Assembly: GCA_040754495.1 (NCBI GenBank)
Contig: JBFMCO010000022.1
Coordinates: 24,908-88,907 of the forward strand
Direction: 5' to 3'
DNA length: 64,000 bases
Origin: Candidatus Micrarchaeota archaeon
Lineage (GTDB): Archaea; Micrarchaeota; Micrarchaeia; Anstonellales; Bilamarchaeaceae
Shown here: in pieces, positions 1-64,000 of the stretch
How the letters are laid out: the number at the start of each line of letters is the position of its first letter
How positions within the stretch are numbered: position 1 is the first letter of the stretch
Translations under genes and position numbers: made by a program
Notes under the pieces: model-generated
Seen by the model: only the letters and a program-made list of their open reading frames with translations
The model's database searches: none
What the model was told of the DNA's origin: nothing

Positions 1-1
1 A

Positions 2-3000
2 TCTGTTGCAAAGGCCGCCATCGAGCGCTACGAAATCGTGGAGCGTAATATCTACAACGCCCTTCCGACAGCGGTGATAGACGAATGGGACCACCACGGC
101 ACGATTGCGCTGCGGGGGGAACCTACACCCGAAAACGAGGAAGGGCCGGTGCTGGGCCGCGTAAGCATGGAAAAGATACGCAGGTACGAGAGCGAGCACC
201 CCGATGATACGGCTCTCGGGGGAGGTCTGAGTCTCAAGACACTCCTTACGAAAATGAAAAAAGCGGCCGAAGAAGGGGACGACGAGGCATTCAGGAAATA
301 CGAGAAGGCGTTCTTCTCAAGGCTATACCTGGTCGCTGGACGCATCTTGAGGCGGGAGCAGCTCGAGGAGAACAGGCAGGAGGTAAAAAAGTACATAGAG
401 GTCCTCGAAGGCTTCACGGCGGCCATTACAATCGACCAGCTTGTGCCTTACGGATGGCTGGAAGGGGACGATGAAAGGCTGAAGAAGGTCACGGCTCTTG
501 AAAAACAGCTTAAAAATAACGAGATAAGCAAGGCGGAGTTCGAGAGCAAGCTGAACGTGATTCTTTCCGAGCGCCTGCAGATGATAGAGCAGAACAAGTT
601 CACGGACAAGGTCCCGGGGCCCATGAGGGAAACGGTCCGGCAGCTGGCGCCGAGGGCGAAGGCGTTGCTAGAGAGAGCCCGGGGCCTTTATGGCAAGCTC
701 GAAAAGATGGACAACAACAGCAGTGAATTCCCGCTCGAGGAATACAAGCAGGTCGTAAAGGACTTGAGCGCGCTGACGGAGGAGTACCAGACACAGAGGA
801 AGATTTCGGTCGCCTATTCACATATCGACCAGCAGCTCCAGATGAATAAGAGCTACCATGAGGCCATCGCCGGAGAGGGCGCGTTAGCCTCGGATTACCC
901 AGACGCTTATGGGAGGGCGGTCAAGTTCCTCGGCTTCTCGAACGGACATTTCAAAAAAGCCCAGGAGCTTCTCCTTAAAGGAGAGTTCAAACAGGCAGGC
1001 GCGGAGTTCGAGCGCGGTATAAACCGCCGCGAGTGGGCGCTGATGGAGGCCGACCCGAACGTGCTCTTCGGCCAGGCGAATACCTACCTTGGAAACCTCC
1101 CGATAAGCATGCTGACAGGAGTGCCCATCATCCCGGAATCCACGACAGCGATGGACGAGGTCAGCATGATCAAGCACAGGCCGGGCTGGGGCGTGCTGAA
1201 ATTAGCCGCAAGGGGGAGGGGGGAGGACCCGTACAAGTATACGTACGGGTGGGCCAAGCAGCAGATGGAGAACGACCAGGACGTCAACCTTGGCAATCCG
1301 GCGAGGCCGGACTATGTGAAAGACCCCCAGCAGAGCTGGGCTTACTATAATTACAGCCCCATCACCGAGTACGGCGCCGACTTCATGGGCTACGAGGAGC
1401 TTGGAGGGCGGCTATGGAACTCGGTCCTTGAGGGAGATGGCAGGAAAGTCCAAAGATACCAGAAGCAGATGCTGGTGATGGAAGCCTCGGTTTTCTATAT
1501 CCCGGTAGATACCTTCATAGACGGGATAAACTCCAAGATTACATACAAGGACTGGCAAAAGAGGATACACTTCCAAGCCATGTATAACGGCGACCTCGCG
1601 TATGATGAGCTGTTTGGCGACTGGGGGCTCATGGACGCGAGGACCGGGGCCAAAATCGCAGAAGGCGTCGGGATGTTTGCGCTCTCCATCGCCACGATGG
1701 GCCTCGGGAGCGTTGGTTTCGTCGTGGGCGGGGGGAAGATGCTATGGGATGCCATAGACGGGATACAGAAGGACCTCGCCAAGTACGGCGAGGTAACCAC
1801 CATGTCCTGGGTCAACCTCGGCCTCACGGTCGTGGGACTCGGAGCGAGCGCAGCAGCAGGCAGGCTGGTGAAGGCGTCCCAGACGGCGATTGAAGCCGCA
1901 AAGCTTGGCGATGCTGCTAAATTCACCACGCAGGTGGCGCGCGCCGGGAGGTTCGCGACCGCGGCGAGGGTCGTCGCCTACACCGATATAACCGTCAACG
2001 TAATCGGCATGGTGCCGCAGTTCTATTACGGAATCAAGCTCATGGCGGAAGGGAAATACGCCGAAGGCACGCAACAGCTCGCTTTCGGCGCATTCTCGGC
2101 CTTCATGGCGTACCATGGCGGTGTGCAGCAGCTACGCGGCATGAGGGGCCTGAAGACGGAAATCGCGAAGATGGGGGCGCTGAGAGAGGCGCATGCCAAG
2201 GCCCCAGAGGTCTTTGCAAGCCTCTCTACTCCGGAGGGGATGTTCTCGTTCCTGCAGCGCGTCCGGGCGAGGGACCCGGTCTCGCTCGTCATCTATGACA
2301 ACCTGCCGAAGCCCCAGCGCATACTTTTCGACGGGATGCTCGCTGACCGGAACGTCGTTTCCGCGCTCAAGAAAAACGATATCGGCTTGGCTAGGGGCGC
2401 CTTCGACAGCGGGCTCGAAACATTTAAGCAGCTATCCGACCTTGGCGGAACAAGGGCGCTCACGGACGCGGCGCATCTTGGCACGCAGGCCGGCCTCGAG
2501 CCGTTCATGAGAGACCTCCTGATACCTGAAAGCGCGACCGGCCCGCAGCGCACGCGGAGGGACGCGGCGTATGCGAGGCTGGGGGAGATGAAGAAGCGGC
2601 CCGAGACCGCAGAGGCCGCGGCCACCATAGAGACGCTGCTCAAGGACAAGGACGTGCAGAAAGGGAACGAAACAGGGGTTCTGAAGATAGGGTGGGCTGC
2701 CGACGAGATACGGAGCCAGCAGATGCAGACGATTAACAGATATACCGATTCAGTCGTGAGCGGCGAGCAGGCCCGCCTCGGATTATATTCGAGCGAAGGC
2801 GAAGCCGCGCGCGCGAACGCGAAAAGGATAGGGGATTCCTACCTTGCATATGCCAGGGCGAGGAGCGAGGGGAAGCCGTTCGACTGGGATTATCACGCAA
2901 AACGGATGGGCATGGGGCCGGAGGATGCCAAAAAGCTGTTTGCGAAGCTGGATGCCGTGCCGGACGCGAGGACGGTAGCGGGAGTGATATCCAGGGAGGG

Positions 3001-6000
3001 CGTCCGCCAGGCAGTCCGGAATAGGGTGGCCCTTGACGGGCGCGCGATACTCGGGGACACGCCGCTTACCGAGCTCGCCGGCGAAGGGGCGCTGTTCTCA
3101 AGGTGGGGCGAACTCACCCCTGAAGACCTTTTCGGCATGGCGCTAAACAGGAGGGAGAGGGCTGCAGAGGAACTCGAAGGGGCGGGCAGGGAAACGGATG
3201 GGAGGCTGGCCGCGGCAAAGAGGGAACGGGCGACCGCCCTCTCGCGCGAGGCCGATGCCCTAGATGCAGAGGTAAAAAGGCGGCAGGCGCCCGAGGAGGT
3301 ATTGACGCCCGATTCACTCCGCAGCGGCGCAAAGGAGAAGTTCGGGCGGGCCCAGCGCCTGCGCAGCGAGGGAAGGGACGAGGAGGCATTCGCGCTTGAG
3401 AGCGAAGCGAGGCGGAGCATAGCGCTCGCGGCAGACCTGGAGAAGTTCGGCGAATACGGCATCGTCCGTGCGACCCCGGACGGGCAGTTCATACACAGGG
3501 ATTTCCCTGACAGGAGATTCACAAGGGCGGAGCTGGATGACGCTGCCATACTCGTGAGGGCCATCAGGAAGAGGGGCGTCCCGACCGACAAGCGCCTTCT
3601 GGCCATATACGACGCGCTGCCGAAAGAGGTCAAGAAGGATTACCGGGGCGGCGAGGACGCCCTGATGAAGTCCGTGCTCGATGTAATCTATTCACGGAGG
3701 GGGCAGGCGGCCGAGGCGGCGGCTCCGGTGCTCCGCTCCGAGGAGCTGCCGGTCCCCTCAGACCCGGCCCTTGCCGCAGTGGCCGGCATGACGGTGCCCG
3801 GGACGAACCTCAGGTGGGGAGTGATACCTCCGGACCAGGTGCTTCAGTGGCAGGCGAAGGTCTATGAGGCTTACAAGGCCGCGTACGGGAAAATCGGCCT
3901 CATCTACGACAGCCCGGAGGCGATGTTCGCGAAGAACCCAGAAGTCCTGGTCGCGACGGACGGCGAGGGGAGGATTGTCGCATTCACGATTCTGAAAAAG
4001 ACCGCTTTCGGGACGAAGCTGTCCCTTGTCGGGGCGGTGCCTGACATCCCCGAGGGAAGGGCTGCCGCAAGGGCAATGATACAGGGCTTTCCAGCTCTCG
4101 AGGGTGCCTATATCACGGCACCGGGTGCTCCTGCGCATCTTGCAATCAAGGCCGGAGTGCCGGTCGTCCCTTACGATTCGGCAAGAATCATCCAGGGCGA
4201 GGTTCCGGCCGAGGCCGGAAGCCCGGGCGCGTACCAGAACGGGGAGGGGAAGTGGGTCCGCCAGGAGGCGCAGCGCGGGGACGGTCCTGAAGGCATGGCT
4301 GCCATTAGCAGGATGCCAGGGTTCGCGGACTCGGAGCTCGTGAAGCACGCCATAGCGCAGGACGGGGTGAAGCCCGGCGCGAAGCCCGAGGAGCTCACCT
4401 GGAACGACTTGGTTGAGCAGGCGGTGAAGATGGGCGAGCTTCCGGACAGGCCGGAAGTCAGGCAGAACGCGTTCGCGGTGCCTATGGTGATAAACGGGAA
4501 GCCCGAAATCGTGGTCAAGGTCATGTTCGGCAAGCCGCCGGCAGACGCGCTCGAGGTGCGCTCGGTCCTGCAATCAAGGGGAATTGGCGGGCAGGTAGCC
4601 GCGGATGCAATAAACCTTTACAAGATTTTCAATGGCGAGCAGGTGCCGCTCGAAGTCGCATCAAGATACATGGACGTCACGCTGCATGACCAGTACACGC
4701 GCATAAAGCAGGAGAAGATTGCCTCTGGGATGCCAGAGACGAAAGCCGATGCCGAGGCCCTCGTGGAGGTAGCCAAAAGCATGGCGCCCCGCGCCGGAGA
4801 GGGCGGGTTGGAAGCGGGCGGCCCGATATCTCAGGAGGGGGTGGAGCTCCTCAGGATGGCCGAGGGGAAGCTCGACCTCGTGGAGGGGCTGACCGGGGCG
4901 GATGTCGCGAAGGCGACACTGGACTGGAGCCAGCCCAGGCTGGAGATGCTCAGGATTCTTACTGTTGAGGGAAGCCCGTACCGGGAGCGGTTCCTCGCAG
5001 CGGACCCGGCCGAGCGCGCGGTCATCGCGGACGCGATTGCAAGGGGCGCGACACCGGAGCGCGCGTTCCTCAAGGCGGCCGAGGGCATGGTGCCTGCGGA
5101 TGGCCGAAAACTGCTTGAGGTGGGAGAGCGGCTGAAGGGGCTTCCCGAAGCAGAGAGGAATCTCAGGTTAAGAGACCTTGAATCGCTGAATCCGGCCCTC
5201 GGAAGGATGCTTAAGAGGCTGGCGGACCCTGCGACTCCGGAAACTGTGAAACAGGAGATTGCGGCCGAATGGGATTCGGCTGTTGCGGGCGCAGAGAGGC
5301 ATAAGCGGGTCAATGAGGCGAGAGCGGCGCGGGACGCTGCGCAGCTTGCTGAGCAGGAGCTCGCCCTGCTGAAAGGGACGCCGGACGAGCAGGCCGCAGG
5401 ACGCGTGCCGGCATGGATAGAGTCGGCCGCGAAGGCAAGGGGAAAGGACCCCGCGGCGCTCCATGAGGCGCTCGTGAAGGCATACGGAGAAGGCGGAACC
5501 GAAGGCAGGCTCAGGGTGCTTAACGAGCTGGGCGCGCTCGGCGGGATGCCTGAGGGGGTGCGCTCCACCTTCGTGCAGAACAGCCCGGAGTTCTTCGAGC
5601 TCATAGTGCGGGGCGGCCTTGAAGGCCGCGTGGCGGCGATGCCTGGATTCGAGGGCGGGATCATAGTCAATGCGGAGAAGCTCGAGGGGCTTCGCGGGGC
5701 GTACAAAATCGACGTGGAGATGCCGGACGGGTCAAAGCGCTCGCTGTTCGTGAAGGCCGAAGACCTGGTGCCGGCGCAGCTTGGAAGCGAGCTTGCCGGG
5801 GGGCATGGGCTTCTTCCGCCCGTGATACACGCGGCCGACGGACAGGGCATGCCCTTCACCTATGATACGGGGATAAGATACACGGACCCCGTCTCAGGGC
5901 AGGAGACGGCGCACATGCAGGAGTTCGGCATAATGGAGGACGTCCATGATTATGCGACAGCCAGGCACAGCGACGTCATCATGCTTCCGGACGGCAGGAG

Positions 6001-9000
6001 CGCGCAGGTTACCGTGGAGAGCGTGGCGGTCGTCTCCAGGGAGGTGTTCGCGGACCCGGCGAGGATGCAGGCGATACTAGCGGACGAGCATCATCCCGCG
6101 CACAAGGTTGTCAAGGCGTTCTGGGAGCTTGCAAAAACAGAGGAGGGAAGGCAAAGGATTTTCCAGGCATGGCGGGCCTATCACGAGCTCTCGAGGAGGG
6201 CCATGCTCCTCGACCGGTTCGACAGGAACACGGTGGCAGTGCTCGTCACCACCCCGGAGGGAGAAAGCGTCCTCACGTTCCAGCCCATCGACATGGACTA
6301 TGTGGCGGGAAAGATAGGCTCGGACGGCGACCTTCGGTTCTTCAATGACGACTTCGCGTCAGCGAGCGTGGATTTTGCTACGAAGATTGCGGGGGCTGCG
6401 GGGGTTCCCGCAGAGACCGTCCTGGGAGAGATGGCGAAGGCGTACGGCTCTGACAGTGTGTTCCCGCGCGAAGCCGCGGACGAGAGGGCGGCCGCAGCGG
6501 CCTCGGTGCGCGCCACGCTGAACAAATACGACGGCAAGCCTTTCGGGGCCGGCTACGACGTCGAGGACTACGGCAAGACGATTGGAAAGGATTACGTCGA
6601 ATACGGCGGCAGGGACAGGATAGTCGGCCGGAGGGACGGCCGCGCGATTCTGCACGCCGGCGACATCACCCCGCTCGGCGAGCGGATAGGCGGGGCCGAG
6701 GCTGAGGCCGATTTCAGCAGGTTCAATCGGGAGAAGTTCGAGAGGATGGCAAAGCCGCTCGAAGAAGCGGCTCCGCCTCCGGCAGTGGAAGCGCAGCCGC
6801 CCGCCGGAGAGAAGACTCCGCCCGGAAAGCGCGGTGCCGGCAACGTAACGCCGCCGGCAAGGCCGGGTGCGATGCGGGGCGCGCCTGCAGGCGGGCCGAG
6901 AACCGTGCCGGGCAAACGGGGGGCCGGAGGCGGGGAGCCGGTTGCAGCGCCGGGCGGAAGGAGGAAGGTGGCAATCGGAGGCGGGGAGGTGGAGCTCGAG
7001 CCTGCGCCGGAAAGGGCTCCGGAGCTCGCCGCGATGAAGATAAGCGAGGACGAGCTTTCGCAGCTCGGCGTCTCATACCAGGGCCTTTATCAGGACGGCG
7101 CAGGGAGGAGGCTGAACGTATTCGAAACGGAGGCCGGGGGGGAGAGGAGGCTTGTCGCCATCCCGGCAGACCTCAGCGGGAAGGCGATGCTCGATGCAAT
7201 CGGGGCCGAGGTGCGCGCCCTGGGAAGGCCGACGGAACTGCCGCCGGAGCTGCGCGGCATGCCGCCGGACGTTTCGTCCCAGGTCGGGATGGACGGGGCG
7301 CCAAAGGCAAGGCTGCTCTCGTCCGAGCCCCTGGGGCGCGGCTCGAGCGCGGACGTGTATCTTGCGGAAATGGTGATTGACGGAAGGCCGACCCGCGTCG
7401 CGGTGAAGATATACAAGAACCCGGAGGGAAACGGGACGTGGCAGGAGCGGGCAGAATATTTCGCGGACGAGGTGAGGAAAGCGAAGATCCTGGGCGATGC
7501 AGGCCTCGGCCCGAAGGTGTTCGGGATTGCCGATGCGGGCGGGAACATGGCTTTCGCGATGGAGGTCATCGAAGGCAAGCCGATGTACATAGACGAGATG
7601 GCGCCCGGGCTCCGCGCGAAATACATCAATGAGGACACGTTCGCGCAGGTCCGGAAAATGTATGACGAGCTGATAGCCCACGGATACGAAATCGGCGATT
7701 TCGATTTCATGATATTGACCGAAGGGCCGAATGCCGGCAGGGTTGTGTTCCTGGACGCCGGGGCGCTGCGGGAGGTGCCGCGCGGCGCCCAGGGCGAGCC
7801 ACGGCCAAGGTACGGCGACGGCGCGAAGAGGGCGGAGGGCGGGAGGCTTCAGGCTGAGGCCATGACCGCCATGGAATATTTCACGAAGATGGACCGCGAC
7901 GAGCTTGCCGCGGTAGCCGAGGTCTCGAAGGGCCTGCTCGGACAGGGCCATGTGGATTCGGACACCATGCGCCTGCTTGCGGTAAGATGGGGGAGCCGCG
8001 AGGGAAGGGCCAGGGCGATAGGAGAGTATATCACCAGTATCGCAGGGGCCGATGAGCAGAAGGCAAAGGCCACGTTCGACGCGCTGAAACGCATCGAGGC
8101 GGAAACCGGCATACGGCTGCTGCCGGATGGCGCGAGGTTCGAGGACCTTGCAGCCAGGGCGGGGGAGGGCGAGATATCGGAGGCGGAAATCATCGCGCCG
8201 ATGTCAGGGGACGATTACCATGCCGCGCTCGCAGGGATGCGCACGCAGGCAGCACGCGAAAGCGTAGCGCTCCACTTCAGCGGAAGGGGCGAAATCCCGG
8301 ACGCGGCCACCTTCGAAAATGCTGCCATACTGGCCGATGAGGCGGCAGGCGCGAAGGTGCCGGAGCAGGGCCAGGCCGAGCTGTCCGTATATTATGATGG
8401 GAACGGCAGGATAATCGGCATAGCGGATAACGAGCGGCTCTTCTACGGCGACCCCAAGGCGATAAATGACAAGACGCCGGAGGCGAAGGTCAGGGTGGAC
8501 CTGGAGAGCGGCAGGATAGTCTCCATGGACGAGCGCGGCATGAAGAACCCGCTCCTTGCGGACCTGGTAGGGCTGAGGATACTTCCGGGCAAGGGAGCGG
8601 AGGGCGCAGGGCCCGGCGGAAGGGGCCCGCCACCGTTGCCCCCGATGAAAGTGCTTGACGAAGGCAGCATAGTTTCGGCTTATGCAAGCGGGACAGGGCA
8701 GGCGCAGAGGACGAGGGCCGCCCGGTCGTTCGTGATGCTCGATGGCGAGGGGCAGGGGAGGGTGATATCGGAGCTGCGCTCCCAGGGCCGCCATGAAGAG
8801 GCCAGGCATCTTACCGAGCTGCAGGCGATAGGTGGGGAAGCCGGCGCAGGCATCGAAAGGGTTTACGGAATCCCGAGGGACGAGATTATCACGATATACG
8901 CGCGGGAGCCGACAGCCCAGGGCGCGAGGAAGGCGCTCGCGGAGAGGCTCGGCATCGTCATCCTGCCTTTCGAATGGGAGCATTATCCTGCGGACAGGAG

Positions 9001-12000
9001 GCAGTGGGTGTCCGTCCCGTACCGGGATTTCAGGTCTTTCGAGGACGACCACTTCCTCTTCGGGCTCATTACCTCAGGGAACATGATTGACACGGTCTCG
9101 CAGATGTATCCGGGAGGGAGGATAGCCTCCATAGAATACCATAACGGGGCGATAGGCGCTTACGAGGTCGCCATCAGGACGCAAAACGGGGAGACGCGCA
9201 CCGTTTTCGTGAAGAGGCAGGATTTGCGCCCGGATGCGGCCGGCTCGGACTACTCGGTCCGCTCAGGCGTCCCGGCTCCTGAGGTCATCACCAGCGCCGG
9301 AGGCAGGGAGCTTACTTACGTCGGCCCGGACGGGGAGGTCTCGCGCTACGGCATTATAACCAACATGAGGGATTTCGGGGGGATGATGAGGTTCGGGGGA
9401 GTCGAGGCGCAGGTCAGGGCTACGGACGAGACCGCGCTGTGGGACCTCGACAGGAGCCCCCTTGCCGGCTCGCTCATGTCTCAGGACCCGCAGGTGAGGG
9501 CGAAATTCTGGGAGGAGCTCGGCTACATGCTGGCAGGCTCTTACGCGACCGGGATATGGGACAGGCATGCGGGAAACGCGCGCGCGATGGTCCTCGAGGT
9601 GCAGAACGCGGACGCGCACACGAACCCCGCGGACCAATCATCACCGACAGTGGGCGAGGCGCTGTCGCAGAAGGGCTACTGGGTGTGGCAGCAGGACGGA
9701 AAGACGTACATGTTCATGATAGGCGGCATAGACACCGACACCGCGGCCAACTACCTTGCCGGCGAGGCGCACGGCAGCTTCGACATGACCGGCATGAACA
9801 TAAGGTACGGCTATGTCGACCTCCACAGCCTCTTTAACAGGCTAGCGACGATAAGAGGCACGAGCGTGGATGCGCTCGTCATGGAAGCCTTCGGCGATGT
9901 CAGCGGCGGTCAGGTGCCCGGCCCGGTCGCGATGGGCATGAAGAGGTGGTGGCGCGACTTCGGGAGCGACCCGCACTATGCCGATGAGATGGCCGGCCGG
10001 TTCTCCAGCCACGAAGGCGAGAGCATAGGCTTCGGATACCCCAGGACCGAGCAGGAGCTGGACGTGATAAGGCAGGGGGGCGTGCTCCATCAGGAGAATC
10101 CGCAGAACGGCGACCCTTACACCATCATCGCCTTCGCTGACGGCAGGTCTCGGATGAGGCCGGAATACGAGATAGTGCACCGTGAGGACATCGAAGCCCT
10201 CGACCCGCGCATAGCCGCGATGTTCCCTCCAGGGAGGGACATGTACGCCGTGGAGATAACCGGCGAGGTGCGGAAGGCCGTTCCGGACATAGACAAGAGG
10301 ACGAACCGCATCCGGACCTCGGACGGCAGGATGGTCGCGATAATAGACTCGGCCGACCCGCTCGCGAAAACGCTGCTCGACGGGGGAATTCCTATGGTGA
10401 AGGCGAGGCGCGACATGCCCCGGCAGGGAGAAGTTGCCGTGGATGATGCGACCGGCATAATACGGGCCGCTCCAGGGTTCGGAAAGCTGACCGGAATCCA
10501 GGCCTACCAGGCCGGCCCGGTTCCGGTTTTCCGGGCGATGATGGGGGCAGGGGAGGGGTTCATGCTCGGGCAGTTCGCGCACATCGGCCATTATATATTG
10601 GCCAAGGAAACGAGCGTGAGGGAAGCCGCGCAGGTTCCTGCCGGAGTGGTGGCCGGGGAGATAGAAGCGCCGGGAATAGAGCGCATGCCCGCCCCGGCGC
10701 AGGTGGAAGGGGTAAGGGGCGGGATGAGGGACCTGGTAGGGGCAGTCAGGTCCGGAGACGAGGGCAGGATAAGGGCCGCGGAAGCCGAGTACGATAAGAG
10801 GCTCGGAGTGCTGGCCAGGCTAAGGCCAGATACGGAACTGAGGGTCGTGGAAAACGAGACGCTGTTCGCGGACCTGGCTCCAGGGGGGCAGGCACAAGCG
10901 AAGGTGCTCGCGGCAGACTATCTCAGGAACAGGTCCGCAGGAAAGAAGCTTGACGGCGACCTGCTCGTCATCGACTACCTCGTATCGCATGGAATGAACG
11001 CGGTGGATGCGGCTGCGGCAGTCGTGAATCTGGGGGGCGCCGGGAAGGCGCCTGCCCCTGTGACGCTTCCGCCGTACGTTGCCGAGCACTTCGGGACCAG
11101 GCAGCCTGACCCGGTCACGGCTGAAAACGCGCTGATTCTTGCCGGGGACAGGAATACGCTCGGAAGATTGGGCATACCGGACGGCCTTGGCAGGGTCCTG
11201 AAAAGCGAGGGCATGGCTGTCGTGTCCGAAGGAAAGAGGATGACCGAGGTGAGAGGCTATTACGATCTGGAGAGCGGCAGGATAATATACCTCGGCAGGA
11301 CGGACGCGCCAAGGGAGGTCACGGCGGGAGGAGTGGAGTTCGTCCTCCGTTTCGACCATGAGAGCGGGAGGGTATCCATTCCGGAAAGCGAGGACGTGCC
11401 GCTTCCGGATTCGATTGCCAGGCTGAACGGAATGCGCATTGCGCCCCCGCCCCAGGCAGTGCCGTTTGGCGTTTTCGGCATTTTCATGCCACTGTTCAAG
11501 TATTTCAGGAAGCCCCCGGCAGCCGCCCCGCAACCTGAGGCCGTGCCCATCAAGGTCCCGAGGTCCAGGAACGACATCCAGGGAAGGGCCGAGGGCATAA
11601 GGGGGCTGCCCCCGGACCAGCAGGCGCAGGAGCTTGCGGGGCTGCACGATGCCGTGGCCGCCGAGCATGGCGACGTTTATGCGAGGAATTACCGCGACAT
11701 GATGGAGGAGCTGGTGAAGCATCCGGAGCATTCGGGCAGGATTCTCGACGAGTGGGAGGCGGTGAGGGCCGAGGAGAAGCATTACGAGGCGCTCGAGAGG
11801 GCGAGGAGGTATGCCTTCTCGGCCGCAGAGGGGTTCGGGATTGTCAGGGGGCAGGACAGGAAGCTCATATCAGGCGGAGAGTACGCGGCGGACATGGCAC
11901 GCTCGAGGGGCGAGAAGCCCAAGGCATTCCGGAAACGGCTCCTCGAAGCGTATGATGCCGGGTTCAGGAGAGGAGGCGTGCTCGATGCGAGGCTCGGCGT

Positions 12001-15000
12001 GGCAAATTCGCTGGGTGTGCTCGACAATATAGTGGTAGAGTCGCGGCCGGGCGTCTTGGACGAAAAGAGGACGATGCAGGCGAGGAAGGAATTCATCAGG
12101 AAGAACCCGGAGTTCTTCGACCTAATCATGAGGGGCGGACTCGAGGAGGTCATCTCCGCGAACCTCGGGGCCGGCGACGTGAGAATCGCAGGAGTCTCGC
12201 ACGCGGGCGGCATGGCGCGGGGCGCGTACGGCGTGGAGGTCCTCCTTCCGGACGGCAGGAGGAAGCGCGTGTTCGTGAAGCTGGAGGACCTCGGGCCTGC
12301 CGCGTTCGGGGCTGATTTGGCCAGAGTCGAGGGCATGATTGCGCCGAAAGTCTTCACTGCGGATTCGCAGGGAAGGCCGCTCTCGTATGACGTGAGCTAC
12401 AAGGACCCCATCGGAAAGAGGATGGTGAGCGGCCAGAGGCGCTTTGGCATCATGCTGGATGTCCGCGACACGGTAGGGCAGAAGGCCAGGGTGAGGACCG
12501 CGGACGGGAGGTTCAGGGAGATAACGGTCACGAGCGTGGCGCTCGTTGGCGACGACATCTTCAATGCCAGGTCGCTTGACGGGATACCCCAGCCCTCCAG
12601 GGCCGCCGCGGAGGACTTCTGGACCGCAATGGGAAGCGAGGGCGGGCGCGAGGAGATGTTCAGGACGTGGTACGCGTACCAGGAGATGTCAAGGCGGGCC
12701 ACCCTCAGCGACAGGCACACCGGGAATTCGATGTACGTCATCGGCGTGACGTCGGATGGCGAGACCGTGAGGACGTTCCAGCCCATAGACCCGGACGATA
12801 TCGGAGCCAAGGTCGAGGCCAGGCCGGAGGGCATGAACTTCAGCGAGTTCAACGATTTTTCCGCGCTCTACACGTCGAATTTCGTGAACGGCCTGTACCT
12901 CGCGTCGGATAACGCCGCGAGCCTCGGCCTGCTCAAATCCCCGATCAACCGCGCGCAAGCGAGCAGGGCAGCATCGAGCGACGCCGCGATGTCAGGGTGG
13001 AGGCTTCCGGAAGACCCCGGGTGGGTGAGGTCCGCGGCTGAGTTCATAATCATGGATTACGATGGCAAGCCGTTCGGCCTCGGAACGGACATGACGATAG
13101 GCGGGCACGGCTCGTACATAAAATACCATGCCGGCAGGAGGAGGGCGGCAGGCTACGACGGCCGCGTCCGGATGTACTCGGACGAGATGCTGGCGGTTTA
13201 TCGGGGAGCGCAGGACCCTGCCAACGCGGCGGATGTCGCGCGCAGGGTGGATGAGCGGATGGGCTGGGAGAACGCCGGCCACATGAGGGCGCTTGAGCGG
13301 AGGTATCCGGACCTCGGCACCCTGCCTCCGCACATGCAGGAGTACAGGGAGCCCCTCGAGCGTGCGCGCAGGCGCATAGCGGGCGGCGAGAAGCCCGATG
13401 ACGTTTACCTTGACGAGTCGAAGAGGATGCTGAGGGCTAATCCCCGGGAGAGGGCGAAGGCCGAGGACATAATCACGAGGCACGGGAGGGGCGTGGCAGA
13501 CGCCGAGGTGTCCGCGGTCCTGGAGTTCCAGAAGAGAAACGGCATCGCGTCTTTCGAAGATGCGGCGTATGCATTCGTGAGACAGCAGGCCGCGCCGAAA
13601 CCTCCAGCGGAACCGCTGCAGCCATCCGAAGCCATTTACCGGAAGCATGAAGCGAATATTTTCGGCCCTGCCCGGGGGCAGCTTGGCAGCGAGCTCCTTG
13701 CCAGCCTGAGGGGCGCTGAGGAGAGGATAGCCGGCATGGTGCCTGAGGGGCCGGAGAGGGAGCGCGCGCTCAAAAGATGGGGCGAGTTTGCAGACCGGGC
13801 GCTCTCGCGCATCGCCGATCTCCCGGCACCCGAGCGCGCGGACGCGCTGGCGCGCTTCATGATAGCGGGCGACTATCTCCTCACAAGGGCGGCTGAGAAC
13901 CCGGCGCGCACGAAGGCATGGCTCGATTTCATCGCCGACAACCCGAACGCCGTCGAATACGCCATGCTCGCCAAACGAGGTCTCGACATAAGGGCGCAGG
14001 ACATAGTCGTGGCCGAAATCCGCCCCAGCATCCATGACATGTCTGACAGGAAAGCGCTGAAGAAGGCCCTCGGGAAGAGGGTATCGTTCATGGAGGACGT
14101 GATACGCGAGATACCGGAAAGGTGGTTCATGGAGGCGGGGGTGAGGCGCGATTATATGATGGACCTTGCAGGTTCCGACCCGCTCAGGGCGGCGGCCGAG
14201 CTCGACCGCGTCACGATGCCGCACGGAATCAGTGTTGTGAGGAAGGCAACGGGCGTGTACCTCGCAGAGGTCTCGCACACGTTCTCGCTGCATGGCCAGC
14301 CGGACATCCGGGGCCTCGTAATAACCGGCGCTTACGGGACGGGCGACATGTTCGACGGCATGACCGCGTATTTCAATCCCCTCAGCGGCAGGATTTTCAT
14401 GCGCGGGACTGCCCATTTCGCGGAGGCCGGCATACCGGAATCCGCGCTTCCGGGCATGAAGATGACGTACGTGCATGAGATGCAGCACCTGCTCGACAAC
14501 GCCGGCGGGTATGTCGCGGCACTCTCGGCCAGGTCTGCAGGGCGCGGAATGGCCTTCATGCCGGAATACCGCGCCAGGCTCGAGACCACGGCGGTCGCGA
14601 GAGAGGTCCTGGAGATGGTTCCCCGGCTGGGGGGCCGCGGGACCGAGGATGCCATCAACGCAGCCATCAGGAAGGACCCGGAGGAATACAAGCAGGCTTA
14701 CAGGAAGGCGCTGGACGCCATGCGCACAGGCGAGGACGGAAGGCCCGACCCGGACTGGGCGGGCAGGCCGCCCGAGGTTCTGCAGAACCGGCTGAGGAAG
14801 CTTATAGACGACGAATACCGGAGCCTTATGCCGCTGAGCTATACCGAGCTCTACGGGCCGACAACCGCAGGGATCGTCCGCGGGGAGATCACGGTCAGGA
14901 AGCCGGCCGCCCCCGAGGCCGTTCCCTTCAAGCCCGCCGTAGCCGCGGACTCGGCTCCGGGACGCGGGGAGCCGGACCTGCTGCGCTCTGCCAAGTATGA

Positions 15001-15796
15001 AAATGGAATCCTGACGATAGAGGCGGATTACCTGGGAGGCGAGCTTGCACATGCGGTGAAGCCGCAATTCGCCGAATCCGCGGTGAATGGCGAGTTCATC
15101 CCTTCCGGCGACAGGACAAAGCCGAGCGGCCTGTGGCTCTCGTGGGGCTCCGGCTGGGATTACTTCACAGGGAGCAACCCCGGCCTGATGTTCAAAGGCA
15201 CCGTGAAGTTCAGGGCCGAGATGAGGTCCGGATTGAAGCTCTTCCTGCTTGACGGGCGCGAATCTTTCGATAGCATGATGGCCGAATTCCGGCGGGAAGT
15301 TAAGGTCGCCGAGACAACGGGGAGCGGGTATCCGGATGGCACCTGGCCTGATAACAACTGGGTGTACTACGAGAAGAGCCCATGGCAGTGGCTTAGGGAA
15401 AGGGGCTATGACGGCGTGGCCGTGACGGAGGAGGGATATCTGGATACCAATTTCCAGTTCGGCTGGGACGCGGCCTCCATAGTCATTTTCGAGCCTGCGG
15501 GCAATGTGCGCCTGCCTGGAGGCGAAGCCAGGCTGGAGGAGTACAGGAAGGGTGCCCAGGGCAGCGCGGACGCCATGCTGCCCCTTATTGAAGAGGCAGG
15601 CCTGCCGTTATTCGGCCCGAATAAGGCGTATGACCTCATAGAGGCGTACGCCGGCGGCAGGGCTGAGCGCAGCCCGGGAAAGCGCATCGATGCCGAGGAT
15701 GAGGCTTTCCTTAAAAAGCTCCTGGACGAGAAACCGGGCCTTGAAGAGGCTGCGAAAAGGATTATCGAATACGTTAGAAAGAGGGAAGGGGGATAG
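2..15796 (+). CDS. Giant multidomain protein (>5,260 aa, 5'-truncated; polyvalent/polymorphic-toxin-like)
   Basis: The frame is open from base 2 (no stop before the GTG at 38) to TAG at 15796. It contains hydrophobic helices (1664-2119), a GNAT-like segment (~3836-4170), three repeated kinase-like modules with VK..D and DRxxxN...ID motifs, an LGRGSSADVY/VAVK/DAG kinase (7331-7770), HEMQH (14474-14488) and KPSGLWLS...GYDG...WDAASIVIF (15119-15496). Confidence 0.9.
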   Translation, partial: SVAKAAIERYEIVERNIYNALPTAVIDEWDHHGTIALRGEPTPENEEGPVLGRVSMEKIRRYESEHPDDTALGGGLSLKTLLTKMKKAAEEGDDEAFRKYEKAFFSRLYLVAGRILRREQLEENRQEVKKYIEVLEGFTAAITIDQLVPYGWLEGDDERLKKVTALEKQLKNNEISKAEFESKLNVILSERLQMIEQNKFTDKVPGPMRETVRQLAPRAKALLERARGLYGKLEKMDNNSSEFPLEEYKQVVKDLSALTEEYQTQRKISVAYSHIDQQLQMNKSYHEAIAGEGALASDYPDAYGRAVKFLGFSNGHFKKAQELLLKGEFKQAGAEFERGINRREWALMEADPNVLFGQANTYLGNLPISMLTGVPIIPESTTAMDEVSMIKHRPGWGVLKLAARGRGEDPYKYTYGWAKQQMENDQDVNLGNPARPDYVKDPQQSWAYYNYSPITEYGADFMGYEELGGRLWNSVLEGDGRKVQRYQKQMLVMEASVFYIPVDTFIDGINSKITYKDWQKRIHFQAMYNGDLAYDELFGDWGLMDARTGAKIAEGVGMFALSIATMGLGSVGFVVGGGKMLWDAIDGIQKDLAKYGEVTTMSWVNLGLTVVGLGASAAAGRLVKASQTAIEAAKLGDAAKFTTQVARAGRFATAARVVAYTDITVNVIGMVPQFYYGIKLMAEGKYAEGTQQLAFGAFSAFMAYHGGVQQLRGMRGLKTEIAKMGALREAHAKAPEVFASLSTPEGMFSFLQRVRARDPVSLVIYDNLPKPQRILFDGMLADRNVVSALKKNDIGLARGAFDSGLETFKQLSDLGGTRALTDAAHLGTQAGLEPFMRDLLIPESATGPQRTRRDAAYARLGEMKKRPETAEAAATIETLLKDKDVQKGNETGVLKIGWAADEIRSQQMQTINRYTDSVVSGEQARLGLYSSEGEAARANAKRIGDSYLAYARARSEGKPFDWDYHAKRMGMGPEDAKKLFAKLDAVPDARTVAGVISREGVRQAVRNRVALDGRAILGDTPLTELAGEGALFSRWGELTPEDLFGMALNRRERAAEELEGAGRETDGRLAAAKRERATALSREADALDAEVKRRQAPEEVLTPDSLRSGAKEKFGRAQRLRSEGRDEEAFALESEARRSIALAADLEKFGEYGIVRATPDGQFIHRDFPDRRFTRAELDDAAILVRAIRKRGVPTDKRLLAIYDALPKEVKKDYRGGEDALMKSVLDVIYSRRGQAAEAAAPVLRSEELPVPSDPALAAVAGMTVPGTNLRWGVIPPDQVLQWQAKVYEAYKAAYGKIGLIYDSPEAMFAKNPEVLVATDGEGRIVAFTILKKTAFGTKLSLVGAVPDIPEGRAAARAMIQGFPALEGAYITAPGAPAHLAIKAGVPVVPYDSARIIQGEVPAEAGSPGAYQNGEGKWVRQEAQRGDGPEGMAAISRMPGFADSELVKHAIAQDGVKPGAKPEELTWNDLVEQAVKMGELPDRPEVRQNAFAVPMVINGKPEIVVKVMFGKPPADALEVRSVLQSRGIGGQVAADAINLYKIFNGEQVPLEVASRYMDVTLHDQYTRIKQEKIASGMPETKADAEALVEVAKSMAPRAGEGGLEAGGPISQEGVELLRMAEGKLDLVEGLTGADVAKATLDWSQPRLEMLRILTVEGSPYRERFLAADPAERAVIADAIARGATPERAFLKAAEGMVPADGRKLLEVGERLKGLPEAERNLRLRDLESLNPALGRMLKRLADPATPETVKQEIAAEWDSAVAGAERHKRVNEARAARDAAQLAEQELALLKGTPDEQAAGRVPAWIESAAKARGKDPAALHEALVKAYGEGGTEGRLRVLNELGALGGMPEGVRSTFVQNSPEFFELIVRGGLEGRVAAMPGFEGGIIVNAEKLEGLRGAYKIDVEMPDGSKRSLFVKAEDLVPAQLGSELAGGHGLLPPVIHAADGQGMPFTYDTGIRYTDPVSGQETAHMQEFGIMEDVHDYATARHSDVIMLPDGRSAQVTVESVAVVSREVFADPARMQAILADEHHPAHKVVKAFWELAKTEEGRQRIFQAWRAYHELSRRAMLLDRFDRNTVAVLVTTPEGESVLTFQPIDMDYVAGKIGSDGDLRFFNDDFASASVDFATKIAGAAGVPAETVLGEMAKAYGSDSVFPREAADERAAAAASVRATLNKYDGKPFGAGYDVEDYGKTIGKDYVEYGGRDRIVGRRDGRAILHAGDITPLGERIGGAEAEADFSRFNREKFERMAKPLEEAAPPPAVEAQPPAGEKTPPGKRGAGNVTPPARPGAMRGAPAGGPRTVPGKRGAGGGEPVAAPGGRRKVAIGGGEVELEPAPERAPELAAMKISEDELSQLGVSYQGLYQDGAGRRLNVFETEAGGERRLVAIPADLSGKAMLDAIGAEVRALGRPTELPPELRGMPPDVSSQVGMDGAPKARLLSSEPLGRGSSADVYLAEMVIDGRPTRVAVKIYKNPEGNGTWQERAEYFADEVRKAKILGDAGLGPKVFGIADAGGNMAFAMEVIEGKPMYIDEMAPGLRAKYINEDTFAQVRKMYDELIAHGYEIGDFDFMILTEGPNAGRVVFLDAGALREVPRGAQGEPRPRYGDGAKRAEGGRLQAEAMTAMEYFTKMDRDELAAVAEVSKGLLGQGHVDSDTMRLLAVRWGSREGRARAIGEYITSIAGADEQKAKATFDALKRIEAETGIRLLPDGARFEDLAARAGEGEISEAEIIAPMSGDDYHAALAGMRTQAARESVALHFSGRGEIPDAATFENAAILADEAAGAKVPEQGQAELSVYYDGNGRIIGIADNERLFYGDPKAINDKTPEAKVRVDLESGRIVSMDERGMKNPLLADLVGLRILPGKGAEGAGPGGRGPPPLPPMKVLDEGSIVSAYASGTGQAQRTRAARSFVMLDGEGQGRVISELRSQGRHEEARHLTELQAIGGEAGAGIERVYGIPRDEIITIYAREPTAQGARKALAERLGIVILPFEWEHYPADRRQWVSVPYRDFRSFEDDHFLFGLITSGNMIDTVSQMYPGGRIASIEYHNGAIGAYEVAIRTQNGETRTVFVKRQDLRPDAAGSDYSVRSGVPAPEVITSAGGRELTYVGPDGEVSRYGIITNMRDFGGMMRFGGVEAQVRATDETALWDLDRSPLAGSLMSQDPQVRAKFWEELGYMLAGSYATGIWDRHAGNARAMVLEVQNADAHTNPADQSSPTVGEALSQKGYWVWQQDGKTYMFMIGGIDTDTAANYLAGEAHGSFDMTGMNIRYGYVDLHSLFNRLATIRGTSVDALVMEAFGDVSGGQVPGPVAMGMKRWWRDFGSDPHYADEMAGRFSSHEGESIGFGYPRTEQELDVIRQGGVLHQENPQNGDPYTIIAFADGRSRMRPEYEIVHREDIEALDPRIAAMFPPGRDMYAVEITGEVRKAVPDIDKRTNRIRTSDGRMVAIIDSADPLAKTLLDGGIPMVKARRDMPRQGEVAVDDATGIIRAAPGFGKLTGIQAYQAGPVPVFRAMMGAGEGFMLGQFAHIGHYILAKETSVREAAQVPAGVVAGEIEAPGIERMPAPAQVEGVRGGMRDLVGAVRSGDEGRIRAAEAEYDKRLGVLARLRPDTELRVVENETLFADLAPGGQAQAKVLAADYLRNRSAGKKLDGDLLVIDYLVSHGMNAVDAAAAVVNLGGAGKAPAPVTLPPYVAEHFGTRQPDPVTAENALILAGDRNTLGRLGIPDGLGRVLKSEGMAVVSEGKRMTEVRGYYDLESGRIIYLGRTDAPREVTAGGVEFVLRFDHESGRVSIPESEDVPLPDSIARLNGMRIAPPPQAVPFGVFGIFMPLFKYFRKPPAAAPQPEAVPIKVPRSRNDIQGRAEGIRGLPPDQQAQELAGLHDAVAAEHGDVYARNYRDMMEELVKHPEHSGRILDEWEAVRAEEKHYEALERARRYAFSAAEGFGIVRGQDRKLISGGEYAADMARSRGEKPKAFRKRLLEAYDAGFRRGGVLDARLGVANSLGVLDNIVVESRPGVLDEKRTMQARKEFIRKNPEFFDLIMRGGLEEVISANLGAGDVRIAGVSHAGGMARGAYGVEVLLPDGRRKRVFVKLEDLGPAAFGADLARVEGMIAPKVFTADSQGRPLSYDVSYKDPIGKRMVSGQRRFGIMLDVRDTVGQKARVRTADGRFREITVTSVALVGDDIFNARSLDGIPQPSRAAAEDFWTAMGSEGGREEMFRTWYAYQEMSRRATLSDRHTGNSMYVIGVTSDGETVRTFQPIDPDDIGAKVEARPEGMNFSEFNDFSALYTSNFVNGLYLASDNAASLGLLKSPINRAQASRAASSDAAMSGWRLPEDPGWVRSAAEFIIMDYDGKPFGLGTDMTIGGHGSYIKYHAGRRRAAGYDGRVRMYSDEMLAVYRGAQDPANAADVARRVDERMGWENAGHMRALERRYPDLGTLPPHMQEYREPLERARRRIAGGEKPDDVYLDESKRMLRANPRERAKAEDIITRHGRGVADAEVSAVLEFQKRNGIASFEDAAYAFVRQQAAPKPPAEPLQPSEAIYRKHEANIFGPARGQLGSELLASLRGAEERIAGMVPEGPERERALKRWGEFADRALSRIADLPAPERADALARFMIAGDYLLTRAAENPARTKAWLDFIADNPNAVEYAMLAKRGLDIRAQDIVVAEIRPSIHDMSDRKALKKALGKRVSFMEDVIREIPERWFMEAGVRRDYMMDLAGSDPLRAAAELDRVTMPHGISVVRKATGVYLAEVSHTFSLHGQPDIRGLVITGAYGTGDMFDGMTAYFNPLSGRIFMRGTAHFAEAGIPESALPGMKMTYVHEMQHLLDNAGGYVAALSARSAGRGMAFMPEYRARLETTAVAREVLEMVPRLGGRGTEDAINAAIRKDPEEYKQAYRKALDAMRTGEDGRPDPDWAGRPPEVLQNRLRKLIDDEYRSLMPLSYTELYGPTTAGIVRGEITVRKPAAPEAVPFKPAVAADSAPGRGEPDLLRSAKYENGILTIEADYLGGELAHAVKPQFAESAVNGEFIPSGDRTKPSGLWLSWGSGWDYFTGSNPGLMFKGTVKFRAEMRSGLKLFLLDGRESFDSMMAEFRREVKVAETTGSGYPDGTWPDNNWVYYEKSPWQWLRERGYDGVAVTEEGYLDTNFQFGWDAASIVIFEPAGNVRLPGGEARLEEYRKGAQGSADAMLPLIEEAGLPLFGPNKAYDLIEAYAGGRAERSPGKRIDAEDEAFLKKLLDEKPGLEEAAKRIIEYVRKREGG

Positions 15797-15814
15797 CTGC
15801 CGCTGGAAGGGGAC

Positions 15815-16357
15815 TCAGGGCACGGCCTGCCCGTTTATCACGAAGCTGAATTTCTGCCTCTCCTTCTCAAGCGCCTTCACGGTTTCCAGAGAGTCCTTCA
15901 GCATGCGCAGGAAAGGCTCCCAGGAGCCGCTGCCGGAATGGATGCTGCGGATGGCCTCGGAAACGACGACCTTCCTTTTCTTGTCCACGAAAGTGCAGTA
16001 GATGCTGCTTCCCCGGCGCCTGACATCGATGCCGTATTCCGCGAAATCCTCCTCCGGCGGAAGTGTGGCGCCGAGCGCGAGCGCGGATGCGACGGATTCT
16101 ATCCCCTTCCTCGGCTCGGACGAATAGGACTGGACGCCGACGCCGTCCTTGAGATAAAGGCTGTCCGGAATCCTGAGGAGCGGCTCCAGCTCCCGGGGCA
16201 TCCCGCCGGCGATTTCCGCGAGGGTGTCCATGAGGCGCTCTTTAGTTGCGCGGTCCCGCAGGAGCGGATCTGCCAGCATCTTCTGGAACCTTTTTTCGCC
16301 TATGTCCGTTACGGTTGCTCCGGCCGTTTTCTTTTTTCTCTTTCCTGCCATCGTCAC
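15815..16357 (-). CDS. Hypothetical protein, paralog family A (copy 1)
   Basis: Shares IP..LY, YGI and CTxVDxKRxVVV motifs and GSW..FL with 17458-17988 and 16354-16902. Confidence 0.75.
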   Translation of the reverse strand: MTMAGKRKKKTAGATVTDIGEKRFQKMLADPLLRDRATKERLMDTLAEIAGGMPRELEPLLRIPDSLYLKDGVGVQSYSSEPRKGIESVASALALGATLPPEEDFAEYGIDVRRRGSSIYCTFVDKKRKVVVSEAIRSIHSGSGSWEPFLRMLKDSLETVKALEKERQKFSFVINGQAVP

Positions 16358-16902
16358 ACCAGGTACATGTCGCCGCAGTCGCTGACCGCTACTCTCCCCG
16401 GCTTCGCCTTCGCGGCTGCCTCGGCGGCCCTTATCGCGCCAGCGACTTCCGCCCAGTCCTTTTTTTGCGGCTTGTCCATATAGCGCATGAGCGGCTCCCT
16501 CACCATTATCCTCCGGCCCATGTCCGCGAGCACGAGATAGACTGTGCTTGTCGTCTCATAGACGGCGATGCCGTATCCCATGTCGGGCTTCCGGTCCATA
16601 TGGCCGGATGAAAGGAAACGCGCCAGGACAGCGTTTATCCCGAACCCGGCGTCATCCGAAAGCGTGATTGCATTACCGGCCTCGCGCCGGTAAAGGCGCG
16701 CGGGGAGCGCAAGCGCCGCCTTGACATCCTCGCTCCAGTTCTGCGCGTATCCTGCAAGGCCCGAAGCGGCGTCCTCCCGCGACACGGAGGCAGGTGGCGC
16801 AGCTTCTGCAAGATGGCCTTCAGTGGCGCCGGCCTTCGCGATGAACGGCTTTTCCGGCGGAGGCAGGGGCACTGGACCGCGGGCATCCCTTTTCTTTGGC
16901 AT
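16354..16902 (-). CDS. Hypothetical protein, paralog family A (copy 2, divergent)
   Basis: LPARLY and GYGIAVY...LVLADMGRRIMV match the family pattern; 4-bp overlap with the next gene. Confidence 0.7.
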   Translation of the reverse strand: MPKKRDARGPVPLPPPEKPFIAKAGATEGHLAEAAPPASVSREDAASGLAGYAQNWSEDVKAALALPARLYRREAGNAITLSDDAGFGINAVLARFLSSGHMDRKPDMGYGIAVYETTSTVYLVLADMGRRIMVREPLMRYMDKPQKKDWAEVAGAIRAAEAAAKAKPGRVAVSDCGDMYLV

Positions 16903-16934
16903 GAGTAAAACTTGCGATGAACCGTTTAAAATGG

Positions 16935-17432
16935 CTAGGTCGCCTCGATGAGCCGCCAGTAGGTGTTGTTGTCGAGGATGTTCCTCGCCTTCGCGAGGTC
17001 GGCCGGGGGAATCTGCGCCCCCGTATCCAGCGCCTTCTTCACCGAGCGCAGGAATGCGAGGTCGGCCCGGGCGGCGGTTATGCAGCCCTGGACGATGCGT
17101 TCTATCTTGCCCTTGGCTTCCTCCCGCGACGCCTCCCCGCTTTCCAAGGATACCTCGATTTTTGACGGGTCTGCCAGGCTCCTGAAAACCACGCCGGAGC
17201 CGCCAAGCTCGTCTTTCTTCCCTCCGGCCATGCCCCGGACGAAGCTCTCGACGCCCCTCCGGAGGACGCCTGCCCCGTTCTCCAGGTCCCGCTCGAGGTA
17301 TTCGATTTTGCCATCAATCCCGCGGGCAAGGCCGGCCATCTCCAGGCCCTCGCCTTTTTCCGGGGCGGCGCCTCTTGACGGGAATTTTCCTGAATCGCGC
17401 TTTTTCGGGAAGGGAATCACCTTTCTCTCCAT
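16935..17432 (-). CDS. Hypothetical helical protein
   Basis: 165-aa ORF co-oriented and closely spaced within the cluster. Confidence 0.6.
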   Translation of the reverse strand: MERKVIPFPKKRDSGKFPSRGAAPEKGEGLEMAGLARGIDGKIEYLERDLENGAGVLRRGVESFVRGMAGGKKDELGGSGVVFRSLADPSKIEVSLESGEASREEAKGKIERIVQGCITAARADLAFLRSVKKALDTGAQIPPADLAKARNILDNNTYWRLIEAT

Positions 17433-17457
17433 GGGGGGTTATTGGCGAATCGGGATT

Positions 17458-17988
17458 TTAAATTGAGCTAACCGAGCCTTCTTTCACAATCACGAACTCG
17501 AAGCGCCTGCCGCTGCGCCTGTAGGACTCGGCGAGCCTGAGCGCCTGGGAGAGGCTGTCCAGGAATCCGGTCCAGGAACCGGTGCTGACGTACATGTTCT
17601 TTATGTCGTCGAACACGACTACGCCCCGCTTCCGGTCCACCAGCGTGCAGAAGGTGTTGTCGCCCCGCGAGCTGATGTGTATGCCATAATCCGGAAGGCC
17701 GGGCGGGAACCCTGAGCCCAGCATGAGCGCCCCTGCGGCTTTCGCCGCGCCTTTCTCGGCATCAGATGAGAAGGACGATTCGCCGGTGCGGTAAAGCCTG
17801 GCAGGGATTCCAAGAAGGTGGGCCTGCTCGTCGCTCATCGGGACGATTCTCCGCAGCTGTCCGATGCACTCTTCCCGCGTTACTGAATTGGCGTCGGTCA
17901 TATTGCGCCTCCTCCTCCACTCCGCAAGGTCCGTCATCCCCGACTCGCGCTCCGGCGCGCCGGAGGAGCGGCCCTTCCCGCCAAGCAT
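17458..17988 (-). CDS. Hypothetical protein, paralog family A (copy 3; start may be ATG 17937)
   Basis: IPARLY, DYGIHIS, FCTLVDRKRGVVV and GSWTGFL align by eye with 15815-16357. Confidence 0.75.
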   Translation of the reverse strand: MLGGKGRSSGAPERESGMTDLAEWRRRRNMTDANSVTREECIGQLRRIVPMSDEQAHLLGIPARLYRTGESSFSSDAEKGAAKAAGALMLGSGFPPGLPDYGIHISSRGDNTFCTLVDRKRGVVVFDDIKNMYVSTGSWTGFLDSLSQALRLAESYRRSGRRFEFVIVKEGSVSSI

Positions 17989-18028
17989 GCCATCTAACTC
18001 TTGCGAAGATATTTTAATGGGGCACGGA

Positions 18029-18553
18029 CTAGCGGCCCGTCCTGATTCTGTCCGCGAAGCGCTCCATGGAGCAGGATGGGTTCCCGGGGTCGCGGACCGC
18101 CATCTCCAGCTCCTTGAGCCGCAATCCGTCGGGATGGGCGCGGTCTATGAAGCGCGCGATAATTTTTCCGCCCTCTTCATGGAGCGAGAGATACCAGTAT
18201 TTCACCCACTGCGAGATGTCGCCGAGAGTCTCGCCTTCCATGCGCGGCCTCTGCCTCGACGACTTGGTGTCGCAGAGCTCGAGGCCGCCCTCGAAGCGGG
18301 AGAGCCGGACCTTCGGCGGGAACGCGAGCGCCACGTAGATGTCGAAGCCCGGCTCTGCGCCGAGCGTCCTGCAAAGCTCGGCGATGGCTTGCCGGGCCTC
18401 CACGGTCTTCCGCATGGGTATCGGCCAGCCGGGGCTCGCCTTCCCGGCACGGTCGCCTTCCGGTTTCATGGCATCCAGCTCCCGCCTGGGGGGCCGGCCT
18501 GGCTTTTCCGGCGTGTCCGTTTCGCGGGGCGGGCCGGTGATCCTTTTGACCAT
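18029..18553 (-). CDS. Hypothetical protein
   Basis: 174-aa ORF starting just after an AT-rich promoter-like region; first gene of the minus-strand cluster. Confidence 0.55.
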   Translation of the reverse strand: MVKRITGPPRETDTPEKPGRPPRRELDAMKPEGDRAGKASPGWPIPMRKTVEARQAIAELCRTLGAEPGFDIYVALAFPPKVRLSRFEGGLELCDTKSSRQRPRMEGETLGDISQWVKYWYLSLHEEGGKIIARFIDRAHPDGLRLKELEMAVRDPGNPSCSMERFADRIRTGR

Positions 18554-18608
18554 AGGATATTACTTATGGTTATCAACATTTTTAAACAGAATTAATGACA
18601 TATTGTGC

Positions 18609-19532
18609 ATGATGCTCGCAGGACCCAGGGCCAGGCTTGCGCAGAGGGCTGCAAGGTTCTCTTCGTACGCGGTGCTTGCCGGCAGCCTGATGGGCGGATG
18701 CCATGACAAAGGCGGTGCCGCCCCTGCCGAAGACGGGGGCGCCGAACTTCCGTTCTACCGGCTTCCGAGGGAGAGGGACGCGTCAGCGCCGGATTCCGCA
18801 GGGGCAATGCCGCCGGCGGCTGCTCCGCCTGGCACGCAGAGCGCCATACGAGGCCCCCCGCCGCAACGCTCAAGCCTCGGCTGCCAGGACGGGATGGCGA
18901 ATGCGGGCAGGTACTGCATAGACGCTTACGAAGTCCACCTCGTGGACGGAACGGGCTCGCCCCGTCCCTATTACACGCGCCCGCCGGAGGACATGCGGGG
19001 GCTTAGGGCGGCGACTGCTCCGGGCGTGTTCCCGCAGGGCTACCTGAACCAGCTCCAGGCGCGCACGGCGTGCCGGAATGCGGGCAAGAGGCTCTGCACG
19101 CTCGAGGAGTGGCAGGGCGCGTGCAGGGGAAGCGGAGGCATGAGGTATCCATATGGCATGTCGTTCGAGGAAGGGAGATGCAATACGCTGAAGTCGCCGC
19201 ACATACTCGACAAAATCTTCCCGGACATACCGCACCTCCGGCGCATGGGCAGGGAGTTCAACGACCCGAGGCTCCTGCAGGAGCCGGGCTACCTGGCGAG
19301 GGGCGGCGAATACAGCGGCTGCGCCACGGAGAGCGGGATTCACGACATGGCCGGAAACCTCTCGGAATGGGTGGATGATTCCGTGGAGCGGGACGGCATG
19401 CTGTATGGGACTTTCGCGGGCGGACCTTTCAGCGGGCCGGTGAAAGGCGGGTGCGGGCACTGGACGAGCGTGCATGCGGCGAAATACTCGGATTACTCGA
19501 TAGGGACAAGGTGCTGCGCGGACGGGCGGTAG
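18609..19532 (+). CDS. FGE-sulfatase (SUMF1-like) domain lipoprotein
   Basis: Motifs CIDAYE, GKRLCTLEEWQGAC, GIHDMAGNLSEWV and GTRCC; N-terminal LAGSLMGG-C lipobox-like signal followed by a Pro/Ala linker. Confidence 0.85.
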   Translation: MMLAGPRARLAQRAARFSSYAVLAGSLMGGCHDKGGAAPAEDGGAELPFYRLPRERDASAPDSAGAMPPAAAPPGTQSAIRGPPPQRSSLGCQDGMANAGRYCIDAYEVHLVDGTGSPRPYYTRPPEDMRGLRAATAPGVFPQGYLNQLQARTACRNAGKRLCTLEEWQGACRGSGGMRYPYGMSFEEGRCNTLKSPHILDKIFPDIPHLRRMGREFNDPRLLQEPGYLARGGEYSGCATESGIHDMAGNLSEWVDDSVERDGMLYGTFAGGPFSGPVKGGCGHWTSVHAAKYSDYSIGTRCCADGR

Positions 19533-19547
19533 CGGTTTCCTGCCTTA

Positions 19548-20162
19548 TTATTTCGGGACGAACGAGACGCGCCTCCCTTCGACCGCATAAGCGCCTTTCG
19601 AGAAAGAGTCCACGACTTTCGCATACGCCTTGTGCTCGTGCGCGAGTATTTTCGCGGCGACCTCCTCCGCGCTAATGCAATCCGCGATATCCACGGCCTC
19701 CTGGTAGATTATGGGGCCGGCGTCCAGGCTCTCGTCCACGAAATGGATGGTGAGCCCTGACACCTTCGCGCCGTAGTCGAAAGCCTGCTTCTGCGCGTCC
19801 GAGCCCGGGAAGGACGGGAGGAGGGCCGGGTGGATGTTGATTATCCTGTTCCGGTACGCATCGAGAAGCGCCTTTCCCTTGAGGAGCAGCATGTAGCCGG
19901 CCAGCACGACGAGCTCCGCCCCGTATCGTTCAAGCAGCTCGAGGATGCGCATATCGAGCTCGCCGCGGCTCCCGAACGACTTCCGCTCCACCAGCTCGAC
20001 AGGGATGCCGTTCTCCTTTGCGATTGAGACGGCCGGCGCATCAGGGTTGTTGGTGATGAGCACCTTCACTTCTGCGTCGCAGCGGCCGGCACGGATTTCC
20101 CCGAGAATCGCGCTGAAGTTGCTTCCCCTCCCGGAGGCCAGGACCGCCACCTTGACTGCCAT
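19548..20162 (-). CDS. purN: Phosphoribosylglycinamide formyltransferase
   Basis: VAVLASGRGSNF, LAGYM, INIHPALLPSFPG and DESLDAGPII motifs. Confidence 0.95.
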   Translation of the reverse strand: MAVKVAVLASGRGSNFSAILGEIRAGRCDAEVKVLITNNPDAPAVSIAKENGIPVELVERKSFGSRGELDMRILELLERYGAELVVLAGYMLLLKGKALLDAYRNRIINIHPALLPSFPGSDAQKQAFDYGAKVSGLTIHFVDESLDAGPIIYQEAVDIADCISAEEVAAKILAHEHKAYAKVVDSFSKGAYAVEGRRVSFVPK

Positions 20163-20197
20163 GCATATATGCGGGGAGAAAATGTTTTAATTATCTT

Positions 20198-20500
20198 GTG
20201 CGAAAGGAGCGCATGGGGGAAAATTATTCCGGCAGGTTCGCGATACCGGATGTGCCGGGGACGGAGCCTATTGAGAGCATCGTGGCCAGGCTTCGGCGCG
20301 ACATCGCCTCCGATTGCTCGGGCCTCCTGCGGAGGGCGAAAACCGCCAGGGTGTCCCAGGCCGGCTCTTACCGGGCCCGCGTCTGGGAGAGCAGGATTTG
20401 CAGGATAATCGAGGCGAACGCGACGACTTTCAGCATACTGGAGCTGAGGCGGCTCAAGCGCGAATGCACCGTGCTTTCGCAGGAGCTGCGGGGATTCTGA
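20198..20500 (+). CDS. Hypothetical protein
   Basis: 100-aa ORF filling the gap between purN and the next gene. Confidence 0.4.
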   Translation: MRKERMGENYSGRFAIPDVPGTEPIESIVARLRRDIASDCSGLLRRAKTARVSQAGSYRARVWESRICRIIEANATTFSILELRRLKRECTVLSQELRGF

Positions 20501-20533
20501 GCCTTGCCCTTTGCGCAAGCCGCGTGGCCAGGC

Positions 20534-21718
20534 CTACTCTTCGGTTATCCTCAGATTAGGATTGCACATCGCCCGCTCGATGAATTGCATGTGCTCCATG
20601 CTTATCGGGGCGATGCCCGCCGCTTCCCGTATTTTCTGCCCGTCGAGCATCTCCTCGTGGCTGCGGCCGCCAAGGCTCGTGAAGATTGCGCCCGCGAGGA
20701 TGTCGGCCCACTTTCGCAGGAAATCCTCCCCCACCGCGAATGCCCCGGCGCCGAGCTGGCGCATGGAGCTGTCGAAAGACGGCAGTACCACCGTAACGTC
20801 AACTCCGTGCAGCATCATAGAGCGGAACGCTTCCGCCGGGTCGGAATAAAGCGCCTGGAGCATGTATGCCGCAATCTCCATCACGTCGCGCGGGAGCGGA
20901 ACGTTGCCGTTGGCCTCGCGCTCGAGCATATGGGCCACCTCGTGCGCGAATGCCGAGCCTATCTGCGCGTTCAGTGAGCGCATCAGGAACTCGCGGGGGC
21001 TGCCGCTTTCCGCGGCGATCGACGCGAGCCTGGATATCATCAGCCGCAGGCACGACACATCCAGCGCGAAAAGGACGCTTGCCTCCTCCGTCAGCCCTTC
21101 CGCGGCGAACGCCCTTGCGAGGGCCTCTCCGGCCGCCCCGGCCCCGGTCCTTGCAAGGGATATCCTCATGCCTTCCGGGCGGCAGTCCAGCTCTTCCGGG
21201 CCGGCCAGCCAGAAATCAAGCAGCTGCGCGAGCCTGGCGGCGTTCTGCGTGGCGTTGAGCTCGAACCACAGGAGGCCCTCCATGCCCATGTTGAACCTGG
21301 CCCGGCCCACCCTCATCCCGTCCGACTCGTCAAGGAACACGTGAACGGGCCGGCCGAAGGCCTCGAAACTGTGCAGCATGAGGCCCACGCTCTCCGGCCG
21401 GCCGAAGCGGGAGTGGAGCCCCCGGGAGAGGAACACCTCCCTTATCCCGGAGAGCACCTGGTGCCTCACGATTTCAGGGCTGTCGCCGCCGAGGGGGCGG
21501 AGGGCCTCCGAGATATCGCAGCGAAGGTTGTGATCCGTCATGCGCAGCTCCCGGATGAAGCGGCGCGAGGACGGGCCCGGGTTTCCGAACGCCTTTGCCA
21601 GCTTCAGGCCCTCCAGCACCGGCTCGTCAACTAGTCCTTTGAGCCGTCCGAACTTGAATGTCTTGCGCCGGAGCATGGGCGCGCAATATGACTTTATCTG
21701 CTCCTTGCCTACTGCCAC
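20534..21718 (-). CDS. Hypothetical protein with HExxH (zincin-like) motif
   Basis: AFAHEVAHMLE with a downstream glutamate (MEIAAY). Confidence 0.65.
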   Translation of the reverse strand: MAVGKEQIKSYCAPMLRRKTFKFGRLKGLVDEPVLEGLKLAKAFGNPGPSSRRFIRELRMTDHNLRCDISEALRPLGGDSPEIVRHQVLSGIREVFLSRGLHSRFGRPESVGLMLHSFEAFGRPVHVFLDESDGMRVGRARFNMGMEGLLWFELNATQNAARLAQLLDFWLAGPEELDCRPEGMRISLARTGAGAAGEALARAFAAEGLTEEASVLFALDVSCLRLMISRLASIAAESGSPREFLMRSLNAQIGSAFAHEVAHMLEREANGNVPLPRDVMEIAAYMLQALYSDPAEAFRSMMLHGVDVTVVLPSFDSSMRQLGAGAFAVGEDFLRKWADILAGAIFTSLGGRSHEEMLDGQKIREAAGIAPISMEHMQFIERAMCNPNLRITEE

Positions 21719-21829
21719 GTCATGATTATCCTAGGGAACGTTTTAAAAAGTGGTCTAACGTTAAATATGATGGGCAATGCTTCAAAATGATTTAATTCCT
21801 TGCCAATCCAGTACATCACGGCGGTAGTC

Positions 21830-22534
21830 ATGCTGAGCATCGTGATACCAACATACAACGAGGAGGAGCACATCGGGGGGCTCCTCGAATCACTTAAGCC
21901 TCAGCTCGCGGAAGGCGACGAGATAATAGTAGTGGACAGCCGCAGCCATGACCGCACAGCGGAGATAGCGCGGAGGCATGGCGCGAGGGTGATAGAGGAG
22001 CCCAAGAGAGGGAACGGCCTTGCGAGGACGGCCGGCGCGAGAGCCGCCCGGAACGGCATAGTGGTATTCGTTGACGCAGACTGCGTCCCCTCGGGCGGCT
22101 TCCTGGCGCGGATAAGGAGGCATTTTGCCTCGCAGGAGACCGTTGCCGTGGGCGGCCTCGACTTATATCACTCCGAATCCGGCCTGAACAGGCTCGTATA
22201 TGACACGTTTTCCAGGAGCGTGTTCTTTTCCGCCATGCTGACGCACGCGCTGACAGGCAGGTATTGGCTCGCCTCGAACAACTCCGCCTACAGGAAGGAC
22301 GTGTTCCTTTCCGCAGGCGGCTACCGCTCCGTGATATGCGAGGACACGGACCTCACGCGGAGGCTCCCTCCATCTAAGCACGTGGTGTATGACGCTCATC
22401 TCGTGCTCTCGCTCTCGGACCGCAGGTTCAAAAAAGACGGATTCCTGAGCACCATCTCGCTCTGGGGCAGGAGCAACATAGCCGCATGGACCGGCAGGGG
22501 CGCCGACAGCTCCGCCTACAAGACGTCCTATTAG
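21830..22534 (+). CDS. Glycosyltransferase family 2
   Basis: SIVIPTYNEE, VVDSRSHDRT, FVDAD and EDTDL motifs. Confidence 0.92.
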   Translation: MLSIVIPTYNEEEHIGGLLESLKPQLAEGDEIIVVDSRSHDRTAEIARRHGARVIEEPKRGNGLARTAGARAARNGIVVFVDADCVPSGGFLARIRRHFASQETVAVGGLDLYHSESGLNRLVYDTFSRSVFFSAMLTHALTGRYWLASNNSAYRKDVFLSAGGYRSVICEDTDLTRRLPPSKHVVYDAHLVLSLSDRRFKKDGFLSTISLWGRSNIAAWTGRGADSSAYKTSY

Positions 22535-23985
22535 GCGCGCTTCCATCTGACGCCGCCGGCCGCGGCCTTGTCCTCGAGCATGATGCCTGCTTCCTTCAGC
22601 CTCGCCCGGATGGCATCCGACTTCCCGTAGTCCTTTTTGGCTCTCGCCTCGTCGCGCATGCGGATTAGCGCCTCGAGCGCCGCCTCCGCGCTTCCGGCCG
22701 CCGGCGCCCCGAATTCAAGCAGGAGCGCGGAGAGCGCCGCGGCCAAATCATCGAGGCCAGCCTTCTTCTCCTCGAGGCCGAGCACCCACAGCATGCCTGA
22801 AAGCGAATCCGAGACCTTCCGGAGCTGCTCGTGGTCTACGCGGCCGCTCATGTGGGCATTCGCGATGCGGAGCAGGTTGAAGAGGGAGGCGATCGCCTCG
22901 GGCGTCCGGAGGTCGTCTTCCATGCAGGCGTGGAAGTCCGCAATCAGCGCGTCGCTCTTTTTCCTGAATTCCTCGTCCCTGTGCCCGTCGCCCTTCGTGG
23001 TGTCTATCTCGCGGATGAGGCCCAGCGAGTTGAATATCCTCTCCACGCTCTCCTCCATCGAGTCGAGAACGTCCTCGTCGTAGTCAAGCGGGCTGCGGTA
23101 GTGGGCCTGGAGGTAGAAGAGGCGGAGGGCGTTCGGGCTGCTCCGCGATAGGGCCTGCGCAAGCGTCACGAAGTTCCCGAGGGACTTGCTCATCTTCTCC
23201 CCTTCCACGGTCAGGAAGCCGAAGTGCATCCAGTGCCTGCAGAACTGCTCCCCGCTCGCAGCCTCGCTTTGCGCGATTTCGTTCTCATGGTGCGGGAATA
23301 TCAGGTCCCGCCCCCCGCCGTGGACGTCGAGCGTGCCGCCCGCGTACTTTCCCGCCATCGCAGAGCATTCTATGTGCCAGCCGGGCCTCCCCCTGCCCCA
23401 GGGGCTGTCGAACTCGATGATTTCGCCGCTCGTCTTTTTCCACAGCGCGAAATCGGCCGGGTCCTTCTTCGTTTCCTCGACCTCGAAGCGCGAGCCGGCC
23501 CGTATCTCCTCCAGGTTCTGCCCCGAGAGCGAGCCGTAACGGGGGAATGAGGAGATGTCGAAATAGACGCCGCTTTTCGTCTCGTACGCCTTCCCGCGCG
23601 CAATCAGCTTCTGCACGAGCGCGATGATGTCCGGGATGTGCCCTGTGACCTTCGGATAGACGTCGGCCGGGAGGATGGAGAGCTTGCCAAAAAGCTCGAG
23701 CGCCTCGTCGTGGTTGGCTTTCGTCAGCGCGGCCGGGTCTGCCCCGGTCTCCTTGCAGCGCCTGATTATCTTGTCGTCAACGTCGGTTATGTTCTGGATA
23801 TGGTAGATGATATGCCCACTGCGGAGGAGGTAGCGCTTCAGCACGTCGAATGAGACGTACGCCCGGGCGTGGCCTATGTGCGCGCTGTCGTAGGGGGTGA
23901 GGCCGCAGACGTACATCACGACCTTCCTGCCGCGCGGCGGGGAGAAGTCTTCCGCCCGCTTTGTGAGCGAATTGAAAAGGCGCAT
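22531..23985 (-). CDS. cysS: Cysteinyl-tRNA synthetase
   Basis: YVCGLTPYD, HIGH, GRPGWHIECSAM and KMSKS motifs; likely start ATG at 23985. Confidence 0.97.
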   Translation of the reverse strand: MRLFNSLTKRAEDFSPPRGRKVVMYVCGLTPYDSAHIGHARAYVSFDVLKRYLLRSGHIIYHIQNITDVDDKIIRRCKETGADPAALTKANHDEALELFGKLSILPADVYPKVTGHIPDIIALVQKLIARGKAYETKSGVYFDISSFPRYGSLSGQNLEEIRAGSRFEVEETKKDPADFALWKKTSGEIIEFDSPWGRGRPGWHIECSAMAGKYAGGTLDVHGGGRDLIFPHHENEIAQSEAASGEQFCRHWMHFGFLTVEGEKMSKSLGNFVTLAQALSRSSPNALRLFYLQAHYRSPLDYDEDVLDSMEESVERIFNSLGLIREIDTTKGDGHRDEEFRKKSDALIADFHACMEDDLRTPEAIASLFNLLRIANAHMSGRVDHEQLRKVSDSLSGMLWVLGLEEKKAGLDDLAAALSALLLEFGAPAAGSAEAALEALIRMRDEARAKKDYGKSDAIRARLKEAGIMLEDKAAAGGVRWKRA

Positions 23986-24087
23986 CGGAGATTTGTGCGC
24001 TCGAAAAATATTTATAAAGATACCATACGAGTATAAGCCCAAACCGCTCCGGAATCCGGAGGGGAGTCTAGCAGGGAGGTATTGATT

Positions 24088-24459
24088 ATGGCAGAAGAGA
24101 AAAAAGAGGTCAAAGCGCCTGCGATGGCGTCGACCACCGTCTCTGGGCTGAGCAATGAGAGCAAGTTGTGGGCGGCGTTGTGCTACGTCTTCCCCATCCT
24201 CATGTTCATCCTGGTCTACGTGATGGAGGACAAGAAGAAGGACAAGTTCATCTTCTTCCATGCATGGCAGAGCCTCCTGGCAGGCCTTGCGGGCTGGGCA
24301 ATCTCCATGGTGATTGCGGTCGTCACGTTCGGCATCGGCTCGCTGTGCTTCCCGGTTTACTGGCTGGTGCTGCTCTACTTCGCGTACAAGGCATACCAGG
24401 GCGAGAAGTTCCTGCTGCCGACGATTGGCCCGATGGCCGAGCAGTACGCCAGCAAGTGA
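24088..24459 (+). CDS. DUF4870-like small membrane protein
   Basis: AALCY...KFIFFHAWQSL...AYQGEKFLLPTIG pattern. Confidence 0.8.
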   Translation: MAEEKKEVKAPAMASTTVSGLSNESKLWAALCYVFPILMFILVYVMEDKKKDKFIFFHAWQSLLAGLAGWAISMVIAVVTFGIGSLCFPVYWLVLLYFAYKAYQGEKFLLPTIGPMAEQYASK

Positions 24460-24560
24460 GTTTTTTTCATTTTTCTTTCTTATTTTCCCTCTTTATCCGG
24501 GAATTCGGACACCAATAGCGGATTTTTAAAACTTATCCCCGATTTATCCGCGGTGATAAT

Positions 24561-25010
24561 TTGGGTATTGATATTGGCAAATCGCTGAAAGTGGCGACAA
24601 TTCCGATCGTGATTCTTATCGCCATCGGGGTGTTTTCGAGCATCGTCGGGGCCATCCCGGTCCTGAACATACTCTTGTGCCTCGTGGGCATACCCCTCGC
24701 GCTTGTGAGCTGGGTGGTTACCGCCTGGTCCGGGTACAAGGCGGTCAAGGAAGCGCAGATGGACCTCGTAGGCGGCGCGGTCACCGGCGGCCTCACGGCC
24801 CTCATAGCGGGCATAGTGAACGGCATCGTCAGCTTCGTGCTCAGCCTCCTCGGCATGGGCGTCGGGGTTGCTACCGGCGGTGACGTTGGCGGCGCTGCGG
24901 TTGGCGCGGGCTTCGGCCTGGTCTTCATCGTGATAGGCATCGTGGTCGGCACGATATTCGGCCTGGTGCTCGGTGCGATAGGCGCTTTCGTAGCAGGGAT
25001 GAAGAAGTAG
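24561..25010 (+). CDS. Gly-rich multi-pass membrane protein
   Basis: About four hydrophobic segments. Confidence 0.75.
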   Translation: MGIDIGKSLKVATIPIVILIAIGVFSSIVGAIPVLNILLCLVGIPLALVSWVVTAWSGYKAVKEAQMDLVGGAVTGGLTALIAGIVNGIVSFVLSLLGMGVGVATGGDVGGAAVGAGFGLVFIVIGIVVGTIFGLVLGAIGAFVAGMKK

Positions 25011-25050
25011 GTTTCTTTTTCCCTTATTTTTCCCTTTTCTCTATTCTTCA

Positions 25051-25080
25051 AGACCCTAGACCGGAAACTGGAAACCGCAA
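25051..25080. repeat. 7-nt periodic repeat array
   Basis: AGACCCT AGACCGG AAACTGG AAACCGC between convergent genes. Confidence 0.55.
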
Positions 25081-25102
25081 GTCATACCTGAGGCCCGGGA
25101 GT

Positions 25103-28100
25103 TCACAGGAAATCGGACAGCCCCATCTGCTTGACCTTGTCGTCCTCGAATATGCTCTTTATCTCCCGCTCGACAAGCACCAGCCTCTGCTTCAGGTAGG
25201 AGGGAAGGTCGTAGCGGTCGCATATGTCGCGGGATATCTCCAGGTATTTCTCGATTCCGCCCTTGTTGATTGTGAGGAGGAGGTTGCCCCCGCAGCGCGC
25301 GCACTTGCCCGCCAAGGGCACCCTGCGGAAGATGGTGTTGCACGAGACGCAGCGGAAGGTCTGCCTTGAGAAGGAGCGCAGGTTGCCGTAGAGGTCCGGG
25401 ATGAAATGGCTCAGTATCAGGCGCTCGGCTGCATCGCGCCTATCAACCGGGCGGAGGCGGCCCTGGAGCCTGAACTGTATGTCTATCTTGTCCGGTATGG
25501 ACTGCAGCTCCACGTAAGCCGTCCGTATGTTCCCGACATCAAGCGTGCCGCCCGGATGCGTGATGGGAAGCTCGTACTGCTCGTCGGTCCCCAGGACGTC
25601 CTTCACGGTCTTGAGCTTCACCTCGCCCGGCGGCGCGAAGCGCTCCGCGGCCTCGTAGAACTCGAGGGGGTAGCGCGAGACGATTTCGATGCAGTGCGCC
25701 TCGTCGTCCACCTCCTTGGGGTTTATCTCTATGGAGAGCACGAGGGGCGCGTCCATGGTGCCCCCGCGCTTCTCGTCGAGGAACCTGCGGGAGAAGTTGA
25801 TGAGGGCGTCCATCAGGAGCATCACGCAGTCCTCGTCGCCGTCGCACCGAATCGTAAAGACCTGGTTGTTCAGAAGAACATTCTTTTCTTCCAGGGATTG
25901 GCCTTCCACATCGAGGCAGTATGCCGGAACTCCGTCTGTGAATTTCTCAATCGACCTGACCTTATCGAAAATATAGTCGCTTTGAGGCACGACCGTGAAC
26001 AGCTTATTCTGGTATTTGATAAATCGCGCATCGCTCGACAGACCGTTTCTTCTCAGTTCGGACATTCGTTCTGCCTTATGCTTCACAGAGGGCGCGCAGA
26101 TATTTGCAAAGGCATATAGGTCGGTGCCATAAAGACTAATGAATCTCTGCGAAAGCAAACGCGGGGTTTTTCCGAGCTCTTTATACCTTTCAAGGACCTT
26201 TTTGCCAGGCAAACGCGGTTTGGTTTTGCCATACCTGCAGAAGATTCCAAATCGCAAAAGCAGCGTGCCGAAATCCTCCAAAAGATTTTGTGAAACGGAG
26301 TAGAAGTGCATTCTCGGGGGGGTGGCGATTACACTTCCATCTCCGTCAAAATAAGCAGAAATAAAGGATTTGACAAGACGGTCAGGCAGTGAAAAGACGA
26401 GATTTGGAACCCGTTTCGTGTAGGCATTTGAGCCGGTCTTCAAGACTTTATCAAACAGAAGGTGGATTATCCGGCTGCACATTGTTATCTGAGTGCCGTT
26501 CTCGCCAAGATAAGGGTTCGTCATAAAAACGCTTTTGATGGCGGCAATAAGCCGGTTCTGCATTATTTTATTGCAAACCCTGAAGCTGACCTGATAACAC
26601 GAAGGGCTTCTCCGTGCATACCCCTCTGAGACGAAGTAGCCGAGAATGAGCATCAGGTCCTCATCTATTGGAATTCTTACCGGCAGCCCCAGGTTATCTC
26701 TCTTCATGGCAATTTTTGCATCCATGGGCAAATCCTCAAAATTGCACACCCCCTCTTCCACAAGGATTTCGAAATGGGAGAGTGGAACGCGTCCATACCA
26801 CCTGCTCGGAGTCCGTCTCTCGATTTTGTTGAGCGGCAGGATTCTGAGCAGCAAATCGCGATGATTATAGAATATTTTCTTGAAAAAATCCTTCGAGCGA
26901 AGTATTATCGCTTCTTTTTCTTCCTTTTTTAGTGGAGATAGGGCCTTTGCAAGATTGAGCACGCGGGAGTCGTCTATCGTGTGCGGATTGAATTTTATGC
27001 AAACTGGCAGATCGGAGCCTTCAGTCATATCTTTTGCCTGAACTGCGCTAAGCGCCCCTTTGTTGAGGCAAAGAATATTATGGTCGGGAGTCACGGTAAT
27101 CTCCCGGTGGGTGGTTGTCGTAAGCTTAATCCATTTATCGGGAGCCTTTGCTCTGATGAAGCATTTGATTTTTTTACGGATTGTTTTGTGGGATTGGAGG
27201 TCTATTCCGAATGAGTAAAGAGTTCCGGGAACTTCCACTTTTTCTGTATAAGCATCAAGCCGCTTGACCCTGTCGGGGTATTTGGCAAACATTTCTTCGG
27301 TAACATCGCCCAGTGCCCTTTTGATATATTTTTTCTCGTGCTCATCAAATATGATAATCTCGGTTGCCGGATGGAAGCAGTTCCTTCTCTTCGCCGTGTG
27401 GAAATACGGGTGGCCGTAGCCGACGTTGGCCTTGTTGAAGCCCACGATGCGGCACAGGACGCCGGCGCTCGTGTGCGGCGAGAGCCCGACTGCCAGGTGG
27501 CCTATCAGGTCGTCCTTCGACTTCACGTTGTAGAAGGGCTTCATGCCGTAGAGGTTGATTAGCATGTCGTCGATGAAATCCGCCACACGCATGAAGTACG
27601 CGGCGCCGTTCTCGGAGAGGACGATGTCCTGGTGCCGCAGCGCCAGCGTCTGGGAGCCGCTCTCGAGGGGCTTGCCAAGATAATCCACGGCATAACCGAG
27701 CGCCCTGGCCCTATCGAGGCTTATGCCCACCTCGTCCGGCGTGAAATGCGTGAGCGGGATGTCTGTCGCGTCGAAGCGGGAGGTGCCGTCCCTGAAAACG
27801 TAGACGTCGTGCTTTGCGCGGAGGAAGCCCTTCTCCAGCCGCTCCGGGATGCGGATGGTGTTCGAGAGGCCCTTCACCCCCTTCACGTCTTCCGGGGAGC
27901 TCCCCACCCGGTCCTTCACGCGCTCGAAGAGCTCCATTATGTCTACGGGCCTGCGGTCGTAGGAGAGCGTCTTCATCTCGCAGTGGATTTCGTACTCGCA
28001 GATGCGGCCGCACTTCTGGCATATCCGCTCCTCGGCGGCCCTGCCGCCGCAGACGTCGCAGCGCCGGTAATAGCCGAGGCGGCGGCATTTTTCGCATCGC

Positions 28101-29983
28101 AGCCTGGCGAGCTCCAGGTTGATCGTCTTCTCGCCCTCGGCACCCCTGAGGGCACGGTGGACCTTGCTCAGGCTCCGGTTCTTGAACGAGCCGGTCGGGA
28201 AGAGGACGTGCGGCGAGCCGTCCATCTTCCTTTCCTTTGCCTTCTCCGGCCTGCCCATGCGCGCTCCTATATAAGTAGGAGCCTTGGCCTTGATGCGTAT
28301 CTGGGAGGCCGCGTTCACGATTTCGAGCGCGCCCTTTGCGGCATCGTATGCCGCTTCGAAGCGGGAGAGGTCTATGCGGCCATCCGAAAGCGCCCCCAGC
28401 GAAGAGAGGAGCGCGTACGCGTCGTCGCCGTCAAGGATGACATTCCCGTCGTGCACCCTGTGCTCCGCGAGGAGCTCCTCCAGGGCCCTTTTCGCAGGCG
28501 ATGGCGGAAGGACGAGCGAGCGGAGCCTGCCATCGTGCATCTCCAGCTTCCCGCCCTTGAGCCAGTCCGCCAGGGATTTGAGCTGGTCCGGCGACAGGTC
28601 GTGCCAGTGGAATGTGTAGCGCGGATGTAGAGGCACGCCATGCGTCCGCGAGAATGCAAAAAGCCCCGGCGCGTCCATGGCGGCAGGAGGCTGGACTCCC
28701 TTGGATTCGAGCTCGCGCTCCCACCACTCTTCGCAGTAGCCGGATGGCATGAGGGGGTGGTTGGACTTGTGGAAATCGCCGTACGTGCAGAGCAGGTCGC
28801 CCAGGAAAAGGATTTCTTCCACCTCGTCCTTGATGCCGTACGACTCCTCCAGCGTCCGCACCTTCATCACGCGCCCGCTTTTGAGCTTCACGACCGGCGG
28901 CTCGAGCCCCTCGTGCGCCGCGACCACGCAGCCCTTCCCGGGGCGCTCTATCTTCATGTGAGTCCCGTAGGCCAGGAAGTTGTCGAGCAGTATCATCGTG
29001 GCAGGATGGACGTCCTTGCCCATGAGGCAGGTGGTCTTGCTCCTGCCGTAGCGCAACCGGAACCCGCCCTTGGCCGAAGGGTGGCTGAAGACCGGCCTCC
29101 CCGCTACAAGCCCTTCCATGTAGGTCCAGTCCGGCTTCACCTCGACCTTGTCCGCCTTTTTCTTTATCTTGATGATTTTCTCGAGCCAGTCCCAGCCCAG
29201 CTTGAGCTTCTTGGCGTATTTGAGGAGCTTGGCGGCCTTCGCTGCCACGCCCTCGCACATGACGAGGGGCACGCCGCCGCGCACGCGGTCCGTCTCCACT
29301 CCCGGCACCCCGCGGTAGGTCGAGACCTCGATTTCCTCGGTCGGGTCGCCGTCTATGCAGACCGGGCAGTTGGATGCTATCACGCGCACGTCGTCCTCCG
29401 GCGGCATGTACTGGAGGTGGGTTACGCGCGTCTCGTATGTCGTTACCTCCTCGTAGTATCTTGCAATCTGGGAGTCCGTGGCGCGGTAGTCCCCCACGCT
29501 GCATACGCGGCGCGCGATGTCGGCAAGCACCAGGCTGAGGGCGGCCGCAGTGCCTCCTGCGCTCCGGATGGGGCCCGCATAATAGACCGCCACGTAGTCG
29601 CTCCCGTCCGGGTTGCGCTTTATCCTCACTTTCGCTATGCCCTCGGTCGGGGCGACCAGGACGCCCTCGGTGAGTATGCCGAGGCCCGTCCTCACCGCCT
29701 GTTCGATGAGAAGCTCCTTGGACGCCTTCATCAGCTCGCCGCCGGCGATTTTGCGTGCGATTTCGAACGCGATGTCCTCGCGGCCCATGCCACCTTTTTC
29801 CATGTCCCGGATGAGATCTGCCACTCCGGGGGGGCCGACGATACCCTCCACGCGGGCGGCGATGTCCTTGGCTATCTTGACTTCTATGTCGTCGCTCGGG
29901 TCATAGCCGAGCCTCCTTGCCTCTGAGGCGACGGCGTATGCCTTCTGCAGCCCCTCGCGGAGCGTCTCCACATACTCTCCCAT
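25103..29983 (-). CDS. polC: DNA polymerase D large subunit DP2 with intein
   Basis: GPIRSAGGT, FRLRYGRS, YIGARMGRPEKA, FRDGTSRFD, HTAKRRN|intein|CDGDED and the C-terminal Zn-finger FSRQTFRC motifs. Confidence 0.98.
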   Translation of the reverse strand: MGEYVETLREGLQKAYAVASEARRLGYDPSDDIEVKIAKDIAARVEGIVGPPGVADLIRDMEKGGMGREDIAFEIARKIAGGELMKASKELLIEQAVRTGLGILTEGVLVAPTEGIAKVRIKRNPDGSDYVAVYYAGPIRSAGGTAAALSLVLADIARRVCSVGDYRATDSQIARYYEEVTTYETRVTHLQYMPPEDDVRVIASNCPVCIDGDPTEEIEVSTYRGVPGVETDRVRGGVPLVMCEGVAAKAAKLLKYAKKLKLGWDWLEKIIKIKKKADKVEVKPDWTYMEGLVAGRPVFSHPSAKGGFRLRYGRSKTTCLMGKDVHPATMILLDNFLAYGTHMKIERPGKGCVVAAHEGLEPPVVKLKSGRVMKVRTLEESYGIKDEVEEILFLGDLLCTYGDFHKSNHPLMPSGYCEEWWERELESKGVQPPAAMDAPGLFAFSRTHGVPLHPRYTFHWHDLSPDQLKSLADWLKGGKLEMHDGRLRSLVLPPSPAKRALEELLAEHRVHDGNVILDGDDAYALLSSLGALSDGRIDLSRFEAAYDAAKGALEIVNAASQIRIKAKAPTYIGARMGRPEKAKERKMDGSPHVLFPTGSFKNRSLSKVHRALRGAEGEKTINLELARLRCEKCRRLGYYRRCDVCGGRAAEERICQKCGRICEYEIHCEMKTLSYDRRPVDIMELFERVKDRVGSSPEDVKGVKGLSNTIRIPERLEKGFLRAKHDVYVFRDGTSRFDATDIPLTHFTPDEVGISLDRARALGYAVDYLGKPLESGSQTLALRHQDIVLSENGAAYFMRVADFIDDMLINLYGMKPFYNVKSKDDLIGHLAVGLSPHTSAGVLCRIVGFNKANVGYGHPYFHTAKRRNCFHPATEIIIFDEHEKKYIKRALGDVTEEMFAKYPDRVKRLDAYTEKVEVPGTLYSFGIDLQSHKTIRKKIKCFIRAKAPDKWIKLTTTTHREITVTPDHNILCLNKGALSAVQAKDMTEGSDLPVCIKFNPHTIDDSRVLNLAKALSPLKKEEKEAIILRSKDFFKKIFYNHRDLLLRILPLNKIERRTPSRWYGRVPLSHFEILVEEGVCNFEDLPMDAKIAMKRDNLGLPVRIPIDEDLMLILGYFVSEGYARRSPSCYQVSFRVCNKIMQNRLIAAIKSVFMTNPYLGENGTQITMCSRIIHLLFDKVLKTGSNAYTKRVPNLVFSLPDRLVKSFISAYFDGDGSVIATPPRMHFYSVSQNLLEDFGTLLLRFGIFCRYGKTKPRLPGKKVLERYKELGKTPRLLSQRFISLYGTDLYAFANICAPSVKHKAERMSELRRNGLSSDARFIKYQNKLFTVVPQSDYIFDKVRSIEKFTDGVPAYCLDVEGQSLEEKNVLLNNQVFTIRCDGDEDCVMLLMDALINFSRRFLDEKRGGTMDAPLVLSIEINPKEVDDEAHCIEIVSRYPLEFYEAAERFAPPGEVKLKTVKDVLGTDEQYELPITHPGGTLDVGNIRTAYVELQSIPDKIDIQFRLQGRLRPVDRRDAAERLILSHFIPDLYGNLRSFSRQTFRCVSCNTIFRRVPLAGKCARCGGNLLLTINKGGIEKYLEISRDICDRYDLPSYLKQRLVLVEREIKSIFEDDKVKQMGLSDFL
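25847..27379 (-). mobile_element. LAGLIDADG homing-endonuclease intein (511 aa) in the DP2 KRRN/CDGDED site; ends in Arg
   Basis: Begins CFHPATE after KRRN. Block B ITVTPDH; LAGLIDADG motifs LGYFVSEG and ISAYFDGDG. Ends YCLDVE...NNQVFTIR before CDGDED. Visibly AT-richer than the host gene. Confidence 0.93.
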
Positions 29984-30070
29984 CAGTCCGCCCTGGAAAA
30001 TTCGAATACCAATTTAAACATGAGCAAATTAAATAACTCTGCTCTTCCGGCAGAGGCCGGAGGCTCTTTC

Positions 30071-30285
30071 GCCGAGGTAGCTCAGTCGGCTAGAGTGCTC
30101 GACTCATAGGTAAAGTCCGATGAGTGATGAGGTCTGAGACCGATGATATTAGCGCACTCAACTGAGACATCGAGAGGTCGGGGATTCGAAACGGTCTCCT
30201 GCAGCCCGCATCCGGCATCCAGAACCCGAAACGGCTGGTTGCTGGCGACTGGTTGCTGGAAACCGCGAACCTTCCCCCCTCGGCA
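30071..30285 (+). tRNA. tRNA-Met(CAU), elongator, with two introns: 37/38 (30109-30168) and 59/60 (30191-30271)
   Basis: Acceptor GCCGAGG/CCTCGGC+A; anticodon stem CTCGA/TCGAG; T-stem GGGGA/TCCCC. Both introns have BHB geometry (central helices CTCA/TGAG and TTCG/CGAA). Confidence 0.9.
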
Positions 30286-30295
30286 TTTTTCCACT

Positions 30296-30323
30296 GGTTT
30301 ACAGTTTCCGGTCCCGGGTTTTC
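30296..30323. repeat. 7-nt periodic repeat array
   Basis: GGTTTAC AGTTTCC GGTCCCG GGTTTTC just downstream of tRNA-Met. Confidence 0.6.
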
Positions 30324-30430
30324 ACTTGGGAAAAATGCCGGCCCTTGGAGCCGCAGCTCCAAGCGGACGGCAAGCAAAACATATATACGCTTTTTCTCCG
30401 ATTGACATCCCGCGACCAAAAGGTGAGACT

Positions 30431-30670
30431 ATGGAACTTCGGAAATGCGAAAGCTGCGGCATGGCTATGGTAAGGCTCTCTGACTTCGGCGGCATGAAGA
30501 ACGACAACAGGTACTGCAAGCACTGCGCTTACGACAACGGCGACCTGCGCCCCAGGCACGAGGTGCGCGAGGGGATGATACTCTACTACATGAAGACCAA
30601 GGGGAAGGACCGCAGGAGCGCGGAGGAGTACGTTGACGAAGTGATGGCCGGCCAGCCCGCCTGGCAGTAG
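30431..30670 (+). CDS. Putative zinc-ribbon domain protein
   Basis: CESCGM...YCKHC motif followed by a helical tail. Confidence 0.8.
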   Translation: MELRKCESCGMAMVRLSDFGGMKNDNRYCKHCAYDNGDLRPRHEVREGMILYYMKTKGKDRRSAEEYVDEVMAGQPAWQ

Positions 30671-30759
30671 TGGCAGAGAGAAAAGTTTTCTGTCGCAAGG
30701 ATTCCGGCGTGAAAACAACCATTTATAATTTGTTGATGCGTTTAGCGTAAGGGATTCCC

Positions 30760-30933
30760 ATGACAGACGAAATCAAATTCCCGGCTCCTGAGGGCGGATT
30801 GGCCGTGCCGGCCGAGGTGCTTTCGGAAGCCCAGAAAATAAAGAAAGGCATCTGCCCTTCGTGCGACGGCAGCCTCGTCTTCCAGGAAGGCTGCAAGGTC
30901 TGCTATTCCTGCGGCTGGGGCGGCTGCGAGTAA
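30760..30933 (+). CDS. 57-aa stand-alone zinc ribbon resembling the class II RNR (NrdJ) C-terminus
   Basis: Hand translation gives ...CPSCDGSLVFQEGCKVCYSCGWGGCE*; below the ORF-track length cutoff. Confidence 0.8.
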   Translation: MTDEIKFPAPEGGLAVPAEVLSEAQKIKKGICPSCDGSLVFQEGCKVCYSCGWGGCE

Positions 30934-30997
30934 TTCTTGAAAAATCCCTTCGGGATTTTTATTGTTTTCCCTGCTATCCAGTTCCGATGGTGATTGC

Positions 30998-31291
30998 ATG
31001 GGGCTCAAGGAACTGAAGCCGGACATAGTGAAGGCGTATTTCGATTTCAGCAAGCTCGTCGACAAGACTGACAAGCTCAGCCAGAAGGAGAAGGAGCTGA
31101 TAGCGGTCGGCGTCTCGCATGCACTGCTTTGCAGCTTCTGCATAGAGGACCATGTGCAGAAGGCCAGGGTAGCTGGCGCGACTGAAGAGGAGATTGCCGA
31201 GGCGATACTGGTAGCCGCGAAGGTAAGGGCAGGCTCCGCGCTTACATACGCCCAGAAATATGCCTTCAGGAACGAGCCGCCCAAAGGCTAA
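30998..31291 (+). CDS. Carboxymuconolactone decarboxylase / AhpD-like protein
   Basis: KEKELIAVGVS...CSFCIEDH...GATEEEIAEAI motif. Confidence 0.9.
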   Translation: MGLKELKPDIVKAYFDFSKLVDKTDKLSQKEKELIAVGVSHALLCSFCIEDHVQKARVAGATEEEIAEAILVAAKVRAGSALTYAQKYAFRNEPPKG

Positions 31292-31321
31292 TTAATCCCT
31301 TTTACCAAGTATTTTTTCATT

Positions 31322-31490
31322 GGGCTCGTAGCTCAGCATCTTGAGGGAAAAGCGCCTAACAATGGGTTTTGGCCCAGCTTTTCCCAAAAGCTGGAAGCAG
31401 AGCACTCGCCTTGCAGTTTCCTCGAAACCGGAAACGGGAAACAGGAGACCGGAACGCGAGGGGCCGGGGGTGCGAGTCCCCCCGAGTCCA
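31322..31490 (+). tRNA. tRNA-Ala(UGC) with a 37/38 intron (31416-31454) and ~56 nt of D-loop intron sequence (within 31338-31398)
   Basis: Acceptor GGGCTCG/CGAGTCC+A with G3-U70; D-stem GCTC/GAGC; anticodon stem CTCGC/GCGAG; TGC at 31412-31414; T-stem GGGGG/CCCCC. Confidence 0.85.
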
Positions 31491-31560
31491 TTTTCTCATT
31501 TTGAACCATATGGAAACACTTAAAAAGCGTAATATACACAATACCCCTAGAGTGGTACTT

Positions 31561-32262
31561 ATGAAGCTTGTTCACGAGCAGGACCGCAAGAAGGACGAGG
31601 ACAAGGGCATCCCGAAGGGGAAGGCGCCGCTTCTCGAGGAGATAGGCGGCACCGGGGGATTTTCCAGGAAGGGCTTTGTTCTGGCGGCAGCCGCTGCAGC
31701 CATTATCGCGGGCAAGTCCGGCTGCACTTACGAAATCGGCGGCGTGCCCGTCCCTGAAGAGGAGGACGGGGGCAACGATGCCGGAGGGGCGGATGCCGAT
31801 GTAGACGGAGGCGAGGTCACCGACGGCGGGCATGACGAGGACGCGGGCATGGACGGCGGTCCGGACGCGGATGTCGACGGCGGAGAGACGGATGGCGGCG
31901 TCACGGACGGCGGAGAGACCGACGGTGGCGTAGAAGACGGCGGGACCGATGGCGGCGCTGATGCCGGCGGCCCGCTCTGCGCGGGAGTATACAACGAAGT
32001 TGTCGTCAACGGACCTTTCGACAGGAACGTTGATACGGAAGTCGGCGGGTACTACTTCAGATACCTGTCCTACACGACGACCACGGTCACGATGGACATC
32101 CGCTGCGGCTCGGACAGCTCGTTGGTCGAGGCCGCCCATGTGTTCACTGTCGGCGTGGAGGGCACGATAAACGTCCCTGCCGACAGCAAGAGGATACGCG
32201 TCACCGTGAACAGCAAGAACACGTTCACCGCGAACTGCGATGTAACGGTGGAGAACCTGTAG
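31561..32262 (+). CDS. DGG-repeat lipoprotein-like surface protein (family B, copy 1)
   Basis: Charged N-terminus, hydrophobic stretch ending in G-C, acidic DGG/DAG repeats, and a conserved ~95-aa C-terminal domain (GPLCxGVYNE...KRIRVT...VTVENL). Confidence 0.85.
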   Translation: MKLVHEQDRKKDEDKGIPKGKAPLLEEIGGTGGFSRKGFVLAAAAAAIIAGKSGCTYEIGGVPVPEEEDGGNDAGGADADVDGGEVTDGGHDEDAGMDGGPDADVDGGETDGGVTDGGETDGGVEDGGTDGGADAGGPLCAGVYNEVVVNGPFDRNVDTEVGGYYFRYLSYTTTTVTMDIRCGSDSSLVEAAHVFTVGVEGTINVPADSKRIRVTVNSKNTFTANCDVTVENL

Positions 32263-32271
32263 GGTGATTTA

Positions 32272-32865
32272 TTGAGATTGCAGCCCCGGAATGAGGAACA
32301 CAAGGAAGAAAAGAAGGAAGGATTCGCGAGAGAGCCCCTTCTCGAGAGGGCAGGGAAGAAGGCGGGAATAGCCCTCCTCGCAGCCGGACTTGCCGCAGGC
32401 TGCACGTATCAGAGCAGCAGCCTCCCCAGTGGTGATGGCGGAACTGACGCCCACCAGGATGCCGGCATGGACGGCGGCGCCGATGCAGGACCGGACCTCG
32501 ATGCGGGACCGGATTCCGGTCTTCCGGATGCGGGAACGGATGCAGGTTTCGATGCCGGCACGGACGGCGGAGGGCCGCTGTGCGTAGGCGTCTTCAACGA
32601 GGCAGTGGTCAATGGGGCCTTCGACAAGAACGTGCCGAGGGCCGTGGGCGGATACAGCTTCAATTACACGGCTTACACCACGAGCACAATCACCATGGAC
32701 ATCCGCTGCGGCTCGGACAGCTCGGGCGTAGCGCTCGGCCAGGTCTTCACTGTCGGAGTCGAGGCCGTAATAGACGTCCCTGCCGACAGCAAGAGGATAC
32801 GCGTCACCGTGAACAGCAAGAACACGTTCACCGCGAACTGCGATGTGACCGTGGAAAACCTCTAG
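32272..32865 (+). CDS. DGG-repeat lipoprotein-like surface protein (family B, copy 2)
   Basis: LLAAGLAAG-C, DAG repeats and the same C-terminal domain; 73-nt block identical to copy 1. Confidence 0.85.
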   Translation: MRLQPRNEEHKEEKKEGFAREPLLERAGKKAGIALLAAGLAAGCTYQSSSLPSGDGGTDAHQDAGMDGGADAGPDLDAGPDSGLPDAGTDAGFDAGTDGGGPLCVGVFNEAVVNGAFDKNVPRAVGGYSFNYTAYTTSTITMDIRCGSDSSGVALGQVFTVGVEAVIDVPADSKRIRVTVNSKNTFTANCDVTVENL

Positions 32866-32975
32866 CCTACCCTTATCCCTTTATTCTTATCGCTCCATGC
32901 TTCTTATGCGGTCATGATGAGAAGAGGTATTCCTGAATGATGATGGGACGTCAGAGCTGAACCGCACAGATTTCC

Positions 32976-33500
32976 ATGGAGAAGAAGGCAGAGGGGATTG
33001 TAGAGATCGTTTCGGCAGCAGCCATCGCCGGAGCTGTCCTTTATTTCTCGAGCGACATATCGGCCCTCGGCTCCTATGGGTATGCCGGGGCATTCCTCAT
33101 AGCGATGCTCAGTTCGGCCACGATAATATTCCCTGCGCCAGGCTGGGCTGCGGTGGTGGCCCTCAGCGGCACCCTGGACCCCCTTCTTCTTGGCATAGTG
33201 GTGGGGGCGGGCTCCGCCATCGGCGAGATTACGGGCTACCTTGCCGGCGACGGCGTGCGGGACATCATGAACAGCCGGCTGAAGGAGGCCAGGAAGTTCG
33301 AGGATTTCGTGAAAAAATACGGAATCATGGCGATAGCCGTGCTAGCGTTCATACCCAACCCCCTATTCGACATAGCCGGGATTATAGCAGGCGGGCTGAG
33401 GATACCGTGGTGGAAGTACCTACTCTCATGCGCTGCAGGCCGGATAATCAGGTATGTGCTCCTTGCTTACATCGGGGCGTTCACGATAGGCCTGCTCTAG
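32976..33500 (+). CDS. VTT/DedA (SNARE-associated) family membrane protein
   Basis: IIFPAPG, GSAIGEITGYLAG and FIPNPLFDIAGIIAG motifs. Confidence 0.85.
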   Translation: MEKKAEGIVEIVSAAAIAGAVLYFSSDISALGSYGYAGAFLIAMLSSATIIFPAPGWAAVVALSGTLDPLLLGIVVGAGSAIGEITGYLAGDGVRDIMNSRLKEARKFEDFVKKYGIMAIAVLAFIPNPLFDIAGIIAGGLRIPWWKYLLSCAAGRIIRYVLLAYIGAFTIGLL

Positions 33501-33620
33501 CCTGATGGGAACGTATATAAAGAGGGAAAAACATAATTATCTGCTTAAAAAAGGGACAAAGTTCGCAAGAAATCTGTTTCTGCGGCCCTTTTTGATACAA
33601 AATTACAGGGAGGTGGGGAG

Positions 33621-34076
33621 ATGAAGATGGGGGCAATAGACCTGGATATCCTGCGGGAGCTGCGCGAGAACTCAGACAGGCCGGTGCGGGAGCTTGCCAA
33701 GAAGATGGGATTGCACCCGAACACCCTGCTGCAGCACATAAGGAAGATGGAGAGCAGCGGCATCATCGTGAAGTATACGGCAGAGATAGACTACACCAAG
33801 CTCGGCTACGACCTGCAGGCTCTTGTGATGATAAAGGTCGGCAAGGAGGTCCGGAGCGACTGGAAGGTTCTCGATGAGCTGCGCGCGTTCAAGGACGTCT
33901 CGGCGCTCTATGCGATAACCGGGGGCTACGACCTTTGCGCCATCGTGAAGACGAAGAACAGGGAAACGCTCGCAAACCTGCTCTCCGAGATAAACAAGAG
34001 GCCGTACGTGGTCGAGACGAACACGACGCTCATGCTCCACGCTTTCAAGCACGCGTACGAGTTCAACCCGCTCTGA
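33621..34076 (+). CDS. Lrp/AsnC family transcriptional regulator
   Basis: DLDILRELRENS HTH, LESSGII-type segment, ITGGYDL. Confidence 0.92.
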   Translation: MKMGAIDLDILRELRENSDRPVRELAKKMGLHPNTLLQHIRKMESSGIIVKYTAEIDYTKLGYDLQALVMIKVGKEVRSDWKVLDELRAFKDVSALYAITGGYDLCAIVKTKNRETLANLLSEINKRPYVVETNTTLMLHAFKHAYEFNPL

Positions 34077-34079
34077 GGC

Positions 34080-35015
34080 TCAGTCCTTGTGGAATACCAT
34101 GCCATACATGTCATGGTATTCGTCTATCCTCTTCCGCATCAGCGTGGCAGGCACATAGTGGAATCCGGTGAGCTGGAAGATGGAGCTGATTTCAGGAATC
34201 TGGAGGACGGTGACGGCGATGCGTATAAGCCTGGCCAGCTTCTGGACTTCATTGTCATCCGGATGGAGGTCCGTCCTGACGACAAGGGGCGACTCCTCGA
34301 TGGAAATGAGCCTGCCTCCAGGGGGGAGCGTGTTGAAAAGCATGCTGGCGACGTTGCATTTCTCATCCGAGCCCCTGATCCAGTGCATGACGTAAGACAG
34401 GATGGCGGTCCTTACTTCCCCGCCGTCCTCCACCTCGCGGAGGTCCTTTGCGTCCCTGCACTCGAAGCGGACACGCAAGAGCTCCAGCTCCCGCACCATC
34501 AGCTGCATTTTCCGCCCGTCGTCGGAGTCAACGATGTGGAGCGATGCGGGGTGGATGCCCGGGGATACGAAAGGCATGGACTCGATGAGCCTCTGCATCG
34601 CATTCCTCACGTTGGCCCGTGCCAGGCCGAGCATCACTTCCGACATGTCCAGCAGTATGAACTTGAGGGGGAGCTTCGGCACCTGGAGCAGGCTGTCCTG
34701 TGTGGAGAGGACTTCTGCGGACATGCTCACCATGAGGTTAGCGGAAAGGACGCCGGTGCCGCATCCCAGTTCCGCAATCGGGCCGGCCGAATGCCCTTCG
34801 GCGACATAGTTCCTGAGAATCTCGAGCGCAATCGGGTGGTGGCTTTCGCGCATCCATTCATCGTAGCGCGGCGCGAACCTTTCCGTAGCCCGGAGCACGG
34901 TTGCCAGGGTCGGCGGTTTCATGAGACGGGCGTCCGGCGAGCGGCTTATGATAAGCGGCATCGGCCTTCCTGAAGCCATAGAATTGCCGCCTGCGTCCCC
35001 TCCCATTATACCCAC
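34080..35015 (-). CDS. Class I SAM-dependent methyltransferase
   Basis: IAELGCGTG, LLDMSEVML and LPPGGRLI motifs. Confidence 0.8.
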   Translation of the reverse strand: MGIMGGDAGGNSMASGRPMPLIISRSPDARLMKPPTLATVLRATERFAPRYDEWMRESHHPIALEILRNYVAEGHSAGPIAELGCGTGVLSANLMVSMSAEVLSTQDSLLQVPKLPLKFILLDMSEVMLGLARANVRNAMQRLIESMPFVSPGIHPASLHIVDSDDGRKMQLMVRELELLRVRFECRDAKDLREVEDGGEVRTAILSYVMHWIRGSDEKCNVASMLFNTLPPGGRLISIEESPLVVRTDLHPDDNEVQKLARLIRIAVTVLQIPEISSIFQLTGFHYVPATLMRKRIDEYHDMYGMVFHKD

Positions 35016-35055
35016 AGGGATATATGTTCTACCATTTATTTAAAAAGGCTTCCGC

Positions 35056-36012
35056 TCAGGAGGGTTTCTTGAAGCAGAGGCAGCGCATCTCGCCCCAGTA
35101 ATCCGGAGGCAGGCCCGGGCCGCGGAGCACCTCGGCCAGGCGGACCACTTCCACCCGCGTCTCGGCCGCGGCCTGCATGTCGGTCTCGGCCACCCGGGCT
35201 ATCCACTTGTCCCTCACCCAGCCGGAAACATCCTCGCTCATGTCGAGCGGGCGGCTTATGAATGCCAGGAGCTTGGCGCCTTCGGAGCCGACGACGCCGT
35301 AGGGAAGGGGCAGCCATGGGTAGACGTCCATAATTATGAACCGCCCGCCGTCCCTCAGGAGGTCGAACGCATTCGTCATCACGGCCCCCCTGCTCGCCAG
35401 CGTCTGGAAAGAGCCCCACCAGAGGACTATGTCGAACATGGCCGGCTTCACCACCGGGCTTTCCCGGACGAGGCCCTCCATGGAGAGGTCGATTGACGCC
35501 ATCGTGACGGCCTTCCCGTCCGGCCTGATGAACTCCGCCAGGTTCGACCTCGCTATTAGGTTCAGCTCGGGCGACACCTCGTTGGCGAATACGCGCAGGC
35601 CCGAGTTAGCGGTGTGGAGGAGATAGCGCGACACCATCCCGGTGCCGCAGGTGGCATCAAGGATGAGTTTCGCGTGGTTGATGTCAGGCACGAGGGACCG
35701 GAGCTTCATCCAGTTGACCGCGATAGCGGTATACTGGCCCGTCAAATCCATGAAGACGTCGAGGGAGCTCCCGCCGCCCTCGTGCGGGCGGGCCAGATAC
35801 CCGCCCGTGGTAACCCGGACGGCCCCGAAGCCTCTTTCGCGCAGGACTTCATCTTCGTGCTGGCTTCCGTTTCCGAAAAGCGCGGGTGATTCTTCCACAA
35901 GCGGGGCAGCGCCGCCGCCTGCGCGGCGCAGGCCGGAGATGGGGACGCTCCGCTCGCCCTGGACTACGAACACGCGCTGGGGCTTCCTGAAACGTTCCGG
36001 CATATCACCCAC
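35056..36012 (-). CDS. Class I SAM-dependent methyltransferase
   Basis: ILDATCGTG, FDIVL and LRDGGRFIIMD motifs. Confidence 0.8.
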   Translation of the reverse strand: MGDMPERFRKPQRVFVVQGERSVPISGLRRAGGGAAPLVEESPALFGNGSQHEDEVLRERGFGAVRVTTGGYLARPHEGGGSSLDVFMDLTGQYTAIAVNWMKLRSLVPDINHAKLILDATCGTGMVSRYLLHTANSGLRVFANEVSPELNLIARSNLAEFIRPDGKAVTMASIDLSMEGLVRESPVVKPAMFDIVLWWGSFQTLASRGAVMTNAFDLLRDGGRFIIMDVYPWLPLPYGVVGSEGAKLLAFISRPLDMSEDVSGWVRDKWIARVAETDMQAAAETRVEVVRLAEVLRGPGLPPDYWGEMRCLCFKKPS

Positions 36013-36082
36013 TCGGGACTTTATTAGACTGGAAAGGTATTTAAGTTATTATATATGTCGCGTCTTGGATAATAACGCGTTG

Positions 36083-36145
36083 CACCCGGAAAACAGAACT
36101 CGGGCCCGGGGCACTGAACCGGAAACCGGCTGCCGGGGGCTGGAT
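36083..36145. repeat. 7-nt periodic repeat array (GGAAACN family)
   Basis: GCACCCG GAAAACA GAACTCG ... GAACCG GAAACCG GCTGCCG. Confidence 0.65.
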
Positions 36146-36321
36146 GCAGGAAAAAAATAGCGGGGGGTAGATTTGAACCCCCAGCCTTTTTATAATCGGA
36201 ATCCTGGCCCCGGAGAAAAAGGCTAGGGTTAACCCAAAAACCAGTTTCTCGGAACCCTGAACCCGAAACGGGAAACCGGAAACAGGATGCAGGAAAAAAA
36301 TAGCGGGGGGTAGATTTGAAC
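36142..36321. repeat. 37-bp direct repeat (36142-36178 and 36285-36321) duplicating the tRNA-iMet 3' end
   Basis: GGATGCAGGAAAAAAATAGCGGGGGGTAGATTTGAAC occurs twice, 143 bp apart. Confidence 0.9.
36243..36290. repeat. 7-nt periodic repeat array
   Basis: GGAACCC TGAACCC GAAACGG GAAACCG GAAACAG downstream of tRNA-iMet. Confidence 0.75.
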
Positions 36322-36405
36322 TACCGGTCCCTGGGTTATGAGCCCAGTGGGAACTCCAAGCTTCCCATAGGGCAAATTCTAGATGTTAGAATTTGTTACC
36401 CCGCT
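36301..36405 (-). tRNA. Initiator tRNA-Met(CAU) with a 30-nt intron at position 9/10 (36367-36396)
   Basis: A1-U72 acceptor AGCGGGG/CCCCGCT+A; three G-C pairs in the anticodon stem CTGGG/CCCAG; T-arm GGTAG-TTCAAAT-CTACC. BHB: GGGG/CCCT central helix and 9-bp inner stem CAAATTCTA/TAGAATTTG. Confidence 0.92.
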
Positions 36406-36546
36406 TTGCTTGGAGCACTTTAACCCAGATTGTCCTAACAGAAGTCAGAACGAGAATAATTAGCGGGCTAATGCTTTATAATGGTGATTGAAATTCAGGC
36501 GCTAGATGAAGTAAAAGAGAAAGAAGGAGAAAAGGGAGGAAGAAAC

Positions 36547-37116
36547 TCACTTCCTCTTTTTCGCCGGCGCGACGGGCCGCGGCGGAGGCTCCTCCTCTTC
36601 CACCGGCTCCTCTTCGGACATCCCGGCCTCTTCCTCCGCAGGCTCTTCCTCCTGCGGCTCCTCTTCCTCAGGCTCGGGCCTCCTCGCTGCGGGCCTCGGG
36701 GACGGGGCTGCCATCCTCTGCGGCGGCGGGGCCTTCTCGGTCTCCATCTTCTTCACGATTTTGTGGACCATCTCGCGCTCCATCTGCTCGCTCTTGCGCG
36801 AGTCGTCCTCGAGCTTGCCCTTGTGGTAGTAGAAGCCGGCCATGAACATGAGGCCCGAGATTACCAGCGGGACCAGCAGGGAACCGAGGTAGAGCGACGG
36901 CAGTATGACTGTCGCGAACTCGTTCTTCAGCTTCGCGAACTCGGATGGAGGAGTGACGCCGCACTGCTGCAGCTTGGTGAAATCGTTCGTGGTGACGAAA
37001 TCGACTACTGCTCCGATTATTCCGCTTGCATACGATATTATCACATAGGCCGCGCCCACGATGACCAGGAGGCCCAGCACTACAAACAGATAGCTTACAA
37101 CCTTGAATTTACTCAT
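36547..37116 (-). CDS. Membrane protein with acidic Pro/Glu-rich C-terminal tail
   Basis: Two to three hydrophobic helices followed by a low-complexity EEEP tail. Confidence 0.75.
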   Translation of the reverse strand: MSKFKVVSYLFVVLGLLVIVGAAYVIISYASGIIGAVVDFVTTNDFTKLQQCGVTPPSEFAKLKNEFATVILPSLYLGSLLVPLVISGLMFMAGFYYHKGKLEDDSRKSEQMEREMVHKIVKKMETEKAPPPQRMAAPSPRPAARRPEPEEEEPQEEEPAEEEAGMSEEEPVEEEEPPPRPVAPAKKRK

Positions 37117-37137
37117 ATTTACACCCCCTCGATTATA

Positions 37138-37911
37138 TTAGGATAAAGTAAAATAAATCCTCCTGTTGTCCTTCCCCTTGTTGTCGAGACGGAGTATGGC
37201 TATCCTGCCTACCTCCGCAAGGCTCCGCACGTGAGTCCCGCCGTCCGCCTGGACGTCTATGCCGGGAATCTCGACGATGCGAAGCTCGCTTATGGATGGC
37301 GGCAAAGCGCCTGCAAGCTTCACGACGCCAGGTATCTTCATCGCTTCCGCGCGCGGAAGAGTATAGACCTTGAGCGCTGCGCCGCTTGAGAGCGCGTCGT
37401 TCGCCTTCCGGACGATTTCCTCGAATTGCGGGCGGTCGAACGAAGCGAGGCTGAAGTCGAAGCGCGCCTTGTCCTCCTCGAGCTGATTTCCCGTAATCAG
37501 CACGCCGAGCTCCTTGTACATGGCAGCTCCGAGCACGTGCGCTGCCGTGTGCATGCGCATGAGCTTGTAGCGCCGCTCCCAGTCTATCACGCAGCGGACA
37601 TGGTCGCCGGCCCCGAGTTTCCAGTTCCCGGTTTCGTCTTTGGGTTCAGCGTCCAGAAGGTGGACGATTTGGCCGTCTTTCTTGAATACGTCCACGACAC
37701 TGAACACGGAACCGGGAGCGGGCGGCCCTGCGCCGGAGACCGGCTGCCCGCTGCCGGAAACCAGCGCGATGCTGCCCCGGTCGGCAGGCTGGCCGCCGCC
37801 CCTCGGATAGAACACGGTCCTGTCGAGGACGACCTCCTTGCCGCTCACCGACAGGACCTGCGCGGCGCACTCGCGCATGTAGCTGTCATCGAGATAAAGG
37901 GCCTGGCTCAT
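37138..37911 (-). CDS. alaX: Alanyl-tRNA editing protein AlaX (AlaX-M type) with repeat-derived insertions
   Basis: LYLDDSY, FYPRGGGQPAD, MRMHTAAH, DGGTHV and KGKDNRRIY motifs. Confidence 0.93.
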   Translation of the reverse strand: MSQALYLDDSYMRECAAQVLSVSGKEVVLDRTVFYPRGGGQPADRGSIALVSGSGQPVSGAGPPAPGSVFSVVDVFKKDGQIVHLLDAEPKDETGNWKLGAGDHVRCVIDWERRYKLMRMHTAAHVLGAAMYKELGVLITGNQLEEDKARFDFSLASFDRPQFEEIVRKANDALSSGAALKVYTLPRAEAMKIPGVVKLAGALPPSISELRIVEIPGIDVQADGGTHVRSLAEVGRIAILRLDNKGKDNRRIYFTLS

Positions 37912-37965
37912 AAAGCTTTTAAATGCAGGAAAACATTAATAGGTTGGGATTAGGAGCTGATTGTC

Positions 37966-38475
37966 ATGGCAGGAAGGGACACGAGGCCGAAAGAGGAGAT
38001 TCTGGAGACGCACGCCCAGACGGGCGAGGCGCAGAGGCAGCAGCAGGAGGCTGCGCAGAGGCAGGTCGGGGGGATAGACCTCTCGAGGCTGGTCGCCGCA
38101 AAGCAGCAGGTCCGCGGAGCTGTGACCGAGCAGTCTGCGCACGCGTACCAGGTTGCCTCCACGACAAGAAGGGTGTTCATGGAGGAGGTCGAGCGCAGCA
38201 GGGACATCACCCTGAGGGGCAACGTCCGCGATTCCGAGATGATGAGGATAGCCGCCAACCCGGAAGCCTTCGAGAACTGCAAGGTCCAATACGGATACAA
38301 CCAGAGGCAGAGGATATACAGCGTCGCAACCGAGTTCGACGGCAGGCCGAGAATCCTCACGGTGCGCGTCGGGGAGAACTTCATGGAGATGTCGCTCGCA
38401 GACAGGCAGGGCACCGTCCTCGAGACCATGAGGCAGGAAGACGGAAGGGGCATAACATACAGCAGGGCAGGCTGA
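37966..38475 (+). CDS. Hypothetical protein
   Basis: 169-aa ORF ending 2 bp before the rpiA start, preceded by a GGAG-type SD-like sequence. Confidence 0.6.
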   Translation: MAGRDTRPKEEILETHAQTGEAQRQQQEAAQRQVGGIDLSRLVAAKQQVRGAVTEQSAHAYQVASTTRRVFMEEVERSRDITLRGNVRDSEMMRIAANPEAFENCKVQYGYNQRQRIYSVATEFDGRPRILTVRVGENFMEMSLADRQGTVLETMRQEDGRGITYSRAG

Positions 38476-38477
38476 TT

Positions 38478-39131
38478 ATGAGCCAGGCGAAAATTAACGC
38501 CGCAAGAGCAGCGCTCGGATACGTGAAGGACGGCATGTGCATAGGCCTTGGCAGCGGCACGACAGTCCGGGAGTTCATAAGGCTGCTCGGGGAAAAGGTC
38601 CGCGGCGGCCTGAAGGTGAGCTGCGTGACGACATCGTTCGATTCGCGCATGCTGGCAATCGAGTGCGGCATATTCGTGACCGAGACGGACGCCATCGACG
38701 AGATAGACCTCACGGTGGACGGGGCCGACAAGGTCACGAAGACCGCCCTCCTCAAGGGAGGCGGGGGGGCGCTGACAAGGGAGAAGATAATCGGCTACAA
38801 CGCGAAAAGATTCATAATCATTGCAGACGAGGGCAAGGTCCAGGAGGGGACGCTGGAAGGCGAGGTAAATCTCGAGGTGCTCCCTTTCGCGGCCCCGCTT
38901 GTCATGCGAGCGCTCAAGAGATACAACCCCAGGATACGGATGGCGAAAGCCAAGCTGGGGCCGGTGATAAGCGACAACGGGAGCTTCATAATAGACTGCG
39001 AGATGAAGCTCGACGACCCGAGGAAGACGGAGCAGTGGCTAAAGAGCATCCCGGGCATAGTCGAGAACGGAATCTTCACGAGATTCGACGTCATAATAGT
39101 CGGCAGCGAGAAGGGCCACAGGGTCCTCTGA
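38478..39131 (+). CDS. rpiA: Ribose-5-phosphate isomerase A
   Basis: IGLGSGTT, DGAD, KGGGGALTREKI and PVISDNG motifs. Confidence 0.96.
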   Translation: MSQAKINAARAALGYVKDGMCIGLGSGTTVREFIRLLGEKVRGGLKVSCVTTSFDSRMLAIECGIFVTETDAIDEIDLTVDGADKVTKTALLKGGGGALTREKIIGYNAKRFIIIADEGKVQEGTLEGEVNLEVLPFAAPLVMRALKRYNPRIRMAKAKLGPVISDNGSFIIDCEMKLDDPRKTEQWLKSIPGIVENGIFTRFDVIIVGSEKGHRVL

Positions 39132-39173
39132 TTAACGGCTTATAAAAATCCAGAAGAATGGCTTTCCGCTGTT

Positions 39174-39262
39174 GGCACGGGGGAACCGTCCGCAGACGGT
39201 GGGTCCTGTGCCCAAAGGGCGTCCTGGGGTCAAGAATCAGACTAGCCCGGCATGGCGCCTAA
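39174..39262. ncRNA. Unassigned structured intergenic element
   Basis: Hairpin GGCAC...GTGCC enclosing ACCGTC/GACGGT; on the minus strand the loop reads c(UGCG)g, a UNCG type. Confidence 0.3.
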
Positions 39263-39370
39263 GGTTTTCTACAGAGCCGATTTTACGCTATTCGTTTTGG
39301 GATTTCGGAATTTATGACAAAGAAATATACTTTTAAACACATCTGCACAGAAGAGAGGTAGGTGTTTTTC

Positions 39371-40072
39371 ATGACTATTGAGAGGATGAAATCCCAGAGG
39401 GGGGCTAACGAGGCGAGGAATGCGAGGGTCGCGAAGGTTGCGGCAACGGTTCTGCTCATAGAGGGGCTTGCGTCCATATGCGCTGCCCAGGGCTGCAGCG
39501 ACCCGTTCACGTCTTCGGGAATAAAGACCGAAACCGATTCCGGCACAGGCGGGCATGGAGGCACTTCCGGCTCCGGGGGCAGCAGCGGCATGGCCGGCTC
39601 GGGCGGGCTCGCGGGAACAGGAGGCGAGGCCCAGGGCGGCAGCGGCGGCGTTGGCGGAACCGGCGGAGCCGCAGGCATGGGGGGAAGCGGCGGCTTTGCC
39701 GGAGCGGGAGGCCAGGGGGGCGTAGCAGGGCAGGGAGGAGCGGGCGGCATGGCTGGCGCAGGAGGCGCCGGCGGAGCGGGCCCTCTGTGTGCCGGGGTTT
39801 ATAACGAGTTCGTGGACCACGGGACGTTCCCGAAGAACACGCCAACCGAAGCCGGAGGCTACTACCTCAACTACCTGTCCTACACTGCCACCACGATAAC
39901 CATGAATATCCTGTGCGCCTCGGACAATTCAGCCGTCGCGAGCGGCGAGGTTTTCACGGAGAACGTCGAGAAGACCGTCAACGTCCCGGCCGATGGCAAG
40001 AAAATCAGGGTGACGCTGCATAACATGAACACTTTCCAGGCCGTTTGCAGCGTGACCGTAGAGCCCCTCTGA
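39371..40072 (+). CDS. Gly-rich lipoprotein-like surface protein (family B, copy 3)
   Basis: SICAAQG-CSDP, a GGSGGAGG tract, and the same C-terminal domain (GPLCAGVYNE...KKIRVT...VTVEPL). Confidence 0.85.
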   Translation: MTIERMKSQRGANEARNARVAKVAATVLLIEGLASICAAQGCSDPFTSSGIKTETDSGTGGHGGTSGSGGSSGMAGSGGLAGTGGEAQGGSGGVGGTGGAAGMGGSGGFAGAGGQGGVAGQGGAGGMAGAGGAGGAGPLCAGVYNEFVDHGTFPKNTPTEAGGYYLNYLSYTATTITMNILCASDNSAVASGEVFTENVEKTVNVPADGKKIRVTLHNMNTFQAVCSVTVEPL

Positions 40073-40100
40073 AAGCCGCTCCGGCGGCTTTCCTTTTTCA
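40071..40100 (+). terminator. Hairpin plus U-tract terminator-like sequence
   Basis: GAAAGCCGC-TCCG-GCGGCTTTC followed by CTTTTT immediately after the stop codon. Confidence 0.6.
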
Positions 40101-40191
40101 GCTTTTTTTCATCCGTTGTTTTGGCTAATGTTTAAAAATGCTAGCCATTAAATCACAAACAGACAAAAATCTTAACAAAAGGTGGGAGAGG

Positions 40192-41175
40192 ATGGGCAGA
40201 CTACACAGCAAGCAGGAAGCGGACGCAGCGCCGCACGGGGGAAGGACTGTTTCTGAGAAAAGAAGGGCTCTTTCGAAATGGCTGATAGGGGCCTCGGTGG
40301 CCGCTTCCGCCGCTCTTGCAGCCGCATCGTGCAGCGAGAGGAACGAGAATCTGTACATCCCGATTCCGCCGAGCGGAAACACGACGGATGGCGGAACCAC
40401 GAACGATGGCGGGCCGGAAACAGACGGGGGGCAGACGAGCGACGGCGGCACTACCGACGGCGGATGCGTTTCGCCTGCGCCGGTCTGCAACTCGCAGTAC
40501 GTCTACGGCCTGCTCAATGTAGGCGAGATGCTGCTGATAGGGGATTACCGGGTGAGGCTGGCCGACACGAACGAAGCCGGCGGGGAGCAGAGGGCAGTTG
40601 TCGAGGTCCTCGACTCCTGCAACAGCGTGATAACCAGCCAGCCGGTCAACGAGAACGACACGGTCGTCTTCCAGGTCATGGGGACAGATATCGAAATCGA
40701 GGTCGCGGTTACGCATGTAACCGTTTCGGCGCCGAAATCCGCACGCATCACTGCCGAGATGACCTGCACTGACGGCGGGGTCACGGATGGAGGAGTGACG
40801 GACGGAGGCAATACCGACGGCGGCCCGGCTGACGCAGGCCCTGACGTTGATGGCGGCGCGGCCGATGGCGGAAGCGACGGCGGCCCATCCTGCACCGGCG
40901 TGTACAACGAGTCTGTCGATAACGGAGAGTTCGACAGGAACGTGGACGTCGAGGTCGGCGGCTACCATTTCAGGTACCTTTCCTACACGACCACCAGCGT
41001 CACCATTGACATCAGGTGCGGCGCGAGCAGCGCGGACGTGGCCCTCGGCGAGACGTGCGGGACCGGCGTCGAGAGGGTGATAGACGTCCCCGCAGACGGC
41101 AAGAGGATACGCGTCACCCTTGAGAACAAGAACACGTTCCGCGCCATAATGGACGTAACGGTCGAGGACCTCTGA
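40192..41175 (+). CDS. DGG-repeat lipoprotein-like surface protein with extra beta-domain (family B, copy 4)
   Basis: ALAAAS-C, DGG repeats, a middle domain LLNVGEMLLIGDYRVRLAD..., and the family C-terminal domain. Confidence 0.85.
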   Translation: MGRLHSKQEADAAPHGGRTVSEKRRALSKWLIGASVAASAALAAASCSERNENLYIPIPPSGNTTDGGTTNDGGPETDGGQTSDGGTTDGGCVSPAPVCNSQYVYGLLNVGEMLLIGDYRVRLADTNEAGGEQRAVVEVLDSCNSVITSQPVNENDTVVFQVMGTDIEIEVAVTHVTVSAPKSARITAEMTCTDGGVTDGGVTDGGNTDGGPADAGPDVDGGAADGGSDGGPSCTGVYNESVDNGEFDRNVDVEVGGYHFRYLSYTTTSVTIDIRCGASSADVALGETCGTGVERVIDVPADGKRIRVTLENKNTFRAIMDVTVEDL

Positions 41176-41180
41176 GGGGG

Positions 41181-42458
41181 ATGCACATGGACAATCTCAA
41201 ATTGCGCAGGGGAAGCGTCGATGAGAAAGAGGGGAGGGAGGACGCGAAGCCGAAGGAGAAATGGGGCAAGTGGCTTCTTGGAAGCGGAGCGGTCACATCC
41301 GTGGCTGCGGCTGCAATCATCGCAATCTCGTGCGGCGACTCAAACACGGACCATTACATACCGATCCCGCCTAACGGCAATGTCGACGGCGGGACTACGG
41401 AGGACGGAGGCCCGGTCACGGACGGCGGGGACGAGGACGGCGGGGTTACCGATGGAGGGGATGGGGGGACCTGCACGCCGCCAACGCCATCTTGCGCCAC
41501 CCAGACGGTCAACGTTCTCATGAACGTAGGCGAGCAGCTTGTCGTCGGCGATTACAGGATAAGGCTGGCAGACACGAACGAAGCCGACGGGGAGCAGAGG
41601 GCCGTTATCGAGGTCCTGGATTCCTGCAACCAGCTCATCCGCTCCGAGCCTATTAACGAGGACGGCAGCAAGGTCTTCCAGGTGATGGGCACCGATATAG
41701 AGATAGAAGTCAGCGTCACGAACGTAACGATAACCGGCGCGAAGTCTGCCAGGGTAAGCGCGGAGATGAGATGCACAACCGGCACCGACGGAGGCCCGGT
41801 CACGGATGGCGGCCCGGAGACGGATGGAGGGCCGACCGAGACTGACGGAGGGCCTGCCGATGCAGGCCCGGACGTCGATGGCGGAGAGACCGATGGCGGG
41901 CCTGTTACGGACGGCGGGACCGAAGAGGACGGTGGCGCCACGGATGGAGGCCCCACTGACGGCGGGCCGGACGTGGACGGCGGGCCTGTCGAGGAGGACG
42001 GCGGAGTTAGCGACGGCGGCCCCACGGATGCCGGCCCTGACGTCGATGGCGGCGCGGCCGAAGACGGCGGCGTAACCGATGCCGGGCCCGATGTGGACGG
42101 CGGGGCTGACGCCGACGCTGGCGTGACCGACGGAGGCGCGGATGCCGACGGCGGCACTGTAATCGTCTGCAGCGGCCTGTACAACGAGCACGTTGACAAC
42201 GGCGAGTTCCCGAGGAACGAGGACGTGGAGCTGGGCGGATACTACTTCAGGTATGTCTCCTACACGCCAAACACGGCCACGGTCGAAATATACTGCTCGG
42301 CCGACAGCTCTCTTGTCAGCGGCGGGATGACGCTCACGCAGGGGCACGAGGAGACCCTCGAGCTTCCTACAGACGGGAAGCGCATCCGGTTCTTCCTCGA
42401 GAACAAGAATACGTTCAGGGCCATAATCGACGTAAACGTCGAGGACCTCCCACCCTGA
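41181..42458 (+). CDS. DGG-repeat lipoprotein-like surface protein with extra beta-domain (family B, copy 5)
   Basis: IIAIS-CGD, a middle domain LMNVGEQLVVGDYRIRLAD..., a long DGGPxTDGG tract, and the family C-terminal domain. Confidence 0.87.
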   Translation: MHMDNLKLRRGSVDEKEGREDAKPKEKWGKWLLGSGAVTSVAAAAIIAISCGDSNTDHYIPIPPNGNVDGGTTEDGGPVTDGGDEDGGVTDGGDGGTCTPPTPSCATQTVNVLMNVGEQLVVGDYRIRLADTNEADGEQRAVIEVLDSCNQLIRSEPINEDGSKVFQVMGTDIEIEVSVTNVTITGAKSARVSAEMRCTTGTDGGPVTDGGPETDGGPTETDGGPADAGPDVDGGETDGGPVTDGGTEEDGGATDGGPTDGGPDVDGGPVEEDGGVSDGGPTDAGPDVDGGAAEDGGVTDAGPDVDGGADADAGVTDGGADADGGTVIVCSGLYNEHVDNGEFPRNEDVELGGYYFRYVSYTPNTATVEIYCSADSSLVSGGMTLTQGHEETLELPTDGKRIRFFLENKNTFRAIIDVNVEDLPP

Positions 42459-42502
42459 TTCTTTTCCTTCAATTTTATAAACTGCCGCAGCGATAGCAGC
42501 GC

Positions 42503-43027
42503 ATGCGCATCCCTGAGAGGATAAGGAGCGAGCTCAAGAAGCCGCTCGGTGCGCTGCACAGGGACTTTCGGGAAATCAGGCGGCTCAGCCGGACCCACAG
42601 GGTAATTTCCGTCGGGGACGTCTGCACCCTCGGCCTGCTGGCCATGGGCATAAAGCCGCATCTGGCTGTCTTCGACCATCTTTTCATGAGGCACCGCCTC
42701 GACCCCGGCATGGTGAGGATTCTGGAGCTCCATTTCAGGAAGCCAAGGAGATACCGGAACCCGCCCGGAACAATCTCCCGGAAGATACTTGATGATGCGG
42801 CAGGGCTCTTGTCGCATGGCGGGGCCGTGCTCATAGACGGGGAGGAGGACCTCACGGCGCTGGCGTTCATACTTGCCGCTCAGGAAGGGGACGTAGTCAT
42901 ATACGGACAGCCGGGGCAGGGGATGGTGGTCGTCAAGCCTGATGAGAAGATAAAGAAGAAGGTCAGGGGGTGGCTTTCAGCCGCCGCCGCCCTTGGTCAT
43001 GAAGTAGAAGGCCATGTAGGCGAATAG
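42503..43027 (+). CDS. GTP-dependent dephospho-CoA kinase (DUF359 family)
   Basis: LKKPLG, ISVGDV, NPPGTI, IDGEEDL and YGQP motifs. Confidence 0.88.
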   Translation: MRIPERIRSELKKPLGALHRDFREIRRLSRTHRVISVGDVCTLGLLAMGIKPHLAVFDHLFMRHRLDPGMVRILELHFRKPRRYRNPPGTISRKILDDAAGLLSHGGAVLIDGEEDLTALAFILAAQEGDVVIYGQPGQGMVVVKPDEKIKKKVRGWLSAAAALGHEVEGHVGE

Positions 43028-43171
43028 CGTAAGCACGACGGCGATTATTATCTGTGTCTGCTGGTCGAGCATCACCGCCGGCTCAAGAAGGGAGGTGCCT
43101 AGGAACGTCACTCCTGCCCCTATGCCCAGGGAGATGACCAGGAGGATGATGTTCTTAAGCGTGCTTCCCAT
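42977..43171 (-). CDS. Small two-helix membrane protein
   Basis: 64 aa with two hydrophobic helices; follows the PRC-barrel gene. Confidence 0.65.
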   Translation of the reverse strand: MGSTLKNIILLVISLGIGAGVTFLGTSLLEPAVMLDQQTQIIIAVVLTLFAYMAFYFMTKGGGG

Positions 43172-43183
43172 CGTCGCACCGCA

Positions 43184-43435
43184 TTACTGGGACTGAACTG
43201 ACGGGCCTTTCGTGACTACTATCACGTCCTCGACTGATTTGACGTTCTTGTAGAGTATGCTCTTTTCGCGGAGCGCCTTCTTCGCGTCGTCCTTGCCCGC
43301 AGGGAGCGGCTCGATGAGAATCCTAGATACCTCGCCGCCCTCCAGGTCGACTATGAAGTCCTGGGCGTTGCCGATGAACTTCCCGGAGTCCGTGAAGATG
43401 TCCATGCCGTAGAGTCTGGATAGCTTCGTGCTCAT
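43184..43435 (-). CDS. PRC-barrel domain protein
   Basis: LSRLYGMDIFTDSGKFIG...DFIVD...VKSVEDVIVV pattern. Confidence 0.88.
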   Translation of the reverse strand: MSTKLSRLYGMDIFTDSGKFIGNAQDFIVDLEGGEVSRILIEPLPAGKDDAKKALREKSILYKNVKSVEDVIVVTKGPSVQSQ

Positions 43436-43501
43436 TCTAGATCACCTTGCGTTCCTAATCGCTGAACAAATTAAAAAACCTTCCCTCATACCAATACGAC
43501 G

Positions 43502-44119
43502 ATGGAACGGGAAATGCTCGCATATGCAGGGTACGTCGTTTTCTTCGCCCTTCTTGTCGGCTCAGTGTTCGCAGTGCCTTGGCTCGCTTTCACAAGCGAC
43601 ATGGACGCGGCTTATAAGGCATTCTCATTTACCTGCCACCAGAAGCTTTCGCGCTCGCTCTGCCTCTTTGGCGGCGGAAGCGGTTACTGGATAGCCGACT
43701 GCACCCCGCAGGAAGGCGCTTTCATCCCGGGCGCGAGCGACAGGACGGCCGTGAAGGTCGTTGCGGACTCGGTCACCGGATACAAGATGCCGGTCTGCTC
43801 GCGCGATGTTGGGCTCTATGCCGTGATGCTCCTTGGCGGCCTCGTTTACCCCTTCGTCCGGAGGCTTGATGACGGGGCCATGTACCCGGCGGTTTTCCTT
43901 GTGCTCGCAATCGTGCCGCTGGGAATCGACGGCAGCCTGCAGCTCGTGTCTGAGCTCGGGCTCCTGCCTTTCATATACGAGAGCACCAACATTATACGGC
44001 TCGCTACCGGCGCGATAGCCGGATTCGCAGCCGCATTCTACGCGATACCGGTGCTGGCCAATCTCGTAAGCCCTGCCGAGGCGGGGCCGGCGGCTCCGGC
44101 GAAGCGGAAAAATCAGTAG
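43502..44119 (+). CDS. DUF2085-family membrane protein
   Basis: CHQKLSRS, PVCSRDVGLY, PLGIDG and NIIRLATG motifs. Confidence 0.85.
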   Translation: MEREMLAYAGYVVFFALLVGSVFAVPWLAFTSDMDAAYKAFSFTCHQKLSRSLCLFGGGSGYWIADCTPQEGAFIPGASDRTAVKVVADSVTGYKMPVCSRDVGLYAVMLLGGLVYPFVRRLDDGAMYPAVFLVLAIVPLGIDGSLQLVSELGLLPFIYESTNIIRLATGAIAGFAAAFYAIPVLANLVSPAEAGPAAPAKRKNQ

Positions 44120-45354
44120 TCGGCAAGGCTCTTCTGGCTCCTGTCCACCGCCTTCCTCGCCGCCTGCAAATCGTCGAGGACCAGCTGGCCGAAGACGCCG
44201 TCGTAGCCGGGCACCCACTTCACCTTTCCGGTGTTCACCCGCACGAGGGCGTCGGCTATGTCCTTCCCGGTCGCGAGCCGGAGCTGCTCCTCCGGCGCCT
44301 CATAGACTGCGAACTCGTTGCCGAAATAGCGGATGAGCTTGGAATATTCCTCCGCGACCAGGGCTGAGGTCTCCGGCTTCTTCATCGCCTTCGAAATGAC
44401 CGTGGTCAGGGGGACGATGTACTGGAACGGCACGGCATCAGCCGGCCTGAAGCCGGCCTTGCGGTCTGCAAGGTCGCTCACCCGATGGAGCACGCCTATC
44501 GTGAGCTTCTTCCTGCACACCGGGCAGATGTTCCCCTTCGCCTTGGATTCCGCTGGCGAGAGGAGCACCTTGCAGTCCCTGTGGCCGTCGAAATGGTACT
44601 TGCCCTCCTCGGGATAGAACTCGTACGTCTTGAGGAGCCCCTTCCTGCTCTTGATTGCGTCAGTGACGGATTTGTATGTGGGTTCGCCGAGCTCGAAGAC
44701 GTTGGCCTCGCGGCCGAGCTTCTCCGGGCTGTGCGCGTCGCTGTTCGAGAGGAGCGTGAAGCGGTCGAGCCCGCTCACGGTCCAGTTCATGGCAGGGTCG
44801 CTTGAGAGGCCGGTCTCGAGCGCGTAAATCCTGCGCGCCTTCTCCTCGAACGCCTCCTCGACCGAATCCACCCCGCCCCGCGAGCCGAATACCGAGAACC
44901 AGGGCGTCCAGGCATGGGCGGGGATTATCATGATGTCTTCCGAGATGGAGAACAGCTCGTCGGCAAGGGCCGCGCTCGACATCATGAGCGTCGGCCGCCC
45001 GTCCTCTTTCAGGTTGCCATGATGCGAGAGCCGCTCGTTTACCTGCGCGACGATATCAAGGGAAGGTGCAAGGAGCACATGGTGCATGCGGCGGTTCTTC
45101 CCGCGGTAGTCGTAGGTCACGCTCACTTCCGTGGAGAGTATGAAGCGGATGCCGCCAAAAGAGAACAGCCCGCTCCCGTCCTCCTGCAAATCGCGCCTGA
45201 GCTCGGAGAAATACCCCGGGTGGGTGAAATCCCCTGTGCCCATCAGGCTTATGCCCTTCACCTTCGCGCCTTCGGTGAGGCCGGATATGTCGCAGCGCGG
45301 GCTGGTGGCGCGTGCGTATTTGCTGTGCACGTGGAAGTCAGCGATTATCCGCAT
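44113..45354 (-). CDS. PHP-domain endonuclease Q family protein
   Basis: ADFHVHSKYARATS, GTGDFTHP, IPAHAWTPW, ETGLSSD, NSDAHS, YPEEGKYH and CPVC motifs. Confidence 0.9.
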   Translation of the reverse strand: MRIIADFHVHSKYARATSPRCDISGLTEGAKVKGISLMGTGDFTHPGYFSELRRDLQEDGSGLFSFGGIRFILSTEVSVTYDYRGKNRRMHHVLLAPSLDIVAQVNERLSHHGNLKEDGRPTLMMSSAALADELFSISEDIMIIPAHAWTPWFSVFGSRGGVDSVEEAFEEKARRIYALETGLSSDPAMNWTVSGLDRFTLLSNSDAHSPEKLGREANVFELGEPTYKSVTDAIKSRKGLLKTYEFYPEEGKYHFDGHRDCKVLLSPAESKAKGNICPVCRKKLTIGVLHRVSDLADRKAGFRPADAVPFQYIVPLTTVISKAMKKPETSALVAEEYSKLIRYFGNEFAVYEAPEEQLRLATGKDIADALVRVNTGKVKWVPGYDGVFGQLVLDDLQAARKAVDRSQKSLADY

Positions 45355-45405
45355 CGGCTGGAAAAGGCGGCCAAACTATTTAAAGAGCCCCTGCGATATG
45401 CGCTC

Positions 45406-46170
45406 ATGGGAGGAAAGAGGAAGGCGGAGCCCGTGCCATCGCGCAGCCCGTCAACGGCAATGCGTCCCTTCGAAAACGCTTTCGAAAGGGCATTCGGGAT
45501 GAAGACCGGAGACATCGGAAAGAGCTGGGAGGGGGCCAAGTCACTCTTCAACCATGGAAAGGCCGAACCCGCCATGAAGGAGCTCCTCGAGCGCGCGGAC
45601 GAGCGGCTCGGATACGCCCTCATCGGAGCCGGATGCCTGCTCCTTTTCGTCCTCACCTTCGCCGCCTCGGCCGAATACGTGCATGTGGTCAATTTCGAGT
45701 CCAGGACGGTAGGCGACATAGTCGGGGAGCAGCTTCCGACGCTGGACCCGCCCATACTCATTCCCATAGCGGCTTATTCGTTCATCCTCCACGCCGTCCT
45801 GACCTTTGCCCTCAATCTGGCGCAGGAGTTCGCGGCGTTCCACATCGCGAGGCTGACCGGGGGGACCGGGACTTTCAGGCAGCAGCTTTATCTTTCCTCG
45901 GTGGTGTGGCTGGCCGTGTCGATGTCCTGGTCCGTGACGCTCCTCGGGCCGCTATACTGCCTTGCGTTCGTGGCGATAGCGTCCCTCATCCTCGTCACCT
46001 TCCTCTACCTCATGGTCTACATGAACGGGAGGGCGTATGCGATAGCGCACAACATCTCCCTCCTTCACGGAGCGACGATAGCATTCGTGCTCGTAGTCCC
46101 GAAGATAGCCATCTGGATGCTCGCCTCCTCGGCGCTCGCCACCCTGATGGGCCTCCCGATAGGTGCCTGA
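45406..46170 (+). CDS. Multi-pass membrane protein (Yip1-like)
   Basis: About five hydrophobic helices; GGTGTFRQQL segment. Confidence 0.7.
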   Translation: MGGKRKAEPVPSRSPSTAMRPFENAFERAFGMKTGDIGKSWEGAKSLFNHGKAEPAMKELLERADERLGYALIGAGCLLLFVLTFAASAEYVHVVNFESRTVGDIVGEQLPTLDPPILIPIAAYSFILHAVLTFALNLAQEFAAFHIARLTGGTGTFRQQLYLSSVVWLAVSMSWSVTLLGPLYCLAFVAIASLILVTFLYLMVYMNGRAYAIAHNISLLHGATIAFVLVVPKIAIWMLASSALATLMGLPIGA

Positions 46171-46171
46171 C

Positions 46172-47128
46172 ATGCCGTTCGACCCGAAAAAATTCATAGC
46201 CCAGGCGGAGAAGGAAATCGCGAAGACCCTTGGCAGGGAAACCGCCGTCACCGCAGTCTCTGGCGGAGTGGATTCGTTCGTTGCCGCGACGCTCGCGGCA
46301 AGGGCATCCCCCGGCCAGGTCCACATCGTCTATGTGGACAACGGCCTGATGCGGAAGAATGAAACCGAGAAGGTCAGGTCCGCGGCCCGCGCGCTCGGCG
46401 TCGAGCTGCACGTCCTTGACGGCAGGGCGAGGTTCCTCGGGGCGCTTGCAGGAGTAGCCGAGCCCGAGGCCAAGCGGAAAATCATAGGAGAGGTCTTCGT
46501 GAGGATGTTCGAGGAGGAGGCGAAAAAGCTCAACGCCGCCTTCCTCATCCAGGGCACCATCGCACCCGACTGGATAGAAAGCGGAGGCATGGGCCGCGAC
46601 ACGATAAAGAGCCACCACAACGTGGGCGGGCTGCCCGAGAAAATGCACCTCAAGCTGTGCGAGCCTCTGCGCGAGCTGTACAAGCACGAGGTCCGGATGG
46701 TCGGGAAGGAGCTCGGGCTCCCGGAGAGCATATACCAGAGGCAGCCGTTCCCGGGCCCGGGCCTCGGCGTCCGCATAGTGGGGGAGGTCACCGCGGAGAA
46801 GGTGCTGATTGTGCAGGATGCGTGCGACATCGCCGAGACCGAGATAGACGCCGCGGTCGCGGCCGGGAAGATGGAGAGGCCGTGGCAGTATTTCGCTGCT
46901 CTCCTGCCCTCGAAGACCGTAGGCGTGCGCGGGGACGAAAGGGCGTACCAGTATACGGTCGTCGTCCGCGCGGTCCGCTCTCTTGACGGCATGACCGCGA
47001 ATTTTTCCCACATCCCGCCCGAGGTTCTCGAGAGGATTTCCACGCGGATAACGAACGAAATCAGGACGGTGGGGCGCGTGGTCTACGACATCACGAACAA
47101 GCCGCCCGGGACGATAGAGATGGAGTGA
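46172..47128 (+). CDS. guaAB: GMP synthase subunit B (ATP pyrophosphatase)
   Basis: SGGVDS, IQGTIAPD, IKSHHNVGG, RQPFPGPGLG and YDITNKPPGTIE motifs; no GATase domain. Confidence 0.95.
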   Translation: MPFDPKKFIAQAEKEIAKTLGRETAVTAVSGGVDSFVAATLAARASPGQVHIVYVDNGLMRKNETEKVRSAARALGVELHVLDGRARFLGALAGVAEPEAKRKIIGEVFVRMFEEEAKKLNAAFLIQGTIAPDWIESGGMGRDTIKSHHNVGGLPEKMHLKLCEPLRELYKHEVRMVGKELGLPESIYQRQPFPGPGLGVRIVGEVTAEKVLIVQDACDIAETEIDAAVAAGKMERPWQYFAALLPSKTVGVRGDERAYQYTVVVRAVRSLDGMTANFSHIPPEVLERISTRITNEIRTVGRVVYDITNKPPGTIEME

Positions 47129-47137
47129 CGGAGTGGC

Positions 47138-48118
47138 CTAGACGAGGGACGGCTCGATGGATACCGGCCACTTCGTCCCCTGCGGCCCGGCGACCAGCCC
47201 GCTTTTTATCAGCTTGGCCCTGCCGCATGCCTGGTGCAATGCCGAATGGATGTCGTCCTTGAAGAACCAGGACTCGAAAAAATTGTTGCCCTGCGGATAG
47301 AACGAGGCAAGCTCTGCAAGGGTCCCGAGCACCCCGTTCGAGATGTCATGCAGGCAAAAGCCATGGTAATCCTCGAAATATGCGAAATAGGAAGGATTCG
47401 CCCTCGAATAGTGCCGCAGCATGGCAGCATACATCAGGGAAAGGAGCGCAAGCGACTCCTCGGGGTTTGCGGAAAGCTCGTTCGCAAATGCGAACGCCCT
47501 CCGAAGCCTTATTCCGAGCACCTCGAAAAAAACGACGTTCCCCCCGCATGCATGATAATTGGCTTCAGGATGCGGGATTATGATGCCGGACAGCTCCATG
47601 TCTCTCATCGCCTCATCAAGGTCCGGGCAGGAAGCGCGCTCGGACGAGTCGAACTTCGCCTGGATGGCATCGCGCTCGCCGCGTCCATCGGCCTCGTAAT
47701 ACCGCCGCATGAAATCGGCACGGCGCGCGATGACGCCCGTCCCGTCCTCCACGTAGCCGGAGTACATGGCCGAGACCGCCCGGCCGCCGAGGGCGGATAT
47801 ACGGAGCTCGCGCGCATCGATGAAATTTTGGGGGAACATGCTCCTGGCAAAACGCAGGGCGAGGAAGCGCATGACGTGGTTGGCCGGCTCCCGCGGCGAA
47901 ACCTGGTACGGGGAGACGTATTTTCCATCGGCGTGGTACAGCTGGAAACTCATACCCCGGGCGCCGTCCATATCCTGCAGCCGCTCGACCATGCCGGAAT
48001 ATCTCCCGGAAAGCATGCGGCTGACGCTGGCCTCGTCGGTCCGGCAAAACGGCTCGCGCTCTCCCCGGACAGGCTGCGCGCAGCGTATCCGCGGGCGGGC
48101 CCGGCTGGTCCCATCCAT
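47138..48118 (-). CDS. Hypothetical protein
   Basis: 326-aa ORF occupying the interval; no clear family motif. Confidence 0.6.
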   Translation of the reverse strand: MDGTSRARPRIRCAQPVRGEREPFCRTDEASVSRMLSGRYSGMVERLQDMDGARGMSFQLYHADGKYVSPYQVSPREPANHVMRFLALRFARSMFPQNFIDARELRISALGGRAVSAMYSGYVEDGTGVIARRADFMRRYYEADGRGERDAIQAKFDSSERASCPDLDEAMRDMELSGIIIPHPEANYHACGGNVVFFEVLGIRLRRAFAFANELSANPEESLALLSLMYAAMLRHYSRANPSYFAYFEDYHGFCLHDISNGVLGTLAELASFYPQGNNFFESWFFKDDIHSALHQACGRAKLIKSGLVAGPQGTKWPVSIEPSLV

Positions 48119-48144
48119 GTTATACTAAGTAGTTTGACGTGTTT

Positions 48145-48738
48145 TTAAATGGGCTGCCATGCGCGTTCGGCGGCGGACAGCCGGTGCCGGCCGCCCGGCA
48201 CGATGCTCCTCCTGAAGGCCATGCGCAGGGACTGCTCGCCATCGTCGTTGTGGGCCAGCCTCAGGCCGGCCGCTTCCAGCGTTGGGCGTATGCACCCGGC
48301 AAATGCCTTCATTGCATCCCTGTCGCGGAAGTTCTCGACGCTCCGTATCGCAGCCCCGCCCCGCGTGAGCACCATGCAGCCGCCCCCGGATTTCCCCAGC
48401 CACAGCTCGGCCGCGGTTATTTGCCCGTAGGTAAGCCTCTTCGGGCCCATGCCGAGCGTCGGCTGGATGAGCAGCCCCTCCTCGAACACCCTGAGCGGCA
48501 CCTTGAAGAGGAGGCCGTTCGACTTCAGGTACATGCCGAAGAATCCCATGAACGCGAGCCCGCTCAGGGCGAATACGAATGCCGTAGGGGCCGCGCCGGA
48601 AAGGGGCTCGTGAGGGGAGGCGAGGATGTATATGGGGATGACCAGCAGCGGCATGAAGGAGAGTGCAAGCACCACGAGCCCGGCTGAGCTGTGGTCTTGC
48701 GAATAGTCCCTTGCGTCAGCGACCATCTTCATGGGCAA
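48145..48738 (-). CDS. Membrane protein with soluble C-terminal domain
   Basis: Two N-terminal hydrophobic helices. Confidence 0.65.
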   Translation of the reverse strand: MPMKMVADARDYSQDHSSAGLVVLALSFMPLLVIPIYILASPHEPLSGAAPTAFVFALSGLAFMGFFGMYLKSNGLLFKVPLRVFEEGLLIQPTLGMGPKRLTYGQITAAELWLGKSGGGCMVLTRGGAAIRSVENFRDRDAMKAFAGCIRPTLEAAGLRLAHNDDGEQSLRMAFRRSIVPGGRHRLSAAERAWQPI

Positions 48739-48749
48739 ACCATCCGGGG

Positions 48750-49028
48750 TCAGATGCTCTCGAGCAGCCTGAGGAACCTGGAATGCAGCGGCGTCGAGCC
48801 ATCCAGCCGCAGCTCCGAAACGTTCCTGGCGACACGCATGTCTAGGTCGGCCCGCGCCATCGCTTGCGCGCCGCCCGTCCTCGCGCCCTCTGCCGGGGTG
48901 CGCACGTGCCTCGCGGCCCTCCCGAGGGAGTCGAGCGCGCCATGGAGCTCCCGCTCCTCCCTCCTTATTGAAGGCAGCTGCCGCTCGGCCTGCTTCGGGG
49001 CAACTCTTTCGCGGAACGTCTCCACCAT
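48750..49028 (-). CDS. Hypothetical protein
   Basis: Short helical ORF, divergent from 49148 across an AT-rich spacer. Confidence 0.45.
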   Translation of the reverse strand: MVETFRERVAPKQAERQLPSIRREERELHGALDSLGRAARHVRTPAEGARTGGAQAMARADLDMRVARNVSELRLDGSTPLHSRFLRLLESI

Positions 49029-49147
49029 GTTCCCACTTTTTAACGTTTATTGCGATAAATTAGTGCATGAAAGAGTTTTAATGCCTATCGAGCGCCTATT
49101 GGGGTGCGTATCATAGGTTTAATTGTCTTCACGCATATGAATAGTGC

Positions 49148-49570
49148 GTGAGAAAAAGTCTTGTCCGGAGCGATGAGGAATTCGGCCAGGGTATGCGGCT
49201 CCTCGAGCGCGACCTGGGCAACGTCTTCAGGAATGCCCAGAACGCCCCTCCCGAGCAGCGGGCGTGGGCGCGGGACGTGCTGGAGGAGGCGGCGAGAATC
49301 GCAAGGAGCGGCGGCGACAGGCGGAGCCTTGAGCGCATGCTCCGCTCTCCGCCAAGCGGCGTATCGGCACAGCTCGTTTCCGCCCTCGCGACTGCGGCGA
49401 ATTCTGCGCTCTCGCTTCCGGATACGCAGCAGCAGAGGGCGGCCGTTGGCAGCGAGCTTGAAAATGCCGCGTCCCAGCTTTACAGCGGCCACCTTCCGGG
49501 GCAGGGGCCTCCGGCCGGCATGCTCGAGCATTACCGGCGCGTGATGAAAAGCACGCCGCGGAAGCAGTGA
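49148..49570 (+). CDS. Hypothetical protein
   Basis: 140-aa helical ORF after an AT-rich spacer. Confidence 0.5.
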   Translation: MRKSLVRSDEEFGQGMRLLERDLGNVFRNAQNAPPEQRAWARDVLEEAARIARSGGDRRSLERMLRSPPSGVSAQLVSALATAANSALSLPDTQQQRAAVGSELENAASQLYSGHLPGQGPPAGMLEHYRRVMKSTPRKQ

Positions 49571-49600
49571 TTAAGTTACTTTCGGCGCCTTGTTCTCTCC

Positions 49601-50107
49601 ATGGAAGGGATAGAGGAGGCGAAGGGGCTCGTCGTCCAGCAGCGCTACCGGGAGGCGGCCGACGCCCTCGACCGCATGCTCGCAACCGATAGCGGCCGGG
49701 ACGACCTGTGGTACCTGCGGGGCATCGTCTCGCTGAAGATGAAGAACTACGACGCGGCCCTGGAGTGCTTCGAGCGCGCCCTCCTGCTCGGCCGCCGCTC
49801 GCGCTATTATCAGATAAAGGGTATGGCCCATTTCGAGCTCTTCGAGATGGACCAGGCCGTGGAGGCCTTCGGCGAGGCCCTCGCCATAGAGCCCAAGGAC
49901 GCCACCACCAATTTCTTCCTGGCCATCTGCTACATGTTCATGGACGACCCGCGCTCGGATGCGCACATACGCCGCGCGCGAGAGCTTGATGGCCGCAAGA
50001 CAAGGCAGCTCCTGCTGAACTTCTACACGCTCTTCATGAAGGACGACCCACGCATCAACGATGCGCAGAAGAAGAGGATTGAAGAGCGCATGAATGGGCT
50101 GAAGTGA
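49601..50107 (+). CDS. Tetratricopeptide repeat protein
   Basis: WYLRG...ALECFERAL and KGMAHFEL...AVEAFGEALAIEP repeats. Confidence 0.88.
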   Translation: MEGIEEAKGLVVQQRYREAADALDRMLATDSGRDDLWYLRGIVSLKMKNYDAALECFERALLLGRRSRYYQIKGMAHFELFEMDQAVEAFGEALAIEPKDATTNFFLAICYMFMDDPRSDAHIRRARELDGRKTRQLLLNFYTLFMKDDPRINDAQKKRIEERMNGLK

Positions 50108-50175
50108 AACGTGATTAGGCTTTTCCCTAATGAAATCCCCGCTTTTTAAGTGAAGAAAACGCAGTATAATCGGTC

Positions 50176-51354
50176 ATGAAGAACAGCATATTGTTGCTCG
50201 GACTAATGATTTGGGGAGTTCTTTCCTTTGCGTATGGGGGTGCGGCTTATTCGACGAACGCCTACTATGCCGTGATGTTCGATGACCGGGGCCTCGCTAG
50301 CACCGCGCTGCGGCTCGATTACGTGAACAACGGGCAGGGTGCGATTGACCACATCAGCCTGGACATACCCGGGAACGACGTGCGCATCGTCAGCGCTTAT
50401 GTGAAAGAGGAGTGCCTGCCGGAAAACAGCTCGCCCCGGGATTACGGCTATTACTACTACGATGACTGTCCTTACCCGGGTTACAGTTTCGTGCCGGCGA
50501 AACTGACGGCATTGGGCGGCGGCAGCTACAGCATCGCATTGAACAAGACAGTCCAGAAGGGCGGCGGCACCAGCATTCTGGTTTTCTACCGCGCTTTCGG
50601 ATATGTGGACGATACCCTGACCGGGAAGAGGTTCGATTTCGAGACACCCGGGTACGATTTCGATGTGGAGAGCACGCGGGTGGCCATCGACGTGGATGAG
50701 GACCTGCACCTCAAAGAAGGCGGCAGCGAGGGCAATTATAACCAGATGCGGAGTGCCGTGCTTGCGGGGGGCGCGGCACCGGGCTCAAGCAACCTGCAGT
50801 CAGCTCTCTCCAGCTCGTACAGCTATGTCAGCTATGCACACGGATATGTGAGGCAGAAGAGCGCCCTGCTTGCAGGCGAGTCGTTCACGATGAGCGGCAA
50901 TTACGGGAAGGAATGGCTACAGCTTTATCTGCCCGAGATGGCTGCCATGTTGCTGGTCCTGGCAGGGGTCGGTTGGTTCGTGCGGAAGAAGGCAAACGAG
51001 GCGGAGCGTCAGGTGCAAAAGGGCAACGGCGAGAGGAAGGGCGACCTGGCCGATGTCGCCGTGTTTTCATTCATCTCCGCGGTGGGATTTGCGCTGCTCA
51101 TATCGCTCGCGGTGCTCGTGATTTTGTGGAGCAGGACGAAGGCGGAGGACCCCGGCGTGCTGGCGCTTGCCGGATTCCTTGCATGGCTGTCGGTCACGGC
51201 ATACCTCTACATCCAGAAGAGCAAGGAAGGGAACGGCCTTGCAGCGGCGATGATGTTCGTCGGCTTCAGCGTTATAATCACTCCCTTCATGCTCCTGATG
51301 GCGCTGTGGATATGGTCGCTGGTGGCGTATCATCCGCCCTATTACTACTATTGA
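50176..51354 (+). CDS. Secreted/membrane protein
   Basis: N-terminal signal peptide, a beta-rich domain and four C-terminal TM helices. Confidence 0.75.
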   Translation: MKNSILLLGLMIWGVLSFAYGGAAYSTNAYYAVMFDDRGLASTALRLDYVNNGQGAIDHISLDIPGNDVRIVSAYVKEECLPENSSPRDYGYYYYDDCPYPGYSFVPAKLTALGGGSYSIALNKTVQKGGGTSILVFYRAFGYVDDTLTGKRFDFETPGYDFDVESTRVAIDVDEDLHLKEGGSEGNYNQMRSAVLAGGAAPGSSNLQSALSSSYSYVSYAHGYVRQKSALLAGESFTMSGNYGKEWLQLYLPEMAAMLLVLAGVGWFVRKKANEAERQVQKGNGERKGDLADVAVFSFISAVGFALLISLAVLVILWSRTKAEDPGVLALAGFLAWLSVTAYLYIQKSKEGNGLAAAMMFVGFSVIITPFMLLMALWIWSLVAYHPPYYYY

Positions 51355-51377
51355 GGATGGGTGCGGGTGCCATCTTT

Positions 51378-51950
51378 TTATCCTTTTTTCCCGCTCATGC
51401 GCTGGAACACGAGCACCGCAACGAGCGCCAGCGTGAGCAGCAGGAAGAACATCGCCAGGACGCCTACGAAGCTCTGCGAACCTGATTGAAGGGAGCCGAG
51501 TGCCGAGGACAGGCATGCGCCCTCTCCGCAGCCTGTTGGGATTGTGGCATTCTGGGACGGGGGGGCAGTCACCGCCGGCGAACCGGTAAGCGCGCTGATT
51601 ATTATGGGCATTGCGGCATAAAGGAAGAGTAGCCCGACGCTGATGATTGCGGAGCCGCTGGCAAGGAGCATGACGACGCTCATGCGCCTTCCTTCCACTA
51701 TCCCCCTCCCGGTGCGGGTGAGGCGGTAGTATTTCCATTTTTTTTCGGCATACTCCGGAACCAGCTCGATAAGACCCGCCTTCTGGAGCTGCCCCACGTG
51801 CTCCAGGACCGTCGGCGCGGAGATGCCGAGTTCGGCGGCAAGCTCGCTCTGGGTCTTCTGCCTCTCGCGCAGCGCCTTGAGCATTTTCGTGCGGGTCTCG
51901 GCCCCCATGGCGCGGAGCATCTGGCGGCTCACGACAACGTCCTCGTCCAC
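51378..51950 (-). CDS. ArsR-like wHTH regulator with C-terminal TM helices
   Basis: ETRTKMLKAL...SELAAELGISAPTVLEHVGQLQKAGLI...YYRLT, followed by two hydrophobic helices. Confidence 0.85.
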   Translation of the reverse strand: MDEDVVVSRQMLRAMGAETRTKMLKALRERQKTQSELAAELGISAPTVLEHVGQLQKAGLIELVPEYAEKKWKYYRLTRTGRGIVEGRRMSVVMLLASGSAIISVGLLFLYAAMPIIISALTGSPAVTAPPSQNATIPTGCGEGACLSSALGSLQSGSQSFVGVLAMFFLLLTLALVAVLVFQRMSGKKG

Positions 51951-52039
51951 GGAAAGGGTACGCAGGGCGCATTTAATTGTTTTACGAAATGATTAGGCGA
52001 CGCCGGCAAGCGCAGGGAGCGCATACGCTCCATGGGGAG

Positions 52040-52369
52040 CTAGCCGAAAAGCAGCACGCCCGCCACGATGGACGCGTTCACGAGGGTGAAGAGCGCGTAT
52101 ATCGCTATGATATGCCTCTCATTATGCACTATGCCATAGAGCATCCAGAAGACCGCCCCGACCGTGTATGCAAACCACGACAGGGCGGAAACGCCGGAGG
52201 CGTCCTTCTCCAGCCAAATCTTGGCCGCCTGGGGAACTGTCATCAGCACGGTGAAAAGGGCCACCGCGAAGACAAGATTGTCGAACGCGGCTTTCCACTT
52301 CTCCGTCACGGGCCTCCGCACGGCCCTGGCCGCTGGGGCCGATGACGACAACTTTCCGGGTTTTACCAT
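52040..52369 (-). CDS. SemiSWEET / PQ-loop family transporter
   Basis: TVPQAAKIW...ASGVS...FWMLYG pattern; three helices. Confidence 0.85.
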   Translation of the reverse strand: MVKPGKLSSSAPAARAVRRPVTEKWKAAFDNLVFAVALFTVLMTVPQAAKIWLEKDASGVSALSWFAYTVGAVFWMLYGIVHNERHIIAIYALFTLVNASIVAGVLLFG

Positions 52370-52421
52370 GCAATGCAGATGCCCGGGCGGGTTAATATTT
52401 CTTCGCTAAGTTGCCTATTGC

Positions 52422-52883
52422 ATGAGGACGCCCGTCCTTGCGCTTATCGCGCTCCTTGCCGTCGGTTGCATCGAGCCGCAGGTCAGCCAGGAGCTGCCTC
52501 CTGACCTGTATATAGCCTATTCGTACGGAGCGTGCCACGCCGAGTGGGGCCGCACGGTGATAGAGATAGACGCCGAGGGCCGCGGCACCTACGAGAGCGG
52601 CATAGGGAACGGGGATGCCGGAGATGGGCCGGGCGTCGTGAGCGAAACGAGGCTGTTCAGGCTGGACCGGACCGAGCTTCTCTCGCTCCTCAACGGGATA
52701 GAGAGGTCCGGATTCTTCTACCTCGAGGACAGGTACGCGAACCCGCTCATCGTGGACGGCGACTGCAACTATATCTCCGTGACGCGAAACGGAACGGAGA
52801 AGATGGTTTCCATCTCGAACACGAAGCCGCCGGAAGCGTATTCGAAGGCGGCCGCGCTGATATCCGAAGCCGCTTCGGGCTAA
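52422..52883 (+). CDS. Putative lipoprotein
   Basis: LIALLAVG-C lipobox-like signal. Confidence 0.7.
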   Translation: MRTPVLALIALLAVGCIEPQVSQELPPDLYIAYSYGACHAEWGRTVIEIDAEGRGTYESGIGNGDAGDGPGVVSETRLFRLDRTELLSLLNGIERSGFFYLEDRYANPLIVDGDCNYISVTRNGTEKMVSISNTKPPEAYSKAAALISEAASG

Positions 52884-53287
52884 TGGCCTGCGGCGTAGCC
52901 GGGCCATAATCCATCGCAGTCCTCCGAGCTCTCCCCGGTCTTGCTCGAAGTCAGCACCGCGCACTGGTCGCCCTCTTCCACGCGGTAGATATCCAGGGCG
53001 AAGCCCTCGCCGCCGGCCGATGCCGTGCCTGATGAGCGGCACGCCTGCCTGCCCCGCCAGCTCTCGATGCCCTGGACCGTGAAATTCAGCTTCGTGCCGA
53101 AGACATCCATGTATCCCTTGTCCCCGGCATGGCAGCGGGCCGCGTCGAATGAGACGTTTTCCAGCTCCACGCGCACGCTGCTCCCGATGCTCCGGTAGGT
53201 CAGATAGCTGAAAAAGCCGGCCGCGGCAAGGCACGAGAGCAGGAGGAAGGAGAATACTATGAGCGCCTCCCTCGGCCCTATGCTCAT
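52880..53287 (-). CDS. Membrane-anchored hypothetical protein
   Basis: N-terminal TM helix and a Cys-containing soluble domain. Confidence 0.65.
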   Translation of the reverse strand: MSIGPREALIVFSFLLLSCLAAAGFFSYLTYRSIGSSVRVELENVSFDAARCHAGDKGYMDVFGTKLNFTVQGIESWRGRQACRSSGTASAGGEGFALDIYRVEEGDQCAVLTSSKTGESSEDCDGLWPGYAAGH

Positions 53288-54183
53288 GACGCTTCCTCCA
53301 GCTTCTTGCGCATCTGGTTCAGCCACACGCGCTCCTTGACAGCCCTGGGAACTACGGACTGCGCCAGCTTGTCCAGGTTGCCGAGGCGCTCCCGCGACGT
53401 CCAGACCTTCTTTTTCTTGAGCGAGCGCAGGTAATCCGGGTTGGCGAGCAGTATCTGCCGCACCATCCGCTCGTAATGCTGGCGCTTCCGCGTGACCTCC
53501 TGGAATTTCCGGAGGGCTGTCGTTTCTGCGACCGTCCCCTTGCCGCGCATGCGCATAAGCTGCCCCTGCGCCTGCATCTCTGCGTACCTGAGATTGTTTA
53601 TCAGCGTCATGAACTTGGCAATCGGTATCTGGATGAGCGAATCGGAAAGAAGGAGGAGCCAGCCTTCCTTGAGGAGCATCTTGTCTGCCTTCTCTATAGC
53701 CGCCATCGCATCCTGCTTGTCCATCTCGCCGCTAACATAGCCCCGCAGCTGGGGGTACGTGGCCGCGAGGGCCTTGGAATCTACCGTGCCCACCCAGCCC
53801 TTGAGGAAGCCCTTCGCGTCCTTGAGCTGGGCGCGCCATGAGCGGAGCGTCGCAAGCTTCGCCGCGGCCTCCTTGGCCGGCACGCTCTTGAAATCCAGGA
53901 GCCACGCCTTCTTCTGGAGGACCTTGCCGATGTACTCGTCATCCATGAACGCCTGGAGCAGTTCGGGGTAGTATTTGTGGAGGGCGCGGAATTCCTCCAG
54001 GCAATAAAGCAGCTCGTCGTATATCTCCGAGGTCTTCTTCGCTATCTCCAGCCTTGTTTCGGCCATCTCCTTCTTGATGTCGCGGTCGTAGATGCGCCGG
54101 TACTGCTCGTCAAGCCTCTTTAGCTTCTCCTTCTTCTCGCGCAGATATGCGGCGGCTTCCTCGAGGTATTCGACGAGAAGCAT
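53284..54183 (-). CDS. Hypothetical coiled-coil protein
   Basis: Long Lys/Glu/Leu helical ORF with an ATGA overlap with the upstream gene. Confidence 0.75.
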   Translation of the reverse strand: MLLVEYLEEAAAYLREKKEKLKRLDEQYRRIYDRDIKKEMAETRLEIAKKTSEIYDELLYCLEEFRALHKYYPELLQAFMDDEYIGKVLQKKAWLLDFKSVPAKEAAAKLATLRSWRAQLKDAKGFLKGWVGTVDSKALAATYPQLRGYVSGEMDKQDAMAAIEKADKMLLKEGWLLLLSDSLIQIPIAKFMTLINNLRYAEMQAQGQLMRMRGKGTVAETTALRKFQEVTRKRQHYERMVRQILLANPDYLRSLKKKKVWTSRERLGNLDKLAQSVVPRAVKERVWLNQMRKKLEEAS

Positions 54184-55019
54184 CAGCGGCCACCCCTCTG
54201 CCTCCCATACTCGTGCATCATCGTGAGGGCATCGATGTCCAGCTTCGGCGTCTCGCATATCACCGTGCCGGAGTAGCCGTTCTCGGCAAGGACCTTCATG
54301 AAGGGACGGAACGGCGGCGTGTTGTTCGAGCCCAGGGGCAGGTGGTTGCGCTCGCCCTTCTCGTTGTAGTTTATCTCCGAGAAATGGCAGTGGAAGCGCT
54401 TCACGTAGTCCCCGAGCTCGCGCTCGAGCTTCCTGAATATGGCCCGGTACTCTTCCTCGCCTTTTATGGGGAAGTCGCCGCGGGCGTGCAGGTGCGCGAA
54501 ATCGAGCGCAGGCTCTACCATGTCAATCTCCTGGGAGAGCCGGATGTTCTCGTCCAGGCCGCCGAATGCGCTTTTTTTGCCGACGGTCTCTGCCCCGAGG
54601 CGGATTCTGATGTTGTGGGTTTTGAGTTCCGAGACGATTTCGAGGAGGGCGGATTTTGCCGCGCCGAAGGCCTCGGCAGGCGTGAGCTTCTGGTAGAAGC
54701 CTGGATGGAAGACCGTGATGCCGCCCCCTGCGAGCGCTGTGATGCGGGCGGACGCGATTATGTGGCGGCGGGTGTTCGCCATCTTCACCTTGTCGTCCGT
54801 GCACAGATTCACGTAATAGGGCGCATGCGAAGAGAGGGAGATGTCAAGCTCGCCTGCGGCCTTGCGGACCTCGCCGGCGGAGGCCTCGCCCATGCGGACG
54901 CCCTGGACGAACTCCATCTCCATCGCGGTGAGGCCGAGCTCCCGGCAGCATCTCACGCCCTCCAGGGTGCTTTTTGCCTCGCACTGGATGGGGATGCCCG
55001 CGGGGCCGAATCTTATCAT
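54183..55019 (-). CDS. nfo: Endonuclease IV family (TIM-barrel AP endonuclease)
   Basis: FGPAG, MEMEFV, SSHAPYYVNL, VFHPGFY, AETVGK, DFAHLHAR, HCHFS, GERNH and ICETP motifs. Confidence 0.9.
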   Translation of the reverse strand: MIRFGPAGIPIQCEAKSTLEGVRCCRELGLTAMEMEFVQGVRMGEASAGEVRKAAGELDISLSSHAPYYVNLCTDDKVKMANTRRHIIASARITALAGGGITVFHPGFYQKLTPAEAFGAAKSALLEIVSELKTHNIRIRLGAETVGKKSAFGGLDENIRLSQEIDMVEPALDFAHLHARGDFPIKGEEEYRAIFRKLERELGDYVKRFHCHFSEINYNEKGERNHLPLGSNNTPPFRPFMKVLAENGYSGTVICETPKLDIDALTMMHEYGRQRGGR

Positions 55020-55074
55020 GAAAATTAGTAAGGAGGTAAAAAAATAAAACTGCTCCTGCCCGGATGGGGCGGGA

Positions 55075-56568
55075 TTAGTGGCTGTAGTTCAGCCTGAGCA
55101 GGACGAGCGGCGCAGCCTCGAAGGGATTGAACTGCATGTCGGCAAGGCCCGCCGCCTGTATGGAGAGCCTGTCGAGCAGCTCGAGGTCTATCGCGCCGCC
55201 AAGGAGCGCGCTGCCTGCGTGCATCCCGGAGCCCGAGGCGTTCATCGCGCCGCCCGCAAGGACAGACGGTATGAACGGCCCGGCCCTGAAGAGCGGCACG
55301 CCTACGAGGCCCCTGAAGTGGAGCTCGTCGTCCGACAGCCTTACCGCGCCCACAGTCCCGGGCGTGTCTGCGCCGACCAGCGCATGCATCCAGAGCATGT
55401 TCACCTCTGCCCAGGGATTGTAGCCGTCCACCCAGCCCCACGGAATCTCGCCGCGGAGGCGGACGCCAAGGGGATTGAACGGGTTGTTGCTGCCGAAGAC
55501 GCCGAGGGAGAAGTACCTGCCGTAGCGGTAGCCGCCTTCCCCGCCAAGCTCGTAGCCGTGCGACAGCTCGTTTAGCGTCTGGCCGTCAAGGTGCGAAAGT
55601 ATCGACGTCGAAATGCCGCGGTAGCCGCCGAAGACGAGGGCGTAAACCGAATGCTCGCCGAAGCGCAGCTCGCCGCCGGCACCGATTGCGCCGGTATAGC
55701 TCCGCAGGCCGCTTGTGGCCTGGCTGGTCTGGAGCGTGAGCGCGTAAGACGAGAAGCGCCCGTTTACGAGGATGGAGAGATGGTCGCCTACCGGGACGTA
55801 CCCGGTCGCGCCGGCAAGGTACGCGTCGCCCGAATTGCCCATAGAGCCGAAGCGGGAGAGCTGGAGGCGCTCGCCGTTGAAATCGAACACTGGCCTCCTG
55901 ACGCGCACAGGCTGCACCGGCGGTTGCTCGGGCCGGACGACCGGGGCAACAGGCTGCACCGGCTGTACCGGCCGGACGGGCGCCGGAGGCGCTTCAACCC
56001 TCACGAGCTCCAAGAAACCGTTCGGAGCCGTGACCGAGAACGTGTGGCGGCCTGCAGGGACGCTGAGCGTAATCTCTATGGGCGTGCCTATCGCGAGCGT
56101 GGTCTGGTCTATCTCGCGGTGCGTGAATCCGGAGATGCGCGTGGTGCCTGGAGCCGTGGACGGCGTCTGCTCGCCACCGGCAGGGCCGAGCGAATATTCA
56201 ATCGGCCTGGACACCTCGGTGGTGCCCTCCGGGAAGCGGTCCCTGCGCACGGCTGGGTAGAACCGGACGGTGAATCTGGCGGGACCTTCGATCGTGAGCG
56301 TTGGGACATTGACGTCGCCTGCTTTGAGATAGACGTCGCGCGTCGCGCTCCCGTCGGTTATGCTCGTCCTCTCGCCGCTGACCGAATGCACCGGCTGCGC
56401 GGCCTGCGTCGTGGCATGCACCTCGGGCTCCTGTGCCCGGGCGACGTTGTCAAGAAGCGGCGCCCCCAAAAGAATGGCGCCTGCGAGGGCGTATTTGGAT
56501 GCCGCCCGTCCTATTGAGCCCCTCTGGCGGCTCAAAGACTCCGCACTTTCTCTGTTGGAAAATTTCAT
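55075..56568 (-). CDS. Secreted protein with C-terminal putative beta-barrel domain
   Basis: Signal peptide ending ARA-Q, an N-terminal beta domain, a PVQP linker, then ~270 aa of Gly/aromatic alternating strands ending LLRLNYSH. Confidence 0.75.
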   Translation of the reverse strand: MKFSNRESAESLSRQRGSIGRAASKYALAGAILLGAPLLDNVARAQEPEVHATTQAAQPVHSVSGERTSITDGSATRDVYLKAGDVNVPTLTIEGPARFTVRFYPAVRRDRFPEGTTEVSRPIEYSLGPAGGEQTPSTAPGTTRISGFTHREIDQTTLAIGTPIEITLSVPAGRHTFSVTAPNGFLELVRVEAPPAPVRPVQPVQPVAPVVRPEQPPVQPVRVRRPVFDFNGERLQLSRFGSMGNSGDAYLAGATGYVPVGDHLSILVNGRFSSYALTLQTSQATSGLRSYTGAIGAGGELRFGEHSVYALVFGGYRGISTSILSHLDGQTLNELSHGYELGGEGGYRYGRYFSLGVFGSNNPFNPLGVRLRGEIPWGWVDGYNPWAEVNMLWMHALVGADTPGTVGAVRLSDDELHFRGLVGVPLFRAGPFIPSVLAGGAMNASGSGMHAGSALLGGAIDLELLDRLSIQAAGLADMQFNPFEAAPLVLLRLNYSH

Positions 56569-56668
56569 GGACTTACATTAACTAAAACACTTTAAAAACG
56601 TGTCGCTTGATGAGGTTGTCTGTTGCTGGGTAGGCCCATTTAAAATACTTTCGAACATAAAGTATAAC

Positions 56669-58795
56669 ATGCAAAAATCCGAGGACGGCAGCGACGGCTC
56701 CGGACGTCGCAAGAAGGACGCCCTCAGCGGCAAGTCGAGGATGGCCATCCCGCTCCGCAGCATGATGGCGAGCGAGGAGCCGGCGGTCGAGGGACTCGCC
56801 GCACAGCCCGACGCGATGCTGCAGGGCGCGCGCATCGACAAGACGCCGCAGGACTTCTACCTCGTCGAGGGCATACTCGGCGAAGGCGGCATGGGCAGGG
56901 TATACCGGGGCAGGATGATAAAGACCACCAAGCCGAAGAAGGGGAAAGAGGGAGAGGAGAAAGGGGCCAAGACCGTGATCAACAGGGAAGTCGCCATCAA
57001 GGTCATAAACTTCGATTCCGCGTTCGCGAACGCGGACCCTGCAAACATCGAGCAGACAAAGAAGATGATGTACGACCGCTTCCTGAGCGAGGTCGAGCTG
57101 GTCGCAAAGCTCAAGCACCCGAACATCGTGGATATTCTTGATTTCGGGGAGCTGGACGACGGGAAGCCTTTCTGCGTGATGGAGCTCCTGAAGGGGCAGG
57201 ACCTCGACCAGGTGATTGAGGCCGCAGGCATGCTTCCCTGGGATTTCACGAAGACGGTGGCGGTGCAGGTCTGCAAGGCCCTCGAGGCGGCGCATGGCTA
57301 CGAGGAGGACGGCGAGAAGAAGCCCATCATCCACCGCGACATCAAGCCGCTGAACATATTCCTCCTCCAGGACAAGGAAGGGGAGTGGGTGGTGAAGGTG
57401 CTGGATTTCGGCCTGGCAAAGCTGCTTGCGCCGAGCTCCAGCGAGCTCACGCTAAAGGGGGAAGGCGGGTTCGGCACGCCCGGCTACATGTCCCCGGAGC
57501 AGGCATGGGGCCTGACGATGGACGAGAGGACGGACATATACGCCGTCGGAGCGGTCTTATACCACATGCTGACCGGGACCACGCCCTTCACCTTCTATCT
57601 GGACAAGGCACGCGCTGACTTCCCGACTACTGACGAGTTCAATGCTTACCAGCACAACAAGTGGAACGAGTTCAAGGAGAAGCTCTGGAAGACCAAGCCC
57701 AAGACGGTTCGCGAGGTCGTGCCCGGCGCCGACGTTTCTGAGCAGGTCGAGGCTATAGTGATGAAGTGCCTCGCCAGCGACCCGAAGAATCGGTTCCAGA
57801 GCATCAAGGAGCTGAAGGACGCCATTACAGCCCTCAACGGGGAAAAGAACGCGAACGGGGCGGAGGAGCAGAAGATGCCGTCCGTTCCGGAAACAGAGCT
57901 TCCTTCGGTGATTATCAGCCCCGGGGAGCCCTACGCGAGAGTGGAGCCAACGGCACCGGCCCAGGACGTGCAGGCTGCCGAGGAGGACATGAAGACCGTG
58001 CCGAGGCAGGCCAAGCCCGAGGCCGGCGCAGATGAGGCGGCAGTGCAGGAGGCTGCGCAGTCTGCGGCCCAGCCCGAACCCGCCATGAGCGCGGAAGACG
58101 CAGCCAGGGTTCTGGAGCAGGCGGACCTTCCCGAGGCATCATCGCGGTACGAGAAGACAGAGATAGTCAGGATACGGGACCTCAAGCCAAAGGGCGCACG
58201 TACGGACGAAACGGCGGTGGATGTTGCAGCGCCCAAACGAAGGAGGCTTGCCAAGTTCATTGCCGCGGGCGCTGCTTTGGCCGTGCTCGGCGCAAGCGGG
58301 GCGTATATCGTGACAAGGGCTGGGAGCCATGAGAGCGAGCCGATTGCGCAACAGAGCGCGAAGCCCCCGGCCGCGAATCCGGGGCCGCCAAGGGCCAGGG
58401 ACCCCATTCCCGAGCCAGCGCGTACGGACATCGCTACACCGGCGCCGCCCGCGGCGGATGCCGCACCGGAGGCAGCAGTAGTGCAGGAGCATACGATTAC
58501 AATCAGGACAGGGGTTTCGGGAGTCCGCGTCATCAGGGATGGCGAAACGGCGTGCACTACAGCCAGGGACGGCAGCTGCGCGCTCACGATAGGGCATGGC
58601 AGCGAGCCGGTCGAGCTGAGGCTCGCCAGGCGCGGATACCAGGACGCCACCGCGAGCGTAGTCCCGGACCAGGACCGCACGGTTGATGCGTCGATGGAGC
58701 GCGCGCCGACAAAGGTGCAGGGCAGCACGCCGCAGCCCCACACGCCAAGGATAACGGACGAGGGCGACAGGCCGAGGATAAGGACAGAGGAATGA
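56669..58795 (+). CDS. Membrane Hanks-type Ser/Thr kinase with extracellular PEGA-like domain
   Basis: LGEGGMGRVY, VAIK, HRDIKPLN, DFGLAK, GTPGYMSPEQ, DIYAVG; TM helix; LARRGYQD segment. Confidence 0.93.
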   Translation: MQKSEDGSDGSGRRKKDALSGKSRMAIPLRSMMASEEPAVEGLAAQPDAMLQGARIDKTPQDFYLVEGILGEGGMGRVYRGRMIKTTKPKKGKEGEEKGAKTVINREVAIKVINFDSAFANADPANIEQTKKMMYDRFLSEVELVAKLKHPNIVDILDFGELDDGKPFCVMELLKGQDLDQVIEAAGMLPWDFTKTVAVQVCKALEAAHGYEEDGEKKPIIHRDIKPLNIFLLQDKEGEWVVKVLDFGLAKLLAPSSSELTLKGEGGFGTPGYMSPEQAWGLTMDERTDIYAVGAVLYHMLTGTTPFTFYLDKARADFPTTDEFNAYQHNKWNEFKEKLWKTKPKTVREVVPGADVSEQVEAIVMKCLASDPKNRFQSIKELKDAITALNGEKNANGAEEQKMPSVPETELPSVIISPGEPYARVEPTAPAQDVQAAEEDMKTVPRQAKPEAGADEAAVQEAAQSAAQPEPAMSAEDAARVLEQADLPEASSRYEKTEIVRIRDLKPKGARTDETAVDVAAPKRRRLAKFIAAGAALAVLGASGAYIVTRAGSHESEPIAQQSAKPPAANPGPPRARDPIPEPARTDIATPAPPAADAAPEAAVVQEHTITIRTGVSGVRVIRDGETACTTARDGSCALTIGHGSEPVELRLARRGYQDATASVVPDQDRTVDASMERAPTKVQGSTPQPHTPRITDEGDRPRIRTEE

Positions 58796-58796
58796 C

Positions 58797-60608
58797 ATGA
58801 GCGTCAAGAACAGCGGCGCGAAGCCTCCGGAAACAAGGGAAGCCCCGGTTTCAGGCACTTCTGTGAAGAAACAACAGCCGCTGCAGGAGGGGCCGGCAGG
58901 GAAAGCGCCCCTCGCCCCGCCGGTGCCGGAAAGCGATTTCAGCTCAGGAGAAGGCCAGACAGCGCAGAGAAAGGACACCCTCATCGGCACCAAGGTGGAC
59001 GGAAGGTACAAAATAGAGGAGCTGCTGGGGAGCGGCGGCTACGGAAAGGTGTATCTGGCCAAAGACGAGAAGCTGTTCGGAAACAAGGTGGCGCTCAAGA
59101 TGCTCTACCCGCCCGGAAAGGACGAGAACCCGATGGAGGTCCTTGAGAGGCTCAACCGCTTCGAGAGGGAGGCCCAGGTGGCGTCCAGCCTGAACCACCC
59201 CAACATAGTGAGGGTGACCGACTTCGGCAGGACCGAGGACAAGGCGCCGTACTGCGTGATGGAATTCGTGGAGGGCGGCTCGCTCCAGGATGAGATTTCC
59301 AGCGACCGGATGATGCCGCTCAGCAGGTTCTTCTCGATAGCTGTGCCGGTCTGCGATGCCCTGAACCTTGCGCACGAGAAAGGGATTATACACCGCGACC
59401 TGAAGCCGGCGAACATCCTCCTGACCGAGCCTAACGGCAGCGTCGTGCCGAAGATAAGCGATTTCGGGCTTGTGAAAGTCGTTGCGCCGCAAAAAAACGA
59501 AGGGGAGGCGACCCAGCTCACGCAGGTGGGCAGCATACTTGGGACTCCCGAGTACATGCCGCCAGAGCAGATAACTGGGAGGGTGATGGACGAGCCGGGC
59601 ATCGACATATACGCCATGGGCGTCACCATGTACCAGACGCTCTGCAAAAAAATCCCGTTCGAGGAGGCTTTCGACCGGGAGCGCAGGGGCGAGCTGCAGT
59701 TCATGGTCGTGCAGAAGATGGTCCAGAAAGAGAGGCCGAAATCCCCTTCCGAAATCCGCGGCGATATCCCGAAAGAGCTGAGCGACCTTATTATGGAGTG
59801 CCTCGAGAAAGACCCGCAGAAGCGCCCGCCTTCCATGAAAGCGATAAAGAGCTCGCTCGAGCGGTGCGCCCGCAAGCTCCAGGCAGCGCACACGCAGAAA
59901 AGGATGCAGGAGCCGGCCAGGGCCCAGGCACCAAAACCTGCCGCCCGCCCCGATGGGGATGCCGGGATGACGATGGTCATACCCCAGAATCCCGCGCCAA
60001 AGAGGCCCGGAAAGATGGTGGTGGCCGGCGCGATAGCCGGCGTGCTCGCGGCGGCAGGATTCGGCACAGTCATGCTTTCGGACTTGAGACAGAGCAGGGG
60101 GGACCGCATCAACGAATCGGCGCAGGCGCCGGATGCCTGGGTGGAGAGGGCGCCGGAGCCGCACAAAGCCCCGGAGCCGGCGCGCCCGGCCAGGAAAACG
60201 TTCCAGATTACGTTCGTGACAGAACCGGGAGGCGTCGAAGTGTCGGCAGGCGGGGAAACGTTCTGCACGACTTCCGGTGAGGGCGTATGCCAGAAAAGGG
60301 TCGAGGAGGGGGCGGAGCTGGAATTCGAGTTCAGGAAAGACGGCCACGTTGCAAAGCGTAAGGGGATTGTCCCTGACGCGGACATGGTCGTGAAGGTAGA
60401 GCTTGAACCTATAAGGAAGAAAAGCGAGCGCCAGCCGGCGAAGCTCGTGCCTCTGCCGCCCCGCGAGGGCCCTCCTGCGGCCAAGGCTGTACCCAAGGAA
60501 GAGCCGCGCGTGAAGCCCGCGGAAACCAAGCCCGAAAAGCACAGCCCGAGGATTACTGATGAGGGCGATGCGCCGAAGAAGCCAAGGATAACCGATGAGG
60601 GGGGCTAG
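58797..60608 (+). CDS. Membrane Hanks-type Ser/Thr kinase with extracellular PEGA-like domain
   Basis: LGSGGYGKVY, VALK, HRDLKPAN, DFGLVK, GTPEYMPPEQ, DIYAMG; TM helix; VTEPGGVEV...FRKDGH segment. Confidence 0.93.
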   Translation: MSVKNSGAKPPETREAPVSGTSVKKQQPLQEGPAGKAPLAPPVPESDFSSGEGQTAQRKDTLIGTKVDGRYKIEELLGSGGYGKVYLAKDEKLFGNKVALKMLYPPGKDENPMEVLERLNRFEREAQVASSLNHPNIVRVTDFGRTEDKAPYCVMEFVEGGSLQDEISSDRMMPLSRFFSIAVPVCDALNLAHEKGIIHRDLKPANILLTEPNGSVVPKISDFGLVKVVAPQKNEGEATQLTQVGSILGTPEYMPPEQITGRVMDEPGIDIYAMGVTMYQTLCKKIPFEEAFDRERRGELQFMVVQKMVQKERPKSPSEIRGDIPKELSDLIMECLEKDPQKRPPSMKAIKSSLERCARKLQAAHTQKRMQEPARAQAPKPAARPDGDAGMTMVIPQNPAPKRPGKMVVAGAIAGVLAAAGFGTVMLSDLRQSRGDRINESAQAPDAWVERAPEPHKAPEPARPARKTFQITFVTEPGGVEVSAGGETFCTTSGEGVCQKRVEEGAELEFEFRKDGHVAKRKGIVPDADMVVKVELEPIRKKSERQPAKLVPLPPREGPPAAKAVPKEEPRVKPAETKPEKHSPRITDEGDAPKKPRITDEGG

Positions 60609-60616
60609 GGGCCTCC

Positions 60617-60665
60617 GGTTTCCTGTTTCCGGTCTCCCGTTTGGGTTTTGCGATTTCTGGTTTGG
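60617..60665. repeat. 7-nt periodic repeat array (NGTTTCC orientation)
   Basis: GGTTTCC TGTTTCC GGTCTCC CGTTTGG GTTTTGC GATTTCT GGTTTGG directly after the kinase stop codon. Confidence 0.7.
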
Positions 60666-60801
60666 ATAAGGGAGGGGGAAAAAGGAAAATCAGGACCTCA
60701 GGGGGAGTCGACCTTGTCGCCTGGCGACAAGGTGCGCCTTGAAAGTGCCCTTTCAAGTGCGCTGAAAGAACCACCTGGGAATACATCAGAGGTTCTTTCT
60801 T

Positions 60802-61653
60802 TCACTGGCAGACGTGAGTCAGCTGGTTGCAGACCTCGCCCTGCACGCAGTCCGCGTTGTCGTCGCAGAAGCCGGTCTTGGCGCTGCAGAAGTGCTCGCT
60901 GTCGCACACCTGCCACGTGCCGCAGTCCGCGTTCGAGCCGCAGCGGTCCTTGGACGGGGTGCACCTGTGCGTCTTGTCGCTGCAGAACTCCCACGTGTTG
61001 CATTCGTTGTCGCCGAGGCAGTAGCCCTGGCGCGCGATGCACTTCTTGGACGCGAGGTCGCACTTGGACCAGGCCTGGCAGTCCTCGTCGTTTATGCAGA
61101 AGCCGACCTTCGGGTTGCACAGGTGCGTCTTCACGTCGCAAGCCTGCCACGTCTCGCAGTCGCCGTCAAGCTCGCAGCGGCCTTCCAGTATGTAGCAGCG
61201 CTTGCTCACGATGTCGCATTTCTCCCATGAATCGCAGTCCGTGTCCTTGAGGCAGTATCCCGGAGCCGGCCCGCACTGGTGCGTGGCCGGATTGCAGAAC
61301 TCGAAGACAGGGTCGCACTGGGAATCGGAATCGCAGAAGCCTGGCGAGGGCCTGCAGTGCTGGGTGGAGTCGCACACCTGCCAGCTCTCGCAGTTCGCAT
61401 TCGTGCGGCAGAAGCCCTCCTGATATACGCAAAGGTGCGTCTTGGCGATGTCGCACACTGTCATGTTGTCCTTCGCCTTGCACGTGTCGTCGGTCTCGCA
61501 GTAGCCAGGGAGGGTGGCGCATGTGCCGCCCGTGGTGTTGCAGAACTGCCACGACTTGCACTGCGTGTTGTCCTTGCACGACGAGGCGCCCCTCCCGCCG
61601 CATCCGGCGATGAGGAGGGCCACAACGATAAGTCCGAATAAGAGAAGCTTCAT
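60802..61653 (-). CDS. Cys-rich repeat lipoprotein
   Basis: MKLLLFGLIVVALLIAG-C, then about twelve ~20-aa units of C..D.DC..W..C....H.C...G. Confidence 0.88.
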   Translation of the reverse strand: MKLLLFGLIVVALLIAGCGGRGASSCKDNTQCKSWQFCNTTGGTCATLPGYCETDDTCKAKDNMTVCDIAKTHLCVYQEGFCRTNANCESWQVCDSTQHCRPSPGFCDSDSQCDPVFEFCNPATHQCGPAPGYCLKDTDCDSWEKCDIVSKRCYILEGRCELDGDCETWQACDVKTHLCNPKVGFCINDEDCQAWSKCDLASKKCIARQGYCLGDNECNTWEFCSDKTHRCTPSKDRCGSNADCGTWQVCDSEHFCSAKTGFCDDNADCVQGEVCNQLTHVCQ

Positions 61654-61676
61654 GGGGGAGTATTGGATTGAATGAT

Positions 61677-62342
61677 TTATAAGGTTTGCAGGAGGGCCGG
61701 GAGCTCCCCTACATCCCGTATGGAGAACTCCGCCGATGTAGGGATATTGGCGTGTTTCCCGGAAATGAGCCTCACGGTCCTGATGCCGACCGCGCGGGCC
61801 GGGGCGATGTCCGTATCCTCGCGGTCGCCGACCATGAGGCAGGTTTCGGGTTTCGCGTTCAGGGTTTTGAGTATCTTCTGGTAGAAGCCTTCGCCCTTGT
61901 CCTCCCCGAGTTCCTCGGACACGAACACTTCGTCGAAATACAGGGCAAGCCGCAGGCGGATGAGCTTGTCCCACTGCTTTATCGAGTTGCCCTGCGTCGC
62001 GACGAAGAGCCGGTAGCCGCGCTCGCGCAGGGTCATGAGGGCGAGGGGTACCCTCGGGAAAGGCGCAATCGAGGTTTTCGTGTCATGGTAGGCGGCTACG
62101 GCCGCGGCCACGTACCGGGCCGGGCTCGTCTGGCCGAGCTCCAGGCAAAGCTCGTCGAAATGATGCGGGTAGTTGGAGCCCTTGCGCTCTATTATGGTTT
62201 TGAGTTTTGAGTTAAGGGTTTCGTGATCGGCCGGAAGGCCCATGCTTATCATGGCGTTCAGCGCGTTCTTCCTGGCAAGCGCCGAGAACTCCGTGGATGG
62301 GAAGAGGGTATCGTCTATGTCGAAAAGGAGGTGGCTCACCAT
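61677..62342 (-). CDS. HAD-superfamily hydrolase
   Basis: LLFDIDDTL, K at GEDK, and MVGDREDTDI motifs. Confidence 0.92.
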   Translation of the reverse strand: MVSHLLFDIDDTLFPSTEFSALARKNALNAMISMGLPADHETLNSKLKTIIERKGSNYPHHFDELCLELGQTSPARYVAAAVAAYHDTKTSIAPFPRVPLALMTLRERGYRLFVATQGNSIKQWDKLIRLRLALYFDEVFVSEELGEDKGEGFYQKILKTLNAKPETCLMVGDREDTDIAPARAVGIRTVRLISGKHANIPTSAEFSIRDVGELPALLQTL

Positions 62343-62369
62343 GGCTAATAGATTGGGGAAGAGGGAATA

Positions 62370-62680
62370 AAATGCTACGGGACAGGCGGTTCAGGAAAGC
62401 TCCGGGGATAACACCTGTGCTCGGTGGTTTTCGGTCTTCAGTTTCCAGTTTCGTTTTCATCGAAACCGGAAACAGGCAACCGGAAACCCCGAATGATGGC
62501 AGTTTATGTCTGGGAAAGTCCGGATGTACTGGTTCAGGAAAGCTCCGGGGATAACACCTGTGCTCGGTGGTTTTCGGTCTTCAGTTTCCAGTCTCGTTTT
62601 CATCGAAACCGGAAACAGGCAACCGGAAACCCCTTATGATGGCAGTTTATGTCTGGGAAAGTCCGGAAATGCTACGGGAC
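62370..62680. repeat. Two 137-bp near-identical units (62388-62524, 62531-62667) flanked by a 14-bp direct repeat
   Basis: The units differ at about 3 nt and each holds an inverted heptamer hairpin; AAATGCTACGGGAC occurs at 62370-62383 and 62667-62680. Confidence 0.9.
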
Positions 62681-63544
62681 GCGGACGGTCAGCACCCAGT
62701 TGCAGCGCTCGCCCGGGGAGCCGAGGGTGAGGCCGTTCAGGCTCAGCCTGCTGGAGCTCACTATCGTCGTATGGTCGCCGCAGCGGACGCCGCCGCAGGA
62801 GGCCGAGGCGCTCTGGAGGGTCAGCACCCCGCTTTCGCTCACGAGTATGGAGAACCGCACATCGACCTCGGTGGTCTCGTTCACCCCGAGGGCCGAACGC
62901 AGCTCCCTCGCCCTGCCCGAGATGGCGCCGGTTATCCTCCTTATCACGCTCTGCACGGTCGGGGATTGCGCGCTCACGACATCGCGGGATTCGTCCGTGG
63001 CCACCTGCGTGGGGCAGGACCACAGGGATGCCGGCACCGAGATAGGGACCGGTTCCGGCTCGCGCACCCTTCGCGTGCGCCGTGGTGCCGGCTCGACGCA
63101 GTCGCGCGAGCAGTCCGCGCATGTCTCCGTTATGGAGATGGTACCGAACTCGAAGACGCCGCCGTCGCGGCGGACAAGGGCCTCGTATGGCTGGTCATGG
63201 TCTTCCACGCCGTTTCCGCAGTGGAAATCAACGTCGCAGACGAACTTCCTCTGCTCGATGCGGCTGGCCCATGAGGGCTGCTCCCATTCCTGGGCTATGC
63301 CGTCGCCGCAATACCCGCAGCTCTCCGGGTCCCAGTTCGCCGACCTCGGGTCGGCCTCGGCCTTGTCGAGCTCGCAGCGGCCGTCCCCCCTTGCCGGCCG
63401 CGGCTCGCTAAGGGGGGCCTCGGGGCATTCGCGATGATTGGGCTCGGTCTGCGGCTCGCGCGTCCTCCATACGAGAAGCCCCAGGGCTGATGCTGCGAGC
63501 AGGGTGCTGGCTGCGAACTTGAGCTTGTATCCGGGGCGTTCCAT
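62672..63544 (-). CDS. Membrane-anchored Cys-rich protein with TonB-C/AgmX-like C-terminal domain
   Basis: N-terminal TM helix; CGYCGDG and HCGNG...ETCADCSRDC motifs; Pro linker; C-terminal domain paralogous to the next gene. Confidence 0.75.
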   Translation of the reverse strand: MERPGYKLKFAASTLLAASALGLLVWRTREPQTEPNHRECPEAPLSEPRPARGDGRCELDKAEADPRSANWDPESCGYCGDGIAQEWEQPSWASRIEQRKFVCDVDFHCGNGVEDHDQPYEALVRRDGGVFEFGTISITETCADCSRDCVEPAPRRTRRVREPEPVPISVPASLWSCPTQVATDESRDVVSAQSPTVQSVIRRITGAISGRARELRSALGVNETTEVDVRFSILVSESGVLTLQSASASCGGVRCGDHTTIVSSSRLSLNGLTLGSPGERCNWVLTVRVP

Positions 63545-63556
63545 GGGGTTTGCCTC

Positions 63557-64000
63557 TTACTGGGTGCCCTCCCTTCTTATGGTGACCGGGACGTCTGCAT
63601 AGCAGTCCTGCTCCACGCCGGGCACCGTCACGCCCTGCAGGCTGAGCTGGCTTATGCCGATGACGTCGGCCTGCTGCGGGCATGCCTGGCCGCTGCACGA
63701 AGCGGCCGCGCTCCTCACGCTGACAGCGCCTGCAGTGGTCACGCCCACCCTTACGGTTACGAGAACGTCCTGGTCCCCGGCGCCGAGCGCGCTGCGCAGC
63801 TCCCCTGCCTTCCTGTTGAGGCCGCCGCTCGTGCGCATGACCAGAGTCCTGTTGTTGCCGACGTGCGACGGGCATCTCTCCTCCTGCTGCGGGGGCGGCT
63901 GCGGAGGGGGCTCGTCGCACTGGCACGAGGTGTTGCACGTGCCGGCTGTGCCGCACCTCGAATTGGGCGGGTCGCACTGCTCGCCCGGGTCCACCCTGTT
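63557..64000 (-). CDS. Cys-rich protein (5'-truncated), paralog of 62672-63544
   Basis: NRVDPGEQCD motif (myxobacterial Cys-rich repeat style); shared ELRSALG...SAxASCxG...LSLxG segment. Confidence 0.75.
   Translation of the reverse strand, partial: NRVDPGEQCDPPNSRCGTAGTCNTSCQCDEPPPQPPPQQEERCPSHVGNNRTLVMRTSGGLNRKAGELRSALGAGDQDVLVTVRVGVTTAGAVSVRSAAASCSGQACPQQADVIGISQLSLQGVTVPGVEQDCYADVPVTIRREGTQ

Follow-up and report, generated by a model that had tools for sequence, protein, structure and literature searches.

Inteins at the DP2 site and the residues that end them

Step 3 of protein splicing is described as a cyclization of the side chain of the last intein residue, and reviews of 2014 and 2023, in the parts available to us, accordingly give this residue only as Asn, Gln, Asp, or Glu (PMC4031507, PMC10663303). 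Natural inteins without a terminal Asn still splice according to the same parts of these reviews, examples being the CIV RNR intein, which ends in Gln, and inteins ending in Asp or Glu (PMC4031507, PMC10663303). In all of these, a side-chain carbonyl group can cyclize as it does in Asn; Arg lacks such a group, so the reaction of the Asn-like enders cannot apply to an intein that ends in Arg. At the insertion site in DP2, the large subunit of DNA polymerase D (PolD), an atypical last residue is already known, as the PolII inteins of Pyrococcus abyssi, P. horikoshii, and Methanoculleus marisnigri (PDB 2LCJ, 5BKH, and 7OEC) end in Gln. For the P. horikoshii element (PhoPol-II), the accessible portion of one study places block F His154, 12 residues ahead of Gln166, at 3.4 Å from the Gln carbonyl (PMC8229266).

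An intein at this same site in the window (the whole 64,000-nucleotide stretch of a Candidatus Micrarchaeota contig that was analyzed) ends in Arg. The Arg type and the PolII Gln enders are neighbors in intein trees and share the insertion site, Cys1, Cys+1, and the HINT fold. They differ at position −12, where the Gln enders have the block F His and the Arg type has Lys or Arg, at exactly the spacing of His154 to Gln166 in PhoPol-II; the Arg type also lacks the penultimate His of the Pyrococcus PolII type, which ends in THQ. We consider it probable that the window element is a real and most likely working intein, belonging to an old clade of Arg-ending DP2 inteins in which step 3 would follow a chemistry not previously described; that it splices, and by what mechanism, is what we infer from sequence comparisons. 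No Arg-ending intein was found in the literature searched; most subscription journals and the InBase registry lay outside this search, and an earlier mention is possible.

An Arg-ending intein within the catalytic motif of DP2

The DP2 precursor gene spans positions 25103 to 29983 on the minus strand and encodes 1,626 amino acids plus a stop codon, as judged from ORF translation and from Pfam, whose PolC_DP2_N, PolC_DP2_central, and PolC_DP2_cat profiles all match it (E values, 4.5e−104 to 2.5e−119). It is the single DP2 match of a profile search in this 80%-complete assembly. The N-extein (27380..29983, minus strand; residues 1 to 868) ends in HTAKRRN and is followed by a 511-amino-acid intein with a nested LAGLIDADG endonuclease (25847..27379, minus strand; protein residues 869 to 1379) and by the C-extein (25103..25846, minus strand; residues 1380 to 1626 plus stop codon). 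With a slash marking the splice junction, the N-terminal junction reads HTAKRRN/CFHPATE, and at the other end the minus strand from 25870 to 25829 (AAC AAC CAG GTC TTT ACG ATT CGG TGC GAC GGC GAC GAG GAC) translates as NNQVFTIR/CDGDED. An earlier, sequence-only reading had given this end correctly, with Ile rather than His as the penultimate residue and Arg rather than Asn or Gln as the last. That reading was also right in placing the insert inside the catalytic motif of DP2, as the accessible sections of two papers put the insertion in the acidic motif, between N962 and C963 (PMC7708050), and in the catalytic loop (PMC4996933). Deletion of residues 869 to 1379 restores a contiguous KRRN-CDGDED motif, and the match to the DP2 catalytic profile is interrupted by the intein, stopping at profile position 179 and restarting at position 177.

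Other boundaries were considered and rejected. A junction shifted by one residue, in which the insert would run from Phe to Cys and be followed by Asp, also restores the motif, but such ends fit no splicing chemistry and intein position 2 is variable in the clade (Val in 55, Phe in 31, Tyr in 14, and Leu in 2). The upstream Asn residues N505 (−6) and N500 (−11) are each followed by a nonnucleophilic residue, are replaced by Glu in 48/102 and by Ala in 23/102 clade members, respectively, and as intein ends would leave 6 to 11 surplus residues inside the catalytic motif; neither is a plausible end.

By its sequence the insert can be assigned to class 1, as it lies in frame and carries Cys1, the N-terminal nucleophile (27377..27379, minus strand; Cys in 119/119 aligned inteins), the block B TxxH motif T97-P-D-H100 (27080..27091, minus strand; T97 and H100 in 102/102 clade members), Cys+1 (25844..25846, minus strand), and a predicted HINT fold. 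The departures lie toward its C terminus. Block F, Y487-C488-L-D490 followed by K499 (25883..25921, minus strand), has no His; C488 (F:4) is present in 102/102 clade members and an acidic residue at 490 (F:6) and Lys or Arg at 499 (position −12) in 101/102 each. The last strand (block G, V507-F-T-I-R511; 25847..25861, minus strand) ends in R511, conserved in 101 of the 102, in place of a cyclizing Asn, Gln, Asp, or Glu. The penultimate His (G:6) is also missing, and it and the block F His are helpers that are common but not universal. As a stand-in for the 511-amino-acid window intein, a related 175-amino-acid mini-intein (genome G012, L007:1501-2025) was modeled with AlphaFold2 (pLDDT, 90.6). 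Its best PDB match was the PhoPol-II intein (7oec; TM, 0.78/0.88), and the top hits among 63 matches at an E value of ≤0.001 were inteins and the related Hedgehog and BIL domains. In sequence, the mini-intein resembles 5bkh and 7oec weakly (E value, 0.18 to 0.42), and its best PDB matches are the Mja KlbA intein (class 2, 2jmz) and the Pho and Pab CDC21-1 inteins (6rpq and 6rpp; E value, 2e−07 to 3e−04), which we take to occupy other host proteins and sites and to have canonical Asn termini.

Terminal Arg is widespread and co-conserved

Orthologous inteins were compared, as the sequence-only reading had proposed, and the terminal Arg proved to be shared by relatives of the window copy. Junctions were mapped by BLAST, a simple regular-expression motif search having missed many divergent exteins. 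The insertion point RR[ND]/C[DE]GD and Cys+1 were found in 119/119 mapped homologous DP2 inteins and a terminal Arg in 101/119; in a pooled protein set, Arg was the last residue in 109 of 174 DP2-site inteins. A pattern scan of genome contigs in which the terminal codon was left free gave at least 119 matches, 85 of which were judged non-DP2, many being chance matches in bacterial records. Among the matches listed, Arg is the last intein residue at 32 of the 33 DP2 junctions, written with all six Arg codons (CGA, 12; AGA, 10; AGG, 6; CGT, 2; CGG, 1; and CGC, 1). One further record (L048), outside these 33 because block F lies beyond its available DNA, also ends in Arg (CGT). All members of the Arg clade derive from metagenome assemblies.

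These counts bear on the suggestion that the terminal CGG codon (25847-25849, minus strand) is a sequencing or consensus error. It is indeed one transition away from CAG, as the earlier reading pointed out, and comes from an incomplete metagenome bin; the proximity to CAG is incidental. The Arg recurs in the three other genomes of the genus that carry the type, where it is written CGT, and in more distant relatives as CGA, CGC, AGA, or AGG, and the window copy has all of the co-conserved residues described below. Two other inteins of the same assembly end canonically (AHN/S and VHN/S), and at 4 of the 23 positions where eight DP2 proteins share an Arg, the codon in this gene is CGG; thus, the Arg is not a quirk of this genome. 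An assembly error, or a reassignment in this organism of CGG to Gln or Asn, has in our estimate a practically negligible chance of being the explanation.

Arg enders carry a signature of Cys at F:4, an acidic residue at F:6, and Lys or Arg at −12, which occur together in 109/109 Arg enders and in 0/65 other DP2-site inteins. Because the signature characterizes a single clade, this count amounts to one evolutionary event and two reversals rather than to 109 independent tests. Individually, the signature residues are not tied to Arg, since Cys F:4 is also present in 23/65 non-Arg DP2 inteins, the sister clade included, and Lys at −12 coexists with a terminal Asn (P0122) and a terminal Gln (P0149). 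P0086 changed both position −12 and the terminal residue, but the two inteins that keep Lys make the coupling of Lys or Arg at −12 to the terminal Arg weaker than it had seemed at first. Within the clade, position −12 is Lys in 73, Arg in 28, and Gln in 1, and the penultimate residue is Ile in 45 (as in the window copy), Thr in 25, Ala in 15, Phe in 6, Val in 5, Leu in 5, and Pro in 1.

The Cys at F:4 (C488, aligned to an Asp at that position in KlbA, 2jmz) raised the possibility of class 3 membership, as class 3 inteins have an invariant Cys there as part of their WCT motif (Trp B:12, Cys F:4, and Thr G:5). Those inteins lack an N-terminal nucleophile and end in Asn, whereas in the Arg clade Cys1 is invariant, B:12 is Phe (53), Ile (29), or Val (13), and G:5 is mostly Asn (49) or Gln (39), with Thr in 8, Ser in 5, and Met in 1. 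Class 3 was rejected on the invariant Cys1 and the lack of Trp at B:12.

Origin, hosts, and selection

In intein trees the Arg enders form one clade (102 rows; SH-aLRT, 92), recovered in a second tree (30 rows; support, 98) and nested among Gln and Asn enders. Since the trees join the clade to these enders and the insertion point is invariant, the window intein can be placed by sequence in the allelic family of DP2 (PolII) inteins at the N/C site of the acidic motif. Two exceptions nested inside the clade, P0086, which ends in Gln, and P0122, which ends in Asn, both have Ser at F:6. Identity within the clade drops to about 30 to 35%, and the trees point to a single origin and long retention of the terminal Arg. 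Going by record titles, the clade is spread over at least five archaeal phyla, with hosts labeled Micrarchaeota, Nanoarchaeota, Pacearchaeota, Woesearchaeota, Iainarchaeum, Parvarchaeota, Thermoplasmatota, and Hadarchaeota, and its occurrence within the genus is sporadic. Intein-less alleles, in which the DP2 catalytic-domain profile matches as one unbroken piece, were found in 27 of 40 genus genomes. In all four Arg-type carriers of the genus (the window genome G000, G010, G204, and G012), the intein-bearing DP2 was the only DP2 found; the type in G030 was left out of this tally, as its C-terminal junction is absent from the stretch examined.

Selection was estimated from the four Arg-type pairs with at least 60% identity. 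The dN/dS ratio was 0.07 to 0.26 for the intein and, in the two pairs that could be estimated, 0.22 to 0.26 for the flanking extein; these are rough values, as dS is ≥1 and partly saturated, and they suggest that the intein is under purifying selection. The idea of a private, lethal-looking mutation that is somehow tolerated can be set aside, as Arg appears to be an ancient, clade-wide, and selected state. PolD is called essential in the part available of one report (PMC7708050). A gene for a family B polymerase (PolB) is likewise present in the window genome, and given this gene, the essentiality of DP2 in this lineage is not proven.

Possible routes to splicing

Of the three options left by the sequence-only reading, unusual splicing chemistry is the best supported, by inference from the sequences. 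Steps 1 and 2 would presumably resemble those of class 1, with Cys1, the block B TxxH, and Cys+1. Step 3, the release of the intein from Cys+1, cannot be an Asn or Gln cyclization and would have to use a chemistry that depends on the invariant Arg together with Cys F:4, Asp or Glu F:6, and Lys or Arg at −12. In the version that we favor, Arg N-ε, which occupies a topological position equal to that of N-ε2 of Gln, would attack its own backbone carbonyl. The product would be a six-membered N-amidino δ-lactam, an analogue of the glutarimide of Gln-ending ancestors, and the nearby F:6 carboxylate and the second positive charge at −12 may tune the guanidinium. That Arg-ending DP2 inteins finish splicing by such a side-chain cyclization, which would have arisen from the glutarimide chemistry of Gln enders through one Q-to-R change, is a tentative proposal, which we hold to be possible rather than probable. 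At physiological pH the nucleophilicity of a guanidinium is very poor, and we know of no precedent for one acting as a nucleophile in proteins. Among the side reactions of activated Arg during peptide synthesis, δ-lactam formation is named as the most severe in the accessible part of one source (PMC7352207).

Splicing might also proceed with the Arg in another role. C488 could attack the Arg-Cys+1 bond, in the manner of a cysteine protease or of a class 3-like relay, the thioester being hydrolyzed later, while Arg511, D490, and K499 would only position the scissile bond and stabilize the oxyanion. The invariance of C488 fits such a route, as do the available parts of two reviews, in which class 3 inteins attack a junction amide with their block F Cys (PMC10663303, PMC4031507) and F:4 touches the terminal residue in the Pho RadA intein (PMC4031507). 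However, the presence of Cys F:4 in Gln- and Asn-ending DP2 inteins makes it older than the Arg and not specific to it, and a nucleophile elsewhere does not by itself explain so strict an Arg terminus; we regard attack by C488 as rather unlikely. A host factor might instead be responsible, such as a protease that acts on the branched intermediate and cuts after Arg; the strict conservation of a basic residue ahead of the cut resembles a protease specificity site. Such a factor would have to be present in every host from Micrarchaeota to Hadarchaeota, and inteins are described as cofactor independent in the accessible text of one review (PMC4031507), which leaves such help very improbable.

It is somewhat less improbable, though still quite unlikely, that the entire Arg clade is splicing dead, with DP2 working with its insert or as cleaved pieces, or with the family B polymerase replicating the genome. 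The PolB gene of the window genome has an 854-amino-acid open frame, all clade members are known here from sequence alone, and the part available of one review describes step 3 as dependent on Asn, Gln, Asp, or Glu (PMC4031507). On the other hand, the insert breaks up the catalytic acidic motif, and the DP2 exteins are intact and conserved in all hosts examined. Cys1, TxxH, and the terminal Arg have been retained despite the low identity within the clade, and dN/dS is far below 1 in both splicing parts. The spread over at least five phyla and the sporadic distribution in the genus would, moreover, call for repeated invasions of a functional gene. A working intein with an altered step 3 thus remains our preferred reading.

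In several archaeal phyla, at least 109 sequence clusters hold an Arg end, and they do so in a replicative polymerase, within its catalytic loop. This implies either a new step 3 chemistry or a polymerase able to function with 500 inserted residues in its active site, and either would be unexpected. Arg cyclization, if true, would be a new kind of peptide bond cleavage in protein splicing and, to our knowledge, the first self-cleavage with a guanidine nucleophile. Intein-based protein engineering could also profit from a new chemistry of C-terminal cleavage.

Composition and nested endonuclease

The intein differs from its host gene in composition, with a GC content of 46% against 62 to 64% for the exteins and a GC3 of 0.53 against 0.90 for the flanking extein. 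Pfam matches to the window protein include Intein_splicing (E value, 3e−10) and LAGLIDADG_3 (E value, 2.7e−11). The insert can be predicted to encode a nested LAGLIDADG homing endonuclease, as both motifs and their conserved acidic residues are present. The first, LGYFVSEG (26621..26644, minus strand; intein residues 246 to 253), has G247 in 101/102, E252 in 95/102, and G253 in 101/102 clade members, and the second, SAYFDGDG (26336..26359, minus strand; intein residues 341 to 348), has G346 in 99/102, D347 in 98/102, and G348 in 100/102. A PDB match to PI-PkoII (2cw7; E value, 3.7e−17) agrees with this prediction.

The Arg-ending DP2 intein

The gene for DP2, the large subunit of PolD, occupies a 1,626-codon ORF on the minus strand (25103-29983; ORF list and translation, Pfam), in which Pfam matched the DP2 N, central, and catalytic domains (E values, 4.5e-104 to 2.5e-119), Intein_splicing (3e-10), and LAGLIDADG_3 (2.7e-11). 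The catalytic-domain match stops at ...HTAKRRN and restarts at CDGDED..., and this break marks a 511-amino-acid intein (protein residues 869-1379; 25847-27379, minus strand) that begins with CFHPATE, ends with NNQVFTIR, and is followed by Cys. The penultimate residue is Ile, terminal Asn or Gln is absent, and translation gives CGG (Arg) as the last codon (25847-25849, minus strand). The observation of a DP2 intein ending in Arg is therefore confirmed; the junction letters and coordinates of the sequence-only reading match the window sequence exactly, and its claim that the insert interrupts the catalytic motif is also correct. Passages on PolD in two papers place this insertion point between the Asn and Cys of the acidic catalytic motif (PMC7708050; PMC4996933).

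The intein belongs to the known allelic DP2 (PolII) family, whose characterized members (Pab, Pho, and Mma) themselves depart from the usual pattern by having Gln as the last residue; this one ends with Arg. All class 1 features tested were present save the terminal cyclizing residue and the two helper histidines. A search of about 8.4 million papers and preprints, which took in few subscription journals and not the InBase registry, found no Arg-ending intein, and the relevant sections of two reviews give only Asn, Gln, Asp, and Glu as the last intein residue (PMC4031507; PMC10663303). GC content was 46% in the intein versus 62 to 64% in the exteins, and GC3 was 0.53 versus 0.90 in the flanking extein (0.55 versus 0.83 in the same-genus genome G010). 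This base composition is not host-like, as expected for acquisition from a lower-GC donor.

Conservation of the terminal Arg

Among 61 related genomes, two of the same genus besides that of the window shared the insertion site and had there a homologous insert ending in IR/C (the slash marks the junction). The intein of G010 was 59% identical to that in the window (...NNQMITIR), and G012 carried a 175-amino-acid mini-intein (...ENGIFCIR). In the same draw, seven other genomes each had a locus with a Gln-ending intein at this site, and one locus had an Asn-ending intein. A fourth Arg-type intein, from G204 (...NNQLFSIR), came to light in a draw of 401 genomes across the phylum. Comparison of orthologous inteins, suggested in the sequence-only reading, thus recovered the Arg ending in G010, G012, and G204 too, each with the codon CGT in place of CGG. 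Identity among the Arg-type inteins of the genus was 43 to 59%, with 73 to 80% in the flanking exteins.

When the intein region was searched against 5.8 billion proteins, 365 matched (E value, ≤1e-5), and the C-terminal junction could be mapped in 119 of the best 120, the incomplete P0104 being left out. The terminal residue in these 119 homologues, drawn from the best 120 of 365, was Arg in 101, Asn in 10, and Gln in 8. All 119 had Cys at +1 and an N-terminal Cys, preceded by Asn (68) or Asp (51); assignment to class 3 was rejected on the N-terminal Cys. An independent second search, against 1.84 billion cluster representatives, gave 2,094 matches (E value, ≤0.001), and a motif filter identified 61 DP2-site inteins among the best 150 (Gln, 24; Asn, 23; Arg, 13; Asp, 1). 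Species-representative genomes were also scanned for a DNA pattern with Asn, Glu, Asp, or Lys followed by Gln fixed at -7/-6, CDGDE after the junction, and the terminal codon free. Among the 119 matches listed, 33 were DP2-intein junctions after filtering, and 32 of these, including the records behind G010 and G204, ended in Arg; the sole Gln-ender was of the classical ...THQ type. L048, an incomplete record dropped by the filter, was likewise R-terminal.

The Arg codons of those 32 junctions, among the matches listed, were CGA (12), AGA (10), AGG (6), CGT (2), CGG (1), and CGC (1). That all six codons occur, with both codon families represented, shows selection on the amino acid itself and rules out a misread codon. 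The sequencing or consensus error put forward in the sequence-only reading was accordingly rejected, given the same terminal Arg in relatives. Recoding of CGG was discarded on the same six codons, on CGG standing at 4 of 23 arginine positions that are conserved among eight DP2 proteins, and on two other inteins of the genome having canonical ends (...FAHN/S in an AAA ATPase and ...IVHN/S in a SufB-like protein). A lethal-looking mutation somehow tolerated, also raised from the sequence, was rejected as well, as Arg-enders form one clade and account for 101 of the 119 mapped homologues (best 120 of 365).

History of the Arg clade

When the 119 inteins were compared by maximum likelihood after removal of the terminal residue, the tree placed every Arg-ender within one 102-row clade (SH-aLRT, 92). 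Its sister was a small Gln/Asn group, with more Gln and Asn groups outside. In a second tree of 79 rows with new representatives added, support for the clade was 98 (28 Arg, 1 Gln, and 1 Asn). Two non-Arg members, P0086 and P0122, were nested within it. P0086 is the only nested Gln-ender and shares 76% identity with its sister P0062, which ends in Arg; three clade-invariant residues had changed together (Asp/Glu to Ser at block F:6, Lys/Arg to Gln at -12, and terminal Arg to Gln), so that P0086 may have reverted with co-adaptation or may be a copy in decay. P0122 appears to be a mosaic: its body groups with Arg-type P0070 (support, 99), while its last 12 residues match Asn-type P0112 at 9 of 12 positions versus 3 of 12 for P0070, which suggests recombination between two intein types sharing an insertion site.

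By record titles and source names, hosts of the clade include Micrarchaeota (among them the nearest relatives of the window), Pacearchaeota, Woesearchaeota, Nanoarchaeota, Iainarchaeum, Parvarchaeota, Thermoplasmatota, and Hadarchaeota, and all members are known from metagenome bins. A bin labelled Candidatus Atribacteria also contains a contig (L054; JAPLGF010000181.1, 2,129 bases) on which an archaeal DP2 fragment bears an Arg-type intein (...HNQLLQIR/CDGDED); this contig is probably mis-binned.

Residues conserved with the terminal Arg

Three residues accompany the terminal Arg: Cys at block F:4 (C488 in the window), aligning with the F:4 Asp of KlbA; Asp/Glu two positions later (D490); and Lys/Arg at -12 (K499). 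The signature was present in 109/109 Arg-enders of the pooled protein set and complete in 0/65 other DP2-site inteins, two seeming exceptions being matching artefacts on inspection by eye; as a clade trait, it amounts to one origin and two reversals. Cys at F:4 alone occurred in 23 of the 65 non-Arg inteins, both Gln- and Asn-enders. In the PhoPol-II structure, block F His154 is 3.4 Å from the carbonyl of Gln166, which it precedes by 12 residues, and its proposed role is to activate Gln cyclization (PMC8229266). The -12 position is His in PhoPol-II and a cation in the Arg clade.

Block B T97 and H100 were invariant in the 102-row clade, and the glycines and acidic residues of both LAGLIDADG motifs were kept in 95 to 101 of 102. 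Whole-intein dN/dS (Nei-Gojobori; four pairs with ≥60% identity) was 0.07 to 0.26, and where dS could be estimated, values were 0.18 to 0.19 for the N-terminal splicing part, 0.17 to 0.27 for the endonuclease, 0.10 to 0.38 for the C-terminal part, and 0.22 to 0.26 for flanking exteins (2 of 4 pairs), all of them rough because dS was 1 or more. AlphaFold2 modeled the G012 mini-intein with 8-residue flanks, from 20 Arg-type sequences, at a mean pLDDT of 90.6. The best PDB match was the P. horikoshii PolII intein 7oec (TM, 0.78/0.88; rmsd, 2.2 Å), followed by RadA and CDC21 inteins.

Proposed splicing without Asn or Gln

DP2 was present in 39 of 40 genomes of the genus, with the catalytic domain unbroken in 27 and an intein-sized gap in 11 (Arg type, 4; Gln type, 6; G030 completing the set). 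In G414, the domain lies in two adjacent overlapping pieces without such a gap (G414:C2:34233-35106; profile 6-172 and 163-299), which looks like a frameshift or assembly error. No second DP2 gene was found among the 40 genomes, and the intein-bearing DP2 was the only one in all four Arg-type genomes. PolD is described as essential where tested (PMC7708050). From the split catalytic motif, this essentiality, and the finding of a single DP2 gene, we infer that the intein splices.

In step 3 of splicing, the terminal Asn cyclizes (Gln, Asp, or Glu can take its place), with assistance from the block F and block G histidines (PMC4031507; PMC10663303). Cyclization of this type cannot occur with Arg, and a new, Arg-requiring route is predicted. 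The unusual chemistry entertained in the sequence-only reading is thereby supported by inference. The route tentatively favored is cyclization of the Arg side chain. Its N-epsilon is the topological equivalent of Gln N-epsilon2, and attack on the backbone carbonyl would form a six-membered ring, as in the Gln ancestors; the F:6 carboxylate and -12 cation could hold the guanidinium in the right orientation and reduce its pKa. The Gln-to-Arg codon change is a single transition, and its reverse has been seen once in nature (P0086). In peptide synthesis, activated Arg is known to form a delta-lactam, which is rated the most serious of the side reactions in Arg coupling (PMC7352207). Counting against this route, guanidinium is a poor nucleophile. 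Attack of the scissile bond by C488 could instead be proposed by analogy with the block F Cys of class 3 inteins, which does so at the other junction; this seems unlikely. Arg-type splicing is a question open to direct testing.

The window's genome also encodes a family B DNA polymerase (L042, G000:C32:58676-62950; 854-amino-acid open frame; PF00136 E value, 1.1e-62). It thus has two candidate replicases, PolD and family B, and the indispensability of DP2 here might be open to doubt. This genome has no fewer than two further inteins that contain LAGLIDADG domains, in a 1,408-amino-acid CDC48-type AAA ATPase (L162, G000:C45:29500-36000) and a SufB-like protein (L163, G000:C36:1-3000), both ending in HN/S.

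Follow-up and report, generated by a model that had tools for sequence, protein, structure and literature searches.

A 30-nt BHB intron at position 9/10 of a micrarchaeal initiator tRNA gene, very probably removed by splicing, and a possible part for the 5' leader in folding its splicing motif

Can an initiator tRNA gene that is interrupted after its ninth nucleotide still be spliced into a normal tRNA, when the motif to be cut borrows one strand of the acceptor stem? The question is raised by a locus on the minus strand (36405-36301) of the window, that is, the whole stretch of 64,000 nt of micrarchaeal DNA analysed here, in which we recognised a tRNA-iMet(CAU) gene made up of a 9-nt exon 1, a 30-nt intron and a 66-nt exon 2 (Table 1). 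Exon 2 starts at G10 and runs through the D arm, the anticodon arm with its CAU and the T arm to CCCCGCT-A73, which is followed directly by seven T residues. Read on the plus strand, the interval held nothing. ARAGORN reported no tRNA anywhere in the window, and the Rfam tRNA model matched the unspliced gene only at model positions 10-63, with 30 bits, a partial match that is expected from an insertion after nt 9.

Table 1. Positions of the features of the initiator tRNA locus, in order of transcription
Feature	Position in the window	Strand	Sequence and basis
TATA-like box	36474-36481	-	TTATAAAG; ~76 nt upstream of A1; from the sequence
Leader hairpin	36432-36451	-	GTTCTGAC-N4-GTTAGGAC; recurs in each MFE fold computed for the long precursor
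Leader segment	36421-36428	-	CTGGGTTA; perfect complement of tRNA nt 36-43 (UAACCCAG)
Leader clamp	36408-36415	-	CTCCAAGC; 2 nt upstream of A1; exact complement of D-loop G15-G20a, GCTTGGAG; predicted to pair with D-loop GCUUGGAG as outer helix h'
Exon 1, tRNA nt 1-9	36405-36397	-	AGCGGGGTA / AGCGGGGUA; G4-G7 (36402-36399) are the 5' strand of central helix H
Intron, 30 nt	36396-36367	-	ACAAATTCTAACATCTAGAATTTGCCCTAT; BHB; i1 is the A within the 5' bulge
Intron inner hairpin h	36373-36395	-	9 bp, loop ACAUC (5 nt)
3' strand of H	36369-36372	-	CCCU (CCCT in DNA); intron side of helix H
AU of the 3' bulge	36367-36368	-	last 2 intron nt
Exon 2, tRNA nt 10-73	36366-36301	-	GGGAAGCTTGGAG...CCCCGCTA; Rfam match and identity to exon 2 of G050 and G011
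D-loop target of the clamp	36354-36361	-	GCUUGGAG; inside exon 2
Anticodon	36338-36340	-	CAU; inside exon 2
3' acceptor strand	end of exon 2	-	CCCCGCU, then A73; from the sequence
T7 run	36294-36300	-	directly 3' of A73; probably an archaeal transcription stop

We compared the gene with its intact orthologues in the same genus. When the intron was removed in silico, the product was identical at 75 of 75 positions to the intact 75-nt tRNA-Met(CAT) of two congeners (G050 and G011), exon 2 being 100% identical to that of both. Moving the junction by one base in either direction, to 8/9 or 10/11, gave a sequence that no longer matched the orthologue; 9/10 is therefore the unique junction. The uninterrupted G050 gene is called as tRNA-Met(cat) by ARAGORN and matched as a full tRNA by Rfam, so that removal of the intron restores a canonical tRNA (57.6 bits for the identical G050 sequence vs 30 bits unspliced). 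The bases A1:U72 and G29-G31:C39-C41 together with the CAU anticodon, all read from the sequence, support an initiator rather than an elongator tRNA-Met. In the MAG that carries the window (G000, Candidatus Micrarchaeota, DPANN; 1.63 Mb in 72 contigs, 80% complete) we found no other copy of the initiator gene, bar one 3'-end fragment, and as the only copy the interrupted gene must be expressed. Both the identity of the tRNA and the 9/10 position, as put forward in a preliminary description of this DNA, were thus upheld.

The surroundings of the gene hold a 72-nt direct repeat (36107-36178 vs 36250-36321), with 83% identity and a ~37-nt exact core, the copies lying 143 nt apart. It duplicates the stretch from the T-loop to A73, the T-run and the downstream flank; the downstream copy is without the 5' half and has a G.A that breaks its T-stem. 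To judge from its sequence, the repeat looks like a scar left at the 3' end of the tRNA by recombination or integration. Elsewhere in the MAG, a tRNA-Thr(GGU)-like gene (contig C56, 40504-40799) contains a ~78-nt insert in its D-loop. Only 14 tRNA matches in the MAG reach the Rfam cut-off, which indicates that most tRNA genes here are interrupted.

Next, we considered the splicing motif. The exons and the intron can be folded into a 3-4-3 BHB in which a 4-bp central helix (H), formed by G4-G7 and the CCCT of the intron with one G.U among its four pairs, has a 3-nt bulge on either side, U8 A9|A in one strand and A U|G10 in the other; the cuts would fall after the second base of each bulge. The inner stem (h), CAAATTCTA/TAGAATTTG, has 9 bp and a 5-nt loop. 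The preliminary description had proposed these same elements (CCCT facing G4-G7, an inner stem of 9 bp, and TA|A and AT|G as the bulges), and all of them were recovered on the minus strand; it had also held that cleavage at the BHB gives AGCGGGG-TA-GGGA with a perfect D-stem, and the spliced sequence indeed equals the intact orthologue. The fold has a z-score of -3.2 to -4.1 relative to dinucleotide shuffles.

Other accounts of the insertion were tried and rejected. A cloverleaf with a protruding intron hairpin, which is the MFE fold of the short precursor, would place the splice sites in the multibranch junction and a 6-nt linker and not in bulges, and it leaves the invariant C/U 4-mer described below unexplained. 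A self-splicing group I or II intron was dismissed on size, as 30 nt compare with a catalytic core of hundreds, and on the lack of a match to any Rfam intron family. Membership of a multi-copy (mobile) tRNA-intron family was dropped as well: a blastn-short search against the whole MAG found only the intron itself, the rest of the matches spanning 11 nt or fewer.

We examined the conservation of the BHB in 14 genomes whose introns are recognisably related, aligning exon 1, the intron and the first part of exon 2. H and h were paired in 98.3% of the cells, compared with 28-55% for slid partners. All nine inner-stem pairs had changed on both sides (for instance CAAATTCTA/TAGAATTTG vs CAGAATCTA/TAGATTCTG), and the observed covariation score was reached by 0 of 500 shuffles, although the relatives are not independent, so that these covariation counts, like the distribution counts given below, overstate the statistics. 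H itself was paired in 100% of the genomes, its intron strand reading CCCU, CCCC, CCUU or CCUC with exchanges between G-C and G.U at two positions; because G4-G7 are invariant, variation in H is one-sided only, from C to U or back in the CCCU strand.

To follow the intron through the phylum, we searched 401 sampled Micrarchaeota genomes for a 15-45-nt insert between AGYGRGRTR and GGGNAGYYTGGAGT. An insert exactly at 9/10, homologous or analogous to that of G000, was present in 23 genomes from 13 genera and at least 8 families, and the junction was uninterrupted in 235 of the same 401, a tally that takes in two unpublished genomes (G232 and G079) on which no other result rests. The 9/10 introns are 16-46 nt long, and the hairpins of different families are unrelated. 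Every one of them (23 genomes) ends in a C/U-only 4-mer (CCCT, CCCC, CCTT or CCTC) plus 2 nt before G10, so that H can always form. In the genomes that bear it, the interrupted gene is the initiator gene found, including genomes that are at least 90% complete. For a wider collection scan an initial 17-nt pattern was abandoned as too unspecific, since it returned mostly bacterial chance matches; a stricter pattern, scanned over one genome per species (185,579 species), gave 46 matches. The archaeal ones were almost all labelled Micrarchaeota, two being labelled 'ainarchaeum' and some 'uncultured archaeon', and the bacterial ones look like chance.

Within the genus of G000, the orthologous initiator gene takes several architectures among 40 genomes, 11 of them uninterrupted and reading AGCGGGGTAGGGAAGCTTGGAG. 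Genes of this one genus have from zero to three introns: that at 9/10, one of 35-50 nt at 30/31 and one in the variable region (L040/G018, L047/G016, L044, L043, L049 and L178-L185). For the 30/31 intron, H would be C25-U28:GGUG, without an exon-side outer helix. The sets of introns differ between genes whose leaders are closely related, which indicates rapid gain and loss of introns. Another genome (G012; L054/L251) has an unrelated 32-nt intron in the same place, whose BHB fits 8/9 better (inner stem of 10 bp, H of C3-G6:CUCG, GU|A and AG|A as bulges), which suggests an independent gain one base away. Two Aenigmatarchaeota-type contigs (L269 and L279, labelled Aenigmatarchaeota / uncultured archaeon) hold genes resembling the initiator in which nt 8 is followed by a different insert, of ~30-38 nt, with more inserts downstream; the C/U 4-mer is absent from them, and hence the motif differs.

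At the gene level, the MAG encodes the enzymes that removal of such an intron would call for, an epsilon2-type EndA for non-canonical or relaxed motifs and the ligase RtcB. Its EndA, of 391 aa, has both the N-terminal and the catalytic EndA domains and matches the ARMAN-2 epsilon2 EndA (4FZ2) from end to end (E = 1e-132), an enzyme that cuts strict as well as relaxed BHB motifs in vitro (PMC3239211). RtcB was found with 551 bits, and a full-length archaeal RNase P RNA with 71 bits, under the Rfam cut-off of 84. A second short ORF of 168 aa (contig C31, L211:1276-1782, plus strand) matches the EndA catalytic domain weakly, with 33.5 bits. Taken together, we regard the insertion as a real non-canonical BHB intron that is almost certainly spliced, and consider it highly probable that the locus is a functional single-copy initiator tRNA-Met gene whose 30-nt, protein-spliced BHB intron at 9/10 is removed as proposed; the cleavage itself, the splicing and the A9-G10 junction in the RNA are predicted from the sequence.

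The preliminary description had also noted that the BHB borrows a strand of the acceptor stem, which would oblige the precursor to refold after splicing. Folding energies, computed for 37 C with proteins ignored, agree with this. With a leader of only 2 nt, the BHB conformer of G000 reached -32.7 kcal/mol and the acceptor-stem conformer -43.0 kcal/mol (P(H) ~0, P(acceptor) 0.93), so that the leaderless BHB is worse by ~10 kcal/mol. With a 50-nt leader the values became -55.4 and -56.0 kcal/mol, P(H) being 0.21 and P(acceptor) 0.09. As modelled, these calculations show that the leader makes the BHB fold competitive with the cloverleaf in G000. In the full-length precursors of three other genomes (G001, G002 and G014) the BHB conformer was 7 kcal/mol worse than the acceptor-stem one even with the leader, and the case for those genes consequently rests on co-transcriptional folding. 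We also modelled nascent transcripts that end at nt 26, at which stage the 3' acceptor strand has yet to be made. Their unconstrained MFE fold was the BHB plus a leader helix, the clamp described below, in G000 and most other genes. The nascent P(H) was 0.56-0.97 in 19 of 25 genes, ~0.3 in G132 and G318, ~0.1 in G123 and G134 (where the MFE fold has a 3-bp H) and 0 in G012, the BHB of which is shifted to 8/9.

A closer look at the leader of G000 brought out several elements. From the position of the TATA-like box, the transcribed leader would measure ~45-50 nt, the transcription start being predicted. The box lies 76-87 nt upstream of A1 in genes with the clamp (76 in G000, 85-87 in the others), compared with 47-51 nt in genes without a long leader, which fits a long transcribed leader. 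Further downstream comes a hairpin whose stem differs in congeners yet stays complementary (GTTCTAAC/GTTAGAGC, GTTCTAAC/ATTAGAAC and CTCTAAC/GTTAGAG). The segment CTGGGTTA is a possible second site of pairing between leader and tRNA: 7 of the 8 CTGGGTTA:UAACCCAG pairs appear in the unconstrained MFE fold of the 161-nt precursor, and the segment is partly conserved in congeners, its target being invariant, which we take as weak evidence. Apart from the hairpin arms, both this segment and the clamp complement the tRNA, so that the leader looks like two stretches of the tRNA copied in antisense.

The clamp, the 8-nt complement of the D-loop just upstream of A1, bears most directly on the BHB. As the exon has just three nucleotides 5' of H, the clamp plus C3-G11 is the sole way to an outer helix. 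When we constrained only H, h and the two bulges, ViennaRNA recovered the clamp helix spontaneously. The helices flanking the BHB are thus present in a relaxed form: h has 9 bp, and the outer helix (h') of G000 would be interrupted, consisting of C3-G11, a 4x3 internal loop and then an 8-9-bp helix between leader and D-loop. With such an outer helix the motif is not a textbook hBHBh'. In other families h' is continuous. The preliminary description had mentioned neither this CTCCAAGC:GCUUGGAG helix nor the spread of the intron across the phylum.

Across genomes, the clamp and the D-loop vary in step. At position 16 the pair is C-G in 22 cases, U-A in 3 and U.G in 1, and at position 17 it is U-A in 18, C-G in 5 and U.G in 4. 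Between lineages, the D-loop and leader sequences track each other as GCUUGGAG/CUCCAAGC, GUCUGGAG/CUCCAGAC, GCCUGGAG/CCAGGC and GUUUGGAG/CUCCAAAC. In distant families there is no gap between the leader and A1, and the leader runs on from H in register as an h' of 8-11 bp, with one G.G mismatch.

A second type of leader was found in nine genes that have a 9/10 (or 8/9) intron and are without a proper clamp. These belong to G005, G018, G048, G012, G207, G132 and G318, plus two from the collection scan (loci L035, L040, L182, L054, L195, L196, L197, L252 and L258). In their leader, the 5' acceptor strand is copied imperfectly at 0-17 nt upstream of A1 (AGCGGGGTAT, AGCGGGGA, AGCGGGA, GGCGGGGA, AGCGGGGC or AGCGGGC). 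In the predicted folds the copy occupies the 3' acceptor strand by pairing, leaving the true G4-G7 to pair with the intron, and P(H) rises from ~0 without the copy to 0.14-0.68 with it. On these models, the copy could be functional or could be a footprint of intron acquisition. We also considered whether the upstream copy might be the true exon 1 and rejected this, as the copies are imperfect (AGCGGGA, GGCGGGGA and AGCGGGC, for example) and use of the first copy would separate the bulge from h by a 10-nt loop.

Is the leader complementarity needed for splicing? The intron could be real and cut by EndA with no need of either the clamp or the acceptor copy, the enzyme capturing a minor BHB conformer or cutting co-transcriptionally unaided; the complementarity could then be left over from the arrival of this or an older intron, or could serve 5'-end processing or control the turnover of the initiator precursor. 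Pairing of clamp strength (-12 kcal/mol or stronger) does persist in nine congener genes that lack the 9/10 intron: seven with only a 30/31 intron (G023, G006, G051, G047, G044, G009 and G055), a fully intronless one (G046) and one interrupted further downstream (G041). G049 and G045 show weaker versions of the same leader. The clamp is therefore not exclusive to the 9/10 intron, and in these congeners it could be a holdover or serve another role; a compensated change in G009, a single event, argues for continued constraint on it. The small thermodynamic help in the full-length G001, G002 and G014 precursors fits a dispensable leader too, as does the nascent 5' fold of the acceptor-copy genes, which H and h dominate by themselves. 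However, all 24 distinct 9/10-intron genes, from at least 8 families, have one leader type or the other, the leader either forming a duplex with the D region (-8.6 kcal/mol or stronger) or carrying an acceptor copy that pairs the 3' strand at -11.6 kcal/mol or stronger; among 53 genes without the 9/10 intron there were 0 acceptor copies, and clamp-strength pairing occurred only inside the genus of G000. The covariation seen in several lineages at D-loop positions 16 and 17 and the in-register extension of H in distant families speak against a dispensable leader as well, and we consider such a leader improbable.

That the gene is instead disabled or decaying, with an unremoved 30-bp insertion and a working initiator in the unassembled 20% of the MAG, is very improbable: the incompleteness of the MAG, the truncated second tRNA 3' end 143 nt downstream, a mark of past rearrangement here, and the mere 30 bits of the interrupted gene in Rfam would fit it, but the exons are 100% identical to intact orthologues, the insert is kept with compensatory changes in 13 genera, the interrupted copy is the initiator found in each such genome, even at 90% completeness or more, and an exact BHB geometry is joined by a matching broad-specificity endonuclease encoded in the same genome.

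Returning to a spliced intron assisted by its leader, we propose the following course for G000. The gene would be transcribed with the leader of ~45-50 nt, and the emerging 5' part would fold into a rod. In this rod, the leader CUCCAAGC paired with D-loop G15-G20a, plus C3-G11, would form the interrupted h', followed by the bulge AU|G10, the 4-bp H (G4-G7:CCCU), the bulge U8A9|A and the 9-bp hairpin h. The epsilon2-type splicing endonuclease would then cleave after the second base of each bulge and RtcB would ligate A9 to G10. Once freed, G4-G7 could enter the acceptor stem with C66-C69, the cloverleaf would fold and RNase P would trim the leader. The order of these steps, and the requirement of the leader for splicing, we infer from the folds described above. 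More broadly, Micrarchaeota may solve the conflict between the 4-bp H and the 7-bp, G/C-rich acceptor stem with two convergent cis leaders, a clamp antisense to the D-loop, which becomes h', and a decoy copy that occupies the 3' acceptor strand. We offer this two-leader reading tentatively, as an idea with somewhat less than an even chance of being right.

Non-canonical BHB tRNA introns cut by a three-unit epsilon2 endonuclease have been described in ARMAN-2 (Candidatus Micrarchaeum acidiphilum; Fujishima et al., 2011, PMC3239211; structure 4FZ2, PMC3488258). Our case resembles ARMAN-2 in phylum and enzyme type, and in both, short introns with BHB motifs of the strict or relaxed form break many tRNA genes at non-canonical positions. 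The ARMAN-2 positions given in the text of that paper are 37/38, 53/54 and 59/60, and the text names no 9/10 intron in the initiator (PMC3239211). Unlike the ARMAN-2 introns described there, H is here taken from the 5' strand of the acceptor stem and h' would come from the 5' leader. Non-canonical introns are likewise known from Thermoproteales/Crenarchaeota, including an 'extreme' one at 3/4 (Sugahara et al., 2008, as cited in Yoshihisa, 2014, PMC4090602). According to that review these too are protein-spliced BHB introns outside the anticodon loop that disrupt tRNA helices, so that the precursor must refold, but they belong to another phylum and to an (alpha-beta)2 enzyme. The positions named in the text of the review (3/4, 20/21, 22/23, 25/26, 29/30, 30/31, 45/46, 53/54, 56/57, 59/60 'etc.') do not include 9/10, and we found no description in it of leaders that covary with the D-loop or copy the acceptor strand (PMC4090602). 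Our literature search joining Micrarchaeota, tRNA, introns and initiator returned no paper, '9/10' being unusable as a text query.

Leaders and trailers are used to assemble the BHB when archaeal tRNAs are split or permuted (Chan et al., 2011, PMC3218864). The tRNA-iMet of T. pendens has its promoter at -72, and unusually long leaders betray a split or permuted arrangement (PMC3218864). As in those tRNAs, a flank outside the tRNA would pair with the tRNA or with another flank to create a BHB cut by EndA; the gene described here differs in being colinear and cis-spliced, with a leader that would supply the outer helix only and is presumably removed later by RNase P. tRNAscan-SE 2.0 adds 60-nt flanks to catch introns near tRNA ends (PMC8450103), since an intron this near the 5' end must draw on flanking sequence. 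Crenarchaeota have long been known to have introns of this kind, which have been demonstrated in ARMAN-2 too; what is new here is an outer helix predicted to come from the 5' leader. As modelled, the leader clamp and the acceptor copy are a well-supported, though hypothetical, mechanistic addition.

These results have a practical side, as an essential single-copy initiator is missed by standard finders, ARAGORN giving nothing and Rfam a partial match, and Micrarchaeota genomes of this sort will seem to be without an initiator. They also extend the tolerance of tRNA genes for BHB introns to the 8-10 junction, adjoining the acceptor stem. A single genus with intronless, 9/10-only, 30/31-only, two-intron and three-intron genes and two leader designs is a natural experiment, one that could show how the flanks of a pre-tRNA help a splicing motif to compete with the native cloverleaf; as the ARMAN-2 EndA has been crystallised and is active in vitro, the leader hypothesis is directly testable. 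If the two-leader reading is true, the 5' leader would be indispensable for folding and would force the cell's only initiator tRNA to be spliced before RNase P cleaves it, and the presence of the clamp in intron-poor relatives would point to a wider role in ordering the maturation of the initiator tRNA.
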